Assembly (NCBI GenBank): GCA_036786805.1
Contig: DAIQQM010000002.1
Coordinates: 1-53,467 of the forward strand
Reading direction: 5' to 3'
Source: Candidatus Dormiibacterota bacterium
GTDB lineage: Bacteria > Chloroflexota > Dormibacteria > Aeolococcales > Aeolococcaceae
Length of the DNA stretch: 53,467 nucleotides
Under the pieces are notes generated by a model. That model searched no databases and had not been told where the DNA came from. It was given only the letters and a program-made list of their open reading frames with translations. The position numbers and the translations under genes were made by a program. Below, in pieces: positions 1 through 53,467 of the stretch (position 1 is the stretch's first letter; each line of letters opens with the position of its first letter).

Positions 1-1
1 G

Positions 2-1654
2 ACTTCAGTTCGCTACAAGGGGGTGAAGCTCAACATCGTCGACACCCCGGGCCACGCGGACTTCGGGGGCGAGGTGGAGCGCGTCCTCGGGATGGCCGAC
101 GGGTGCCTGTTGCTCGTGGATGCGGCCGAGGGGCCGATGCCACAGACGCGGGTTGTCCTGCGCCAGGCGCTCGCGCTCGGCCTGCAACCGATCATCGTGG
201 TCAACAAGATCGATCGTGCCAACGCCCAGCCCGCCGAGACGGTTGAGGCAACGCACGACCTGCTGCTCGAGCTCGCCAAGGAGTCGTGGCAGCTGGATGC
301 GCCGGTTCTCTACACGGATGCGCGTGAGGGCACGGCGACCGCCGATCTCACCCGCGCCGGCGTGACGCTCGAGCCACTCCTCGACGCGATTCTCGAAAAC
401 GTGCCGCCGCCCCGCGCGGATCCCGACGGCCCGCTGCAGATGCTGGTGAGCAACCTCGATCACGACAACTGGAGCGGGCGCCTCGCACTCGGGCGCATTC
501 AGCGAGGCACCGTTCACCCGGGACAGTCCGTCGTCTGCTGCACCGCGTCGGGCGCGGGGAAGATCGAGCGCATCGCCACGGTGCTCACCGTCGAGGCGCT
601 CCAGCGCCTCTCCGTGGAGTCGGCGTCCGCCGGCGAGATCGTCTATCTCTCGGGGCTTTCGGCGGTTGCGATCGGCGACACCATCGCCGATGCCGAGCAT
701 CCGGAGGCCCTGCCACGTCTCGAGATCGGCGAGCCGACCCTGCGCATGCAGTTCTCGGTCAATCAATCGCCGCTCGCCGGGCGAGAGTCAACCGTCAGCA
801 GCACGTCGCGACAGCTGCGCGCGCGGCTGGAGCGCGAGTTGCTCACCAACGTCGCGTTGCGAGTGGAAGACGGTCCCACCGCCGACATCTTCGATGTCAG
901 CGGACGCGGGGAGCTGCACCTCGCGATCCTCATCGAGACGATGCGGCGCGAGGGCTATGAATTCGAGGTCTCGCGCCCCGCGGTCATCACCAAGGAGATC
1001 GACGGCGAGCGCGTGGAACCGGTGGAGGACTGCGTCATCGACTGCTCGGCCGATGTGGTCGGCGCCATCACCGACGCGCTCGGATCCCGCGGCGCGAAGA
1101 TGACCGCGATGCGCACCGACGCGGGGGGCGGCGTGCGCCTCACATACCACGCGCCGACCCGCGCCCTGATCGGATTGCGAAGCCAGATCCTGACCCTGAC
1201 CCGGGGCACCGGCGTGATGGCGACGAGGCTGCTGGGCTGGGAGCGCACCTGGGCACTGCCGACAACGACGCGCGGCGGTGTCCTCACCGCAAGCCAGCCG
1301 GGCACCGCCGTCGCCTACGGCCTGGTGACGCTGCAGGAGCGTGGTCAGCCGCTCATCCCGCCGGGAACGCCCGTCTATGAAGGCATGATCGTCGGGCTCA
1401 ACCGCCGCCCCGGGGACATCCACCTCAACGTGACCAAGCAGAAGCAGAAGACCAATATCCGCTCCTCCACCGAGGACATGACCATCCGCCTGGTCCCGCC
1501 CCGCAAGATGTCGCTCGAGGAGTGCCTCGACTTCATCATCGACGACGAGCTGGTCGAGGTCACCCCGGCGGGCATCCGTATGCGCAAGCGCGTGCTCAAC
1601 GCAGACGAGCGCAACAAGCTGCGCAAGCGCTCGATGGCTGCCGAAGCCGGTTAG
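2..1654 (+). CDS. typA: Translational GTPase TypA/BipA (5' partial, runs off window start)
   Basis: The frame is open from nt 2 with no start codon in the window. The translation carries G-domain motifs ([25 protein letters not shown]) and reads BipA-like over its full length. Stop TAG is at 1652-1654. Confidence 0.9.
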
Positions 1655-1676
1655 GCTCCGCGAGCCCGAACGGGCG

Positions 1677-1802
1677 TCAGCTCGGGTTCGGCGACTGTGC
1701 GGCGGTCTGCGCGGCGGCCTTCTTCGCCGCCTTGGCGATGGCGGCAGCTTTGGGCTTCTTGCCCTGACGCTTGGGGGCTCCCCGAGACTTCTCTCCGGCC
1801 AC
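1677..1802 (-). CDS. Unannotated small ORF: 41-aa Lys/Ala-rich basic protein (VAGEKSRGAPKRQGKKPKAAAIAKAAKKAAAQTAAQSPNPS)
   Basis: It is below the 60-aa cutoff of the ORF track. GTG start at 1800-1802 is preceded by GAGGAG 8 nt upstream; stop TGA is at 1677-1679. An AT-rich TTGTATTAAT box lies upstream at about 1835-1845, and codon third positions are GC-rich. Confidence 0.35.
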   Translation of the reverse strand: MAGEKSRGAPKRQGKKPKAAAIAKAAKKAAAQTAAQSPNPS

Positions 1803-1873
1803 GGCCTCTTCTCCTCAACGATGTCTGTCGGTTGCTGCTGAGATTAATACAAGTCCCTGCCGATGGTTCCAGG

Positions 1874-2881
1874 TCAGGAGAAGAGGGAGCTGTAGCCGTT
1901 GAGCGCGGGCTGCCCGCCGAGATGCGCGTAGAGCACCTTGGAGCCGGCGTCGATGTCCCTGCTCGTGATCATTTCGATCATGCCCGCAAGTGACTTCCCC
2001 TCGTACACCGGGTCCGTGATCATTCCCTCGAGGCGCGCGCCCAGCCTGATCGCCTCGACGGTCCGCTCGTCCGCGATCCCGTAGGTGCCGGCGTGGTAGC
2101 GAGCATCGAGCACGATCTCGTCGCTGCGCAGGTCACGACCGATCTCGATCAGCGCAGCCGTCTGCCTTGCGATCCGGATGACCTGGTCGAGGGTTTCATC
2201 AGGCTTTGCCGACGCATCGATGCCGATGACGCGGCGATGCCGTTCCTGAGCTGCGAAGCCGGCGATCATCCCGGCCTGCGTGCTCCCCGTCACCGAGCAC
2301 ACGATGACGGTGTCGAAGAAGACACCGAGAGCTCGCTCCTGCTCCTGCACCTCCTGCGCCCATCGGGCGAAGCCGAGACCTCCGAGTGGGTGATCCGATG
2401 CGCCGGCTGGAATCGGGTACGGCTTGCCGCCGCCGGCGGCGACGTCCGCGAGCGCCTGCTCCCAGCTCGCCTTGAAGCCGATGCCGAAACCCTCCTTGAC
2501 CATTCTGATATCGGCGCCGAGGATGCGGCTCAGCAGGATATTGCCAACCTTGTCATAGACTGGATCGCTCCAGTCGACCCAGCTCTCCTGGACGAGGACG
2601 CAGCGCATGCCCATGCGTGCGGCCACCGCGGCGACCTGTCGCGTGTGGTTGGATTGGACCCCGCCGATCGACACGAGCGTGTCGCAGCCCTGCGCCACGG
2701 CGTCGGCGACCAGGTACTCCAGCTTCCTGGTCTTGTTGCCTCCGAACGCCAGTCCGCTGTTGCAATCCTCGCGCTTCGCCCACACCTCGGCACCGCCGAG
2801 CGACTTCGTGAGCCGCTCCAGGGGATGCACCGGGGAGGGACCGAAGAGCAGCGGCTGGCGGGCGAATGCGGCGAGCTTCAT
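1874..2881 (-). CDS. acdS: 1-aminocyclopropane-1-carboxylate (ACC) deaminase
   Basis: The internal ATG at 2879-2881 has AGGAGG upstream; the 441-aa track ORF is an over-extension. Motifs [12 protein letters not shown] (PLP lysine), DPVYEGKS and [13 protein letters not shown] carry the Glu/Leu pair that separates true AcdS from D-cysteine desulfhydrase. Confidence 0.85.
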
Positions 2882-2954
2882 GAGCCTCCTTGAGAGCCGG
2901 TCGGCGGCGAGTGTATCGCCTGGCCGGCACTCGCTTGATGGCACGATTCCCCGG

Positions 2955-3533
2955 GTGAGCTCACCGTCCGACGCCACGCCCATCCTCGGACAGGGCGATC
3001 GAGTGTGGCTGCGCAAGCTGCGCTCCGAGGACGAGGACGCGTTTCTCAGGATGGTCGCCGCGAGCCGTTCGCTGCACCACCCGTGGACGCGCCCGCCGGG
3101 CGACGCTGAGGGCTTTCGCGCACTGGTCGCGCGCGGCGGCGGCGGCGACCTGGTCTCACTCGCCGGCTGGCGAGCCGCCGACAACACGCTGGTCGCCATC
3201 GTGAACCTCGGCCAGATCGTTCGTGGCCTCTTCCAGAGCTGTTACTGCGGCTTTTACGCCAACGCCACCACCGCCGGCCGGGGATTCACGCGCGAGACCC
3301 TCCAGCTCGCGCTGCACCACGCGTTCAGCGTCCTGGGCCTCCATCGCGTGGAGGCGAATGTGCAGCCCGGCAACGCGGCGTCACTCGCCCTGGTGCGCCG
3401 TGTCGGGTTCCGCCGTGAGGGGTTTTCGCCCCGCTACCTCCACATCGACGGAGCCTGGCGTGACCACGAGCGGTTTGCGATCACCGTTGAGGACTGGCTG
3501 CAGATGCAGTCAGCGCCTTCCGACACGACGTGA
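2955..3533 (+). CDS. GNAT family N-acetyltransferase (RimJ/RimL-like)
   Basis: The C-terminal ~190 aa of the 308-aa ORF read as GNAT ([28 protein letters not shown]). The upstream part overlaps acdS on the opposite strand. Start is uncertain: GTG at 2955 or GTG at 3003. Confidence 0.7.
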
Positions 3534-3536
3534 GCA

Positions 3537-4061
3537 TCACGCAACGGCGACTCGACCGCGTGCCCGGGCCGGCGTCCGCATCTGCGTCAACGAGACCCCG
3601 ATGCCGTAGGTGAGGAACTCGCCGATCGGCGCGAGCTCGACCAGTGCAGCCGATTCGCGCCGATCGGGCGGCAGGAGCGACCCCAGGCGCGCGAGCACCG
3701 GGATCACCTCGGGCGCGCCGGCCGGATGCACCACCGCCTTGGCGTGAAAGCTGATCGTCGCCGGTGGGATGGGGATGAGCAGCGTGAGCAGGCCGCCCTT
3801 ACGCACCGGCACCGTCACCGACACCCGCCCGCTCGCCGCGATGTGCCGAGCCTTCCAGCTGTCCGGCGCCACCGCCGCATAGAGGCGATGGTCGAGCGCC
3901 TTGAAGACGACGCCACTCGACCTCGGCTCTCCCTCCGGCGTCGTGTAGCCGAGCACCGCAAACGAGGCCCGCTCGAGCTCGTGCCAGACCAGCTCTGGAG
4001 ACAGGTTCGGGTTCGCCCCTCCCATCTCGTGCTTCTCGATATCGCTCACCAAGGTCGTCAT
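3537..4061 (-). CDS. Pyridoxamine 5'-phosphate oxidase (PPOX)-family / FMN-binding split-barrel protein
   Basis: ATG at 4059-4061 has AGGAGG 7 nt upstream. The sequence (ELVWHELERASFAVLGYTTPEGEPRSSGVVF...) is typical of the PPOX-like family. Confidence 0.6.
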   Translation of the reverse strand: MTTLVSDIEKHEMGGANPNLSPELVWHELERASFAVLGYTTPEGEPRSSGVVFKALDHRLYAAVAPDSWKARHIAASGRVSVTVPVRKGGLLTLLIPIPPATISFHAKAVVHPAGAPEVIPVLARLGSLLPPDRRESAALVELAPIGEFLTYGIGVSLTQMRTPARARGRVAVA

Positions 4062-4166
4062 GTTCGACCTCCTGAATCCGCGTCTTTCCCGCGGCAAGCG
4101 TCCCTCCTCGCGATCTGTTGCGGTAGGGCCACAAGTCACGGGGCACGGGGTCTCAAGTCGGGCGTC

Positions 4167-4194
4167 TTGACACACCTACACAAATCCGTATAGT
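4167..4194 (+). promoter_or_regulatory. Near-consensus sigma70-type promoter (TTGACA-16 nt-TATAGT)
   Basis: TTGACA at 4167-4172 and TATAGT at 4189-4194, read directly from the sequence. It lies ~85 nt upstream of the GTG at 4279. Such a clean AT-rich hexamer pair is conspicuous in this GC-rich DNA. Confidence 0.45.
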
Positions 4195-4278
4195 CTGTCC
4201 GATGTCCAGGGGCTCACCCGGGACCGGCCGGAGGGGCGACCGACGACCCGAAAACGCGTGCATCGGAGGTCGCCCATC

Positions 4279-4518
4279 GTGGATCAACTCAAGGCGCTCA
4301 TCGACAACTGGATCCTCATCGCGCAGGGCCTGCTCGCGAGCGTCGGCGCGCTCGCGTTCCTGATCGCGTTCATGTACAAGATCGTGGCCGTCGACCCGTC
4401 GAGCGTGGCCCAGGCGAAGAAGTGGATCGGCCGTATCGTCTTCGGCACGATCGGTGTGGAGGTCGCGGGCACGCTCACGCATGCGCTGATCGCCAGCGTC
4501 CCGGCAACGATTCACTGA
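4279..4518 (+). CDS. Small two-TM membrane protein, TrbC/VirB2 pilin-like
   Basis: GTG at 4279 has GGAGG at 4265-4269. The 79-aa product has two hydrophobic helices (ILIAQGLLASVGALAFLIAFMY and IGRIVFGTIGVEVAGTLTHALI) separated by a charged loop. It is the first gene of a tightly packed three-gene operon. The family call is by architecture only. Confidence 0.5.
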   Translation: MDQLKALIDNWILIAQGLLASVGALAFLIAFMYKIVAVDPSSVAQAKKWIGRIVFGTIGVEVAGTLTHALIASVPATIH

Positions 4519-4527
4519 GCCGGGCTA

Positions 4528-5469
4528 ATGCAGACCATCCCGGCAATCGTGCAGGGGATCCGCGATCCCCTCGGCACGATCCTCCAGTTGCTGACCGGCG
4601 TGCTGTCGCATTTCATCGCGACAGCTCGCGCAGATCTCGACTCTGAGCTGAGCCGCTATCTGTTCACCACCGTCGATCCGACGGCATCTGGCATTCGCCC
4701 GCTCACGGCGAATCCGGCGATCGCGCGCCTGAACGGCTCGCTGGCGCTGGTCGCGGACATCCTCGTCGGCGCCGTCGTGCTCTATGCATCACTCCGCAGC
4801 ATCTTCGAGCACTCGACGCACGCGCGCTACGCGCTGCATCTCGTGATCCCGCGGGTCATGGCCGCGCTCGTCATGGTGCACGGATCGATCTACTTCGTCC
4901 AGATGGCCGTCGACCTCAACAACGCGATCGGCGGCGTCGCGCAGTCGCTCGGTGGCCCCTTGACGGTCAGCACATTGCCCTGGTCCGGCTCGATGAGCGC
5001 CGCGACCGTCTCCATCATCCAGGGCTCGCAGGATCTCTTCCATGCGGTGTTCGCGCTCGGCGTGGTGGTGGCGGTCGTGATCCTCGTGCTCTCGTATGTG
5101 GTCCGCACCGCGCTGCTCGACATCCTCGTCGTCCTCGCTCCCCTCGCCGCGCTGTGCTCGGTGCTTCCGGACACACGCCGCTACGCGTCCACATGGCTCC
5201 GGCTCTTCATGGTCGCCGTGTTCATGCAGGCCGTGCAGCTGATCATCCTGCGCGTCGCGACCGCGGTCGGATTCGGGGCGGGGAGCGGCATCGCGGAGAG
5301 CCTGTTCGCGCTCGCGATATTGTGGATCGTCCTCAAGGTTCCGGGGACCCTGCATGCGGCGACCCATGTCGAGACCAACGCCCACAGCGCGATGCGGCAC
5401 GCCCGCCGGTCGATGCACAAGGCGCTGATGCCGGCACACCACGTGGTGCGCCACCGGACCGGGCCGTGA
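4528..5469 (+). CDS. Polytopic membrane protein, TrbL/VirB6-like
   Basis: It starts 9 nt after the previous stop. It has about 6 TM segments, and the motif region LLDILVVLAPLAALCSVLPDTRRYASTWLRLF resembles actinobacterial TrbL/VirB6 proteins. Its stop overlaps the next start (GTGA at 5466-5469). Confidence 0.5.
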   Translation: MQTIPAIVQGIRDPLGTILQLLTGVLSHFIATARADLDSELSRYLFTTVDPTASGIRPLTANPAIARLNGSLALVADILVGAVVLYASLRSIFEHSTHARYALHLVIPRVMAALVMVHGSIYFVQMAVDLNNAIGGVAQSLGGPLTVSTLPWSGSMSAATVSIIQGSQDLFHAVFALGVVVAVVILVLSYVVRTALLDILVVLAPLAALCSVLPDTRRYASTWLRLFMVAVFMQAVQLIILRVATAVGFGAGSGIAESLFALAILWIVLKVPGTLHAATHVETNAHSAMRHARRSMHKALMPAHHVVRHRTGP

Positions 5470-5972
5470 TTCGTCTGCTCACGGCCTTCATGGCGCTGAT
5501 CACGCTGGGGCTGTGCGGCGGCACGGCGGTCGCGAGCGGTGCGGTGGTTTCGACCACCGGCATCGCGTTCGTGAAGCCGCTGGCGCACGCGTGGATCTCG
5601 CAGGGGTTCGGATGCACGAGCTTCACATTCGAACCGGTGGATCGTGCCTGCCCAGGCGGGCACTGGCATTCGGGGATCGACCTGGCGGCGGCGCGCGGCA
5701 CGCCCGTGATGGCAACGCTGCCCGGCACAGTGACCGTGATCGTGTCGGCGTCGGGCTATGGCCTGCACGTGGTCATCGACCACGGCGGCGGCCTGAGCAG
5801 CCTCTACGGCCACCTCGACACCGTGCTCGTCGACAACGGCGAGGAGGTTGCGGCGGGCGAGGTGATCGGCACCGTGGGATCGAGCGGCAACGCGACCGGA
5901 CCTCACCTGCATTTCGAGATCCGGCGCGATGGAATCGCCGAGGATCCGCGCCTGGATCTCGCGCTCCCGTGA
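5466..5972 (+). CDS. Secreted M23 family metallopeptidase (peptidoglycan hydrolase)
   Basis: GTG at 5466 overlaps the upstream stop. It has an N-terminal signal-like segment (LLTAFMALITLGLCGG). M23 motifs are present: HWHSGIDLAA, GTVGSSGNATGPHLHFEIR. Confidence 0.85.
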   Translation: MIRLLTAFMALITLGLCGGTAVASGAVVSTTGIAFVKPLAHAWISQGFGCTSFTFEPVDRACPGGHWHSGIDLAAARGTPVMATLPGTVTVIVSASGYGLHVVIDHGGGLSSLYGHLDTVLVDNGEEVAAGEVIGTVGSSGNATGPHLHFEIRRDGIAEDPRLDLALP

Positions 5973-5977
5973 CTTCC

Positions 5978-6604
5978 CTAGCCGGTGGATACCCCCGTCG
6001 CGCTTCGCGTCTCTGCGGCGATACGTCGCGCCTGCTTCCAGACGACCCAGATCCGCTGCATGGCGGTGACGTTGGTGAGGATGGCCAGAATCCAGAGCGC
6101 CCAGATCAGCAGTGGCGCGATGACGAGGCCGATCACCGTGATCACGACGCGCTCCGGCCGGGCAAGCAGGCCGCCGTCGCCGTTGAAACCGAGCGACTGC
6201 GCGCGGGCCCGCACGTAGGAGACCAGGAGCGATCCCGTCAATGCGAACACCACGAGCATGGGCTCGAGGGTGTGATGGCCGTGGAAGATGAAGTAGTAGA
6301 GGAGCGCGATCGACGTCATCGCCTCCGCGTAGCGGTCCACGGTCGAGTCGAGAAACGCCCCGTACTTCTGCTCGCGCCCACTGACGCGCGCGAGTGCGCC
6401 GTCCAGGATGTCGAACCCGCTGGCGATCAGGAGGAGCACGCCTCCGGGCAGGAGGAAACCCAGGGCGATCAGGACGGCGGAGCCCGCACAGATGCAGAGC
6501 CCGAGCATGGTCAGGACGTTCGGCGTCAGGTGCAGTGCATGGAGAGCAGGAACGACGCGCCGCGCGCCGGACCTAACCCAGTCCTGGAGCCTGGACGTGA
6601 ACAC
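5978..6604 (-). CDS. pgsA: CDP-alcohol phosphatidyltransferase (phosphatidylinositol phosphate synthase-like)
   Basis: It carries the D-x2-DG-x2-AR...G-x3-D-x3-D signature (GFDILDGALARVSGREQKYGAFLDSTVDRYAE) and is multi-TM. Start is uncertain: GTG 6604, ATG 6667 or ATG 6673. Confidence 0.8.
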   Translation of the reverse strand: MFTSRLQDWVRSGARRVVPALHALHLTPNVLTMLGLCICAGSAVLIALGFLLPGGVLLLIASGFDILDGALARVSGREQKYGAFLDSTVDRYAEAMTSIALLYYFIFHGHHTLEPMLVVFALTGSLLVSYVRARAQSLGFNGDGGLLARPERVVITVIGLVIAPLLIWALWILAILTNVTAMQRIWVVWKQARRIAAETRSATGVSTG

Positions 6605-7742
6605 CGGAGGCCACCGTGATCGCGCCGGCACGCTCTCGTGCCACGCGATACACGTCAAGAATCTCATCGACAATATGTTCCCAGTCGTACAGCTGCGCTT
6701 TGGCGAGTCCCCGCTCGCTCATCCCCTGCCGTCGCGAGGGATCGTCGAGCAGCGCGCCGAGCGCCGCCGCCCACTCCTTCGGATGGCGGGGCGGAACGAG
6801 CACGCCGTCGACGCCGTCCACGATCACGCTGCTGAAGCCGGGGATCGACGATGCGATCACCGGCACACCACTCGCCATCGCCTCGAGCAGCACGATGCCG
6901 AAGCTCTCGCCCCCGGTCGCCGGAGCGCAGAAGATGTCTGCGGAAGCGTAGTACCGCGGCAGCAGCTCGGACGACACCCGGCCGCCGAATTCGACGTCCG
7001 GGATGCCCATCGCGGCGACCTGGCTCTCGTATCCCCAGCGCATCGGACCGTCGCCCACCACGATCAGGCGCGCGTCGTCACGAGTGCGACGGAGCTGGCC
7101 GTACGCCTCGACCAACGTCGGAAGACCCTTGCGCGACTCGAGGCGCCCGACAAAGAGAATCGTCGCCTTGCCGGATGTGCGCAGCTCGTCGAGCTTCGGA
7201 TGGTGGGGATTGAACCGCGAGCAGTCGATCCCGTTCGGGACCACCCGGTAGTCCCCTTCGAAATACCTTGCGATGAAGTCCCGTGCGGGGATGCTCACCG
7301 CGACGTGCACGTGGAGGCGGTTGAAGTAGCGCTTGAGAAAGGGGCGGCCGTAGTAGTAGCCGAGATTCCGCCGTGCCATGGCGTGAAACGTGCCGACGTT
7401 CGCACCGCTGTGGAAGCGCAGCACGGTGATCGGCAGCGATGGCACGAGCGGCTCGTGGTAGTGGACGACGTCGAAGTGGTTCTCGTCGAGCAACGCCCGC
7501 ACCCGCCGCACGAGGTGGAAGGACAGCGCGATGCGCGCCACGGAGCCATTGGCGCGCACCGGGACGCTGCGGCCGATGCGCACGTACCCGGGGATGCCGT
7601 GATCGTCCCCGACGCGACTCGACGGCGCGAGCACGGTCACGTCGTGGCCCCGGGCCCGCAGCTTCGCGGAGAGATGTCGGACATGCTCGGTCACGCCCCC
7701 GGGATGCATGAAGTCGTACGGGGAGACGAGGCAGATCTTCAT
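6573..7742 (-). CDS. pimA: GT4 glycosyltransferase, phosphatidylinositol alpha-mannosyltransferase-like
   Basis: It starts MKICLVSPYDFMHPGGVTEHV and has the E-x7-E region GGESFGIVLLEAMASGVPVIAS. ATG at 7740-7742 overlaps the patA stop (ATGA). Context between patA and pgsA supports the call. Confidence 0.8.
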   Translation of the reverse strand: MKICLVSPYDFMHPGGVTEHVRHLSAKLRARGHDVTVLAPSSRVGDDHGIPGYVRIGRSVPVRANGSVARIALSFHLVRRVRALLDENHFDVVHYHEPLVPSLPITVLRFHSGANVGTFHAMARRNLGYYYGRPFLKRYFNRLHVHVAVSIPARDFIARYFEGDYRVVPNGIDCSRFNPHHPKLDELRTSGKATILFVGRLESRKGLPTLVEAYGQLRRTRDDARLIVVGDGPMRWGYESQVAAMGIPDVEFGGRVSSELLPRYYASADIFCAPATGGESFGIVLLEAMASGVPVIASSIPGFSSVIVDGVDGVLVPPRHPKEWAAALGALLDDPSRRQGMSERGLAKAQLYDWEHIVDEILDVYRVARERAGAITVASGVHVQAPGLG

Positions 7743-8653
7743 CGCGTACCGGGCGCCGTCCAGATGGGGTCGAGGACGTGCCACTGCTCGGGGTGCTCGC
7801 GGATCGCCGCTTCGAAGATGCGGAGCAACATCTGCGCAGTCTTGCGCACCTCGGCATCCCTGGGCGCATCGGTGGCATATCGGATCTCCGGATGGACCAC
7901 CGCGTAGACCCGGTATCGGTTGCGGAAGAGCACGATCGGGACGATCGCGGCACCTGCCCGGATGGCGATCTCGACGGACCCGATCGGGATGGGCGCCGGC
8001 TTGCCGAAGAACTCGAGCGGCTCACCGTTGCCGATGAGGTCACGGTCCAGCGCCATGGCCACAACACCACCGGAGCGGAGCACCTTGTAGACCTCGCGCA
8101 TCGACGCGGCCCCGAGCCGTCTGGCCACCTGGGGGTCACCCTCGCGCATCGCCTGCGTGTCGATGGGGATGATGTGAACGCCCTGCGCACGCCGCGCTCC
8201 GACCACGCGGTCGAAGAGCTGTCGCGGCCGGAGCACCTCGGCGAGCAGCGCCATCCTGCCGCCCATCTTGTTCCAGCCGGCCAGGCCGACCTCCCAGGAC
8301 CCGAAGTGCATCGAGGCGACGACCACTCCGTTGCCCCGCGCGATCGCCTCCTCGAAGTGGTACAGGTCCTTGATGTCGATGCGTGCCGGCAGGTCGGTCC
8401 TGCGCGACGACATCTCCATGACGTCCACCCAGCAATGGGTGAGGTTGCGGAGGTTGCGACGGACCAGGTGGTTGAGCGGCCGCTCGCCGATGGTGGGAAT
8501 GACGTGGCGGAGGTTGTCGCGCAGGCCGTCGAAGCGCTTCGGCACCGTGGCCAGCAGCGCATCCGCAGCGCGGTCGCCGAGCCAGTACGAGACGGATTGC
8601 GGCAGCGCGTTGACCAGGGCCTCCGCCCCGCGGTAGGCGTAGTACGGCAACAT
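7739..8653 (-). CDS. patA: LPLAT/HtrB-family acyltransferase, PIM acyltransferase-like
   Basis: It carries the H-x-G-x-W-E motif (MHFGSWEVG) and starts MLPYYAYRGAE at ATG 8653; an upstream GTG at 8698 is an alternative. It lies adjacent to pimA. Confidence 0.75.
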   Translation of the reverse strand: MLPYYAYRGAEALVNALPQSVSYWLGDRAADALLATVPKRFDGLRDNLRHVIPTIGERPLNHLVRRNLRNLTHCWVDVMEMSSRRTDLPARIDIKDLYHFEEAIARGNGVVVASMHFGSWEVGLAGWNKMGGRMALLAEVLRPRQLFDRVVGARRAQGVHIIPIDTQAMREGDPQVARRLGAASMREVYKVLRSGGVVAMALDRDLIGNGEPLEFFGKPAPIPIGSVEIAIRAGAAIVPIVLFRNRYRVYAVVHPEIRYATDAPRDAEVRKTAQMLLRIFEAAIREHPEQWHVLDPIWTAPGTR

Positions 8654-8744
8654 CGGGTCGCGCGCCACCCGCTGGTGCGCGCGTGCCCCGACCGCCACCT
8701 CGCCGGCCTGCGTCAACGCTGTCGGCTCCCGATCGCTCGGCGGG

Positions 8745-9905
8745 CTAATTCGTCGCGGTTGTGGCGGGTTCCGCCTCCGCGGCATCGGGCAGCACCTCGG
8801 GGGCACGGCCGTTGTGCCGTGCTCCGTTGACCTCGACGCCGGCGATGAACTCCTCGGTTGCACGATGCGCGTCGTCGTCGCTGACCTGGCGGGGCGGTGA
8901 CTTCATGAAGTACGACGCCGGGCCTTCGAGCGTGCCGCTGAGGCCGCGATCGAGTCCGAGCTTGCAGCAGCGCACCGCGTCGATGACGATGCCGGCGCTG
9001 TTCGGCGAGTCGTGCACCTCGAGCTTCAGCTCGACGTTGAGCGGCACGTCGCCGAAGGACTTGCCCTCGAGCCGGATGAACGCCCACTTGCGGTCGTGGA
9101 GCCAGGGCACGTAGTCCGACGGTCCGATGTGGATGTGATCCTTCTCCATCGGTGTCGCCAGCTGTGACTGCACGCTGTTGGTCTTGCTGATCTTCTTGCT
9201 CATGAGGCGCTCGCGCTCGAGCATGTTGAGGAAGTCGGTGTTGCCACCGAAGTTGAGCTGATAAGTGTTCTCGAGCTCGACGCCGCGCTCACGGAACAGG
9301 TGCGTCAGCACGCGGTGGACGATCGTCGCACCGACCTGCGACTTGATGTCGTCACCGATGATCGGGACGCCGGCCTTGCGGAAGCGTGCCTGCCAGTAGT
9401 CCTCGCGGGCGATGAACACGGGCATGCAGTTCACCATCGCGCAGGGCGCTTCGAGGATCTGCTCGGTGTACCAGCGGGTTGCGGCCTCGCTGCCGACCGG
9501 CAGGTAGTTGACCACGACGTCGGTGCCGGTGTCCTTGAGAACCTGGGCGATATCGACGGTGGAGCCGGGCGCCTTGGTGATGACCTCGGACAGGTACTTG
9601 CCCAGCCCGTCGTGGGTCATGCCCCGCAGGACGGGGACGTTCAGCTTGGGGACGTCGCTGAACTTCACAGTGTTGTTCAGCCCGCTGAAGATCGCTTCGG
9701 AGACGTCCTTGCCGACCTTGAGGATGTCGATGTCGAAGGCGGCTGAGATCTCGATGTCCGAGATGTGGTATCCGCCGAGGTTCACGTGCATGAGACCGGG
9801 CACGGTGTCGTTCGGATCCGCGTTCTTGTAGTACTCGAGTCCCTGGACGAACGACGAGGCGCAGTTCCCCACGCCGATGATCGCGACTCTGACTTTCTTG
9901 CTCAC
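8745..9905 (-). CDS. ino1: myo-inositol-1-phosphate synthase
   Basis: It starts [27 protein letters not shown] and reads Ino1-like over its full length. GTG at 9903-9905 overlaps the stop of the upstream ArsR gene (GTGA). Confidence 0.9.
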
Positions 9906-10303
9906 GATGCGCCCTCGTGTACCGGTGTTGGTGAAGTGATCTCGGCGCTCACCCCTGCTGAGGAGATGAGCCGAGCGAAGCTTTTGAAATGACTGGCGAT
10001 GGCGTCGCGATCGAGGCGGCAGAACACCTCGCGGCCCTCGCGGCGGGTCCGGATCACCTCCGCCTTTCGGAGGATGCGCAGATGCCAGCTCATGCGTGGC
10101 TGGCTCACCTGGCAGAAGTCGGCGAGCTCGGAGACGCGCATCTCCGACGTCGTCGCGAGACGCTCGACGATGAGCAGCCTTGTCGGATTGGCGAGCCCTT
10201 CGAAGTGGACCGAGAGGTCACTCGCTCCGATGGCGATGCTTCCCGGGAGTGCGCGGCGCGGCGGCCGGCTCGGCGCGTCAGAACCCATAAAGGAATCTTT
10301 CAT
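9902..10303 (-). CDS. ArsR/SmtB family transcriptional regulator
   Basis: The winged-HTH region reads [48 protein letters not shown]. It is translationally coupled to ino1. Start is ATG 10303 or ATG 10288. Confidence 0.75.
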
Positions 10304-10320
10304 AAAGGATCGCTTATGAA
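10299..10320. promoter_or_regulatory. Candidate operator: inverted repeat TTCATAA-N8-TTATGAA
   Basis: Perfect 7-bp arms sit at 10299-10305 and 10314-10320 in an unusually AT-rich patch overlapping the arsR start. A 9-bp direct repeat CATAAAGGA also occurs at 10286-10294 and 10301-10309. ArsR-family operators are typically AT-rich TGAA/TTCA-type palindromes. Confidence 0.3.
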
Positions 10321-10358
10321 TGCTAGACCCTTCAGGATCCGAACGCAAGGGCCGAAGG

Positions 10359-10595
10359 TCACTCCCCGGGTTGCTCTTCGGCTCCCGGGATCCGCGCCTC
10401 GCTGCGCGGTGTGGAGTCGTCCTCGGGGGCCGCATCGGGCTCCTGCGCGCCGGCCGCCGCGGCCTCGCGGTCCTGGTAGGGCGGGAGGATCACCGCGAGG
10501 AGCCGAAGGATGACGACGCACACCAGGATCACGACGATGAAGGCCACCACGGCGAGCCCGATGCCGCCGAGCACGGATCCGATGTCCAGGAGCAT
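10359..10595 (-). CDS. Small membrane protein (one N-terminal TM, acidic tail)
   Basis: The 78-aa ORF begins MLLDIGSVLGGIGLAVVAFIVVILVCVVILRLL and has strong GC3 bias. It lies upstream of and co-oriented with arsR-ino1. Confidence 0.45.
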   Translation of the reverse strand: MLLDIGSVLGGIGLAVVAFIVVILVCVVILRLLAVILPPYQDREAAAAGAQEPDAAPEDDSTPRSEARIPGAEEQPGE

Positions 10596-10604
10596 CCGGG
10601 AAGG

Positions 10605-11168
10605 ATGGCAGGCAAGGCTACGATCGATCCGATGTCCGAGCTGCCCAGTCCCACCGAGCTGCCCGCATCACTGACGGTTCGAAGGGGCAGGATCGTCTTC
10701 CGGGCTCGCCGGCCGGTGGCGCTCGTTCTCCCGCTGCTCGCGGTGACCGAGGTCGCCGGCGTGATCTGCCTGCTCATCGGCGCCACGATCGGGTGGTTCA
10801 TCATGGCCGCCCCGTTGGTCGGACTGGCGACCACGGCTGTGGTGCTCCGGCCAACCCTGGAGCTGACCCGCGACGGCCTCGTGCAACGCCAGTACCCATA
10901 CAGCAGCCTCACGCGCTGGGACGTCATCGCGAACGTCGGAATCGCCCGGGCAGGGAACCGCGTGATCCTCGCCTACAAGCTCGTGCCCGACGTCCCGCCG
11001 CCGCGGCACCAGCCCGCCGCCGACCTGCTCAGGGCAGTCGACGCGCCGTACGACGGCGGGTGGTTCGCCGACTCGCTCGCGGGCGGACCTGACGAGGCGC
11101 TCGCGGTGGTCACGCGCTACCTGAACGAGCCCGACCTGCGCGCCATGCTGCCGATCACGCGCCGCTGA
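10605..11168 (+). CDS. Membrane protein with two TM segments and a possible bacterial PH-like C-terminal domain
   Basis: ATG at 10605 follows GGGAAGG; the upstream part of the 282-aa track ORF overlaps the opposite-strand gene. TM pair: LVLPLLAVTEVAGVICLLIGATIGWFIMAAPLVGLATTAVVL. The function call is tentative. Confidence 0.5.
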   Translation: MAGKATIDPMSELPSPTELPASLTVRRGRIVFRARRPVALVLPLLAVTEVAGVICLLIGATIGWFIMAAPLVGLATTAVVLRPTLELTRDGLVQRQYPYSSLTRWDVIANVGIARAGNRVILAYKLVPDVPPPRHQPAADLLRAVDAPYDGGWFADSLAGGPDEALAVVTRYLNEPDLRAMLPITRR

Positions 11169-11176
11169 GCGCTGAC

Positions 11177-11203
11177 AGGCGGCGGCAGATCGAGGCGCCG
11201 CCT
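11177..11203. terminator. GC-rich hairpin between convergent genes
   Basis: AGGCGGCG (11177-11184) pairs with CGCCGCCT (11196-11203) around an 11-nt loop, 9 nt after the stop at 11166-11168. There is no clear U-tract. Confidence 0.35.
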
Positions 11204-11304
11204 CCCAGCGCGTTGTTCGCAAATGAAGCCCCGGGACAGCTGGAGACCATGGGATGTCCTCACCTCGGTGGAGGCCGATGCTTGGACTCACGATTCCGGA
11301 TGGG

Positions 11305-12585
11305 CTAACCGAAGGTCACGTGCAGAAGCAGAGCCTCGTTACCGCCGACCACCCATAAGCCGGACGCACTTGGTGCAAGGATGGACACGTCGGATGAAAC
11401 GGTGCCGGGAATCGTCAGATGGGACGACGACTCGAGCCCCGTGTTCGGGTCCAGCGCGGTGAGGTATCCCCCCGATCCCGGAGGACCGAACGCATTGTGC
11501 AGTTGCCAGATCAACCCGGATTGAAAGACGACTGCCGACGCGCCCGAACCCTCGGGCAGCGTGCTGATCCTGCCATCCACCGAGTTCACGACCAGTGGGA
11601 GGTCTCCGGCGCTATCGAAGACGTAGAGCCAGGGGCCGCTGCAGGTCATCACCGGCGACCACGCACCCTGAATCGTCGCAACGGTGCGAGCAGGTCCGCC
11701 AGTCATGCGAATCGCGTAGACGTTGATGCTCTGAGCTCCGCCGCCGGACAGCTCGCTCACGCCCAGATATGCGTCGCCACCACAGGCAGCAAGGGCGCTG
11801 TCCGCCGATATCGCAGGGCCCTGAAGGGTCCCCGGCACGGTGGCGACGAGAGATGACCGTCCGGCGCTCAGGAGATAGATGTCGGTCGGACCATTTGCCG
11901 TCCGGGAGGACACGACGAGCGCACTGTTCCCATTCGCCACGACCGCGGTGGGGCTCGTGATTCGATAGAGGTGCAGCAGAGCTCCGGTGACCGCGTTGAA
12001 CTGCATGACAGTGTTCTGATCGGGCAGCACGCGCGAACCATCGCCGAAGCTGTTGGCAACCCAGACGTAGCTGCCGGACGCCGAAACCGCCTCAGGGTCT
12101 CCCCCAACCGGCCAGCTCCCAGTCTGGCGGGCCGACGATGCATCGACGCGAAAAAGTCTGCCCCTGTCCCCATATACCGCACTGTGGGCTGCAACCCACA
12201 CGCTGCCCGGACCCACGGATATCGCGTTGGCCTGGAAGCTGCCGAGGCTCAGTTGCTGCGTGATGCGCAAGGGAATAGCCGGCCCCGGAGTCAGGCTCGG
12301 TGACGGAGCGGGAGGGCTGGTGGTGGCGGTGGCTGTGGGCACCGGAGTGTGGCGTGCGGGCGATGGCGGTGGAAGCGAATGACGGGTGAGCGCCACGATG
12401 AACGTGATCGCCACCGCAGCGACGACGCCGGCAAGGAGGAGCTCGAGCGCAAGCCTCGGATGTCGCGGCGCCTCGAAGTCGTGCCGCGATACGAACCGCT
12501 CCACACGAGCGAGCGCGACCTCTTCGGTCGGAGTGAGGGGACGGGAATGCAGTGTCTCCGCGATCACATCGACGTCATCACTCAT
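11305..12585 (-). CDS. Putative anti-sigma factor: single-pass membrane protein with repeat-rich (beta-propeller-like) extracytoplasmic domain
   Basis: Its ATG overlaps the stop of the ECF sigma gene (ATGA at 12582-12585). It has a short cytoplasmic N-terminus, then the TM segment LALELLLAGVVAAVAITFIVAL, then a Pro-rich linker and repeated strand-like segments. Confidence 0.6.
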   Translation of the reverse strand: MSDDVDVIAETLHSRPLTPTEEVALARVERFVSRHDFEAPRHPRLALELLLAGVVAAVAITFIVALTRHSLPPPSPARHTPVPTATATTSPPAPSPSLTPGPAIPLRITQQLSLGSFQANAISVGPGSVWVAAHSAVYGDRGRLFRVDASSARQTGSWPVGGDPEAVSASGSYVWVANSFGDGSRVLPDQNTVMQFNAVTGALLHLYRITSPTAVVANGNSALVVSSRTANGPTDIYLLSAGRSSLVATVPGTLQGPAISADSALAACGGDAYLGVSELSGGGAQSINVYAIRMTGGPARTVATIQGAWSPVMTCSGPWLYVFDSAGDLPLVVNSVDGRISTLPEGSGASAVVFQSGLIWQLHNAFGPPGSGGYLTALDPNTGLESSSHLTIPGTVSSDVSILAPSASGLWVVGGNEALLLHVTFG

Positions 12586-13124
12586 GGCTCACCTCTCGGA
12601 ATCGACGACAACGTTCGACGGAGCGACTCGCGTGCTCTGGCAAGCAGCTGCTTCGCCGCAGGCTCACTGATGCCCAATGTGCCGGCGACATCGAGGATCG
12701 TCAGATCACTGCCGTATCGGAGGGAGATGGCGGTCCGCTGCCGCCTCGGCAGCCGCGCGAGAGCGCGGTCGAGGTCATCGTTTCGCCCCTCCTGGTCCGA
12801 TGAGTCCCTCGCTCCTTGCCAGAAGACCGGGAGTGCGGGCCAGCGCCGGCGAGGGCGCCTCGCCTCGTGATAGGCGATGGCGATGAACCACGCCGCGAAG
12901 TCGCCGCGTCGCTGGAGGTGGTGCCGCCACGCCCGGATCGAGGCATCCTGGAGTACGTCGGCAGCGTCATTTTCGGACAGGCCCATGGCACGGAGGGCTC
13001 GAAATGCCGGTCGCAGGGCGGCCAGGAGCGCTTCCGCGAAGGCCTCCTCGTCGTAGCCCGGGATCTTCTGAGAACTCACGCCGACCGGCCTCTCCATGAG
13101 CAGCTCCCGCCCGTCCGTTGCCAT
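12582..13124 (-). CDS. ECF (group IV) RNA polymerase sigma factor
   Basis: Region 2 reads DVLQDASIRAWRHH and region 4 HTH reads RQRTAISLRYGSDLTILDVAGTLGISEPAAKQLLARAR. Start is ATG 13124 or ATG 13097. Confidence 0.85.
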   Translation of the reverse strand: MATDGRELLMERPVGVSSQKIPGYDEEAFAEALLAALRPAFRALRAMGLSENDAADVLQDASIRAWRHHLQRRGDFAAWFIAIAYHEARRPRRRWPALPVFWQGARDSSDQEGRNDDLDRALARLPRRQRTAISLRYGSDLTILDVAGTLGISEPAAKQLLARARESLRRTLSSIPRGEP

Positions 13125-13326
13125 CTGCTACCGGTAAGACCCCGGCACGGAGGGAAAAGGTAACGGTCGCTTTCGGAGCGTACCCGGGAGCGAGCCATCA
13201 CGAGTCCGGCCGCGCCGCTGCCCAATCCGACCCCGACGGTTGAACACGGGGTGAATTCACGCCGCATCCATCGCACTGCACTCTCGAGATCGCTCCTTCA
13301 CATCACACGCGGGTACCCTTTCGTCA

Positions 13327-14340
13327 ATGCTGTTGGGCATTCGGCGCTTGATCGTGCTTGCCACGCTGGGAACCACTTTTGCGTGCGGACGCACAACCGC
13401 GCCGACGGTCGTGGCGATCGTGACGCCTGCACCAGTCCCGAGCACGGCGACATCGACTGATGCAGCATCGGGCGCCGGCCCGAGACCGTTCACGATCCCC
13501 GGGGTACTCGCCTGCCGCGCGGCTGATCTCGACGTCGTGGTCAAGGTCGCGAACCCGTCCTACATCGGCGACGGACCCATGAACACGAGCAGCTGGGCTC
13601 TCACCATGACCGACGTCGGCTCACGGCCGTGTTTCGTCGGGCCTTCGCCGGACGTCTCCTTCTTCACATCGAGCGGCCAGCTCCCTATCCGAAAGGGCCC
13701 GCCATGGTCGGGAGAGATCGTGTATCTGAGTCCCGCCAAGGAACCCGCGCCGCCATACTTCGGCTCGGCGACTGGCGAGATTGACGTCGATCAGTGTCAC
13801 CTGGCTCAGCCTGTCGACTACCTGCTCGTCAATCTCGGTGAGACGCTCGGCAGCGTTCGGGTGAGTCCAGGGCCCGCGGCCGGCTGGGGCACCTCGTGTC
13901 CGGTGGGAGGCGAGAGCTACTTCACGGAACTCTACGGCCTCCCCAACGACGGATCCATCGGCGGATACGCTCCACGCACGGAAACGACGGTCACCGCACC
14001 TCCAACGGCGCGGCCGGGAGAGCGCGTGAACTTCACGGTCACCCTTGTGAACCAGGCAGTCGCCGGCCTCGGCCTCGGGAGCCCCGCGACCAATCCGACC
14101 TGGACCTTCGCGCGGTGCCCGATGTTCTACAAGGAGGTGGAGGGCGTTGTCGGAACATTCCAAACCTCGCTGCTGGACTGCGCGAACGCCAAGCCAATCC
14201 CCGCCGGAGGGAGCGAAACCTTCGACATGCACATCGATATTCCCGCCGACGCCCAGCCTGGGCCCGCAACGCTGATCTGGAGCATTGTCGGGAGCCGCGC
14301 GTTGTATCAGGAAGGGACGAGCTACCTGCCGATCGTGTGA
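13327..14340 (+). CDS. Secreted hypothetical protein (signal peptide / possible lipoprotein)
   Basis: The N-terminus MLLGIRRLIVLATLGTTFACGRTT is signal-like. The ORF is 337 aa with GC3 bias and no recognisable family. Confidence 0.55.
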   Translation: MLLGIRRLIVLATLGTTFACGRTTAPTVVAIVTPAPVPSTATSTDAASGAGPRPFTIPGVLACRAADLDVVVKVANPSYIGDGPMNTSSWALTMTDVGSRPCFVGPSPDVSFFTSSGQLPIRKGPPWSGEIVYLSPAKEPAPPYFGSATGEIDVDQCHLAQPVDYLLVNLGETLGSVRVSPGPAAGWGTSCPVGGESYFTELYGLPNDGSIGGYAPRTETTVTAPPTARPGERVNFTVTLVNQAVAGLGLGSPATNPTWTFARCPMFYKEVEGVVGTFQTSLLDCANAKPIPAGGSETFDMHIDIPADAQPGPATLIWSIVGSRALYQEGTSYLPIV

Positions 14341-14386
14341 GCCCAGACACTACAATTCCCCGAGCCCAGCGCGAAGGTGTCAGGAG

Positions 14387-14415
14387 AGGTGTCAGGTGCC
14401 CGGAGCGAGACACCT
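14387..14415 (+). terminator. Hairpin downstream of the secreted-protein gene
   Basis: AGGTGTC (14387-14393) pairs with GACACCT (14409-14415). A second upstream copy AAGGTGTC at 14374-14381 could form an alternative pairing. Confidence 0.3.
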
Positions 14416-14449
14416 TGAGGACCAGAAACCCCATATACTGCAAGCCCAT

Positions 14450-14525
14450 CCCAGGGTAGCCAAGTGGTCAAGGCAGCGGTCTGTAAAACCGTGTACCGAT
14501 GGTTCGACTCCATCCCCTGGGACCA
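14450..14525 (+). tRNA. tRNA with GUA anticodon (Tyr by anticodon), 76 nt, 5-nt variable loop, encoded CCA
   Basis: Hand fold: acceptor CCCAGGG/CCCTGGG, D arm GCCA-AGTGGTCA-AGGC, anticodon arm GCGGT-CTGTAAA-ACCGT, variable GTACC, T arm GATGG-TTCGACT-CCATC, discriminator A, then CCA. Confidence 0.8.
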
Positions 14526-14549
14526 CTTTGCACCCGCGTTGTACCCGAC

Positions 14550-15158
14550 GTGAGCAACACTGAGCCCGAAGAGATTCCGGCGAACACGCAATCCCGGCTT
14601 CGTACGCGCCGGATCCAACTCATCCCGCTCGCGGACGAGCATCTCGAGTTGGAGCTGGAGCTCGACTCGGACCCGGAAGTGCTCCGGTATCTGTCATCCC
14701 GGGCACGAACTCGCGCTGAGGTTGAGGCGGCACATCGCCGGCGCAGGGCCGTCGCGAGCCGCATTCCCGGCCTCGGCTTCTGGGTCGGCTTCGTCGGGGG
14801 TCGGTTTGTTGGATGGTGGATACTACAGCCGCCGGACGGTCCCGACCAGCCATACGGACCCGACCAGGCAGACCTCGGATACCGGCTGCTGCGGCGCTGG
14901 TGGCGTCAGGGTTTGGCCAGGGAAGGAGCTCGCGAGCTGCTTCGATACGGCTTTGAAGAGAGGCGGCTCCGCCGGATCTTTGCTCAGACACTGGCCGTGA
15001 ACGCGCCGTCACGCGGTGTCATGGCGAACCTTGGCTTGACCTACGTGCGCGCGTTCCCTGCAGACGCTGAAGACCAAGATGTTCCAGGGCACGAGCACGG
15101 TCAGGTGGAGTACGCGATCACTCGCGAGGGATGGCTCCTGCGTAGTAGATCTGAATAG
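14550..15158 (+). CDS. GNAT family N-acetyltransferase
   Basis: GTG at 14550 is the first start codon after the tRNA. GNAT-like core: RRWWRQGLAREGARELLRYGFEERRLRRIFAQTLAVNAPSRGVMANLGL. Confidence 0.7.
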   Translation: MSNTEPEEIPANTQSRLRTRRIQLIPLADEHLELELELDSDPEVLRYLSSRARTRAEVEAAHRRRRAVASRIPGLGFWVGFVGGRFVGWWILQPPDGPDQPYGPDQADLGYRLLRRWWRQGLAREGARELLRYGFEERRLRRIFAQTLAVNAPSRGVMANLGLTYVRAFPADAEDQDVPGHEHGQVEYAITREGWLLRSRSE

Positions 15159-15216
15159 CGCCCACCAAGAGCTGAAGCAAGTCCGTGATCTCTCGTCGAA
15201 GAAACCGGCCACGTGC

Positions 15217-16095
15217 TCATGGCGCGCCCACCGCGGCAGGGGTCGCCGCCGAGCGGCGGATGGTGATGTCGCCGAACGAGCTCCGTGCACGGACTTCCAC
15301 CGATGACTCCCCCGTCTGCGGCGGTCCCGCGACGTCGAGCTCGTTGTGGACCTTGCCGAACTTCGTGTTGACATCCAGCCAGGCTGCGACCCCCTGGCGG
15401 ATCCCGACATCCACCTTGCCAAGCGTCGTCTGCGCGACCACCGCTCCACCGCGGACATCGCCGAGGCGCACATCGCCGTTGGCGGTCTTGGCGACCACCG
15501 AGGCGCCCGCGTGGTCGACGCTGATCGAGCCGTTCGCGGTGACCACCCGCAGGTCCTTCGAGACGTCGCCCATCCAGGTGTCGCCGTTTGCCCCCTTGAC
15601 CACCGCGGTCCCGTCCACCGAGCCGATGCGGACCGCACCCGAGCCGGTGTTGATCTGCGCGTGGCCGGACGCCCGGTCGATCGAGATATCGCCGATCCCG
15701 GTGGTCAGATGGGCCGGTCCCACCTGCTCGATCTGGATGTCACCGACTCCGGTGTTGAAGTTGCACTCGCCGAGCGGTCCGGTGCTGTGCAGCGCGGCGA
15801 CTCCCGCCTCGCCGCGGACCCGCGAGCCTGCCGGGAGGTCGATGCGCACATCGATCGACTCGATACCGGAGCGCGGGGTGAAATGCCGCCACCCCTTGGG
15901 CGCCTTGATGAGCAACCGGCCGGCCGAGAACTCGACCTGGGTTTGCTCGGCGGCGGTCACGTCAGCCGGCTTGGCCGGGTTGCTGGGCAGCACCGAGACA
16001 TCGGTGTCCTTCCGGTCGCTCGCCGTGATCCTGACGTCGGCGACTTCGAGCTCCAGGGTCACAAGAATGGGTTCCGGGGTATCGAACGTGGGCAT
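15217..16095 (-). CDS. DUF4097-family beta-strand repeat protein
   Basis: It carries repeated G-x-I/V motifs (TGVGDIQIE, TGIGDISID, TGSGAVRIG, ANGSISVD, ANGDVRLG, SFGDITI) typical of DUF4097 / putative adhesin repeat proteins. Confidence 0.7.
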   Translation of the reverse strand: MPTFDTPEPILVTLELEVADVRITASDRKDTDVSVLPSNPAKPADVTAAEQTQVEFSAGRLLIKAPKGWRHFTPRSGIESIDVRIDLPAGSRVRGEAGVAALHSTGPLGECNFNTGVGDIQIEQVGPAHLTTGIGDISIDRASGHAQINTGSGAVRIGSVDGTAVVKGANGDTWMGDVSKDLRVVTANGSISVDHAGASVVAKTANGDVRLGDVRGGAVVAQTTLGKVDVGIRQGVAAWLDVNTKFGKVHNELDVAGPPQTGESSVEVRARSSFGDITIRRSAATPAAVGAP

Positions 16096-16122
16096 GGCTG
16101 TCTTCTCCTGTGGGTTGTCGGG

Positions 16123-16653
16123 TTAGCGGACCCAGCCCGTGTAGCGGCCGGCGCCCGTGGACGGCCGCCCCTCGCGGCGGTGCCCCGGCTCGGCGCCATC
16201 GAGCGCGGAGCTCGCAGCGCGGACGAGCCATGTGTTGACGGAAAGCCCCTGACCGCTCGCGGCCTGCTCGACCCTCGTCTTCAGCTGGTCGGGGAGGCGC
16301 AGATTGATGCGGGAGGTCCCCCCGTCCTCAGGCTCGCCTGAGTGACGTGACGCGACGCTTGACGGCCCGGCGTAGGTCGCGGCCGAGAGGTCGTCGACAC
16401 CACGGTCGTCGGGCGGCGGCGTGACGACGAATTCCGGATTGCGACCCCGGATGCGCAGCTCCACCGACCCCGGTGCAAGCTCCCGGGTGATCTCCTCGGC
16501 GGCGGCACCGAGCGCATCCTGCAGCGCCAGACGGATCGCCGCATCGAGCGGAGCTGCGAGCCGTTCGGCGAGGGCGCGCGCCTCTTCCCCGCCTGCCTCG
16601 GCGGCATCGGCCAGCTGTTGGTGAATGGTCTCGACGTACGGGCGTAGGTCCAT
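16123..16653 (-). CDS. Hypothetical protein with C-terminal ribbon-helix-helix (CopG/Arc/HicB-like) segment
   Basis: ATG is at 16651-16653 (MDLRPYVETIHQQL). The C-terminal RINLRLPDQLKTRVEQAASGQGLSVNTWLVRAA is RHH-like. It lies immediately upstream of the DUF4097 gene. Confidence 0.6.
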   Translation of the reverse strand: MDLRPYVETIHQQLADAAEAGGEEARALAERLAAPLDAAIRLALQDALGAAAEEITRELAPGSVELRIRGRNPEFVVTPPPDDRGVDDLSAATYAGPSSVASRHSGEPEDGGTSRINLRLPDQLKTRVEQAASGQGLSVNTWLVRAASSALDGAEPGHRREGRPSTGAGRYTGWVR

Positions 16654-16656
16654 GGC

Positions 16657-16678
16657 GCCACTATGGCACCACAGTGGC
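16657..16678. promoter_or_regulatory. 22-bp imperfect palindrome GCCACTATGGCACCACAGTGGC (candidate RHH operator)
   Basis: Outer arms GCCACT / AGTGGC are perfect. It begins 4 nt upstream of the ATG at 16653, so it occupies the position where an RBS would be expected. Confidence 0.3.
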
Positions 16679-16870
16679 ATCATGTCAAGCAATTCTGAGC
16701 CAGGGTGGCGCGATCGGCCTTTGCCGGTGCTCACGATCGGCTCCAACTGAGGACGCGTCAACTGGTCGCATCGGTGGAGCCCGCTGGGCGCCGACCGCCG
16801 GGAGTGCCATCGTTAGGGCCGTGACCAGACCAACCCGGAGCCGGCGACGGCCGCGCGACGCGGTCAAGCC

Positions 16871-17521
16871 ATGACCCACTGCTGCTCGCCAGAGGGCTAC
16901 CGCTGGGTGTTCAGCGAACGGCACGCACGCCGCGAGGCCCGGCGATATCAGCGGCACGGTCTCGATTCGACAGCCCGCCGGATCCGGAACCTCCTGAAGC
17001 CCGAGGATGTCGACGGCGTGACCCTGCTCGAGGTCGGCGGTGGCATCGGCACGCTCCAGGTCGAGTTGCTCAAGTCAGGCGTCGGACACGTGGTCGGCGT
17101 GGAGATGACGCCCACCTATCAAGCGGCCGCCGAAGGCCTGCTCCGCGCCGCCGGACTCGAGGGGCGAGTCGAGCGCCGGCTGATGGACTTTGCGGAGTCG
17201 GGCACGGACGTTGCGCCCGCCGACATCGTGGTCCTGAACCGCGTCCTCTGCTGCTACCCCGACATGCCGAAGCTCGTGGGATCGGCCGCCGATCATGCCT
17301 CGCACCTGCTGCTCTTGAGCTTTCCGAACCGGCGATGGTGGACGTGGTCCGCGTTCACGATGAGCAACATCGCGCTGTGGCTCCTGCGACGGCGGTTCCG
17401 CCTGTTCCTGCATCGGTCAGGAGACATCCTCGCGGCGGCCGAGCAGGCCGGCCTCGCGACAGTGGCGAATCAGCCGGGTGTCGTCTGGCAGGTTGTCGCG
17501 CTTCGGCGGCATGCGGCGTGA
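16871..17521 (+). CDS. Class I SAM-dependent methyltransferase
   Basis: It has motif I LLEVGGGIGT and downstream methyltransferase-fold spacing. Confidence 0.75.
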   Translation: MTHCCSPEGYRWVFSERHARREARRYQRHGLDSTARRIRNLLKPEDVDGVTLLEVGGGIGTLQVELLKSGVGHVVGVEMTPTYQAAAEGLLRAAGLEGRVERRLMDFAESGTDVAPADIVVLNRVLCCYPDMPKLVGSAADHASHLLLLSFPNRRWWTWSAFTMSNIALWLLRRRFRLFLHRSGDILAAAEQAGLATVANQPGVVWQVVALRRHAA

Positions 17522-17555
17522 ACTCGAGCATCCGGGCACACGATGGCGCGACCGC

Positions 17556-18599
17556 CTAGGGCGTGAGAACGACCTTCAACGCCTCACGCCGATCGAACAA
17601 CTCGTAGCCACGCACGGCGTCCTCGAGCTTCATGCGGTGGGAGATGATCGCGTCGGGGTGGGCCACCCCGCCGGCGATCATCGCGAGTGCATCGTCCCAA
17701 CGCCCCACGATGTTCGCGGTGCCGCAGAACTTGAGATCGATGGCTTTGACGAACGTGGTGTTCAGGGGCAGGACAAGCTCCTGGTCGCTGTGCACGCCGA
17801 TCACGCTGATCCGCCCTCCGGCACGGGCGATATCGATGCAGTCGAGGAGCGCGGGGACGACCCCGACACACTCCAGCACCGCATCGGCGCCGCGGCCACC
17901 GGTCTGATCCTGCACGAAGCTCGGGACGTGCACATCGTTGGCGTCCACCGGTATGGCGCCGAGACCCTGCGCGACCTCCAGGCGCTCCGAGACGGTGTCG
18001 ACCGCGAAGATCGTCGAGGGCTCGAAGCCGCGTGACGCCATGATGGCCATGAGGCCGACCGGCCCGCACCCGACGACCGTGACCACGTCCCCCTTCTCGA
18101 TTCGCGCCTCGCTCGCGCAGTCATAGCCGGTGGTGAAGATGTCGCCGGCGAAGAGCGCCTGCTCGTCGGTCATCGAGTCCGCGATGGCGTGGAGGACGAG
18201 ATCGGCGTTCGGCACACGCACATATTCCGCCTGGGCTCCCTCGACCTCGCCGAAGAACGAGCCGTAGCCGAAGATTCGCTGATCGGGGCACCTGCTGAAG
18301 AAGCGACGTTCGCAGTACCAGCAGTCGCCACAGGGGATCATGAAGGAGCCGACCACGCGATCCCCCTCGGCGAAGTGGCGCACGCCGCCGTCCACCGCCT
18401 CGACGACACCGACGAACTCGTGTCCCAGGATGCCGCCCGGGTTCATGCCCGGGATGCGACCGTGCACGACATGCAGGTCACTCCCGCAGATTCCCGCGGC
18501 GGTGACACGCACCAGCGCGTCCCCGGGCCCCTCGATGCCCGGTTTCGGAACGTCGACGACCTCGACCGCGTCGAAGTCTTTGAAGATCAGTGCCCGCAT
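17556..18599 (-). CDS. Zinc-dependent alcohol dehydrogenase (MDR family)
   Basis: Motifs: GICGSDLH, GHEFVG, structural-Zn cysteines CGDCWYCERRFFSRC, and Rossmann VVGCGPVG. Confidence 0.85.
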   Translation of the reverse strand: MRALIFKDFDAVEVVDVPKPGIEGPGDALVRVTAAGICGSDLHVVHGRIPGMNPGGILGHEFVGVVEAVDGGVRHFAEGDRVVGSFMIPCGDCWYCERRFFSRCPDQRIFGYGSFFGEVEGAQAEYVRVPNADLVLHAIADSMTDEQALFAGDIFTTGYDCASEARIEKGDVVTVVGCGPVGLMAIMASRGFEPSTIFAVDTVSERLEVAQGLGAIPVDANDVHVPSFVQDQTGGRGADAVLECVGVVPALLDCIDIARAGGRISVIGVHSDQELVLPLNTTFVKAIDLKFCGTANIVGRWDDALAMIAGGVAHPDAIISHRMKLEDAVRGYELFDRREALKVVLTP

Positions 18600-18624
18600 G
18601 GTCAGCCTCCCCTCGGAGTGGTGG

Positions 18625-18918
18625 TCAGCGCGCCTCTTCCTCGGCCGCGCGGCGCTGGATGACGCGATCGCGCAGCTCGTCCTCGAGGTCGCCTGAATGT
18701 TCTGTATCGCGACGTAGCCAGAATGGGATCCTCTCGGGCTCGCCTGCGGCGAGCGCCTTCGCCTGCGCGTCGAGGTATGCGCGAAGCGCGGCGTCGACGG
18801 CGGACGAGAGCTCGGCGCCTCCGGCGGTCAGCGGGTGGACGAGATCGCTCGAGACGACCACGCTGTTCGGCGGCGCAGCCGGTGGCTTCGACCCGAAAAG
18901 ACGCCCGAGCCACGACAT
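18625..18918 (-). CDS. Hypothetical 97-aa protein (only the 3' part of the 399-aa track ORF)
   Basis: ATG is at 18916-18918 (MSWLGRLFGSK...). It ends 25 nt before the ADH start. The upstream part of the long ORF is antisense to the HhH-GPD gene and reads as GC-artefact sequence. Confidence 0.4.
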   Translation of the reverse strand: MSWLGRLFGSKPPAAPPNSVVVSSDLVHPLTAGGAELSSAVDAALRAYLDAQAKALAAGEPERIPFWLRRDTEHSGDLEDELRDRVIQRRAAEEEAR

Positions 18919-18984
18919 GAACCGAGTGTACGCAGTCCCGAGCATGTGCCTCAGTCCCGGGGCGCGGAGCGGTACCGTACACGC

Positions 18985-19635
18985 GTGGCAAAGCCCGCAG
19001 CGCCGCCCCTGCAGCTGCAGTGGACCGGCGACCCCGAAGCGGATCGACTCGTCAGCGAGAATCCCACAGCGCTGCTGATCGGTTTCTGCCTCGATCAACA
19101 GGTCCCCATCGAGTGGGCGTTCCAGGGCCCGCTGCGCATGCGCGAACGGCTCGGCACCATCGATCCGGTTGCGGTGGCGGGCATGGATCCGGCCACCGTG
19201 GAGAAGGCCTTCCAGACGCCGCCGGCCCTGCACCGCTTCCCGGTCAGCATGGCGCAGCGCGTCCACGGGCTCTGCCGGGTCATCGCCGACGAATACGGTG
19301 GCGACACCACCCGGATCTGGACGGAGGCCGGGGACGCCAGGGAGTTGCAGCGGCGATTCGCCGCGCTCCCGGGGTTCGGGGCCGCCAAGGCCCGGATCAT
19401 GGTCGGTGTCGTGGCCAAGCACCTCGGGGTTCGGCCGGACGGATGGGAGAGCGTCGCCCCGGACTGGCCGACTCTCGCGGACGTCCGTACGGTCGCGGAG
19501 CGCGAGGAATACCAGGCGCAGAAGCGTGCCTTCAAAGCGGCGATGCGTGCCGAGGCGGCCGCGAAGGGCGACACGGGCAAGCCGGCTGCCGCGCGGAAGC
19601 GGACCGCCAAGACGGTGTCGCATGGCCGGCGCTGA
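18985..19635 (+). CDS. HhH-GPD-type base-excision DNA repair family protein
   Basis: GTG is at 18985. The sequence TGDPEADRLVSENPTALLIGFCLDQQV...LPGFGAAKARIMVGVVAKHLG is helix-hairpin-helix-like. The tail is Lys/Ala-rich. Confidence 0.6.
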   Translation: MAKPAAPPLQLQWTGDPEADRLVSENPTALLIGFCLDQQVPIEWAFQGPLRMRERLGTIDPVAVAGMDPATVEKAFQTPPALHRFPVSMAQRVHGLCRVIADEYGGDTTRIWTEAGDARELQRRFAALPGFGAAKARIMVGVVAKHLGVRPDGWESVAPDWPTLADVRTVAEREEYQAQKRAFKAAMRAEAAAKGDTGKPAAARKRTAKTVSHGRR

Positions 19636-20278
19636 GGTCGCGGTCTTCGAGGACGGCGGGGTCCGTGTCGTCAAGATCGGCCCGATGGGGCCGTACGGGA
19701 ACAACGCGTACGTGGTGCGCGACGTCGCGGCGGGAGCGGCGCTGCTCGTCGACATGCCCGCCGACGAGCAACCGCTCCTCGCGGCGATTGCGGCGGAGGG
19801 CGGCGTCCAGACGATCATCGCCACCCACTGGCACCCCGATCACTGGATGTCGTACGACGCGGTCCGCGCCGCCACCGGTGCGCCGGTGCTGGTCGGGAGC
19901 AGCGAGATCAAAATTCCCGAGGAGCGAATCGACGGCCGCCTCGACGACGGTGCGGAGGTCGCCGTCGGCAGCGCGCGGATCGGTGTGATCCATACGCCGG
20001 GTCACACTCCGGGCAGCATCTCGCTGCGCATCGGCCGCGCCGTGATCACCGGCGACACCCTCTTCAACGGCGGGCCCGGCAAAACCTTTGCGAGCGGTGA
20101 CCTGGAAACGATCATGCAGAGCATCACCGCAAAGTTGCTGCCATTGCCGGACGAAACGCTCGTGCTGCCCGGGCACGGCACGACCACCACGATCGCCGGA
20201 AGTCGCAGGGGTGTTGCCGCCTACCAGCGCCATCCCAGGCCCGCGGGCTACTACGGCGACGTCGAGTGGGGTGACTGA
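19622..20278 (+). CDS. MBL-fold metallo-hydrolase (glyoxalase II-like)
   Basis: ATG at 19622 overlaps the upstream gene end. It has the H-x-H-x-D-H motif THWHPDH and HTPGHTPGS. Confidence 0.8.
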   Translation: MAGAEVAVFEDGGVRVVKIGPMGPYGNNAYVVRDVAAGAALLVDMPADEQPLLAAIAAEGGVQTIIATHWHPDHWMSYDAVRAATGAPVLVGSSEIKIPEERIDGRLDDGAEVAVGSARIGVIHTPGHTPGSISLRIGRAVITGDTLFNGGPGKTFASGDLETIMQSITAKLLPLPDETLVLPGHGTTTTIAGSRRGVAAYQRHPRPAGYYGDVEWGD

Positions 20279-20354
20279 AGCGGCATCATCGGGCGGAGCA
20301 AGCAGTCCTCACGACTCGGATGGTCTGCATCTCGCCACAGCGCGGGGCCGCTGG

Positions 20355-21794
20355 GTGCTTGCGGCCACCGTGCTCGGCAGTGCGATGGCGCAGCTCGACG
20401 CCACGGTCGTCGGCATCGCGCAGCCCGCGATCGGCAAGGAGTTTCATGCGCAGATCGCCGGTCTGCAATGGGTGTCGGCCGGATACCTGCTGACCGTCGC
20501 CGGGCTGATCCTGCTCTCGGGCGCGCTCTGCGACCGATTCGGGCGCCGGCGCATCTTCGTCATCGGCGTGACGTGGTTCGCCGTTGCTTCGCTGATCTGC
20601 GCGATCGCGCCCAACATCGAGCTGCTCATCGCCGCACGCGGACTGCAGGGCGTCGGCGGTGCACTGCTCACGCCGGGGAGCCTCGCCATCCTCGAGGCGT
20701 CGTTCGCTCCGATGCAGCGCGGCCGTGTCATCGGCGCCTGGTCGGGCCTGGGCGGTGTCGCAACGGCGCTGGGACCCTTTGTCGGTGGGTTTCTCATCAC
20801 CGCGCTCTCGTGGCGCCTGATCTTCCTCATCAACGCGCCGATCGCGGCGGCGGTCGTGTTCATCTCGACGCGCCACGTTCCCGAGTCGCGCGATCCGAAC
20901 GCGACCGGCTACATCGACATCACCGGGAGCGCGCTCACCGTCGTCGCGCTGGTGGGCATCTCGTATGGGCTCATCCAGGGATCCGGCGGCGGCTGGACCT
21001 CACCGGTCGTCGTCGGCGCGCTCCTGGTCGGCATCGTTGCGCTGCTCGCCTTCGTCATGGTGGAACTGCGGGTCCGCGCACCGATCGTCCCGCTCGACAT
21101 CTTCAAATCCCAGCAGTTCAGCGCCACCAATGCGGTGACGCTCCTGATCTACGGGATGCTCGGCGGCATGTTCTTCCTGCTCCCCATCGAGCTCCAGCAG
21201 GTCTCGCACTACAGCCCCACCCTCGCAGGCGCATCACTGCTGCCCGTCACGTTCCTGCTCTTCGCACTCTCGTCGCGTTCGGGCGCACTCTCGGCGCGGA
21301 TCGGCCCGCGCTTGCAGATGACCGTCGGCCCGCTCATCGTCGCCGCGGGTCTGGCGCTCTTCGCGCGCGTCGACGCCGGGGGCAACTACCTCATCGAGGT
21401 GCTGCCCGCCGTGCTCATCTTCGGTCTTGGGCTCGCGATCACGGTGGCGCCGCTCACGGCCACGGCGATGTCATCGGCACCGCGCGAACGCAGCGGCCTT
21501 GCGTCTGCCGTCAACAACACGGTCGCGCGCACGGGAAGCCTCCTCGCCGTCGCGCTCCTGCCTTCGGTGGCCGGCATCACCGGCGACAGCTACCTGCATC
21601 CGCCGGTGTTCGAAACCGGCTTCCAGCGTGCGGCGATCATCGCCGCGATCGTGTGCGCGGCCGGCGGCGTTCTCGCCGCGGCGACCATCCGGAATCCGCG
21701 CCGGCCACATGAGCCGCGGCGAGCGGATCTTGCGGAGTCAGCTTCGGGGCGCGATGCGCCCCCACTTCGGTCGGGCGCCCGACGTCGCAGTTGA
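20355..21794 (+). CDS. MFS transporter, DHA2 (EmrB/QacA, 14-TM) type
   Basis: It has MFS motif A LSGALCDRFGRRRIF and many TM segments. The N-terminal part of the 568-aa track ORF overlaps the MBL gene. Start is uncertain: GTG 20355 or CTG 20325. Confidence 0.8.
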   Translation: MLAATVLGSAMAQLDATVVGIAQPAIGKEFHAQIAGLQWVSAGYLLTVAGLILLSGALCDRFGRRRIFVIGVTWFAVASLICAIAPNIELLIAARGLQGVGGALLTPGSLAILEASFAPMQRGRVIGAWSGLGGVATALGPFVGGFLITALSWRLIFLINAPIAAAVVFISTRHVPESRDPNATGYIDITGSALTVVALVGISYGLIQGSGGGWTSPVVVGALLVGIVALLAFVMVELRVRAPIVPLDIFKSQQFSATNAVTLLIYGMLGGMFFLLPIELQQVSHYSPTLAGASLLPVTFLLFALSSRSGALSARIGPRLQMTVGPLIVAAGLALFARVDAGGNYLIEVLPAVLIFGLGLAITVAPLTATAMSSAPRERSGLASAVNNTVARTGSLLAVALLPSVAGITGDSYLHPPVFETGFQRAAIIAAIVCAAGGVLAAATIRNPRRPHEPRRADLAESASGRDAPPLRSGARRRS

Positions 21795-21813
21795 CCGGAT
21801 TGCCGCAACGCGG

Positions 21814-22458
21814 TCAGGTCAGGAGCAGGCGAACAAGGCTCGCCGAGAGCCATCCGGCATAGCGCTCGGCGGACCAGCCGCGGACGTCACGAAGCATTCG
21901 GTTGACCTCCGGGCTTGTGAGCGTCCAGACAATCGTGGTGGCCTCGTCGACATCCATGCCGTCGCGCAGCGCTCCCTGCGTCGCGACCCAGCCGGTGAAG
22001 ACTCGCAGCTTGTTGAAGCGGTTCTCCTGCATCCGGGATCGAAGGTCGGAGATCTCCTGGTCGGCTGCCGAGGCACTCCGGATGATGTCGTCGATCGGAC
22101 GGACGCGTTCGATGCGGGGAACGATGTCGGCAGAGAAGCTTGCGATCATCTGCCGCTGATTCGACAGCGCGCTGAGAGCGCGCGGGGCTTCACCCGCCAG
22201 GACATCGGATCCCTCGGGCGCGCCGGTCACCCGCAGGTCGATGAGTGCGGAGAGAAGGCTCTTCTTGTTCCCAAAGGTGGCGTACACGGTGTCGACCGCG
22301 ACGCCCGAGCGCGCAGCCACGGCATCGATCGTGGTCGCGACATACCCGCTGTGCGCAAAGAGGTCAGCTGCTGACTCGAGTATCCGCAAACGAGTCTGGG
22401 ACGCCTGCTCGGCACGGAGCCGGGACCGATATGGGCGGCGGCTCTTGACAGATGCCAC
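21814..22458 (-). CDS. TetR/AcrR family transcriptional regulator
   Basis: N-terminal HTH: RLRILESAADLFAHSGYVATTIDAVAARSGVAVDTVYATFGNKKSL. Confidence 0.85.
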   Translation of the reverse strand: MASVKSRRPYRSRLRAEQASQTRLRILESAADLFAHSGYVATTIDAVAARSGVAVDTVYATFGNKKSLLSALIDLRVTGAPEGSDVLAGEAPRALSALSNQRQMIASFSADIVPRIERVRPIDDIIRSASAADQEISDLRSRMQENRFNKLRVFTGWVATQGALRDGMDVDEATTIVWTLTSPEVNRMLRDVRGWSAERYAGWLSASLVRLLLT

Positions 22459-22526
22459 ACGTCTAGCCTAGCATCGGCGTATTCATCCTAGTTTGGCTAG
22501 GATATAAACGGCCGGGAGGTACATCG

Positions 22527-22835
22527 ATGTATGCGTTCACGCAGGACTTGCCGATCACGACCGACGTCTACGCGAAGATCATGGAGGGAGTCGGATCGGA
22601 GCCGCCTGCCGGGTGCCTCGTGCACGCCGTGGTCCGTGTCGAAGGCGGATTGCGCTACATCGACGTCTGGGAGTCGCGGGAGGCATGCGATCGATTCCTC
22701 GATGAGCGCGTGCACCCGGCGCTGCAGCACGCATTCAACGCCGCGGGAGCGACGCTGCCACCCGAGCCGGCGCGCCTCGAGATGGATCTCGTCGATGTGA
22801 CCGTCTTCCCAACGCCATCGGTCGAGAACCGCTGA
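22527..22835 (+). CDS. Small hypothetical protein (102 aa), divergent from TetR
   Basis: ATG at 22527 has GGGAGG 7 nt upstream. The AT-rich divergent intergenic region contains CTAGCC...GGCTAG inverted repeats. No family was recognised. Confidence 0.55.
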   Translation: MYAFTQDLPITTDVYAKIMEGVGSEPPAGCLVHAVVRVEGGLRYIDVWESREACDRFLDERVHPALQHAFNAAGATLPPEPARLEMDLVDVTVFPTPSVENR

Positions 22836-22860
22836 TCACCCGAAGCTCCACGCCGGGCAC

Positions 22861-22921
22861 TCAAGATCAAATCAGCCGTACCCGCACGGGGAGTCGAACC
22901 CCGGTTACCACCTTGAAAGGG
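22861..22921. repeat. att repeat (distal): duplicated 3' part of tRNA-Glu plus 18 bp of flank
   Basis: tcaagatcaaatcagccgtacccgcacggggagtcgaaccccggttaccaccttgaaaggg matches 31881-31941 except at 2 positions. It covers the tRNA from the anticodon loop to the 3' end (22879-22921), so it is a tRNA remnant, not a functional gene. Confidence 0.85.
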
Positions 22922-23040
22922 AGCCTCGGGCCACTTTACGGTGGGTTGCGGGGGTGTCGCTGAGGGCCGTTTTGTATTCAGAATCGGCTGTGTTGGTGTC
23001 GGCGTGGGTCGGTCGATGTTGCCCGATGGTGCCGAGACGG

Positions 23041-23059
23041 GCAACAAAATGGCAACAAA
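23041..23059 (+). repeat. Tandem GCAACAAA(A/T) motifs, 11-bp phasing (candidate integrase/Xis arm-type sites)
   Basis: GCAACAAA occurs at 23041-23048 and 23052-23059, about 120 bp inside the element from the att repeat. The same doublet recurs at 31820-31839. Confidence 0.4.
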
Positions 23060-23250
23060 TCCGGGGTCAAGAAATTCCTACCGGGCGCGCCCTTTTCGAG
23101 CCTTGGTTGTGATCGGCGTAGCCGCTTGTCGAAGAGCGCGAGGTTCGCGTGTGAATAGCGCGGGGTCCATCTCGGCGATGTCGGCAACTTTCTCGTCAAG
23201 CCGCGCCTGATCCTTCTGGTTGCCAGGGTGGCGTGGCGGCTTTTCCATGA

Positions 23251-23619
23251 CTATCGCACGGCGGCGAACTCGCGCTCGACCTCACCGTCGCCGGTACGCT
23301 CGAAACAGACGAACAACTCCTCATCCAGTACCGCGGCGATCTTCCGCAGAGTCAGCAACTTGGGCATGAACGTTCCCCGTTCCATCCGAGAGATGTTGGT
23401 GTGCGACGTCTCCACCGCCTTGGCGACCTGCTCCTGGGTGAGTCCGAGTTCAAACCGCCGCTCCCGGAGATGGGCTGCAATCGGGTTGGCCTTGCGAAGC
23501 TCCCGGATACGCGCATATTCGTCTCGGGCAGCTCGGTACTCCGGACTCCGCTCGGACCGGGTCTGGGCGGCTTCGGCCGCGGTGCGGCCCACGGGGCTGG
23601 GTGCTGGATTCTTGGCCAT
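23251..23619 (-). CDS. XRE-family HTH protein, HigA-like antitoxin
   Basis: HTH: LRERRFELGLTQEQVAKAVETSHTNISRMERGTFMPKLLTLRKIAAVL. It lies immediately downstream of the Gp49/HigB-like toxin gene. Confidence 0.8.
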   Translation of the reverse strand: MAKNPAPSPVGRTAAEAAQTRSERSPEYRAARDEYARIRELRKANPIAAHLRERRFELGLTQEQVAKAVETSHTNISRMERGTFMPKLLTLRKIAAVLDEELFVCFERTGDGEVEREFAAVR

Positions 23620-23650
23620 GCGCCCAACTTATCACGAATGATAAGTACGG

Positions 23651-24091
23651 TCAAGGGCGCCTGCGGGCCTTCGGCGGCGCATCATGGCCGGCTGCCCGCG
23701 GAGGAACACGGGGCTTGGCGTCCATCCTGGTCTGAAAGTCAGCGAACCGCTCCTGCGCCTTCGCCTTGTCAGAGGTGGATACAGCGCCAGTGTTCTTCTC
23801 GAACGCATGGAGCAGGACGACAAGGTTGGCCGATCGCTGATACAGAACCCGATACCGGGTCTTGGCGAAACGCACGCGCAATTCCCGTAGCTCTCCCTCG
23901 ATCTGGGAGGTGATCGGAAACTCCGGCTCCGGGGCCGAGGGGCTTCGCCCGTTGAGGTGCTCCTCGACGTAGTCGTCGATCTTGGCGCTCGCCGCGGGGG
24001 ACGTGACCAGGAGTTGTTCAAGGAAGTCGTTGACGGGTTCGCCGCCGCGCTTGTCTCGGTAGTAGATGGCCTGTGTGTGCCCCTTCCACAC
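23651..24091 (-). CDS. RelE/ParE-superfamily toxin, phage Gp49/HigB-like
   Basis: GTG is at 24089-24091. The Gp49-family pattern is present: IYYRDKRGGEPVNDFLEQL...AKIDDYVE...GELRELRVRFAKTRYRVLYQRSANLVVLLHAFEKNT. The toxin-first gene order is typical of HigBA. Confidence 0.75.
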   Translation of the reverse strand: MWKGHTQAIYYRDKRGGEPVNDFLEQLLVTSPAASAKIDDYVEEHLNGRSPSAPEPEFPITSQIEGELRELRVRFAKTRYRVLYQRSANLVVLLHAFEKNTGAVSTSDKAKAQERFADFQTRMDAKPRVPPRAAGHDAPPKARRRP

Positions 24092-24440
24092 CGGTGAGGC
24101 CGTGGCTGGTGGGTTCTTCTTTGGTGGCACCGCGGCCAGTCTAAGGAGGGGTCGGAGAGCTTCGGTCGTCAATCCAGCGGCGCAGCGCATCCCGCGGCAC
24201 ACACCCATCCGGGCGACGTAGCCGGGCGTTTCAACCCGACTCCCTCAAGCAGATCCGCGAGAAGGACCTCCAGATGTGCCCGTTCGCGCCGACTCTCCGA
24301 GACGGCCACGGCACCATCCGCAAACCGGCGGGCTGGCGAAGCCGTTAAAGCGAAGACCCGCCGAAGCGGGTCTTGCACCCACCCGCCGAAGCGAGTGGGG
24401 GGATGTGGAGATCTTACACCCCGGATCCGCGACGTCCCGA

Positions 24441-24644
24441 TCAGCGCTGCGTCGCGACGACGTCGTCCGCGTCGGGAGGTTTCGTCAGGCACTTTGTATC
24501 GATCCAACGCTGTAAGGCATCGCGCGGCACCCGCAGGACGCGGCCGATCCGGATGATCGGGATCTCGCCGGAGCGCAGCAACTCATAGGTTCGGGTGCGG
24601 CCAAGCTGGAGCTCAGCTTCCACATCGCGCACGGTCAGCAGCAT
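24441..24644 (-). CDS. Excisionase / MerR-like HTH DNA-binding protein
   Basis: ATG is at 24644 (MLLTVRDVEAELQLGRTRTYELLRSGEIPIIRIGRVLRVPRDALQRWI), the classic short excisionase HTH. The 130-aa track ORF is over-extended. Confidence 0.7.
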   Translation of the reverse strand: MLLTVRDVEAELQLGRTRTYELLRSGEIPIIRIGRVLRVPRDALQRWIDTKCLTKPPDADDVVATQR

Positions 24645-25089
24645 CGTTCCGCGGCGGGAGGGGGGCTCGCCGTCGTCCACCGGCTGCGCGACCGGTTGGG
24701 GAAGAGAAGCAGGTGCCACTCCCACCGAGCACTCGGGTGCCTCGCTTCGATCGGCATGGCTTCGGCGCGCCGCCTGCGGCAGGCGCATATCAGGGTGGCC
24801 CCATGGCTGCTGCGCCAAGTCTTGCGACTGCATCAGAAGAGCCTCGGGGTGCCCGCACGCAGCGACACGTCGATGGTGAGCATGCCCTGAAGCATGCCAG
24901 GAATTTGCTCACACAACGCCTACAGTTTCGCCGCGCAACACTGCCGCCGGAGAGCACCCGTACAACGCATCCCGGGCCGGGTAGCGGGTCAGTTTCGTCG
25001 CCGCGGTCAGGCGCAGAGGTTCGCACGGCCTTCCCTTCTGCGATTTCCGAAAGTGCTTTCCCACCAATGGAGAATCATTTGATTGTGTC

Positions 25090-25105
25090 TAGCATCTATA
25101 TGCTA
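25090..25105. promoter_or_regulatory. Palindrome TAGCAT-N4-ATGCTA (candidate MarR operator)
   Basis: Perfect 6-bp arms sit in an AT-rich patch 11 nt upstream of the marR ATG (25116). Confidence 0.3.
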
Positions 25106-25115
25106 TGGTCCTCGC

Positions 25116-25589
25116 ATGCCCCCATCCAAACGAGACGTGGAAACCATGGTCACCGCCCTCTTCTCGCTTACCGCCGGGCTAGATCGTGCCAGGCGTCAAC
25201 GCAAGGGCGCGAGTGCTCTCAGCTTGCTGCAGGTCGTCGCTGCTCAGCCGGGAATTCGGCCATCGCAGATCGCCGATCAACAGCAGATTCACCCATCGCT
25301 GGTCACCCGGCAGCTTCAAGAGTTAGAAGACGCCGGCTTTGTGGTCATTGCGCAGAGTTCGGGGGACCGACGCTCGTTCTTGGTGACGCTGAGCCCGGCA
25401 GGTGGCGAGGAGCAGCGTCGTCTGACTGCGGTGGGCCTGGACCGGTTCGCTCGTTTCGTTGCTGATTGGGAGCCGTCCGAGGTGCAGACGCTGGGTCAGT
25501 TGCTCGAGAAGCTCAAAACGTCGATGGCTCGCACCTCAGTACGTGAGCGACCGGCAAATGCTCGTCGCGCGCGGCGGCCGATCGCGTGA
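25116..25589 (+). CDS. MarR family transcriptional regulator
   Basis: Winged HTH: LSLLQVVAAQPGIRPSQIADQQQIHPSLVTRQLQELEDAGFVVIAQSSGDRRSFLVTLSPAG. Confidence 0.8.
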   Translation: MPPSKRDVETMVTALFSLTAGLDRARRQRKGASALSLLQVVAAQPGIRPSQIADQQQIHPSLVTRQLQELEDAGFVVIAQSSGDRRSFLVTLSPAGGEEQRRLTAVGLDRFARFVADWEPSEVQTLGQLLEKLKTSMARTSVRERPANARRARRPIA

Positions 25590-25698
25590 CGTCGCGTTGT
25601 CTAGCGGCCCGTCTGCAGCACGGTGACGGGAGGACCACCCGCACCCCTGTCGCCCGCAGCTTCGCACCGACGACGATCGAGCACGGGGAGTTTTGGTC

Positions 25699-26448
25699 AT
25701 GACCGACGTCCACCAACTCCCCAATCGCACCGGTGGCCCCGCTCCAGAGAGCAGCCGTCACATGTTCGAATGGGGTGTCGTCGGCGTGGTCGCGCAAGTC
25801 GTCTTCACGGCTGGGTGGGTTATCGCCGAGACCTGGCAAGGGCCGAGGTACGGTCTCATCCAAGACACCATCAGTGACATGCAGGCGCGCACTGCCCCGC
25901 ACGTCTGGTTTCCGATCGTCTGTTTCGCGGTGGGCGGGCTTGGCACCTTCGGCTTCGCGGTGTTCGGGTTGCGACCGGTACTCTCCGGTGCGGGGAAGTT
26001 TGTCGCCCTCTCCCCGTGGCTGATCGGCATCTCCGCGCTCGCTTTGGGCAATTCCTTCCCGCTGATTCCGTGCCGATTGTCTGACCCCGGATGCACAGCT
26101 ACTGTGCAGCTCTTCAGCCCCGGTGGGCTTACCGATGCGGTCGTCGCTGGCCTCGCCTTGTTTGTCCTGGCATTTACCCCCGGCCCCCTCGGCCGCCGGC
26201 TTGGAACGCTGCCCTCATGGCGACGGGTCAGGCCGGTGATGATGGCCGCGCGCGTCGTGTGCCCCGTGTCCTACCTGCTGCTCGCCGTCGCTTCGAGTAT
26301 CGCTTCGATGCCGGCGGTGGGACTCATCGAGCGCCTCTTGGCAGCGAGCTGTTCGCTCTGGATAGGCGCCCTCGCCGCTAACCTGATCATCGAGTCACGC
26401 AGGCACGTTTCAGGGGAGCTTCCAGTCAGCGTGGTCTCGAAGTTTTGA
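25699..26448 (+). CDS. DUF998-family membrane protein
   Basis: ATG at 25699 has GGGGAG 8 nt upstream. It has about 6 TM segments, and the conserved-looking TISDMQA segment follows the first TM as in DUF998. The family call is from memory. Confidence 0.6.
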   Translation: MTDVHQLPNRTGGPAPESSRHMFEWGVVGVVAQVVFTAGWVIAETWQGPRYGLIQDTISDMQARTAPHVWFPIVCFAVGGLGTFGFAVFGLRPVLSGAGKFVALSPWLIGISALALGNSFPLIPCRLSDPGCTATVQLFSPGGLTDAVVAGLALFVLAFTPGPLGRRLGTLPSWRRVRPVMMAARVVCPVSYLLLAVASSIASMPAVGLIERLLAASCSLWIGALAANLIIESRRHVSGELPVSVVSKF

Positions 26449-26696
26449 TCCCGCTCGGTCTCGGAGGGTTGACTTCGCACGCTGGGTCCGCCAACCCGGT
26501 CGGCCGGACCTGCAGAGGATCTTCCGGGAGGCGATGGAGAATCTGAGGGACGTGCTCGCTTACCGCCCCCGTGTGACCACTGCCTTGCGCAGGGCTGGCC
26601 TCGCAAGTGGCCAAGTAGCGAAAAATCGCCAGATAGTGGCCACCTACTGTCGTGCGTCTGAATCTTGTTGAGGGGTGGCGTCGACGCTCGCTGCTC

Positions 26697-27221
26697 TCAC
26701 AGACGTCGACTCGACCACAAGCGGTTCAGCGCGTCGAGTTCGTCCTCGGTCGGGGCGTCGATGCCAGGGGGATCACGGTGGGTGGAGAGGCAACGTTGCG
26801 AGATCCGTCGGAGCAGCCGGTCCTCGACGCGCATCACGGCATCCATCCAGAGGATGGCGGAGGTGGGGTCACTCGACTCTCCACGTTGGAGCGCGGCGTG
26901 CCAGCGACGAAGCGCCTGGAGCGCCGCCACGACCCCCTCGTGTTTGTGCCAGCAGCTCGGGAAGCGCTCTGAAAGACCGAACGCACGGGCGAGCCAGTCG
27001 ACCCAATCCACGAACGACCCGAGGGAATCGCTCGGCTGCGCGCACTCGGCCGCGGCGGGGCTCCCGCCCGGCTGGGGTGCGGCGGCGTTGCTGAGATCGC
27101 CGACCCGGGTCCGTAGCTCGGCGACCTCTCCGGCGACGGACGCAAGCCCGACGTCGAGCTGTGCCGCCCATTTGGTGAGCGCTTCGATGCGGCCGGCTGT
27201 GCTGGTGCTCTTGGGCCTCAC
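26697..27221 (-). CDS. Hypothetical protein, DUF4913-like (relaxase-associated in actinobacterial elements)
   Basis: GTG overlaps the relaxase stop (GTGA at 27218-27221). The central FVDWVDWLARAFGL...CWHKHEGVVAALQALRRWH resembles the DUF4913 C-W-x-H core. This is a recollection-level assignment. Confidence 0.45.
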   Translation of the reverse strand: MRPKSTSTAGRIEALTKWAAQLDVGLASVAGEVAELRTRVGDLSNAAAPQPGGSPAAAECAQPSDSLGSFVDWVDWLARAFGLSERFPSCWHKHEGVVAALQALRRWHAALQRGESSDPTSAILWMDAVMRVEDRLLRRISQRCLSTHRDPPGIDAPTEDELDALNRLWSSRRL

Positions 27222-30160
27222 GCCGCGAGCTCCGGTCCGATCGCGGGCGCGAGCGCCTCTGCCTCGAGCAGCGCGTGGTATGGGTTGAGCAACGCCTTCG
27301 CGGCCTCTAATTCATCCGGGTTGATGCCCGGCGATAGAGGTGCCTGATCGGCGCCGTCGGGCCGCGCGTCGCGGGTGTGGCTGATGAGCTGCTGGAGCCG
27401 GTCCTCGGCCGCGTCGGTCTCGCGCAGCCACTGGTCCAGCCCCGTTCCCGGAGGCTGCTCGGACCAACGTTCGATCGCCAGCGCTGCCTCGAGCCGGGTT
27501 GCGAGCTCGCCAGGATCAGGAACGCCGAGGTCGGCAAGGGCGGCGCGCTGCGCTTCCGTCGCGGGCGCGTAAACGTCGAGCGCCGAGGGTGTGTGTTCTC
27601 GCTCGGCATCGCGATACCGGTCCGGGTAATCGAGCGCCGACTCGTTCTGCAGCGAGCGCTCCCACGAATGCACGATCCGCTCCTCTGTTGGTTGCCTCGG
27701 TGACGGGGCATGGCTGACGCCGAGGCGATCACGCTCGGGCGGGTGGGTCACGGCGTAGTAATGGGTGGCCTCGCTGCCGCGGGACATCGCCGTGTACGTC
27801 CACTCACGAGTGGCGCCGTCCGACCCCACGACGAGGGCGACCTCGGCGGTCATCCCCTGCGCCTTGTGGACGGTCATCGCGTAGCCGCGGTCGATCGCGT
27901 CGTACCGCGTGGTGTCAATGACCACCTGGCGATGATCCCCGCGCTCCAACATGAGCTTCTGCCGCTCGACGTCCACCGCGGTGACCGTCGCGCGGGTGCC
28001 GTTGCTCACGCCGTTGGCGCGGTCGTTGGCAAGGCAGAGGACCCGGTCGCCCGCTTGGTACTCCTTGCCGTCGACGGTCAGCGCGGGTCCGTGCACACGC
28101 CCGGCCTCGGCCGCGCGTGCCCGGGCGAGCTCGTTGAGGGCGGCAACCTCGTCGCGCCGCTGGGCCAGGATCACCGCGTCGACGCCCCGGTCCTCGAGCC
28201 GCGCATGCTCGGCGACCACCTCGGCGCGCTGGTCGGGCACCGACTCGGCGACGTGGATACGGCCGTGGCTCAGATACAGCTCGTAGGCGGCCCGGGCCTC
28301 ACCGTCGCGCACCAGCTGGAGCGCTGCTCGCTCCCAGGGCTCCTTCTGGCGCACGTTCTCGGTGACCAGCACCCTGCCGATGTGCTCTCCCAGGGTGCGC
28401 ATCGGTGCCCCTGCGCCAATGGGTTGGAGCTGCGAGGGGTCACCGACCACGACCAGCTTGGTGTTGTCCCGTGCCGAGAGGGAGACCAGCTCGGCAAGCT
28501 CGCGGTCGCCGATCATGCCCGCCTCATCGACGACGAGCACGCCGCTGGGTGGCAGGTGATCGACCTGGAGCTCGTGGAGCATGCCGGTGACCGTCCAGGT
28601 GGGGATGTCCGCGCCAGTTTCGAGCACATCTGCCGCCCTGCCCGCCAGCGCGCAGCCGACGACCTGGATGCCGGTGGCCTCGAACGCCTCGCGGCACACG
28701 TCCAGCGCGAAGGTCTTGCCCACCCCGGCGGCACCCTCGACGACGACCACCGCGGCCGGGCTCTGGCAGACGGTCCGGACCATCGATCGTTGGTCGGCAG
28801 TGAGGGTCGGCCGAGCCGCGATGGCTGCCTCGGTCTCCCTAGCGTGGGCGACACCGACGCACGCTCCCGATCGCTGCTGGGCGGTGGCGATCATGCCCCG
28901 CTCGATGCCGAGCATCTCCGGGGTGGTGTAGCGCAGCTCGTGGCCGGTGTCGACCCACCGGGCGATCGCGTCGACGTCGCGTTCTCCCTCGAGACGATGC
29001 GGCACGAGCGGCTGCACCGCGTCACGGTCGGCGAGGATCGAGTCGGCGGTGGCCTCGAGCTGGGCGCGACTCATTCCCAGCGGCGAGTGCGCGGCGACGC
29101 TGCGGATGACGTCGCGTCGGGTGAAGGTTGCGTACTGGGCGGTGAGCCCACGCTCGCCGAGCAGCTCGCTGCTGCGCTCCACGTCGAGCCGGCGCGGCTG
29201 GAGTGCCGCGGCCTCGCCCGCCAGCAAGGCCTGGATGCTGGCGGCATCGAGGCCCACGCCTGTGGCGCGATCCCGCCATTGGGCAAAGAGGTTCTCGGTG
29301 GGGGCGACCTCGTCCTTGCTCTCGCGGGTCGACACCACCGCCAGCTTGTGGCCGTAGGGTGAGTCGATGCCCAGCTGGCGCTCGAGCGCCTCGATCTGCT
29401 GAGTGCGCCGGGAGAACTCACGGCGCTGCGCATCGGTGATGCCGACGATGGAGAAGCAGCCCTTGCCGTCCACCACAGTGGAGATGCCGAGCTCGCGCAC
29501 CAGACGGTCGCGCCACTCCGCCTGAGCGATGGCACCGGCGGCCGCGGCGTGCTGGTACAGGCTCTCGCTGTACAGCTGACTCCAGCTCCCATCCGGTCGC
29601 TGCACCCACGTCGGCACCGTGACGTGCGTGTGCAGCTGCGGGTCAACCGTGACCCTCCCGGTGCTCGGATCGGTGACCGGCCGCGCTGTGCGGTGCACGA
29701 ATTCGGGCATGACCAACTTGGCGCGCACCGCCTCGGTCGTCCTGGTCTTCGGGTTGAACTGTCGGGCCCAGCCGGCGTTGGCCTGGAGATAGTCGGCGGC
29801 TGCCTGGACTCCCTCGGCGTGGATGCGCAGGATGGTGGCGCGGGTGCGTTCGTCGCCGAGTGCGTACAGGATGCTCACGTCCTTCGGTGCGGACACAGCG
29901 ACGTCGAACGCGACCACTGACTGCGTCCGCCAGTGTTTGCCGAGATCCTCACCCGTGCGTGGATGTGTACCACTGAGCACCGCGGCGAAGTCGGTGTCGA
30001 TCACCTCACCGCGCAGTCCGAGCGCCTCGGCGCCGGCGCCGTTCCAGCGTCCCGGCGACTCCCCGCGAGCCGTGTAGTACTCGAGCTGCTGGTGAGCGAT
30101 GGCCTCGCGGAGATACCGCACCGCGTGCTCGACGCTGGTGAGCTTGCCGATGGAGATCAT
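27218..30160 (-). CDS. MobF-family conjugative relaxase/helicase (TrwC/TraA-like)
   Basis: The N-terminal relaxase domain has QLEYYTARGE (Tyr pair) and the histidine triad region DPQLHTHVTV. It also has P-loop EGAAGVGKTF and RecD-like helicase motifs VVVGDPSQLQPIGAG and YAMTVHKAQGMT. Confidence 0.85.
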   Translation of the reverse strand: MISIGKLTSVEHAVRYLREAIAHQQLEYYTARGESPGRWNGAGAEALGLRGEVIDTDFAAVLSGTHPRTGEDLGKHWRTQSVVAFDVAVSAPKDVSILYALGDERTRATILRIHAEGVQAAADYLQANAGWARQFNPKTRTTEAVRAKLVMPEFVHRTARPVTDPSTGRVTVDPQLHTHVTVPTWVQRPDGSWSQLYSESLYQHAAAAGAIAQAEWRDRLVRELGISTVVDGKGCFSIVGITDAQRREFSRRTQQIEALERQLGIDSPYGHKLAVVSTRESKDEVAPTENLFAQWRDRATGVGLDAASIQALLAGEAAALQPRRLDVERSSELLGERGLTAQYATFTRRDVIRSVAAHSPLGMSRAQLEATADSILADRDAVQPLVPHRLEGERDVDAIARWVDTGHELRYTTPEMLGIERGMIATAQQRSGACVGVAHARETEAAIAARPTLTADQRSMVRTVCQSPAAVVVVEGAAGVGKTFALDVCREAFEATGIQVVGCALAGRAADVLETGADIPTWTVTGMLHELQVDHLPPSGVLVVDEAGMIGDRELAELVSLSARDNTKLVVVGDPSQLQPIGAGAPMRTLGEHIGRVLVTENVRQKEPWERAALQLVRDGEARAAYELYLSHGRIHVAESVPDQRAEVVAEHARLEDRGVDAVILAQRRDEVAALNELARARAAEAGRVHGPALTVDGKEYQAGDRVLCLANDRANGVSNGTRATVTAVDVERQKLMLERGDHRQVVIDTTRYDAIDRGYAMTVHKAQGMTAEVALVVGSDGATREWTYTAMSRGSEATHYYAVTHPPERDRLGVSHAPSPRQPTEERIVHSWERSLQNESALDYPDRYRDAEREHTPSALDVYAPATEAQRAALADLGVPDPGELATRLEAALAIERWSEQPPGTGLDQWLRETDAAEDRLQQLISHTRDARPDGADQAPLSPGINPDELEAAKALLNPYHALLEAEALAPAIGPELAA

Positions 30161-30390
30161 CGCGAGAACCCGTGTTGCACGAGTACCAGCGTAGGGGCGA
30201 AATGCCTACAGGCCGCTTACATTTTCGCCGTGGAACACTCGCCGCCACCACAGGTGTAATTGTCTGCTCGTGAATGCTGGGTGAGTGACTTCGGGATCGA
30301 GGGAAGTGAAGGCTGTGCGGGGTGAGTCCGGTGGTGGCGCCAGGCGATCGGGCGCAGAAGGCAAAAGCGGGTACGCATTGGTTGGGCGGC

Positions 30391-30440
30391 GATTCTGCGG
30401 TGATCGACATCGCAGCAATCCTGCGTCCTGCTGCAAGGGA
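30391..30440. promoter_or_regulatory. Candidate oriT core (hairpins plus ATCCTG motif) in the int-relaxase gap
   Basis: CTGCG(30395-30399)-N11-CGCAG(30411-30415) is followed by ATCCTG at 30418-30423, then GCAGCA-N11-TGCTGC. It lies in the 430-bp non-coding gap upstream of the relaxase gene. This is purely structural inference. Confidence 0.25.
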
Positions 30441-30590
30441 GATCGTTGATGCCCTAACTAACGCCACGCCAATAGACACGACGAGACCAGTCGAAAGCGG
30501 CGTGACAGGTAACCCAAGCGCCCTGGCTCCACCGCTAACCATCTCGCCCGATCCATGAGCGAATCCAGCGTGACCGCGACCCGGAGCGGC

Positions 30591-31760
30591 TCAGCGGCTC
30601 GTCGATTGCCCGGTTTGCTCGACGTCCAACACGTCGGCGAGACGCTGCGCAGCGACATCGTGCATCCCCGGGATCACGTGGCTGTAGGTCGCAAGCGTGA
30701 ACGCCACGTTGGCATGCCCCATCCGCTCCGAGACGAGCTTGGGGTGCTCGCCGGCGGCAAGCATCAGCGTCGCCATGCTGTGGCGGAGGCCGTGCAGGCG
30801 GATTCGGGGCAGGCCCGCTTGCTCCAGAACGCGATAGAAGTGATCCCGCAGCGTGGCGCCCAAAACTGGCCCCCCGACGTCGTTGGTGAAGACGAGATCG
30901 CGGTCCATCCACGTCGGCGCCGCGAGCCGGAGCTCGACCTGGCGCGACCCGTGCTGTCGTAGCTCCTCCAGCAGCTGGGTTGGGAGCGACAGCGGACGCT
31001 CCCCGCGGTGCGTCTTGGTCTCCTTGAAACGTGGAGTACCGTCCTCGGCCGGCAGGTCAAGCGCCTGGCGGACGCTCAGCCGGCCATGGTCCCAGTCGAT
31101 ATCGGACCACCGCACGGCGAGGAGCTCGCTGAGCCGAAGACCACAGAGCAGGGCGACCCGCAGCGGCAGTTCGTAACGCTCGGAGCGCAGGGCACGCAGG
31201 AGGACGCGCGCCTGATCCGGAGTGACCGAACGAATCTCTGTTCTCGGGATCACCGGTCGGTCGACGCCGTCCACCGGATTTACGGCGATGGCCTGCCACC
31301 GGACGGCGTGCGCCATTGCCCGATGAAGGACGGCGTGGACCTTCTGCACCGCAGCAGGTCCGAGCCCGCCTCCCGTGCGTCGGTTGCCCGAGACTCGAAG
31401 CTGCTGCTCGAGAGCGATGATGTGATGCGGCCGGAGCTTCTGGAGGGGCAGCTGGCCGACGAACGGGATGATGTCGAACTCAACGACTTCCCGGTACCGT
31501 CTCTGCGTGCTGAGGGCGAGCGAAGGCTCGACGTAGTCGCGGAACCAGCGACGGAGGAACTGCTCGACGGTCTCCCGGGTTGGGTCGCCGAACGCCCCGC
31601 CTGCGACGGCGGCGACCTGGGCGGCCGCAGCGTGCTCAGCGTCGCGCTTGGTGCCCCGAACCGTGAAGGTCCGTCGCTCCCGCCTCCCGGAACGCGGGTC
31701 GCGCCCGAGCTCCACGACGACCTCCCACGTACCCGTCGAGCGTCTGTGAATCCTGGCCAT
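30591..31760 (-). CDS. Tyrosine-type site-specific integrase
   Basis: Catalytic region pattern: GLRLSELLAVRW (Arg), LHGLRHSMATL (H-x-x-R), MGHANVAFTLATYSHV (Tyr). It is adjacent to tRNA-Glu. Confidence 0.9.
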   Translation of the reverse strand: MARIHRRSTGTWEVVVELGRDPRSGRRERRTFTVRGTKRDAEHAAAAQVAAVAGGAFGDPTRETVEQFLRRWFRDYVEPSLALSTQRRYREVVEFDIIPFVGQLPLQKLRPHHIIALEQQLRVSGNRRTGGGLGPAAVQKVHAVLHRAMAHAVRWQAIAVNPVDGVDRPVIPRTEIRSVTPDQARVLLRALRSERYELPLRVALLCGLRLSELLAVRWSDIDWDHGRLSVRQALDLPAEDGTPRFKETKTHRGERPLSLPTQLLEELRQHGSRQVELRLAAPTWMDRDLVFTNDVGGPVLGATLRDHFYRVLEQAGLPRIRLHGLRHSMATLMLAAGEHPKLVSERMGHANVAFTLATYSHVIPGMHDVAAQRLADVLDVEQTGQSTSR

Positions 31761-31819
31761 GAGGTGCCCTTTCCGTGTCGCGGCGTGCCGTTCGTTGTCA
31801 GCTCATGCCGCTCGGTGCG

Positions 31820-31839
31820 GCAACAAATGGGCAACAAAT
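31820..31839 (+). repeat. Tandem GCAACAAAT motifs, 11-bp phasing (second set of candidate arm-type sites)
   Basis: GCAACAAAT occurs at 31820-31828 and 31831-31839, between the integrase start and the att repeat. Orientation is the same as the set at 23041-23059. Confidence 0.4.
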
Positions 31840-31880
31840 GCGGCTCGTTCGCGCTACTGTAACACAGCCACGAGGGCATT

Positions 31881-31941
31881 TCGAGATCAAATCGGCCGTA
31901 CCCGCACGGGGAGTCGAACCCCGGTTACCACCTTGAAAGGG
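31881..31941. repeat. att repeat (tRNA-proximal), forms the 3' part of the intact tRNA-Glu
   Basis: It matches 22861-22921 with 2 mismatches, including a 47-bp perfect core. Confidence 0.85.
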
Positions 31942-31970
31942 TGGTGTCCTGACCGCTAGACGATGCGGGC
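31899..31970 (-). tRNA. tRNA-Glu (UUC anticodon)
   Basis: The reverse complement folds as GCCCGCA-TC-GTC-TAGCGGTCAG-GAC-A-CCACC-CTTTCAA-GGTGG-TAAC-CGGGG-TTCGACT-CCCCG-TGCGGGT-A. CCA is not encoded. Confidence 0.9.
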
Positions 31971-32049
31971 GCGACCGCCAATCTTAGGTTCGTGCGGGCA
32001 CGCCGCAGCCGACTGCAAAGCGAACTGAGCGCGCCGGTATACTCGCGGC

Positions 32050-32508
32050 ATGCCGGTCCGAGAGATTGTTGGCAAGACCGTGGGGTTCGGCCTCGTGGCC
32101 GCCGCGCTGATCGCGGGCGGCATCCTGGACCTGCTCGGCGGCCACGTCTACAACGACTACCTGAACACGGCGCTCGGGATCATCCTGATCGCCATGGGCC
32201 TGGCGACCGGTGGCCTCGGCACGTTCCTGATCGCAGGCATCCTCTATGAGGACAAACTCCGCCGTCAGGACGAGGAGGTGCACATCACGCCGCGCGGAAC
32301 GCCGCCGGCGCCGCCTCCCCCGTGGGGCATGGCCGACGTCGGCAAGCCGCCCGGCGTCGTCCGCGTCGGTGACGCCGCCACAACGTCAGGTGGCGGAGGG
32401 TCCCCGCGCGTCATGGCCGTGGTGGTGTCGAACCTCGACGCCCCGATGCTCATCGTCGGTCTGCTGGCATGGACGATCCTGACCCTCGTGCTCTTCGCGC
32501 CACACTGA
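32050..32508 (+). CDS. Hypothetical membrane protein (Pro-rich central linker)
   Basis: Three to four TM segments (VGFGLVAAALIAGGILDLL, IILIAMGLATGGLGTFLIAGIL, LIVGLLAWTILTLVLF) and GC3 bias. Confidence 0.55.
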   Translation: MPVREIVGKTVGFGLVAAALIAGGILDLLGGHVYNDYLNTALGIILIAMGLATGGLGTFLIAGILYEDKLRRQDEEVHITPRGTPPAPPPPWGMADVGKPPGVVRVGDAATTSGGGGSPRVMAVVVSNLDAPMLIVGLLAWTILTLVLFAPH

Positions 32509-32518
32509 GCTTGTCCTA

Positions 32519-33952
32519 GTGCCCGACGCGCGGGTTCGCACCCGTTTCGCGCCCTCACCCACCGGCGCGCTGCACTTCGGCTCCGTGCGCACCGCCCTCT
32601 TCGCGTGGCTTGCCGCCCGGCACGCCGGAGGCGACTTCATCCTGCGCATCGAGGACACCGACCAGGAACGCTACATACCCGGAACCGAGGCGCTCATCAT
32701 CGAGACGCTGAGCTGGCTGGGGCTCGACTACGACGAGGGCCCGGAACTCGGCGGGCCGCACGAGCCGTACATCCAGTCGTTGCGGATCGATACATACCGC
32801 GAGCATGCGGACCGGCTCGTCGCCGGCGGCCACGCGTACTGGTGCACGTGCACCCCGGTGCGGCTCGCCGCGATGCGCGATGCACAGCGCGCCCGCTCGG
32901 AGCCGACCCGGTACGACCGGCGCTGCCTCGCCCGCCAGAACGAGGTCGCGCAGGAACGCGCCGGCGGCATGGCCGCGGTGGTGCGCCTCCGGATGCCCGA
33001 GGGCGTCACCGAGTGGGACGACATCGTCCGCGGCCGGGTGAGCTTCAACAACGCGGACATCGACGACCAGGTGCTGCTCAAGTCCGACGGGTTTCCCACG
33101 TACCACCTCGCGGTGGTCGTCGACGATCACCTCATGGAGATCAGCCACGTGATCCGCTCCGACGAGTGGATCCCGTCGACACCCAAGCACCTTGCTCTGT
33201 ACGGGGCTTTCGGATGGGACGTCCCGCGGTTCGCGCACGTTCCGGCGGTGCTCGGCCCGGACCACCAGAAGCTCAGCAAGCGCCGCGGCGCCCGCAACGT
33301 CCTCGAGTACGGCGAGCTCGGGTATTTGCCGGCCGCAATCGTCAACGCAATCGCGCTCCTCGGATGGTCGTCGGGCGACGAGCAGGAGGTGTTCAGCCCC
33401 GAGGAGCTCTGCGAGCGGTTCACGCTCGAACGGGTCAATGCCGCCGCCGCTGTCTTCGATCCCAAGCGCCTCGATGACCTGAACGGGATCCACATCCGGC
33501 GCATGGCAACCGACGACCTTGTCGAGGCGCTCGAATTCCACCTGCCCGGTACCAGCAAGGAGACACGGCGGGCGCTGATCCCGATGCTGCGCGAGCGGAT
33601 GGTGACACTGGCCGACGCGACCCGCCTCTGCGCGCCCCTGCTCGGCGAGGTGCACATTGATCCCGGAGTCGCATTCCCGCCCAAGAAGGTCGATCAGGCC
33701 ACCGCCGTCGCCATGATCGACGCGTGCGTCGAGGCGGTCGAGGCAGGGGACCTCGAGAACCACGACGCCATGCTCGAGAAGGTCCGCGCCGTCGCCGACG
33801 GTGCCGGCGTGAAGTCCCGCGACGCCTTTCGCGTTCTCTACGTCGCGATCCTCGGGACCCCCGCCGGACTGCCGGTGATCGAGGCCATGGCGTTCCTCGG
33901 CAAGGACAAGACGCTGCAACGGCTCCGCGAGGCACGCGCCCGGCTGGGCTGA
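32519..33952 (+). CDS. gltX: Glutamate--tRNA ligase
   Basis: GTG start. HIGH-region PSPTGALHFGS and KMSKS-region KLSKR; GluRS-like over its full length. Confidence 0.92.
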   Translation: MPDARVRTRFAPSPTGALHFGSVRTALFAWLAARHAGGDFILRIEDTDQERYIPGTEALIIETLSWLGLDYDEGPELGGPHEPYIQSLRIDTYREHADRLVAGGHAYWCTCTPVRLAAMRDAQRARSEPTRYDRRCLARQNEVAQERAGGMAAVVRLRMPEGVTEWDDIVRGRVSFNNADIDDQVLLKSDGFPTYHLAVVVDDHLMEISHVIRSDEWIPSTPKHLALYGAFGWDVPRFAHVPAVLGPDHQKLSKRRGARNVLEYGELGYLPAAIVNAIALLGWSSGDEQEVFSPEELCERFTLERVNAAAAVFDPKRLDDLNGIHIRRMATDDLVEALEFHLPGTSKETRRALIPMLRERMVTLADATRLCAPLLGEVHIDPGVAFPPKKVDQATAVAMIDACVEAVEAGDLENHDAMLEKVRAVADGAGVKSRDAFRVLYVAILGTPAGLPVIEAMAFLGKDKTLQRLREARARLG

Positions 33953-33968
33953 CTCCGGACGGCGGTGG

Positions 33969-34475
33969 TCACAGACCGGGGCCGTCGATCCTCGAACCGG
34001 CATGACGCTCGGCGACCGAGGTGCGGTGTCTCCGGACGGGACGACGCGCCCCCGGCGCCTGCGCCTGCGGGTCCCGCCGCACCCTCGCCGCCGGTGCGGC
34101 GGAGGCGTGCGCTTCGCGACGAGGCGCTGACGGGGCGGGCGCTGACGGGGCGGGCGCCGACGGGGCGGGCGCCGCGGGTTCGGGCAACGACGGCGCGGGG
34201 GCCGCGGGTTCCGGCTCGGGATGGGCGTGGCGATGCGAGGCAGCGCCGATGCGTTCGACGAGCCGCTCCGCCAGAAGCAGCGCGGTTCGATCAAGTCCGG
34301 TTGCGTGGCCCGCCACCGCGACACCGATCACCACCGCGCTCACCGGCCAGAGCGCCGCGAACAGCGAGAGCCCGGAGAGCACCCCGAAGGCTGCAAGGAT
34401 TGGATGGCGGCGGACGTAGGACGGCGGTGCGGCGGCCGGAGCGGGGGTCGTGGAACGGTCGTCTGTGATGGTCAT
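33969..34475 (-). CDS. Hypothetical membrane protein with Pro/Ala repeat tail
   Basis: The N-terminal half has two TM segments (ILAAFGVLSGLSLFAALWPVSAVVIGVAVAG). The tail contains (SAPAP)n encoded by a 15-bp tandem repeat. There is no obvious RBS, and other frames are also open here. Confidence 0.4.
   Translation of the reverse strand: MTITDDRSTTPAPAAAPPSYVRRHPILAAFGVLSGLSLFAALWPVSAVVIGVAVAGHATGLDRTALLLAERLVERIGAASHRHAHPEPEPAAPAPSLPEPAAPAPSAPAPSAPAPSAPRREAHASAAPAARVRRDPQAQAPGARRPVRRHRTSVAERHAGSRIDGPGL
34126..34215. repeat. 15-bp tandem repeat (3 near-perfect plus 3 degenerate units)
   Basis: GCTGACGGGGCGGGC occurs at 34126 and 34141, and GCCGACGGGGCGGGC at 34156, followed by degenerate units. 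It is in phase with codons (a 5-aa repeat on the minus strand). Confidence 0.7.
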
Positions 34476-34698
34476 GTCACGAGGCTATGTGAGGGCGCGG
34501 GACAGGTCGCGGACCAAACAAATTCAGGTCTGACCTCGCCGTTCCGGTGTCGTTACCACGCTGTGACGCTCCCGTGGACGGGCGCGGCGTGATGTCGCGA
34601 CACAATCGACCTGCCGGTCGCGGGGGCTGACCGTGGACGTGGAGTCGACAGGAGGTCGTTTTGCGAATGTTCAGGGGACAGCCGCGTCGTGACGTGAC

Positions 34699-36531
34699 AT
34701 GAGCGAGATGTCGGTGGCGCATCCACCGATTCTCGTGGCACGCGCGCGCGCCGGCATCGGCCGGCTCAGCGGTCCCCAGCGACTCGCCGTCTTCTCCGCC
34801 TGCCTCGGACTCCTCGGTCTGGCGCTGTGGCTGTTTCCGCTTCGCGACGTGCAGCGAGTCACGGAGATGGGCGCCATCCCATGGTGGGTCGAGCTCGCCG
34901 CCTGCTACGTCACGAGCCTGCTGTTCGTCCAGGTGCGCGTGCACCGCGAGCTGTCGACGCTCTCCCTCACGGAGATCCCGGTCGCGATTGGCCTCTTCCT
35001 CGTCGACCCGCACCAGCTGCTCGCCTGCTACGTGGTCGGTGTGCTCCTCGCCAGCTGGACACGGCAGCGGCGCATCCGCTGGGTCAAGGACTTCGCCAAC
35101 GCGATGCTCGACGTGGTGTACATCGGCGTTGCCGTCCTCGCCTTCGATGCGGTCGGACCCGTGGCCGCCAACCCGCTGGCGGTGCGCAGCATGGTCGCCT
35201 TCGCCGCGGCGATGATCGTCGCCGGGTGGTTCGTCTACCCGATCGCACTCAACGCCGGGAGCATGATCGCTCAGGGCCGGCTCAATCTCGGCGAGGTGGC
35301 GCGCGCGTACCTGTTCCAGGTCGTCGCAACCACCACCAACGCCTCACTCGGGGTCGTGGCGCTCCTCATCCTCACAACGCATCCATGGCTCGCCTTTGCA
35401 CTCGTGCCCCCGGTGGTGCTGGTCCTCGCCGGACAGATCGCCGCCGGCGAGAGTCAGCGTCGCGCGGATCGCAACGAGTTCCTCTACCGCACCACCGAGA
35501 TCCTGCATTCGACGCGTCAGGTCGGCGAGCGCGCCGGCGAGCTGCTGAACGGCATCACGACGATGTTCGGCGTCGAGCGAGCCGAGCTCGTGGTCATCCC
35601 GGAGGTGCGTGGCCCTGCGGTGCGCTTCAACTCCACCGGCGATGACGTACACGCGCAGGCGACCACGTCCGAGCTGACCTTCGCAGAGCAGGAGGTCCTC
35701 AACGAGCTTCGCACCACGGCGATCCTGAGCGGTACCGTGACGCGGGATCAGTCGTTGGGGCTCGCCCTCGCCGAGCGCTCCGCGACCGCCGGCACCGTGG
35801 TGGTGCTCCGCGGGCGCGAAGGCCCGCAGGGCATGCTGCTCCTGCTCAATCCGATGCGTGGCAACGGCAAGCTCGGAGCGCATGAGCAGAGCCTCCTGAA
35901 CACCGTCGCCGGCCTCATCAGCGTCGCCCTCGAGAACGGCCAGCTCGCGGAGGCGATCAGGGCGATGTCGGTGGAGAAGGCCGATCTGGCCCGCCGAGCC
36001 TTCTACGACCCGCTCACGCAGATCGCGAACCGGTCGCTGTTCATCGACACGATCCGGACATCGCTGGCCCAGCTGCCGACGACGCAGCGCCCGATCGCCG
36101 TGATGTTCATCGACCTCGACGGTTTCAAGGAGATCAACGACACGTTCGGGCACGCGGTCGGCGATCGCGTGCTCAGCGAGGTGGCGGCTCGCCTGCGCGT
36201 GCAGGTTCGCAAGCTCGACATGGCGGCGCGCATCGGCGGCGACGAGTTCGGCATGCTCCTCGACGGCATGCGCCATTTCAGCGACGCAGCCGTGGTCGCC
36301 GACCGGATCATCGAGACGCTTCGGCGACCCATCCCGCTCGGCGATGCCGTCGTCACCATCGGAGCGAGCGTCGGCGTCGCCGTCGTCGAGGATGCGGCCG
36401 ACGCGCCCGAACCCGAGGAGCTCATGCGCCGCGCGGACATGGCGATGTACCTCGCCAAGCGCCAGGGCAAGGATCGCTACGTCGTCTTCGACGAGACAGC
36501 GCGGTCGCCGGTGATCGCAAGAGCCTCCTAG
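34699..36531 (+). CDS. Membrane-anchored diguanylate cyclase (multi-TM sensor, GAF-like region, GGDEF)
   Basis: The C-terminal GGDEF domain has YDPLTQIANR and RIGGDEFGML. The N-terminal ~230 aa are polytopic. Confidence 0.85.
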   Translation: MSEMSVAHPPILVARARAGIGRLSGPQRLAVFSACLGLLGLALWLFPLRDVQRVTEMGAIPWWVELAACYVTSLLFVQVRVHRELSTLSLTEIPVAIGLFLVDPHQLLACYVVGVLLASWTRQRRIRWVKDFANAMLDVVYIGVAVLAFDAVGPVAANPLAVRSMVAFAAAMIVAGWFVYPIALNAGSMIAQGRLNLGEVARAYLFQVVATTTNASLGVVALLILTTHPWLAFALVPPVVLVLAGQIAAGESQRRADRNEFLYRTTEILHSTRQVGERAGELLNGITTMFGVERAELVVIPEVRGPAVRFNSTGDDVHAQATTSELTFAEQEVLNELRTTAILSGTVTRDQSLGLALAERSATAGTVVVLRGREGPQGMLLLLNPMRGNGKLGAHEQSLLNTVAGLISVALENGQLAEAIRAMSVEKADLARRAFYDPLTQIANRSLFIDTIRTSLAQLPTTQRPIAVMFIDLDGFKEINDTFGHAVGDRVLSEVAARLRVQVRKLDMAARIGGDEFGMLLDGMRHFSDAAVVADRIIETLRRPIPLGDAVVTIGASVGVAVVEDAADAPEPEELMRRADMAMYLAKRQGKDRYVVFDETARSPVIARAS

Positions 36532-37380
36532 GTGTCCGACCGGGCGCAGCCCGAGAGCACCGCCGGGTGGATCTACGATGGGCGGGTGACACCCCCGCGC
36601 TGCCTGACGATCGCGACCTCCGACTCCGGTGGGGGCGCGGGGATCCAGGCGGACCTCAAGGCGTTCGCCGCCGCCGGCTGCCACGGAATGACCGCAGTCG
36701 TCGGTGTCACCGCGCAGAACACGACGGCGATCCTGGCCACGTATCCGCTTCCGATCTCGATCATCACCGCGCAACTCGAGGCTGTCTACGACGACATCGG
36801 CGTGGACGCGGTGAAGACCGGCGCCCTTCTCCAGGCGGCGATCATCGAGGCGGTCGTGGACTTCCTCCGGCGCCACCCGACCCCACTCGTGGTCGATCCG
36901 GTGCTCCGCGCAAGCACGGGGGCGGCGCTGCTCGATCCAGAAGCGGTCGAGGTGCTGATCCGCTCCCTGCTGCCGCTGGCGACCGTGGTGACGCCGAACC
37001 TCGCCGAGGCTCGCATGCTCGCCGGCCTCGACGGCGACCGGCGGACGCTGGCGGAGCGGATCGTCTCGCGAGGAGCCCGGGCGGTGTTGATCACCGGGGG
37101 CACGGGTGAGGGGTCGGACCTGCTCTTCGACGGCGCCGAATACCTGGAGATTCCGGTGACCTGGGTCGAGGGAGGCGCAACCCACGGCACCGGATGCACG
37201 CACTCGGCCACGCTCGCCGCTGAGCTCGCGCGCGGCGCGTCACTCGCCGATGCGGCCCGTCATGCCGCCGATGCCACCGCGGCCGCCATCGCACAGGGCC
37301 TCGATGGCATCGGCGCGGGGGCGGGACCGGTGGCTGTCGGTCAGGCCTCGGGGGCGAGCCAGCGGGTCCGCACGAGGTAG
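36532..37380 (+). CDS. thiD: Hydroxymethylpyrimidine/phosphomethylpyrimidine kinase
   Basis: GTG directly follows the upstream TAG. Motifs: IATSDSGGGAGIQADLKAF and GTGCTHSATLAA. Confidence 0.88.
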   Translation: MSDRAQPESTAGWIYDGRVTPPRCLTIATSDSGGGAGIQADLKAFAAAGCHGMTAVVGVTAQNTTAILATYPLPISIITAQLEAVYDDIGVDAVKTGALLQAAIIEAVVDFLRRHPTPLVVDPVLRASTGAALLDPEAVEVLIRSLLPLATVVTPNLAEARMLAGLDGDRRTLAERIVSRGARAVLITGGTGEGSDLLFDGAEYLEIPVTWVEGGATHGTGCTHSATLAAELARGASLADAARHAADATAAAIAQGLDGIGAGAGPVAVGQASGASQRVRTR

Positions 37381-38066
37381 ACGAGCAGGCCGATCGCGAT
37401 GAGGTCGATGAGCAGCAGGACCGGGCCGAGATTCAAACCGTTGCCGAAGGCGAGACCGCTGAGCGGCGTGAGCGCCTCGACCGGCGGGATGGTGGCGGCG
37501 TCGAGACCCTCGCCCGTGGACACGGCCGAAACCGCGCTCGAAAGCGGTGCGAAGGGGGTCGGATCCGCCGGAGGCTGGGTGTGAGCGCTCCCGGCACTGC
37601 CTCTGGAGCTGTTGCCGCCCGAGTGGGTGGCGGTCGAGCCACCTGAGGGTGACACCGGCTTGGCGGTGGGTGCGGGCGTGCCGGTCGGCGCCGGAGTGCT
37701 CGTCGGCGTGGCGATGGGCGTCGGCGTCGGGCCGCCGCCGTTGCCATTGCCCGTGCCGCTGCCGCCACCGGTCGGGCTCGGAGTCGGGCTGGGAGTCGCC
37801 GTGGGCGAAGAGGTTGGCGGCGGCTTGATGCACGTCTTCGTCCAGCAGCACCTCCCGGTATTCGGATCGATGCCGTAGGGGCACTTGTGCCTTTGGCCCG
37901 CGGTGGGCGAAGGACTGGGACTGGCGCTGGGGCCCGGGTTCGCGGCGGCCGCCACTCCGGAGACCCCGGCGAGCATCAGCACGAAGACGCCGGGAAGCAG
38001 CGCCAGTGCGGCGCGGGCTCTCGGGCGCCTGCGGGGAGTCGGCTTGATGGTCACGTTGGCGCTCAT
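37341..38066 (-). CDS. Secreted Pro/Thr/Ser-rich protein with 4-Cys motif and C-terminal TM anchor
   Basis: It has an Arg-rich signal (RRRPRARAALALLPGVFVLMLAG), the Cys motif CPYGIDPNTGRCCWTKTC, low-complexity PT linkers, and a C-terminal LGPVLLLIDLIAIGLLVYLVRTRW. Confidence 0.55.
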   Translation of the reverse strand: MSANVTIKPTPRRRPRARAALALLPGVFVLMLAGVSGVAAAANPGPSASPSPSPTAGQRHKCPYGIDPNTGRCCWTKTCIKPPPTSSPTATPSPTPSPTGGGSGTGNGNGGGPTPTPIATPTSTPAPTGTPAPTAKPVSPSGGSTATHSGGNSSRGSAGSAHTQPPADPTPFAPLSSAVSAVSTGEGLDAATIPPVEALTPLSGLAFGNGLNLGPVLLLIDLIAIGLLVYLVRTRWLAPEA

Positions 38067-38192
38067 TGACGTGTTTCAACCTTCGTCTTAATACCTCCGC
38101 GCCGAGATGAAAGTCGGCGTGTCGTCACGGCGCCGCGAGGCCGTGTTCACAGAGTTCACACCGGCGTGAGGCGTCCGCATACGATTCCGCCG

Positions 38193-38936
38193 GTGTGCAC
38201 GATCCTCCTTGCCTGGAGATGCCACCCCGCCGCGCCGATCGTGCTCGCCGCAAACCGCGATGAACTCATTGCCCGCCCAAGCGCACCGCCCGGGCCGCTC
38301 AGCTCCGACCCGCTGATCCTCGGGGGGCGCGACCTCGTCGCCGGCGGGACCTGGCTGGCCGTGGCCGCGGACGGCAGGGTCTGCGCCGTGACCAACCGGC
38401 ATCCCACCGAAGGTCCACCGCTCCCGCCCGATCCCTCACGCCGCTCCCGGGGCGAGATCGCGGTCTCGCTGCTCGCCGCCGATCCTGCGGAGATCCCAGG
38501 CTGCCTTGCCGGTCTTGGACCCGGGCGCTACAACCCGGTCAACGTGCTCTGGTTGAGCGCGGACCGAGCACTCGTCGCTCATGTCGACGACTCCGGCCCG
38601 GTGCGCGTGGTCGACCTGAACCCGGGGCACCACGTGCTCACCACCCGTGACGTCGACGACGCGAGCAGCCCGAAGGTGGCCATGCTCCTGGCCGCGATGG
38701 ATCGTACGCTCGCACACGATGGCGATCCCGACGCGACCCTGACCGGGCTGCGCGCGATGCTCGCCGGCCACACGTCGGCGAGTGATTCGCCGGTGGACGC
38801 GGCCTGCATCCATGGTGATGTGTACGGGACGGTGTCGGCGTCGACAGTGATGGCTGGAGCCGGGCGAATCGTCTACGAGCACGCGCCCGGCCGCCCATGT
38901 GTCACGCCGTTCGCGAGAGTGCCGATCGCGCCCTAG
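38193..38936 (+). CDS. NRDE family protein (DUF833/TANGO2-like)
   Basis: It begins VCTILLAW... and contains the literal LAANRDE motif. Start is GTG 38193 or ATG 38166. Confidence 0.7.
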   Translation: MCTILLAWRCHPAAPIVLAANRDELIARPSAPPGPLSSDPLILGGRDLVAGGTWLAVAADGRVCAVTNRHPTEGPPLPPDPSRRSRGEIAVSLLAADPAEIPGCLAGLGPGRYNPVNVLWLSADRALVAHVDDSGPVRVVDLNPGHHVLTTRDVDDASSPKVAMLLAAMDRTLAHDGDPDATLTGLRAMLAGHTSASDSPVDAACIHGDVYGTVSASTVMAGAGRIVYEHAPGRPCVTPFARVPIAP

Positions 38937-40591
38937 TGGCCAGTCCCGAGCTGTACCGCCTTGACCAGCAGGAGAAGGACCGCGAGCACGAGATAGGCGC
39001 GCATGGAATACAGCGCGACGAGCCGGCTGCGTGACTGCTCGGGGCGCGTCAGCAGCGCCAGCGGCGGCATACGCCACGTCTCACGATCCTCGTCCTCGAA
39101 TGCCTCGGCCGGCCGTGCGCGCGTACCACGGGTGGTGAAAACGGTGATGCCGACCAGCGCAGCCAGCATCACCACGCTGAGGATGGCGAGCAGGAGCGGG
39201 ACGTTCACCGATGAGAACACGGTGGTCACGACCAGGATGAGCGACAGCATAACCAGGATGCCGAGGATCAGTGTCGCGACGATGTTCAACCATGGCCGAT
39301 TCACCCACGGACCGAGCACCTCGCGGTCGTTGCAGAGGAGGAGCAGGAAGAGACTTGCGCTGGGCAGTAACACGCCTGCCAGGGCCTGCACCGCGGTGGT
39401 GATCAATCCGAGCGGCGCGTTGGGAAACAGCGTCAGCCCGGCGGCAAGCACGACCAGCGCCGTGAACGTCGCATAGAACGGCTTGGCCTCCCGCCACGAG
39501 CGGTGCAGCGAGTGCCGGATGCCGAACGTGTCACCGAATGCATAGGACGTCGCCAGGGTCACGGCACTCGCACCGATGATCGACGCGTCGATGAGCAGGA
39601 CGGCGAACAGAGCACCGGCCGCAGAGCCGAGATGGTGCGCGATCCCGGACGCAACGGTTCCGGCATTGACGAACTGCCCCGCAAGCGGGGTGCTCTGGAA
39701 GGCGAATGCCGTCGTGATCATGATCGCAGTGGCGCCGACAACGACGACGAATGCGCCGATGACCGTATCGGCTCGCTCGTACGGGATCCATCGCGGTGTG
39801 ATGCGCTTGTCGACGACGTTGCTCTGCTGGAAGAAGAGCTGCCACGGCGCGACGGTCGTTCCGACGATGGCGATGATAAGGAGCACGCCGTTGGACGTGA
39901 GGCCAGACGTCGCGCCCTCCTTCATGCCCGGGATGACGAGGTCGTGCGCCACCTGACCGATGTTCGGGTGACTCAGGATCACCAACGGGATGATCAGGAG
40001 GTTGCCGAAAAGGATCACGAACATGAGCCGCTCCCATGTCTCGAAACGGCCCGTCACGGTGATTCCAATGAGCAGGAGTCCCGCGAGCGGCACGGCGAGA
40101 TATGGGGTGACGCCGAAGTACGAGGCGCCCAGCGAGATGCCGATGAATTCGGTGGCGATGGTGAGGAAGTTGAGGATGAACAGGTCGCCGACGCTGAACC
40201 AGCCCCAGAAGCGGCCGAACCGCTCGAAGATCAGCCTGCCGTGCCCGACCCCGGTGACCGCACCGAGGCGAACCACCATCTCCTGGTTGACGATCAGCAC
40301 CGGGATGAGGAACACGAGCGTCCAGAGCAGGCTCGTGCCGTAATTCTGTCCGGCCTGGGCGTAGGTGGCGACACCACCGGCATCGTTATCGCCGACCATC
40401 ACGATGAGGCCGGGACCCATGATCACGGCAAGGGCGAGGAGTCGGCGGCGCCATGTGCGCGGTGTGTTCGAGTCGTGCTCGCCGATCGTCCCGAAGGCGC
40501 CGCGGATGTCTCCGAGGTGTGCGGCATCAAGAACCGCCGTGTTGCCGCGCGCCACCTCGGCGTCGGCCTTGCGAGCCTTCTCCTGCGCCAA
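38933..40591 (-). CDS. NRAMP/SLC11-family transporter, paralog 1, non-canonical metal site (NRMT-like)
   Basis: TTG start. The TM1 motif is GDNDAGG in place of the canonical DPGN. The TM6 motif is GTTVAPWQLFFQQS in place of the canonical A-x-x-MPHN-x-x-LHS. It is 11-12 TM with a C-terminal extension. Confidence 0.85.
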   Translation of the reverse strand: MAQEKARKADAEVARGNTAVLDAAHLGDIRGAFGTIGEHDSNTPRTWRRRLLALAVIMGPGLIVMVGDNDAGGVATYAQAGQNYGTSLLWTLVFLIPVLIVNQEMVVRLGAVTGVGHGRLIFERFGRFWGWFSVGDLFILNFLTIATEFIGISLGASYFGVTPYLAVPLAGLLLIGITVTGRFETWERLMFVILFGNLLIIPLVILSHPNIGQVAHDLVIPGMKEGATSGLTSNGVLLIIAIVGTTVAPWQLFFQQSNVVDKRITPRWIPYERADTVIGAFVVVVGATAIMITTAFAFQSTPLAGQFVNAGTVASGIAHHLGSAAGALFAVLLIDASIIGASAVTLATSYAFGDTFGIRHSLHRSWREAKPFYATFTALVVLAAGLTLFPNAPLGLITTAVQALAGVLLPSASLFLLLLCNDREVLGPWVNRPWLNIVATLILGILVMLSLILVVTTVFSSVNVPLLLAILSVVMLAALVGITVFTTRGTRARPAEAFEDEDRETWRMPPLALLTRPEQSRSRLVALYSMRAYLVLAVLLLLVKAVQLGTGH

Positions 40592-40776
40592 TTCGGACCT
40601 CCCACCGTCGATGACGGCAAGACTGAGCGGGCCTGTCCGCTCAGGAGGTCACGAATGCTTTCGCTACCTCGCTGCGGGCCGGCCCGTACGTTGCCGGGAC
40701 CGGGGACTGTCGCCGCCGTCCATATGTGATTCCCTCCACCCCGAGAACGAGGTTTGTCGTTGTTCGAAAGTGTACA
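40592..40776 (-). promoter_or_regulatory. Conserved 5' leader, copy 1: candidate riboswitch with RBS-sequestering expression platform
   Basis: It is near-identical to 42489-42670. On the RNA, GACCUCC (complement of 40644-40650) pairs with the RBS GGAGGUC (complement of 40596-40602). This helix encloses hairpins at 40624-40643 and 40605-40617. A TGTACACT -10-like box lies at 40769-40776. Confidence 0.5.
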
Positions 40777-40826
40777 TCCCGCGCGACCGCGGCTTCGCAA
40801 GGCCCTTCGCGCAGCCGAGGCCGCGC

Positions 40827-42488
40827 CTAGTGTCCACCGTGAGAGGCGAGGATGGTCTTGACGAGCAGGCTCACCATCGCCACGATCGCATAACCTCGCA
40901 CCGAGCACAGCGCGATGAGCCGCCCGCGCGACTTGACGGGCTGTTCGAGCAGGGCGAGTGACGGCATTCGCCAGGTCTCGCGGTCCTCGTCCATTCGCGG
41001 GTCACGAGGTCGCTCGCGCCGCGAGCGAACGTTGATCACGATCGCGATCACCAACCCGACGATCATCACGGCGGTGAGCACAAGGAACAGTTCCGCGACG
41101 TCGATGCCGGGAAGGATGGTCGACACCACGAGGATGACCGAGAGGATCAGAAGCACACCGAGGACGAGCGACGCGAGCAGGTTGAACCACGGACGGTTGA
41201 CCCAGGGACCGAGCACGTCCCGGTCGTTGCAGAGAAACAGCAGGAAGAGACACGCGCTCGGCAGCATGACTCCGGCCAGCGCCTGCACCGCCGTCGTCAC
41301 CAGGCCGAGCGGCACTCCGGGAATGAGCACGAACACAGCGGCCAGCGTCACGATCACCGTGAACGTCGCGTAGAAGGACTTCGCCTCGCGCCATGAGCGA
41401 TGCAGCGAATTCCTGATGCCGAATGTGTCACCGAACGCATAGGACGTGCACAGCGTCACAGCACTCGCGCCGACAACCGAGGCGTCGATCAGCAGGATCG
41501 AAAAGATCGCGCCCACCGCCGGTCCGACGCGCGCCTTGAGGGCGTTGGCAAGGTCAAAGGCGTTGGTGAAGGCGTTCGGATTGTTCTGTCCACCACCGGT
41601 GCGACTGAAGGCGAATGCGGTCCCCACCATGATGGCGGTCGCACCGATGACCACCACCATTGCGCCGATCACGGTATCCGCCCGCTCGTATGGAATCCAG
41701 CGAGGTGTGATGCGCTTGTCCACAACATTGGATTGCTGAAAGAAGAGTTGCCAGGGGGTGACCGTCGTCCCGACGATGGCGACGATGAGGAGCACGCCGT
41801 CGGACTTGAAGCCTCCCTCCACACCGGGGATGACGAAGTGCTGCACGACAGGCCCAAGCGTTGGATGGCAGAGCAACATCAGCGGGATGCACAGGAGATT
41901 TCCGAAGAGGAGGACGAACATCAGCCGCTCCCACGTCTCGAAACGGCCGGTGACCGTGATGCCGACGAGGACGAGTCCGGCAAGTGGCACGGCAACCCAC
42001 GCGGGCACTCCGAAATACTGAGCGCCGAGCGAGATGCCGATGAACTCGGTGGCGATCGTGAGGAAGTTGAGAACGAAGAGATCGCTCACGGCGAACCGGC
42101 CCCAGATCTTGCCGAACCGCTCGAAGATCAGCCGTCCATGCCCGACGCCGGAGACAGCGCCGAGGCGCGCCACCATCTCCTGGTTGACGATGAGCACCGG
42201 AATGAGCAGGAGCAGGGTCCAGAGCAGGCTCGTTCCGTAGTTCTGCCCGGCTGCCGCGTATGTCGAGACCCCACCGGCGTCGTTGTCCCCGACCATCACG
42301 ATGAGGCCGGGTCCGACGATCACGGCAAGAGCGAGCAGCCTGCGACGCCACGACCGCGCAGCGGAGGGGTCGTGCTCGCCGATCGTGCCGAAGGCACCGC
42401 GAATATCGCCGTGATGCGCGCCGTCCACGGTGATCTTCGGACCGGTCGACGGCTTGGCGGCCGTCTTGCGAGCCTTCTCCTGCGCCAA
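40827..42488 (-). CDS. NRAMP/SLC11-family transporter, paralog 2, non-canonical metal site (NRMT-like)
   Basis: Tandem paralog of 38933-40591, with high protein identity by eye. It has the same TTG start context, GDNDAGG, and GTTVTPWQLFFQQS. Confidence 0.85.
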   Translation of the reverse strand: MAQEKARKTAAKPSTGPKITVDGAHHGDIRGAFGTIGEHDPSAARSWRRRLLALAVIVGPGLIVMVGDNDAGGVSTYAAAGQNYGTSLLWTLLLLIPVLIVNQEMVARLGAVSGVGHGRLIFERFGKIWGRFAVSDLFVLNFLTIATEFIGISLGAQYFGVPAWVAVPLAGLVLVGITVTGRFETWERLMFVLLFGNLLCIPLMLLCHPTLGPVVQHFVIPGVEGGFKSDGVLLIVAIVGTTVTPWQLFFQQSNVVDKRITPRWIPYERADTVIGAMVVVIGATAIMVGTAFAFSRTGGGQNNPNAFTNAFDLANALKARVGPAVGAIFSILLIDASVVGASAVTLCTSYAFGDTFGIRNSLHRSWREAKSFYATFTVIVTLAAVFVLIPGVPLGLVTTAVQALAGVMLPSACLFLLFLCNDRDVLGPWVNRPWFNLLASLVLGVLLILSVILVVSTILPGIDVAELFLVLTAVMIVGLVIAIVINVRSRRERPRDPRMDEDRETWRMPSLALLEQPVKSRGRLIALCSVRGYAIVAMVSLLVKTILASHGGH

Positions 42489-42670
42489 TTCGGACCTCCC
42501 ACCGTCGATGACGGCAAGACTGAGCGGGCCTGTCCGCTCAGGAGGTCACGAGTGCTTCGCTACCTCGATGCGGGCCGGCCCGTTAAGTTGCCGGGACTGG
42601 GGACTGCCGCCGCCGTCCATGTGTCAGTGCCTACACCCCACAAATACGCTTGCCGGACTGGGAGTGTACA
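42489..42670 (-). promoter_or_regulatory. Conserved 5' leader, copy 2: candidate riboswitch
   Basis: An 87-bp run (42465-42551) is identical to 40568-40654. The next ~75 nt differ only by a few substitutions and two 1-nt indels. The TGTACACT box is conserved at 42663-42670. Confidence 0.5.
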
Positions 42671-42697
42671 ACCCGCGCTTGACCCGAAGGCCAGGGC

Positions 42698-43966
42698 TCA
42701 GTCCGCGTCGGCCTCCGCACGGCGCCGCCAGGAATTGGGCAGCATCGCCTCGAGCACGTCGTCGACGGTGATGACACCGATGACCCGGTCATCGTCGTCG
42801 AGCACCGCGACGACGGTGAGGTTGAAGTCGGCCATGCGGCGCGCGACCTCAGGGAAGTCGTCGTCGACATGTATCGACGCGTTGCTGTGCTCGACGAGCT
42901 CGGAGATTTTCATCGCGCCGTCCGCGCGGAGCAATTCGAGCAGCGGCACCGAACCGGCGAGATGTCCGTCGTCCACCAGGAACACGTCGGCGACGACCTG
43001 GGGCAACAGGTCGGCGCCGCGAACGGCGGCAAGCGCGTCCGCGACGGTCGCGTCGGGAGCGACCGAGACGAAGTCGGGGCTCATGAGTCCGCCTGCGCTG
43101 CTCTGGCCGTAGCTGAGGAGCGCGCGCACCTTCGCCTGCTGCGTGGGCGGGAGCAGCGAGAGAATCGGCGCGCGGCGCGGCTGATCCAGCTCCGTCACGA
43201 GGTCGGCCGCGTCGTCGGGGCCCATCTCCGCGAGGACCGCGGCCGCCTCGGCGTCCGACTTGTCACGGAGAAACTCAACCTGGTGCTCGGTGTTCAGCTC
43301 CTCGAACACGTCGGCCTCGAGCTCGGGGTCGCCGTGAACGGCCGAGATGATCTCCTCACCCTCGTCGTGCGAGGCCGCCTCGACCAGGTCGGCGATCTGG
43401 GCGGGATGCAGACGGCGAAGGCGCCGCAGCGGCATCAGCAACCGCGATGTCGGGACGTGTCCGACGAACGGCTCGACGGCCGCCCAGTCGACGAATCCCT
43501 GGTTCTCACCGCGACCACCGAGCAACCGGCCGCGCCAACCTCGGGGACGCGTGTCGACGCCCGCGACGACCCATCGCGAGTCCTCCTCGCGCAACTCGAT
43601 GTCGTGTGCGACCACGAGCCGGCCGGCGTCGACGCTGATGAGACGGCGACCGAGCACGTCGTCCCCGAGCAGCACCTCTCCCTGCCGCCGCTCGAAATGG
43701 GCGAGGTTGAGGTCTTCACCGGCGAGCTGCACGCTGCCCGGTTTCATGGCCGCGATCCGGTCGCGCGGAATGAAGAGCTTCCTCCCCGCGATGCGGCCGA
43801 CGAGGCCGGTGACGGGCGGATACCCGCCCTCGGCGAAGCGGGCGATGACGTCGTCAACCCGGCCGAGCCGGCCCCCTGCTCGATCGACGAGGGGGCTGTG
43901 GAGGATCCCGGTGAGCGCCAGCCGGACCGATTCGGTGGCTGGCTCCCCGGCGTCTGAGGTCGACAT
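42698..43966 (-). CDS. Soluble PRC-barrel / MgtE N-terminal domain / tandem CBS protein (no membrane domain)
   Basis: The MgtE_N-like region is EELNTEHQVEFLRDKSDAEAAAVLAEMGPDDAADLVTELD. A CBS pair follows (GLMSPDFVSVAPDATVADAL...; VVAVLDDDDRVIGVITVDDVLEA). The protein ends right after CBS2, where MgtE would continue into 5 TM helices. Confidence 0.8.
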   Translation of the reverse strand: MSTSDAGEPATESVRLALTGILHSPLVDRAGGRLGRVDDVIARFAEGGYPPVTGLVGRIAGRKLFIPRDRIAAMKPGSVQLAGEDLNLAHFERRQGEVLLGDDVLGRRLISVDAGRLVVAHDIELREEDSRWVVAGVDTRPRGWRGRLLGGRGENQGFVDWAAVEPFVGHVPTSRLLMPLRRLRRLHPAQIADLVEAASHDEGEEIISAVHGDPELEADVFEELNTEHQVEFLRDKSDAEAAAVLAEMGPDDAADLVTELDQPRRAPILSLLPPTQQAKVRALLSYGQSSAGGLMSPDFVSVAPDATVADALAAVRGADLLPQVVADVFLVDDGHLAGSVPLLELLRADGAMKISELVEHSNASIHVDDDFPEVARRMADFNLTVVAVLDDDDRVIGVITVDDVLEAMLPNSWRRRAEADAD

Positions 43967-44013
43967 ACCGCGCTCAGTCTGCCACGTCGCAGCCCGGTGC
44001 GTCTGTCCGCGCC

Positions 44014-44766
44014 ATGTCCGGAGGCGCAGCCGATGGTTACGGGGTGTCCGTGTCCACCTGGCTGGCCCCCCGTACCCCCGTCACCCCTACACTGACCGAG
44101 GCCGCCCGCGGGCACGGACCCTTCCGTTCGCTCGCGAGGCTCGGCGTGGAGGGATGTTTCGTGGCGGCCACCGACGCTCCGTGGATGCTTGGCGTGCGAG
44201 CCCCGGATCGGAGCCGGGCCATCCTCGTCGTGACCATCGACGGCGAGCTTGCGGTTGCCGTTCGCGACGTGGTGCCATCCGGCATGGCCGTGGTCCGCGA
44301 TGCCCGGCAGGATGACGCCGACGAGATCGCCGCGGCCTGCCTGCCCTGGCCGTGGATGGTCGTCGGCAGCGCCGTGTCGCTGACCCCGGCGCTCTCCCTG
44401 CTCCTCCGTGAACGGCCGGTGCTCACGTTCTGGCTCGGCTGCGCGGCCGATGCCCTTCCGGGGCACGCTCGCATCTTCGAGCGGCCGGCCGCCCTGCTCG
44501 ACGCCGTACGGCGTTCGTGCGCGGCACATGTCGGCGGAATGCGCCTCGCACCGGGAAGCGGCGTGGAGCTCGGCGACGGCACGCTCCTGCGGGGCGCCAC
44601 CCTCGAGTCACTGGTCGCGGCGTACCCGGGTGGATTCGCGCTCCCAACGCGCAGCTTTCGCGCCGCCGCGGGCGTGCTCGCGCGTCACGACGCCGGATGG
44701 ACCGCCGTGCGCGGCGGCGATGCGCGCATGACGCTCGCTCCAGTCCCGGCCGAGCAGCGACGGTGA
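44014..44766 (+). CDS. Hypothetical protein (250 aa), first gene of a GTGA-coupled three-gene operon
   Basis: ATG is at 44014, with GC3 bias. Its stop overlaps the next start. No family was recognised. Confidence 0.55.
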   Translation: MSGGAADGYGVSVSTWLAPRTPVTPTLTEAARGHGPFRSLARLGVEGCFVAATDAPWMLGVRAPDRSRAILVVTIDGELAVAVRDVVPSGMAVVRDARQDDADEIAAACLPWPWMVVGSAVSLTPALSLLLRERPVLTFWLGCAADALPGHARIFERPAALLDAVRRSCAAHVGGMRLAPGSGVELGDGTLLRGATLESLVAAYPGGFALPTRSFRAAAGVLARHDAGWTAVRGGDARMTLAPVPAEQRR

Positions 44767-45431
44767 GAGCCAATCCGGAGGTCCTCATCCTCGAGGACGA
44801 CGCCGAGACCCTCGACGAGCTGCAGAGCCACTTCACGCGCAAGCGGTTCCATCCGCTCGGCGCGCGCAGCGCGTCTCGCGCACTCTCGCTGCTCGAGCAC
44901 AACCGGTACTCGAGCAGGCCGGTCCTCGCAATCATCGACTGGGACCTCGGCAAGGCACCCGACCGCACCGCGAGCAGTGGCGATGTGCTCTCGCGGCTCG
45001 CGCGCGAGCTTCGCGAGTGCCCGGTCATCGTGTACTCGCAGAACATCGACGCCTTCAACGTGCGCAGTCAGATCCAGCGCTCGCATCCGCGAGCCCTGCT
45101 GCACGACAAGCGCGACGGTGACGCGTCGTTGCTCGAACGCATCGACAGGATGCTCGATCGCACGGTCGGCGATCTCCGCATTCACGACGGGACCGTGGTG
45201 GTGCATCTCCCGACCCTCGAGCAACATCACCACCGCGAAGCGATCCGGTTGGTGGTGCACCACCCCGACATCGTCACGTTTCATTCGGACACCGCGACCA
45301 AAGCGGTGCGTCGCTTCGGCGAATGGCTGCAGAGCCACGGCTCGGCGGTGCGCCTTGTGAGTCACGGCAATCGCAAGTACCGCATCAGCGTGACGGCGAC
45401 CGAGGCAGCCGAACCCGGCATCGAGACGTGA
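44763..45431 (+). CDS. Response regulator: receiver domain plus degenerate OmpR/PhoB-like winged-helix
   Basis: GTG at 44763 overlaps the upstream TGA. REC signatures are LILEDD, AIIDWDL (phospho-Asp position), VIVYSQ and HDK. The C-terminus ...VRLVSHGNRKYRI resembles a wHTH wing. Confidence 0.7.
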   Translation: MRANPEVLILEDDAETLDELQSHFTRKRFHPLGARSASRALSLLEHNRYSSRPVLAIIDWDLGKAPDRTASSGDVLSRLARELRECPVIVYSQNIDAFNVRSQIQRSHPRALLHDKRDGDASLLERIDRMLDRTVGDLRIHDGTVVVHLPTLEQHHHREAIRLVVHHPDIVTFHSDTATKAVRRFGEWLQSHGSAVRLVSHGNRKYRISVTATEAAEPGIET

Positions 45432-46738
45432 ACCTCACCCTGGCCGAGATCGCCGAGCTCCCGCTCGCGGCGGCCCTCGTCGACGCCGCCGGCGCGGTGA
45501 TCGCGCGCACGCCGGAATGGGATGGCAACGGCCCGGGCGCGGTCTCGTATCCGGTGCGGAGCGTGCGCCTCGTGGTTCGAACCCAGCCCGCGTCCACGCA
45601 CTGCGACGAGCTCCTCATCCGGCTGCTGGACAGCATCGACGTCGCGGCGCGCTCGCTGACCGGCACCCAGGCGCAGCGCATCCGGATGCTCGGCGGCGCA
45701 CTGCGTCTCGTGGCGGGTCGCGAACCCGGTGGGTGGGGGACCACGGACGATGTCGTCGAGCTCGCGCGCGCCGGAATCACCGCTCGCACCGGCATGGCCG
45801 TCGAGGCGTTCAGCGGACCCTCGCGGCCGGTGCTCGGTCCCGAGGCGGCCGCGCTGGTGCTCGTGCAACTCGCGGTCAATGCCGAGCGCCATGACGCCGC
45901 AGCGTCGGTCCGCATCGAGGTGGACCGGACCACGTTTCGAGTCGTGTGGCGGCACACCGGGCCGGCTCCGCGCATCGCCACCGCGCGACGAAGAGCAGAC
46001 CGCGATCGATGGGGCCTCGGGTTTGCGCGGATCGCGGCCGACGCGATCGGCGGCACGGTCTACCCGCCCAGAGCGACCGGCGACGGCACGCTTGCGGCGA
46101 CGCTCGAGCTGGGCATCCGCCGCCTGGCGCTGCCGATCGCCGCGCTCAGCGACGGCCGCGTCAGCCGCGCTACCCGATCCTGGGATGAGGAGACCGGCTT
46201 GGCGCCCGGGAGCACCGTCGGACCGGGGTCGAAGCTCGCGACCCTCCAGGCCGCGGCCTCGTCGGTCCCGGGACGGATCGTCGTCGACGGCGGCTTCAGC
46301 GCTCGCGCCGGCATGCGCGCACTCTGGGTGGTGGTGCCCCCTGACGACTCAGCGGCTCGGGCTCGCGAGGTCGTGACCGGTCTCGTCCACGAGCGTGCGC
46401 TGTCGGATCACCTCGACGAGCCGGCGCGGTCGTCGATCGGCGGGCTGGCGCTCCTGCTCGCCACCCTGCTGGGAGAGGCGATGCCACGTGTCCCCATCGG
46501 CGCTTGGACGAGGCGGATGAGCGAGCTCGGCCCGGCCTTCGGCATCAGCGCACGGATCCCGGATTTTGACGGCGTCGGCGCGATCGACCCGCAGGTGGTC
46601 GCCGTGCTCGCGCAATCGGGCGATGGATTCGAGATCGACGGTGACCGCCTCTGGCTCCGGATCCGCGAGCAGTGCCGAGACGACGCCGCCGTACGGGTGC
46701 TGCTCAGGCCCGGTGAGAGTCGGATCCCGCTGGGCTGA
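45428..46738 (+). CDS. Cytoplasmic GHKL/HATPase_c-containing protein (atypical histidine-kinase-like) with ~200-aa unknown C-terminal domain
   Basis: GTG at 45428 overlaps the upstream TGA. It has an N-box-like LVQLAVNAERHD and a G-box-like WGLGFARIAADAIGGTV. It has no TM segments and no clear HisKA H-box (only STHCDELL). Confidence 0.6.
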   Translation: MNLTLAEIAELPLAAALVDAAGAVIARTPEWDGNGPGAVSYPVRSVRLVVRTQPASTHCDELLIRLLDSIDVAARSLTGTQAQRIRMLGGALRLVAGREPGGWGTTDDVVELARAGITARTGMAVEAFSGPSRPVLGPEAAALVLVQLAVNAERHDAAASVRIEVDRTTFRVVWRHTGPAPRIATARRRADRDRWGLGFARIAADAIGGTVYPPRATGDGTLAATLELGIRRLALPIAALSDGRVSRATRSWDEETGLAPGSTVGPGSKLATLQAAASSVPGRIVVDGGFSARAGMRALWVVVPPDDSAARAREVVTGLVHERALSDHLDEPARSSIGGLALLLATLLGEAMPRVPIGAWTRRMSELGPAFGISARIPDFDGVGAIDPQVVAVLAQSGDGFEIDGDRLWLRIREQCRDDAAVRVLLRPGESRIPLG

Positions 46739-47441
46739 CCATCGGTGTGGCCGGAGACCGCAGCAGCAGCGATGTGATCGCGGCGAGGAGCGGATGCGCG
46801 GCGCGCTCCTCTGCGGTCGCACCCGCCTCCTCGAGGGCTCCGTCCAGTCTCAGGAGGTCGGCCGCAAGAACTCGCACGGCCGCGTGGATGATCGCCGCGG
46901 GGTCGCCGTTGCCGGCGGGTTCCCATCCGATGTCGCCGGTTGCGGAGGGCACTTCCGGTGCGTACTCGACACCATCTCGCGCCCCCATGAGGTGCGCGGT
47001 GGCCCAGACGTCGTATCCCAGGGACTCCTGGTGGCGGATGCGCGCCGCGAGACGTCGCAGCGGGTCGGGGTCGCCGCCGAGGACGGCGGCCTGCTCGATG
47101 AGCCGGAGCACCAGGAGCTTCTGATACCGCGCAACCCAGTATCGAGCGATGCCCGCCGTGAGCAGTCGCGAAAGCCGCACTTCGGCGATGCTCACCCTGG
47201 CAAGCGAAGTGCCTCCCCCGTCCGGGACGAGCACCTCCACATCACGGCCCACGTCCCACACGCCGCCGAGCAGACGAACGATCGAAGTCGGACGCCAGAC
47301 CTCGGCTGACCGGTCCCACCAGTCGATGGGAAGATCGCCGAAAGAGAGTTCGCACGTGCTGGTCAGGAGTGCCTGATGCAACTCCTCGCGCGGGCGCGCA
47401 GCAAGAAGCGACCAGCCGGCGGGAAGTGTGTGTGTGGCCAT
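46704..47441 (-). CDS. Hypothetical protein (245 aa)
   Basis: ATG at 47439-47441 with GC3 bias. It is convergent with the upstream operon and overlaps its end by 35 nt. No family was recognised and there is no clear RBS. Confidence 0.45.
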   Translation of the reverse strand: MATHTLPAGWSLLAARPREELHQALLTSTCELSFGDLPIDWWDRSAEVWRPTSIVRLLGGVWDVGRDVEVLVPDGGGTSLARVSIAEVRLSRLLTAGIARYWVARYQKLLVLRLIEQAAVLGGDPDPLRRLAARIRHQESLGYDVWATAHLMGARDGVEYAPEVPSATGDIGWEPAGNGDPAAIIHAAVRVLAADLLRLDGALEEAGATAEERAAHPLLAAITSLLLRSPATPMVSPAGSDSHRA

Positions 47442-47604
47442 CGAGGGTGGTGCTGAGATGTGGAGGGAACGAATGCTGTGAAGCGGCGCGGTGCCGTGAC
47501 CTGGCGTGCAGTATGCCCCGGATCCCTGCGAAACGGGGTACTGCAGGCGACATATGACAGTTACGGCGCGCTGCCTGCCGCTTCGAACTTAGTGGCGCTG
47601 CGGG

Positions 47605-47646
47605 CAGAGGCAGGGATGGCGCCGCCGGTCACCATCCCTGCCTCTG
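47605..47646 (-). terminator. Perfect 15-bp-stem hairpin downstream of queF
   Basis: CAGAGGCAGGGATGG (47605-47619) pairs with CCATCCCTGCCTCTG (47632-47646) around a 12-nt loop. There is no U-tract. It lies ~110 nt past the queF stop on the transcribed (minus) strand. Confidence 0.45.
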
Positions 47647-47786
47647 GCGGACGTCTGCGTGTACCTACGATTCCGGTCTACGCATCCGGGAGCCCGCCGC
47701 TCCTCCTTGCCTCTGGCGGACGTCTGCGCGTACCTACGATCCGGACTTAGCGCGGCTACGCATCCGGCGGCCCCGCGTCTCCTCCG
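47639..47786. repeat. Tandem ~69/79-bp direct repeat (two units, second with an 11-bp insertion)
   Basis: Unit: TGCCTCTGGCGGACGTCTGCG(T/C)GTACCTACGAT(T)CCGG...CTACGCATCCGG...CTCCTCC. It occurs at 47639-47707 and 47708-47786. The second unit contains the queF stop codon and its last ~10 codons. Confidence 0.6.
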
Positions 47787-48196
47787 TGCCGCCACCAGGG
47801 ATCCGCCGCACCGGTCCACGACGCATCGCGATGACTGGCCCGGACGACGGTCTTGATGTTGCCGCGAACGTTGAAGTCGCCCACCACCTCGCAATACCGC
47901 GGTTCGAGCAGCGCCACGAGGTCGTTGAGCACGATGTTCACGACGTCCTCGTGATACACGTTCCGGTCGCGATATCCGTTGATGTACAGCTTCAACGATT
48001 TCAACTCCACGCAGCGCGGGCCCGGCACATAGCGGACGTGCAGCGTCGCGAAGTCGGGGAATCCTGAGATCGGGCAGAGACAGGTGAACTCGGGAATCGT
48101 GAACTGGATCGTGTAGTCGCGATCCGGCGTGCGGTTGTCGAACGCCTCGAGCTTCGCCTCGCGGATCGCGCGGGTTCCGTACGGTTCGTCGCTCAT
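47756..48196 (-). CDS. queF: NADPH-dependent 7-cyano-7-deazaguanine (preQ0) reductase
   Basis: ATG at 48194-48196 overlaps the yhhQ stop (ATGA). Motifs are EFTCLCPISGFPDFA and VELKSLKLY. The 323-aa track ORF is over-extended. The C-terminal ~30 aa look like a non-conserved extension running into the repeat. Confidence 0.85.
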   Translation of the reverse strand: MSDEPYGTRAIREAKLEAFDNRTPDRDYTIQFTIPEFTCLCPISGFPDFATLHVRYVPGPRCVELKSLKLYINGYRDRNVYHEDVVNIVLNDLVALLEPRYCEVVGDFNVRGNIKTVVRASHRDASWTGAADPWWRHGGDAGPPDA

Positions 48197-48927
48197 TGCT
48201 CGGCTCCACGCAACCTCGCGCGCAGCGAGGCAAGCGGAATGGGCGCGAACTTGGTGTCGCGGTCGTATGTGTCCACTCCCTCGATCCGCTTCAGCGCGGT
48301 GACCAGCGCATACGTGATCGGCGTGGCGACAACCTCGTACAGCACCTTCACGATCCACACGTCGCGAATGATGATGATCAGCACCGACCAGGGCTGCGTG
48401 CCGGCGAACGCGAGGGAGATGAACGCAATGCTGTCGACACCCTGGCCGACCAGCGTTGAACCGATGGTTCGAGTCCAGAGGAAGCGGCCACGCGTGGCGA
48501 CCTTCAATCGCGCGAGCACGAAGGCGTTGAGAAACTCTCCGAGCAGGTACGCGGTGAGCGATGCCAGGACAAGGCGCGGACTCTCGCCGAGCACGCGGGC
48601 ATACGCGGCCTGGTCGCCGTAGTGCGGGTCCGCCGGGATGGCGATCGCGGCGGCGATGAAGAGCACCACGACGATGTTCGCGAGGAACCCGGTCCAGATC
48701 ACGGCGCGCGCGACGCGGTATCCCCACACCTCGGTGAGGACGTCGCCGAACAGGTACGCGAGCGGAAAGATCACGATCGCCGCCGGCACCGAGAACGGCC
48801 CGACCGCGGCGATCTTCACGGCCAGGATGTTGGAAGCCACGAGCGTCGCCACAAACAGGGATGAGATGGTGAGCAGGAGGGGGCTCGGGGCGCGATTCGG
48901 GGAGGGCTGCGTCATGAGGAGCGGCAC
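48193..48927 (-). CDS. yhhQ: Queuosine precursor transporter (YhhQ/COG1738 family)
   Basis: Polytopic, with IFPLAYLFGDVLTEVWGY and TRTIGSTLVGQGVDS regions typical of YhhQ, and in an operon with queF. Start is 48927 or 48915. Confidence 0.8.
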   Translation of the reverse strand: MPLLMTQPSPNRAPSPLLLTISSLFVATLVASNILAVKIAAVGPFSVPAAIVIFPLAYLFGDVLTEVWGYRVARAVIWTGFLANIVVVLFIAAAIAIPADPHYGDQAAYARVLGESPRLVLASLTAYLLGEFLNAFVLARLKVATRGRFLWTRTIGSTLVGQGVDSIAFISLAFAGTQPWSVLIIIIRDVWIVKVLYEVVATPITYALVTALKRIEGVDTYDRDTKFAPIPLASLRARLRGAEQ

Positions 48928-48945
48928 AGCGTAGAAGATCGCGCG

Positions 48946-49809
48946 GTGAGCAGACGCGGCCTGGCGCTCTTCGCGGCGATGTGCGTGATCTGGGGCATCC
49001 CGTACCTGCTCATCAAGGTGACGCTGGAAGGCCTCGGGCCGGTCGATCTCGTCTTCATGCGCTTCGCGCTCGGTGCGGTCCTGCTGGTCCCGATCGCGCT
49101 CACCAGGGTCGACGTCCGGCCGCTCCTCGGGCGCTGGGGGTGGATCGTCGCCTACACGGCCATCGAGATGGGAATCCCATGGGTGCTCCTCTCCGACGCG
49201 GAGCTGCGAATCTCGAGCTCGCTGTCAGGCCTGCTCGTCTCGACGGTGCCGCTCATCGGCGTGGTGATCGGGCTGATCACGCGCAGCGGCGAGCGGCACG
49301 GGTGGCGGCGGATCGTCGGTCTCGTGATCGGCCTTCTCGGGGTCGGCGTGCTGGTCGGCTTCGACGTGTCGTCATCCACCTTCGGTGCGATCGCCGAGGT
49401 CCTCGGCGTGGCCATCTGCTACGCGACCGGGCCGTTCATCATCAACCGGAAGCTGAACGACCTTCCGTCGCTCGGCGTGATCGCTGCTTCGCTGCTGCTC
49501 GCGGCGCTCGCCTACGCGCCTGCGGCGATCATCCAGCTGCCCCACGCGTGGCCCTCGGGACAGGTCGTCGCCTCGGTGCTCACGCTGGGCGTGGTCTGCA
49601 CCGCGCTCGCGTTCCTGCTCTTCTTCGCGCTGATCGCCGAGATCGGCCCGGTGCGCGCGACCGTGATCACGTACGTGAACCCCGCGGTCGCCGTGACCCT
49701 CGGGGTGCTCCTGCTCCACGAGCCCCTCACCGGCGGCATCGCCGCCGGATTCGCGCTCATCCTCTGCGGGTCGGTGCTCGCGGCGCGAGCCGCCCCGGCG
49801 CGGACCTGA
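48946..49809 (+). CDS. EamA/DMT-family transporter
   Basis: GTG start and 10 TM segments in two EamA-like halves (CVIWGIPYLLIKV...). Confidence 0.8.
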   Translation: MSRRGLALFAAMCVIWGIPYLLIKVTLEGLGPVDLVFMRFALGAVLLVPIALTRVDVRPLLGRWGWIVAYTAIEMGIPWVLLSDAELRISSSLSGLLVSTVPLIGVVIGLITRSGERHGWRRIVGLVIGLLGVGVLVGFDVSSSTFGAIAEVLGVAICYATGPFIINRKLNDLPSLGVIAASLLLAALAYAPAAIIQLPHAWPSGQVVASVLTLGVVCTALAFLLFFALIAEIGPVRATVITYVNPAVAVTLGVLLLHEPLTGGIAAGFALILCGSVLAARAAPART

Positions 49810-49815
49810 TGACGG

Positions 49816-52452
<2,637 letters not shown>

Positions 52453-52494
52453 GGACGCTTAATACCACCGCTCGAGGGCGGCTAACCTTGTGCC

Positions 52495-53232
52495 ATGCGA
52501 CTCACCGTCCTCGGCAGTGGCAGCGCGTTCAGCACATGTGGCTGCAACGCCGGATACCTCGTCGACGGACGGGTCCTGGTCGACTGCGGCGCACCGGTCC
52601 CGGCGCTGGTCCGCCGTGCCGCCACGTCAGTGCACGCGATAACGCTGATCCTGCTCACGCACTTCCACGCCGACCACTGCTTCACGCTCCCGACCGTGCT
52701 CGGCGCTCGGGCCTTCACCGAGGCGCCGGTCCCCGGCAGGCTCGTGATCGGCGGTCCGATCGGGACACGGGAATACATCGCACGGCTGCTCGGTGACGGC
52801 TATGGCTCGCACATCCGGCACGAGGTCGACGTCAACGTTGCCCCGGAGTACGTGGTCATGCAGGACGGCAGTGACGTGGAGCTTGCCGGGTATCGCGTGG
52901 AGAGCCATGCGGTGGTCCACAGCACGGGTCCGTCGCTTGCATACCGGCTGACGGACGCCGCAGGCGCCAGGGTGGGTTTCTCGGGCGACAGCGAGCTCTG
53001 CGGCGGCCTGAGGCGCTCGATCGACGGATGCGACCTCTACGTGTGCGAGTGCACGGGATGGGACGGCCCGACCCCCGGAGGACACCTGTGGCGCGACGAG
53101 GTCGCCGTCCTGATGGCGGAGCACCCGCGCACGCGCTTTCTGCTCAGCCACCTGAGCGAACGCCGCCACCTCCCCGGTGCGCTCGTCGCGCACGACATGC
53201 TCAGCCTGGAGATCGCCTCGCCCGCAACGTAG
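52495..53232 (+). CDS. MBL-fold metallo-hydrolase (RNase Z/ElaC-like short form)
   Basis: It starts MRLTVLGSGSAF and has the motif LLTHFHADHC. Confidence 0.8.
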   Translation: MRLTVLGSGSAFSTCGCNAGYLVDGRVLVDCGAPVPALVRRAATSVHAITLILLTHFHADHCFTLPTVLGARAFTEAPVPGRLVIGGPIGTREYIARLLGDGYGSHIRHEVDVNVAPEYVVMQDGSDVELAGYRVESHAVVHSTGPSLAYRLTDAAGARVGFSGDSELCGGLRRSIDGCDLYVCECTGWDGPTPGGHLWRDEVAVLMAEHPRTRFLLSHLSERRHLPGALVAHDMLSLEIASPAT

Positions 53233-53467
53233 CCGCGAGGAACGCGCGCCGCCAGGTCCGCAGCGCCTGCGCCCGCTCGGGTACGGAGGCGCCGGTCGCG
53301 CTGAACTCCGAGCGCGCGGCCACCGCGGCGATCTCGGTCAGTGCGATTGCGGCCCGGGGTCGTGCCCGGGCCAGCCGATCCGCAAAGGCCCGGTGGGTCT
53401 CTGCTCGTTGTCGATCGACGCCGGACAGCACCCCGAGGGTTTCCACGCGCCTCCATGCGCCGGCAAG
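53201..53467 (-). CDS. 3' end of an unidentified gene running off the window (partial)
   Basis: The frame is open to the window edge, with moderate GC3 bias. It overlaps the MBL gene end by 32 nt. No family was recognised. Confidence 0.3.
   Translation of the reverse strand, partial: LAGAWRRVETLGVLSGVDRQRAETHRAFADRLARARPRAAIALTEIAAVAARSEFSATGASVPERAQALRTWRRAFLAATLRARRSPG

Follow-up and report, generated by a model that had tools for sequence, protein, structure and literature searches.

Results

A tandem pair of NRMT-type transporter genes

The window, the whole stretch of 53,467 nucleotides analyzed here from an uncultured soil bacterium (Candidatus Dormibacterota), carries on its minus strand a tandem pair of NRMT-type Mg2+ transporter genes, NRMT-A and NRMT-B, whose products are 70–71% identical (Table 1). 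The NRMT signature consists of DxxG on TM1 and TxxA/T on TM6, replacing DxxN and AxxM (PMC8806188), and we found D-A-G-G in both proteins, together with T-T-V-A in NRMT-B and T-T-V-T in NRMT-A. Moreover, the top PDB match of these genes is EleNRMT (7QIA; E = 6e-55, 190 bits) whereas MntH-type chains score at most 53 bits, placing both nearer EleNRMT than MntH. The regulated genes, called NRMT-like in the initial annotation, are thus indeed NRMT-type Mg2+ transporters, transport itself being predicted. The discovery of NrmT came via its association with M-boxes (PMC4072509).

The neighboring gene on the same strand encodes a soluble protein that combines MgtE_N and CBS domains and has no membrane domain. 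The pair of this gene and an NRMT gene recurs in Dormibacterota, Solirubrobacterales, Acidimicrobiia and Chloroflexota loci. The MgtE_N-CBS gene itself has a -10-like box 9 nt ahead of its ATG, and its upstream region revealed no M-box or other leader.

Table 1. Positions of the genes and of the leader elements in the window
Feature	Positions	Strand	Remarks
NRMT-B, 552 aa	38933-40591	minus	PF01566 at 4e-73; DAGG and TTVA motifs
NRMT-A, 553 aa	40827-42488	minus	PF01566; DAGG and TTVT motifs
Soluble MgtE_N + CBS protein gene	42698-43966	minus	PF03448 and PF00571
Copy B -10-like box TGTACACT (TACACT = TANNNT)	40769-40776	minus	from conservation
Copy B uORF, 19 codons, MDGGDSPRSRQRTGRPAAR then stop	40664-40723	minus	ATG 40723 to TAG 40664
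Copy B SD mimic (anti-anti-SD) GAGGU	40666-40670	minus	complementary to anti-SD ACCUC
Copy B anti-SD GACCUCC	40644-40650	minus	all 7 SD pairs invariant
Copy B platform hairpin 1, UGAGCGG-acaggc-CCGCUCA	40624-40643	minus	
Copy B platform hairpin 2, GCCGUC-auc-GACGGU	40604-40618	minus	
Copy B SD GGAGGUC	40596-40602	minus	4-nt spacer, then TTG start 40589-40591
Copy A -10-like box TGTACACT	42663-42670	minus	from conservation
Copy A uORF, 24 codons, MDGGGSPQSRQLNGPARIEVAKHS then stop	42546-42620	minus	ATG 42620 to TGA 42546
Copy A SD mimic GAGGU	42562-42566	minus	predicted to pair with anti-SD
Copy A anti-SD GACCUCC	42541-42547	minus	
Copy A platform hairpin 1	42521-42540	minus	
Copy A platform hairpin 2	42501-42515	minus	
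Copy A SD GGAGGUC	42493-42499	minus	TTG start 42486-42488

Twin leaders in front of the two genes

Each NRMT gene is preceded by a non-coding leader of about 170–185 nt, which confirms the twin leaders described upstream of the two NRAMP-family genes. The 87-nt run reported as identical in both copies (40568-40654 and 42465-42551) is indeed exact and ends precisely at these positions. In their 3' 150 nt, the two leaders share 92.7% identity, compared with 72.5% for the two coding sequences (84% in the best 150-nt window), in agreement with the earlier impression of a stronger constraint on the leaders than on the coding DNA. Further upstream they diverge, as also noted before, until a common TGTACACT box.

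We gathered 50 unique homologous leaders, among which types 1, 2 and 3 were distinguished. The same leader is found before orthologues in genome-derived loci (L001-L006, L008) and in metagenome loci (L081-L134), and a gene-agnostic metagenome scan for the platform described below yielded 42 loci linked to NRMT genes, with a single false positive besides. The TGTACACT box is invariant in the 25 type-1 leaders, its place being taken by TGGTAGACT, GGTACAAT or GGTAGAAT in types 2 and 3. Since a sigma-70 consensus scan gave no match, the leader promoter is proposed from conservation only, with a putative transcription start of copy B about 6–8 nt downstream of the -10-like box, near 40762. A terminator scan found no intrinsic terminator in the leaders, which fits translational control.

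An SD-sequestering platform and a competing helix

The platform consists of three helices, GACCUCC:GGAGGUC around two hairpins; it is present as first described and is conserved in the 32 distinct homologous leaders on which the helix-pairing statistics were computed. First, the seven pairs of the anti-SD:SD helix are all invariant (100% paired). Second, hairpin 1 is 98.6% paired, with a nearly invariant stem and a variable loop. Third, hairpin 2 has two compensatory pairs: a C-G pair is U-A in 11 leaders, and a U-A pair is replaced by C-G in 8 leaders and by U-G in 6. The single-sequence folding energies of the two leaders were no better than those of shuffled sequences (z = -0.8 and -0.7), so that the support for the fold is comparative, not thermodynamic. 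At 68% GC, single-sequence minimum free energies compared with shuffles are uninformative.

The anti-SD has a second potential partner further upstream, the SD mimic GAGGU. The alternative helix GAGGU:anti-SD is 99.4% paired across these 32 leaders, 12 of which have G-U in place of A-U, and RNAalifold predicts it in types 1 and 2. The fold with the anti-SD on the SD (OFF) and the fold with the anti-SD on GAGGU (ALT) are predicted to differ by about 2–6 kcal/mol. The predicted folds thus comprise mutually exclusive helices that overlap the uORF described below, one of them masking the downstream SD. A region-1 partner of GAGGU was also considered, and the 8-bp pairing AACCUCGUU:AGCGAGGU of copy B was dropped because it is unconserved across leaders, most of which have AACCAC. 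Finally, in 11 leaders we blocked the nucleotides that a simulated ribosome would cover when initiating, when at codon 5 or codon 8, or when at the stop, and partition-function folding did not open the SD consistently, so that the sign of regulation does not follow from occupancy folding.

These comparisons also bear on whether the twin leaders are alike merely through recent duplication or gene conversion and lack any regulatory role. The exact identity of the 87-nt run would fit, as would the B leader of the window being slightly nearer to the A leader (86%) than to orthologous B leaders (81–82%). However, the paralogous proteins share only the 70–71% identity given above, single-copy as well as two-copy orthologues from dozens of genomes and metagenomes have the same leader in front of them, all of these leaders share a nearly invariant 87-nt platform, and hairpin 2 shows compensatory changes. 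We thus find this explanation very improbable. Gene conversion as the sole cause was rejected, the A–B value lying inside the range of orthologous leaders (81–89%), and the presence of the leader in other genomes contradicts the duplication artefact that the initial annotation had allowed for.

A conserved short open reading frame in the leaders

The conserved block upstream of the platform had been taken for a sensor; instead, it begins with an invariant AUG and corresponds to a conserved short uORF. Its ATG is kept in all 48 unique type-1/2 leaders, the set used for start and stop counts, and in both type-3 leaders (L007 and L064). The uORF has 19 codons in 25 leaders (type 1) and 32 codons in 17 (type 2), the 39-nt difference between the two types being in frame. 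Among the 48 leaders the stop is TAG in 20, TGA in 27 and TAA in 1, and in 44 of them it lies 12–16 nt before the anti-SD, its identity changing; in L109 and L127, TGG is directly followed by TGA. Type 2 and type 3 leaders have an SD ahead of the uORF (GAGGU-N5-AUG), and so do B copies, that of the window having GGAGGG at 40732-40737, 8 nt before the ATG. The conserved start, ribosome-binding site and stop of a leader-ORF attenuator are thus all found, with the SD weak or distant in type-1 A copies, which have none at normal spacing from the ATG and carry GGGGUG 14–15 nt upstream.

The uORF N-terminus is rich in Asp/Glu, Gly/Ser and Pro (M-D-G-G-D-S-P...), with MDGGDSP, MEDGDSR and MDDGESP as examples of a pattern M-D/E-D/G-G-D/E-S-P. 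At position 15, the wobble position of codon 5, C, U, G and A all occur and the residue remains Asp or Glu. We scored an N-terminus by D/E at residue 2, at least two D/E in residues 2–6 and at least three D/E/P in residues 2–7. The uORFs of Solirubrobacterales and of each of the three Dormibacterota types combine these features, which occur jointly in only about 1% of the ATG/GTG frames of the window; a D/E/P-rich, small-residue N-terminus, as in leader-ORF attenuators of the mgtL/mgtQ kind, is thus present against this background.

The codon-position variation is weakly coding-like and not decisive: extra alleles at codon positions 1, 2 and 3 number 8, 8 and 12 over 11 codons of the Dormibacterota uORF, and 5, 6 and 8 in the Solirubrobacterales uORF, and numerous third positions are invariant (GGC, AGU). 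An open frame by itself was rejected as coding evidence, since another frame, from a GTG at -88 to a stop at -1, is open in at least 12 of the 25 type-1 leaders. Open frames come cheap at 68% GC.

The end of the uORF differs between variants. In copy B, GAGGU is formed by the last sense codons and the first base of the stop. Copy A carries a 1-nt insertion that takes its uORF out of the consensus frame of the family; the uORF ends on the anti-SD, its stop overlapping GUGACCUCC, and its residue 5 is Gly, not Asp, giving an N-terminus, MDGGGSP, with one acidic residue. The insertion is identical in seven independent assemblies (L128-L134), and an assembly error was therefore rejected. The uORFs of type 3 and of Solirubrobacterales continue through the anti-SD.

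Known riboswitches and orthologous loci

The initial annotation had put forward an M-box (RF00380) as the a priori candidate, next to yybP-ykoY (RF00080) and NiCo (RF02683), and none of the three matched either leader. By using cmscan with Rfam 15, we found no match in the whole window at gathering score. When 351 nt around each leader were searched at E<=10, no M-box, yybP-ykoY or NiCo match came up, and the matches belonged to unrelated families at chance level only (E 0.46–3). Among 15 related loci searched at gathering score, nothing relevant was found except M-boxes in four Acidimicrobiia loci, and no match to the three families was found in L005, L007 (searched at E<=10) or L064.

In these four loci (L037, L044, L046 and L048), a true M-box with 115–123 bits lies upstream of the NRMT orthologue, and the same layout of uORF-end GAGGU, anti-SD and SD is found. 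They strengthen the link to Mg2+. A divergent M-box or another known metal riboswitch in the window would be in keeping with them and with the Mg2+ transporter context of the leaders. However, the search that so readily detected the Acidimicrobiia elements returned nothing of the kind for the window leaders, which effectively refutes this reading, and we give it almost no credence.

A further 20 orthologue loci, from Solirubrobacterales, have a uORF preceded by GAAAGGAGG at a distance of 6 nt. These uORFs switch between ATG and GTG starts, use TAG, TGA and TAA stops, and show synonymous changes and in-frame indels (MDREQPRSTQPAAR...; MDREQPRS...); judged from these changes, they are clearly coding.

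A new class of RNA-only riboswitch, responding to Mg2+ or another ligand, would make the AUG and its open frame incidental or secondary, the block from GGGGUG to GAGGU being an aptamer that decides whether the anti-SD takes GAGGU or the SD as its partner. Several features point this way: conservation is strong at the nucleotide level, AUGGAnGnCGGCGAnAGU being common to types 1–3 with its synonymous positions included; peptide conservation ends at about residue 11; a frameshift is tolerated in copy A; and the middle of the uORF evolves like an RNA hairpin rather than a peptide, with a hairpin domain that has three compensatory pairs in the type 2 interior and, in types 1 and 3, a GGAC/GUCC hairpin whose loop is conserved. 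The uORF-region hairpins of type 1 are short and nearly invariant, and the architecture of the hairpin domain differs between types. There is also a precedent in the Salmonella mgtA leader, which, as PMC4072509 recounts, has been described both as a Mg2+-sensing RNA and as the carrier of mgtL. On the other hand, no Rfam family matches, and the putative aptamers of types 1, 2 and 3 are of very different length and sequence. What stays fixed is the AUG, together with the acidic N-terminal codons and the position of the stop; the turnover of stop codons at a fixed site is unexpected of a loop triplet, and orthologues from another phylum have a coding uORF. We therefore regard such a riboswitch as unlikely.

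The platform might also be run by a trans factor (an RNA-binding protein, an sRNA or Rho), or act as a constitutive damper or a thermosensor. It is invariant in all leaders and the part upstream of it is variable; a CGGCAAC motif is repeated in the 5' region and the uORF; the C-rich, G-poor stretch CAGUCCCCAGUCCCGGCAAC could load Rho; and the constant MgtE_N-CBS neighbor might be connected with an RNA-binding protein. However, MgtE_N and CBS are Mg2+/nucleotide-sensing transporter modules that are not known to bind RNA, no candidate sRNA was seen, and the conserved AUG, stop position and acidic N-terminus would be left unexplained. This makes control of the platform in trans, or its constitutive action, quite improbable.

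A proposed leader-ORF attenuator

From 5' to 3', a leader is made of the -10 box, the uORF, GAGGU, the anti-SD, two hairpins, the SD GGAGGUC and the TTG start. The invariant AUG, the fixed stop and the competition of GAGGU with the SD for the anti-SD suggest that a leader is built like a leader-peptide attenuator rather than like a free-standing aptamer. With moderate confidence, we thus propose that each leader attenuates the translation of an NRMT-type Mg2+ importer by means of its short ORF. The parts of the leader, their conservation, the competing helices and the identity of the Mg2+ transporter genes come from comparison of sequences; we infer that the uORF is translated, that the switch runs in the direction given here and that Mg2+ is its signal.

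In the OFF fold, pairing of the anti-SD with the SD in a three-way junction would hide the ribosome-binding site, and in the ALT fold capture of the anti-SD by GAGGU would release the SD. A ribosome reading the uORF to its stop would cover GAGGU, letting the anti-SD close on the SD and turning the gene off. Stalling or drop-off within the first seven codons or so would leave GAGGU free to take the anti-SD, and the transporter would be made. Since acidic, small-residue nascent N-termini destabilize the ribosome, more so at low Mg2+, as published for MgtL, with a like action of the acidic residues of MgtQ, early drop-off on the uORF N-terminus would be favored at low Mg2+. The frameshift of copy A and the read-through of the anti-SD in type 3 and Solirubrobacterales mean that no single simple logic fits all variants.

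Discussion

Outside enterobacteria, the M-box riboswitch is the paradigm for the control of Mg2+ import. To our knowledge, control of Mg2+ import by nascent-chain ribosome instability has been worked out in enterobacteria only (mgtL and mgtQ).

The proposed attenuator resembles mgtQ, in which Asp2 and Glu5 are required and masking of the mgtB RBS depends on competition of stems 1:2 and 3:4 with 2:3 (PMC8092293). In both, a short ORF directly precedes the gene for a Mg2+ transporter, residues 2 and 5 are acidic (M-D2-G-G-D5 or E5 in the window family), and one of the alternative stems masks the downstream RBS; control is purely translational in mgtQ and would be so here, and both can lie inside a gene cluster, as copy B does between NRMT-A and NRMT-B. 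However, the window uORFs have 19–32 codons instead of 8 and no sequence homology to mgtQ, their target is an NRMT (SLC11 family) rather than a P-type ATPase and their host belongs to Dormibacterota instead of Enterobacteria. In addition, the RBS-masking helix closes a three-way junction and the uORF ends in an SD mimic.

The EPDP stretch of MgtL destabilizes the ribosome, an effect enhanced at low Mg2+ (Chadani et al., bioRxiv 10.1101/2021.02.02.429294). Like MgtL, the window uORFs have a D/E/P-rich stretch right after the initiator Met, upstream of a Mg2+ importer, and abortion within the first six residues or so, enhanced at low Mg2+, would switch the downstream RNA fold. In contrast, MgtL acts through Rho-dependent transcription termination and the window leaders would act through SD sequestration, and Gly/Ser rather than Pro stands between the acidic residues of the window uORFs. 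By inspection, we found no homology to MgtL or MgtQ beyond composition (MEPDPT compared with MDGGDSP), and the window uORF would be an analogue, not a homologue.

M-boxes are known to control NrmT genes (Shin et al. 2014, PMC4072509), and the M-box of Mtb pe20 controls a conserved uORF (PMC12810186). The window leaders would regulate the same transporter family as these M-boxes, and the four Acidimicrobiia orthologues show a similar layout of uORF, anti-SD and SD; the window leaders, however, have no M-box match at any threshold searched and total about 170 nt with the expression platform included. As in ermC and cat, the position of the ribosome on a leader ORF would set the state of an SD-hiding hairpin, but those leaders sense antibiotics by nascent-chain stalling whereas the context here is a Mg2+ transporter and an acidic N-terminus.

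More broadly, we suggest as a tentative idea, one that we would expect to fail somewhat more often than to hold, that these leaders represent an undescribed, multi-phylum family of ribosome-based Mg2+ sensors, or else that the covarying RNA in the uORF interior is a new Mg2+-sensing aptamer. Such a family may comprise leader ORFs with acidic N-termini, M-D/E-x-D/E/G-x-S/P in Dormibacterota and MDREQPRS in Solirubrobacterales; a version that starts with CUG and follows the M-box of Acidimicrobiia might belong to it as well. It may gate translation of the NRMT importer through a relay of SD mimic, anti-SD and SD, and may be the convergent counterpart, in uncultured soil lineages, of enterobacterial MgtL and MgtQ.

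The mgtA leader is the historical case of a uORF concealed in a structured leader. The present leaders extend the caution to riboswitch hunting: a conserved, structured leader with an SD-sequestering platform can conceal a translated uORF. If our reading is true, the compact leader of about 170 nt would be a testable switch and the first regulatory element described for Dormibacterota, and the acidic leader ORFs before NRMT genes of Dormibacterota and Thermoleophilia would show that the use of the ribosome as a Mg2+ sensor is general and has evolved repeatedly.

Two NRMT-type transporter genes with twin leaders

Both NRAMP-family ORFs of the window, here called NRMT-A and NRMT-B, lie behind the gene of a soluble MgtE_N+CBS protein (see table). 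Their products share 70% identity (72.5% for the DNA), and the best solved relative of both is the Eggerthella lenta NRMT 7QIA (190 bits, E=6e-55), against at most 53 bits for MntH-type chains. TM1 reads DAGG and TM6 reads TTVA (B) or TTVT (A); a DxxG-TxxA/T signature separates Mg2+-transporting NRMTs from DxxN-AxxM NRAMPs (PMC8806188). On these grounds both transporters are NRMT-type. NrmT owes its own discovery to an association with M-box riboswitches, including an "MgtE-associated branch" (PMC4072509).

Past the region aligned to the E. lenta protein (query residues 49-458), both paralogs continue for ~95 C-terminal amino acids, with an additional hydrophobic segment and an R-E-T-W-x-M-P...LL motif that is invariant in 12 diverse homologues (alignment A2). 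The MgtE_N+CBS protein, which has no membrane domain, is a constant NRMT neighbour in Dormibacterota, Solirubrobacterales, Acidimicrobiia and Chloroflexota, its gene lying upstream of NRMT at many of the compared loci L009-L080; the protein could serve the transporter as a detachable gate that senses Mg2+. A -10-like TGGCAGACT ends 9 nt ahead of its ATG in the window, so that its mRNA is possibly nearly leaderless. In the window and all close relatives, a TANGO2-family gene converges on NRMT-B and overlaps the gene end by a few bases.

Coordinates of the features discussed (window unless a homologous locus is named)
Feature	Position	Strand	Remark
NRMT-B, 552 aa	38933-40591	-	PF01566
NRMT-A, 553 aa	40827-42488	-	PF01566
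C-terminal extension, NRMT-B	38933-39215	-	
C-terminal extension, NRMT-A	40827-41112	-	
MgtE_N+CBS gene	42698-43966	-	
MgtE_N+CBS gene, L124	1025-2293		
MgtE_N+CBS gene, L128	1123-2391		
Identical 87-nt run	40568-40654 = 42465-42551	-	
uORF, copy B (leader of NRMT-B)	40664-40723	-	canonical
uORF, copy A (leader of NRMT-A)	42546-42620	-	frameshifted
TANGO2-family gene (region)	38166-38936	+	PF05742
TANGO2-family gene, L124	4144-4893		PF05742
TANGO2-family gene, L125	4147-4788		PF05742
TANGO2-family gene, L128	6153-6862		PF05742
tRNA gene	14450-14522	+	Rfam gathering score
tRNA gene	31899-31970	-	Rfam gathering score
Type 3 leader, L007	~3660-3890		
Type 3 leader, L064	~3290-3520		
Acidimicrobiia M-box, L037	3570-3737		
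Acidimicrobiia M-box, L044	3576-3758		
Acidimicrobiia M-box, L046	3581-3751		
Acidimicrobiia M-box, L048	3577-3744		

In both leaders the Shine-Dalgarno sequence (SD) GGAGGUC lies 4 nt ahead of the TTG start. The initial annotation had described a run of 87 nt identical in both copies, whose ends we could confirm precisely, and a leader better conserved than the coding DNA, which agrees with 92.7% identity over the 3' 150 nt compared to 72.5% for the genes; the 5' parts diverge, up to a common TGTACACT box. The three-helix platform that it proposed is also present exactly as described, with the anti-SD GACCUCC pairing with the SD around hairpins 1 (UGAGCGG/CCGCUCA) and 2 (GCCGUC/GACGGU). Since the single-sequence folding energy was no better than that of shuffles (z ~ -0.8), all further inference on the leaders rests on sequence comparison. 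As no intrinsic terminator was found in them, control is presumably translational.

By scanning the whole window with Rfam 15 at gathering score, we retrieved two tRNAs and nothing else. In 351 nt around each leader, M-box, yybP-ykoY, NiCo and the other relevant Rfam families gave no match at E<=10. At this threshold the leader therefore belongs to no relevant family of Rfam 15, and the M-box, previously named as the a priori candidate, is not supported.

The leader is conserved in Dormibacterota

The closest genomes to the window are Candidatus Dormibacterota MAGs. A protein-guided scan of species-representative genomes kept 80 loci out of hundreds of NRMT upstream regions, and a DNA pattern of the platform, applied without regard to the genes nearby, returned 43 metagenomic loci, 42 of them upstream of NRMT and one a false positive. 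Together with look-ups of individual homologues, this yielded 48 unique platform leaders and two "type 3" variants. A recent duplication artefact, against which the initial annotation had cautioned, is thereby countered: the leader precedes orthologues in other genomes and metagenomes. Three types could be distinguished, that is type 1 (the window type), type 2 (L005-like, ahead of NRMTs with 62-66% identity to the window protein) and type 3 (L007 and L064). Type 3 leaders contain an additional ~150-nt GC-rich region between the -10 box and the upstream ORF (uORF); neither matched Rfam at gathering score, nor did L007 at E<=10.

Whole-leader identity between copies A and B is 86%, within the 81-89% found for orthologous leaders between genomes (protein identities 68-92%). 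The likeness of the twins therefore reflects purifying selection that acts strongly on an element predating the A/B duplication, with at most a little gene conversion. The platform hardly varies at all. In a set of 32 distinct leaders, all seven pairs between anti-SD and SD are invariant and 100% paired. Hairpin 2 shows two compensatory pairs, one changing from C-G to U-A in 11 leaders, the other from U-A to C-G in 8 and to U-G in 6. In some Dormibacterota and Chloroflexota relatives (L023, L025, L034, L053, L065, L070, L073 and L080), NRMT directly follows the MgtE_N-CBS gene, without a leader and almost without spacer. The leader, together with its putative promoter, is thus an insertion at this site that is specific to certain lineages.

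The conserved upstream block reads as a leader ORF

The block that had been taken for a sensor is indeed conserved, but it is better read as a short ORF than as a free sensor: an ATG at its start is kept in 48/48 leaders. The uORF has 19 codons in type 1 (MDGGDSPQSRQLTGRPxSR*), 32 in type 2 (MEDGDSRRSGAPSTS...GV*) and 21 in type 3 (MDDGESPQPRPRGG...LTS*). In 44/48 leaders its stop lies 12-16 nt 5' of the anti-SD, yet the stop codon itself changes: over all 48 leaders it is TGA in 27 (including all type 2 stops), TAG in 20 and TAA in one; type 1 stops are mostly TAG, except for one TGA clade and the TAA, and at two loci (L109, L127) TGG is directly followed by TGA. Types 2, 3 and the B copies have a well-placed SD for the uORF (GAGGU-N5-AUG, or GGAGGG-N8-AUG in copy B of the window). 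Asp or Glu is retained at codon 5 although its wobble position takes all four nucleotides. The composition of the N-terminus is rare: an acidic residue (D/E) at position 2, at least two in 2-6 and at least three D/E/P in 2-7 jointly occur in only ~1% of the ATG/GTG-initiated frames of the 68%-GC window.

Other observations do not fit this reading. First, codon-position variation is only weakly coding-like, in Dormibacterota as in Solirubrobacterales, and a second reading frame is likewise open in many leaders. Second, changes in the central part of the uORF follow an RNA hairpin, with compensatory pairs, rather than a peptide. Third, the uORF of type 1 A copies has no good SD, only GGGGUG 14-15 nt upstream of the AUG. 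In window copy A, moreover, a 1-nt insertion, identical in seven independent assemblies (L128-L134), shifts the frame; this uORF reads MDGGGSP..., with Gly for Asp5, and its stop lies on the anti-SD, whereas copy B is canonical with a stronger SD. Regulation may differ between the two paralogs, or the copy A uORF may be decaying.

A proposed relay between uORF end and platform

With its final sense codons the uORF spells GAGGU in type 1, GGGGUC in type 2 and GGAGGU in type 3, and all three complement the anti-SD. Pairing in this alternative helix reaches 99.4% over 32 leaders, 12 of which have G-U in place of A-U; RNAalifold predicts it in types 1 and 2, and its inner extensions vary by clade (GCGA:UCGU, CACG:CGUG, GAC:GUC). 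When constrained, the two competing folds (OFF, with the SD paired, and ALT, with the alternative helix) come within ~2-6 kcal/mol of one another in five leaders. We propose that a ribosome at the uORF stop would cover GAGGU, its footprint ending just short of the anti-SD, which would then pair with the SD and turn the NRMT gene off. Upon abortion or stalling in the acidic, small-residue N-terminus, GAGGU would be free to capture the anti-SD and the SD would open.

Such a switch would be a counterpart of mgtQ and MgtL in Salmonella. The mgtQ leader needs both Asp2 and Glu5, and masking of the mgtB RBS depends on competition between stems 1:2 / 3:4 and stem 2:3 (PMC8092293). In MgtL, translation abortion at the N-terminal EPDP is more frequent at low Mg2+, and the same work reports that abortion is likelier with small residues and with short nascent chains (10.1101/2021.02.02.429294). 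Simulated folding under ribosome occupancy showed no consistent trend across leaders. In type 3 and Solirubrobacterales, the uORF extends through the anti-SD, so that the variants cannot all share one switching logic.

Leader ORFs in other lineages

Orthologues at 20 Solirubrobacterales (Actinomycetota) loci (L009, L012-L015, L017, L019, L024, L032, L035, L036, L041, L043, L051, L056, L062, L067, L071, L075 and L077) carry a uORF that lies ~160-290 nt ahead of where NRMT starts and has a strong SD, GAAAGGAGG, 6 nt upstream. It starts with ATG (16) or GTG (4), ends with TAG, TGA or TAA, shows synonymous changes (GAC/GAT, CCA/CCG, GCA/GCG, CGC/CGT) and varies by in-frame indels (19, 22, 23 or 24 codons), a pattern hard to read otherwise than as coding. 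Its peptide (MDREQPRSTQPAAR..., with variants including VDADSEPRSTTPVAR) shares an acidic, Pro- and Ser-containing N-terminus with Dormibacterota. We found no description of this leader ORF in the searchable literature. Its CGA-AGU codons are invariant, and alifold predicts that an internal CGCACGC pairs with a downstream GGCGUGCGC.

Upstream of four Acidimicrobiia NRMT orthologues we found a true M-box (115-123 bits). About 250 nt downstream of each there is a second conserved element, made up of AAGGAG-N5-6-CUG, an open frame whose variation resembles codon wobble, and a pairing of GCGCGCACGCC...GGCGUGCGCGC. This element may be a CUG-initiated leader ORF; it also occurs at other loci without detected M-box (Rfam-scanned: L027, L045, L049, L054, L069). 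At L037, L044, L046, L048 and L059 (the last outside the Rfam scan), the frame ends near GAGGU, followed by GACCUCC/GGCCUCC and GGGAGGUC, an order identical to that of the proposed relay in the window. In M. tuberculosis, an M-box was just described to control a conserved uORF via a translational platform (PMC12810186); by analogy, the Acidimicrobiia context could even imply that a translated uORF means ON, which would not fit the switch proposed above.

Taking all our observations together, the platform, the constraint on the leader and the Mg2+ context of the initial riboswitch reading stand, while its M-box does not, and for its sensor a leader ORF is the better reading. The misfits in codon statistics, hairpin, second frame, copy A, SD and occupancy folding leave room for other sensors: a new riboswitch of RNA only seems rather unlikely, and RNA and uORF may also act together, as they do in the leader of mgtA. 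We slightly favour leader-ORF attenuators of an Mg2+ transporter, which would resemble mgtL and mgtQ without homology to them, in another phylum and ahead of another transporter family.
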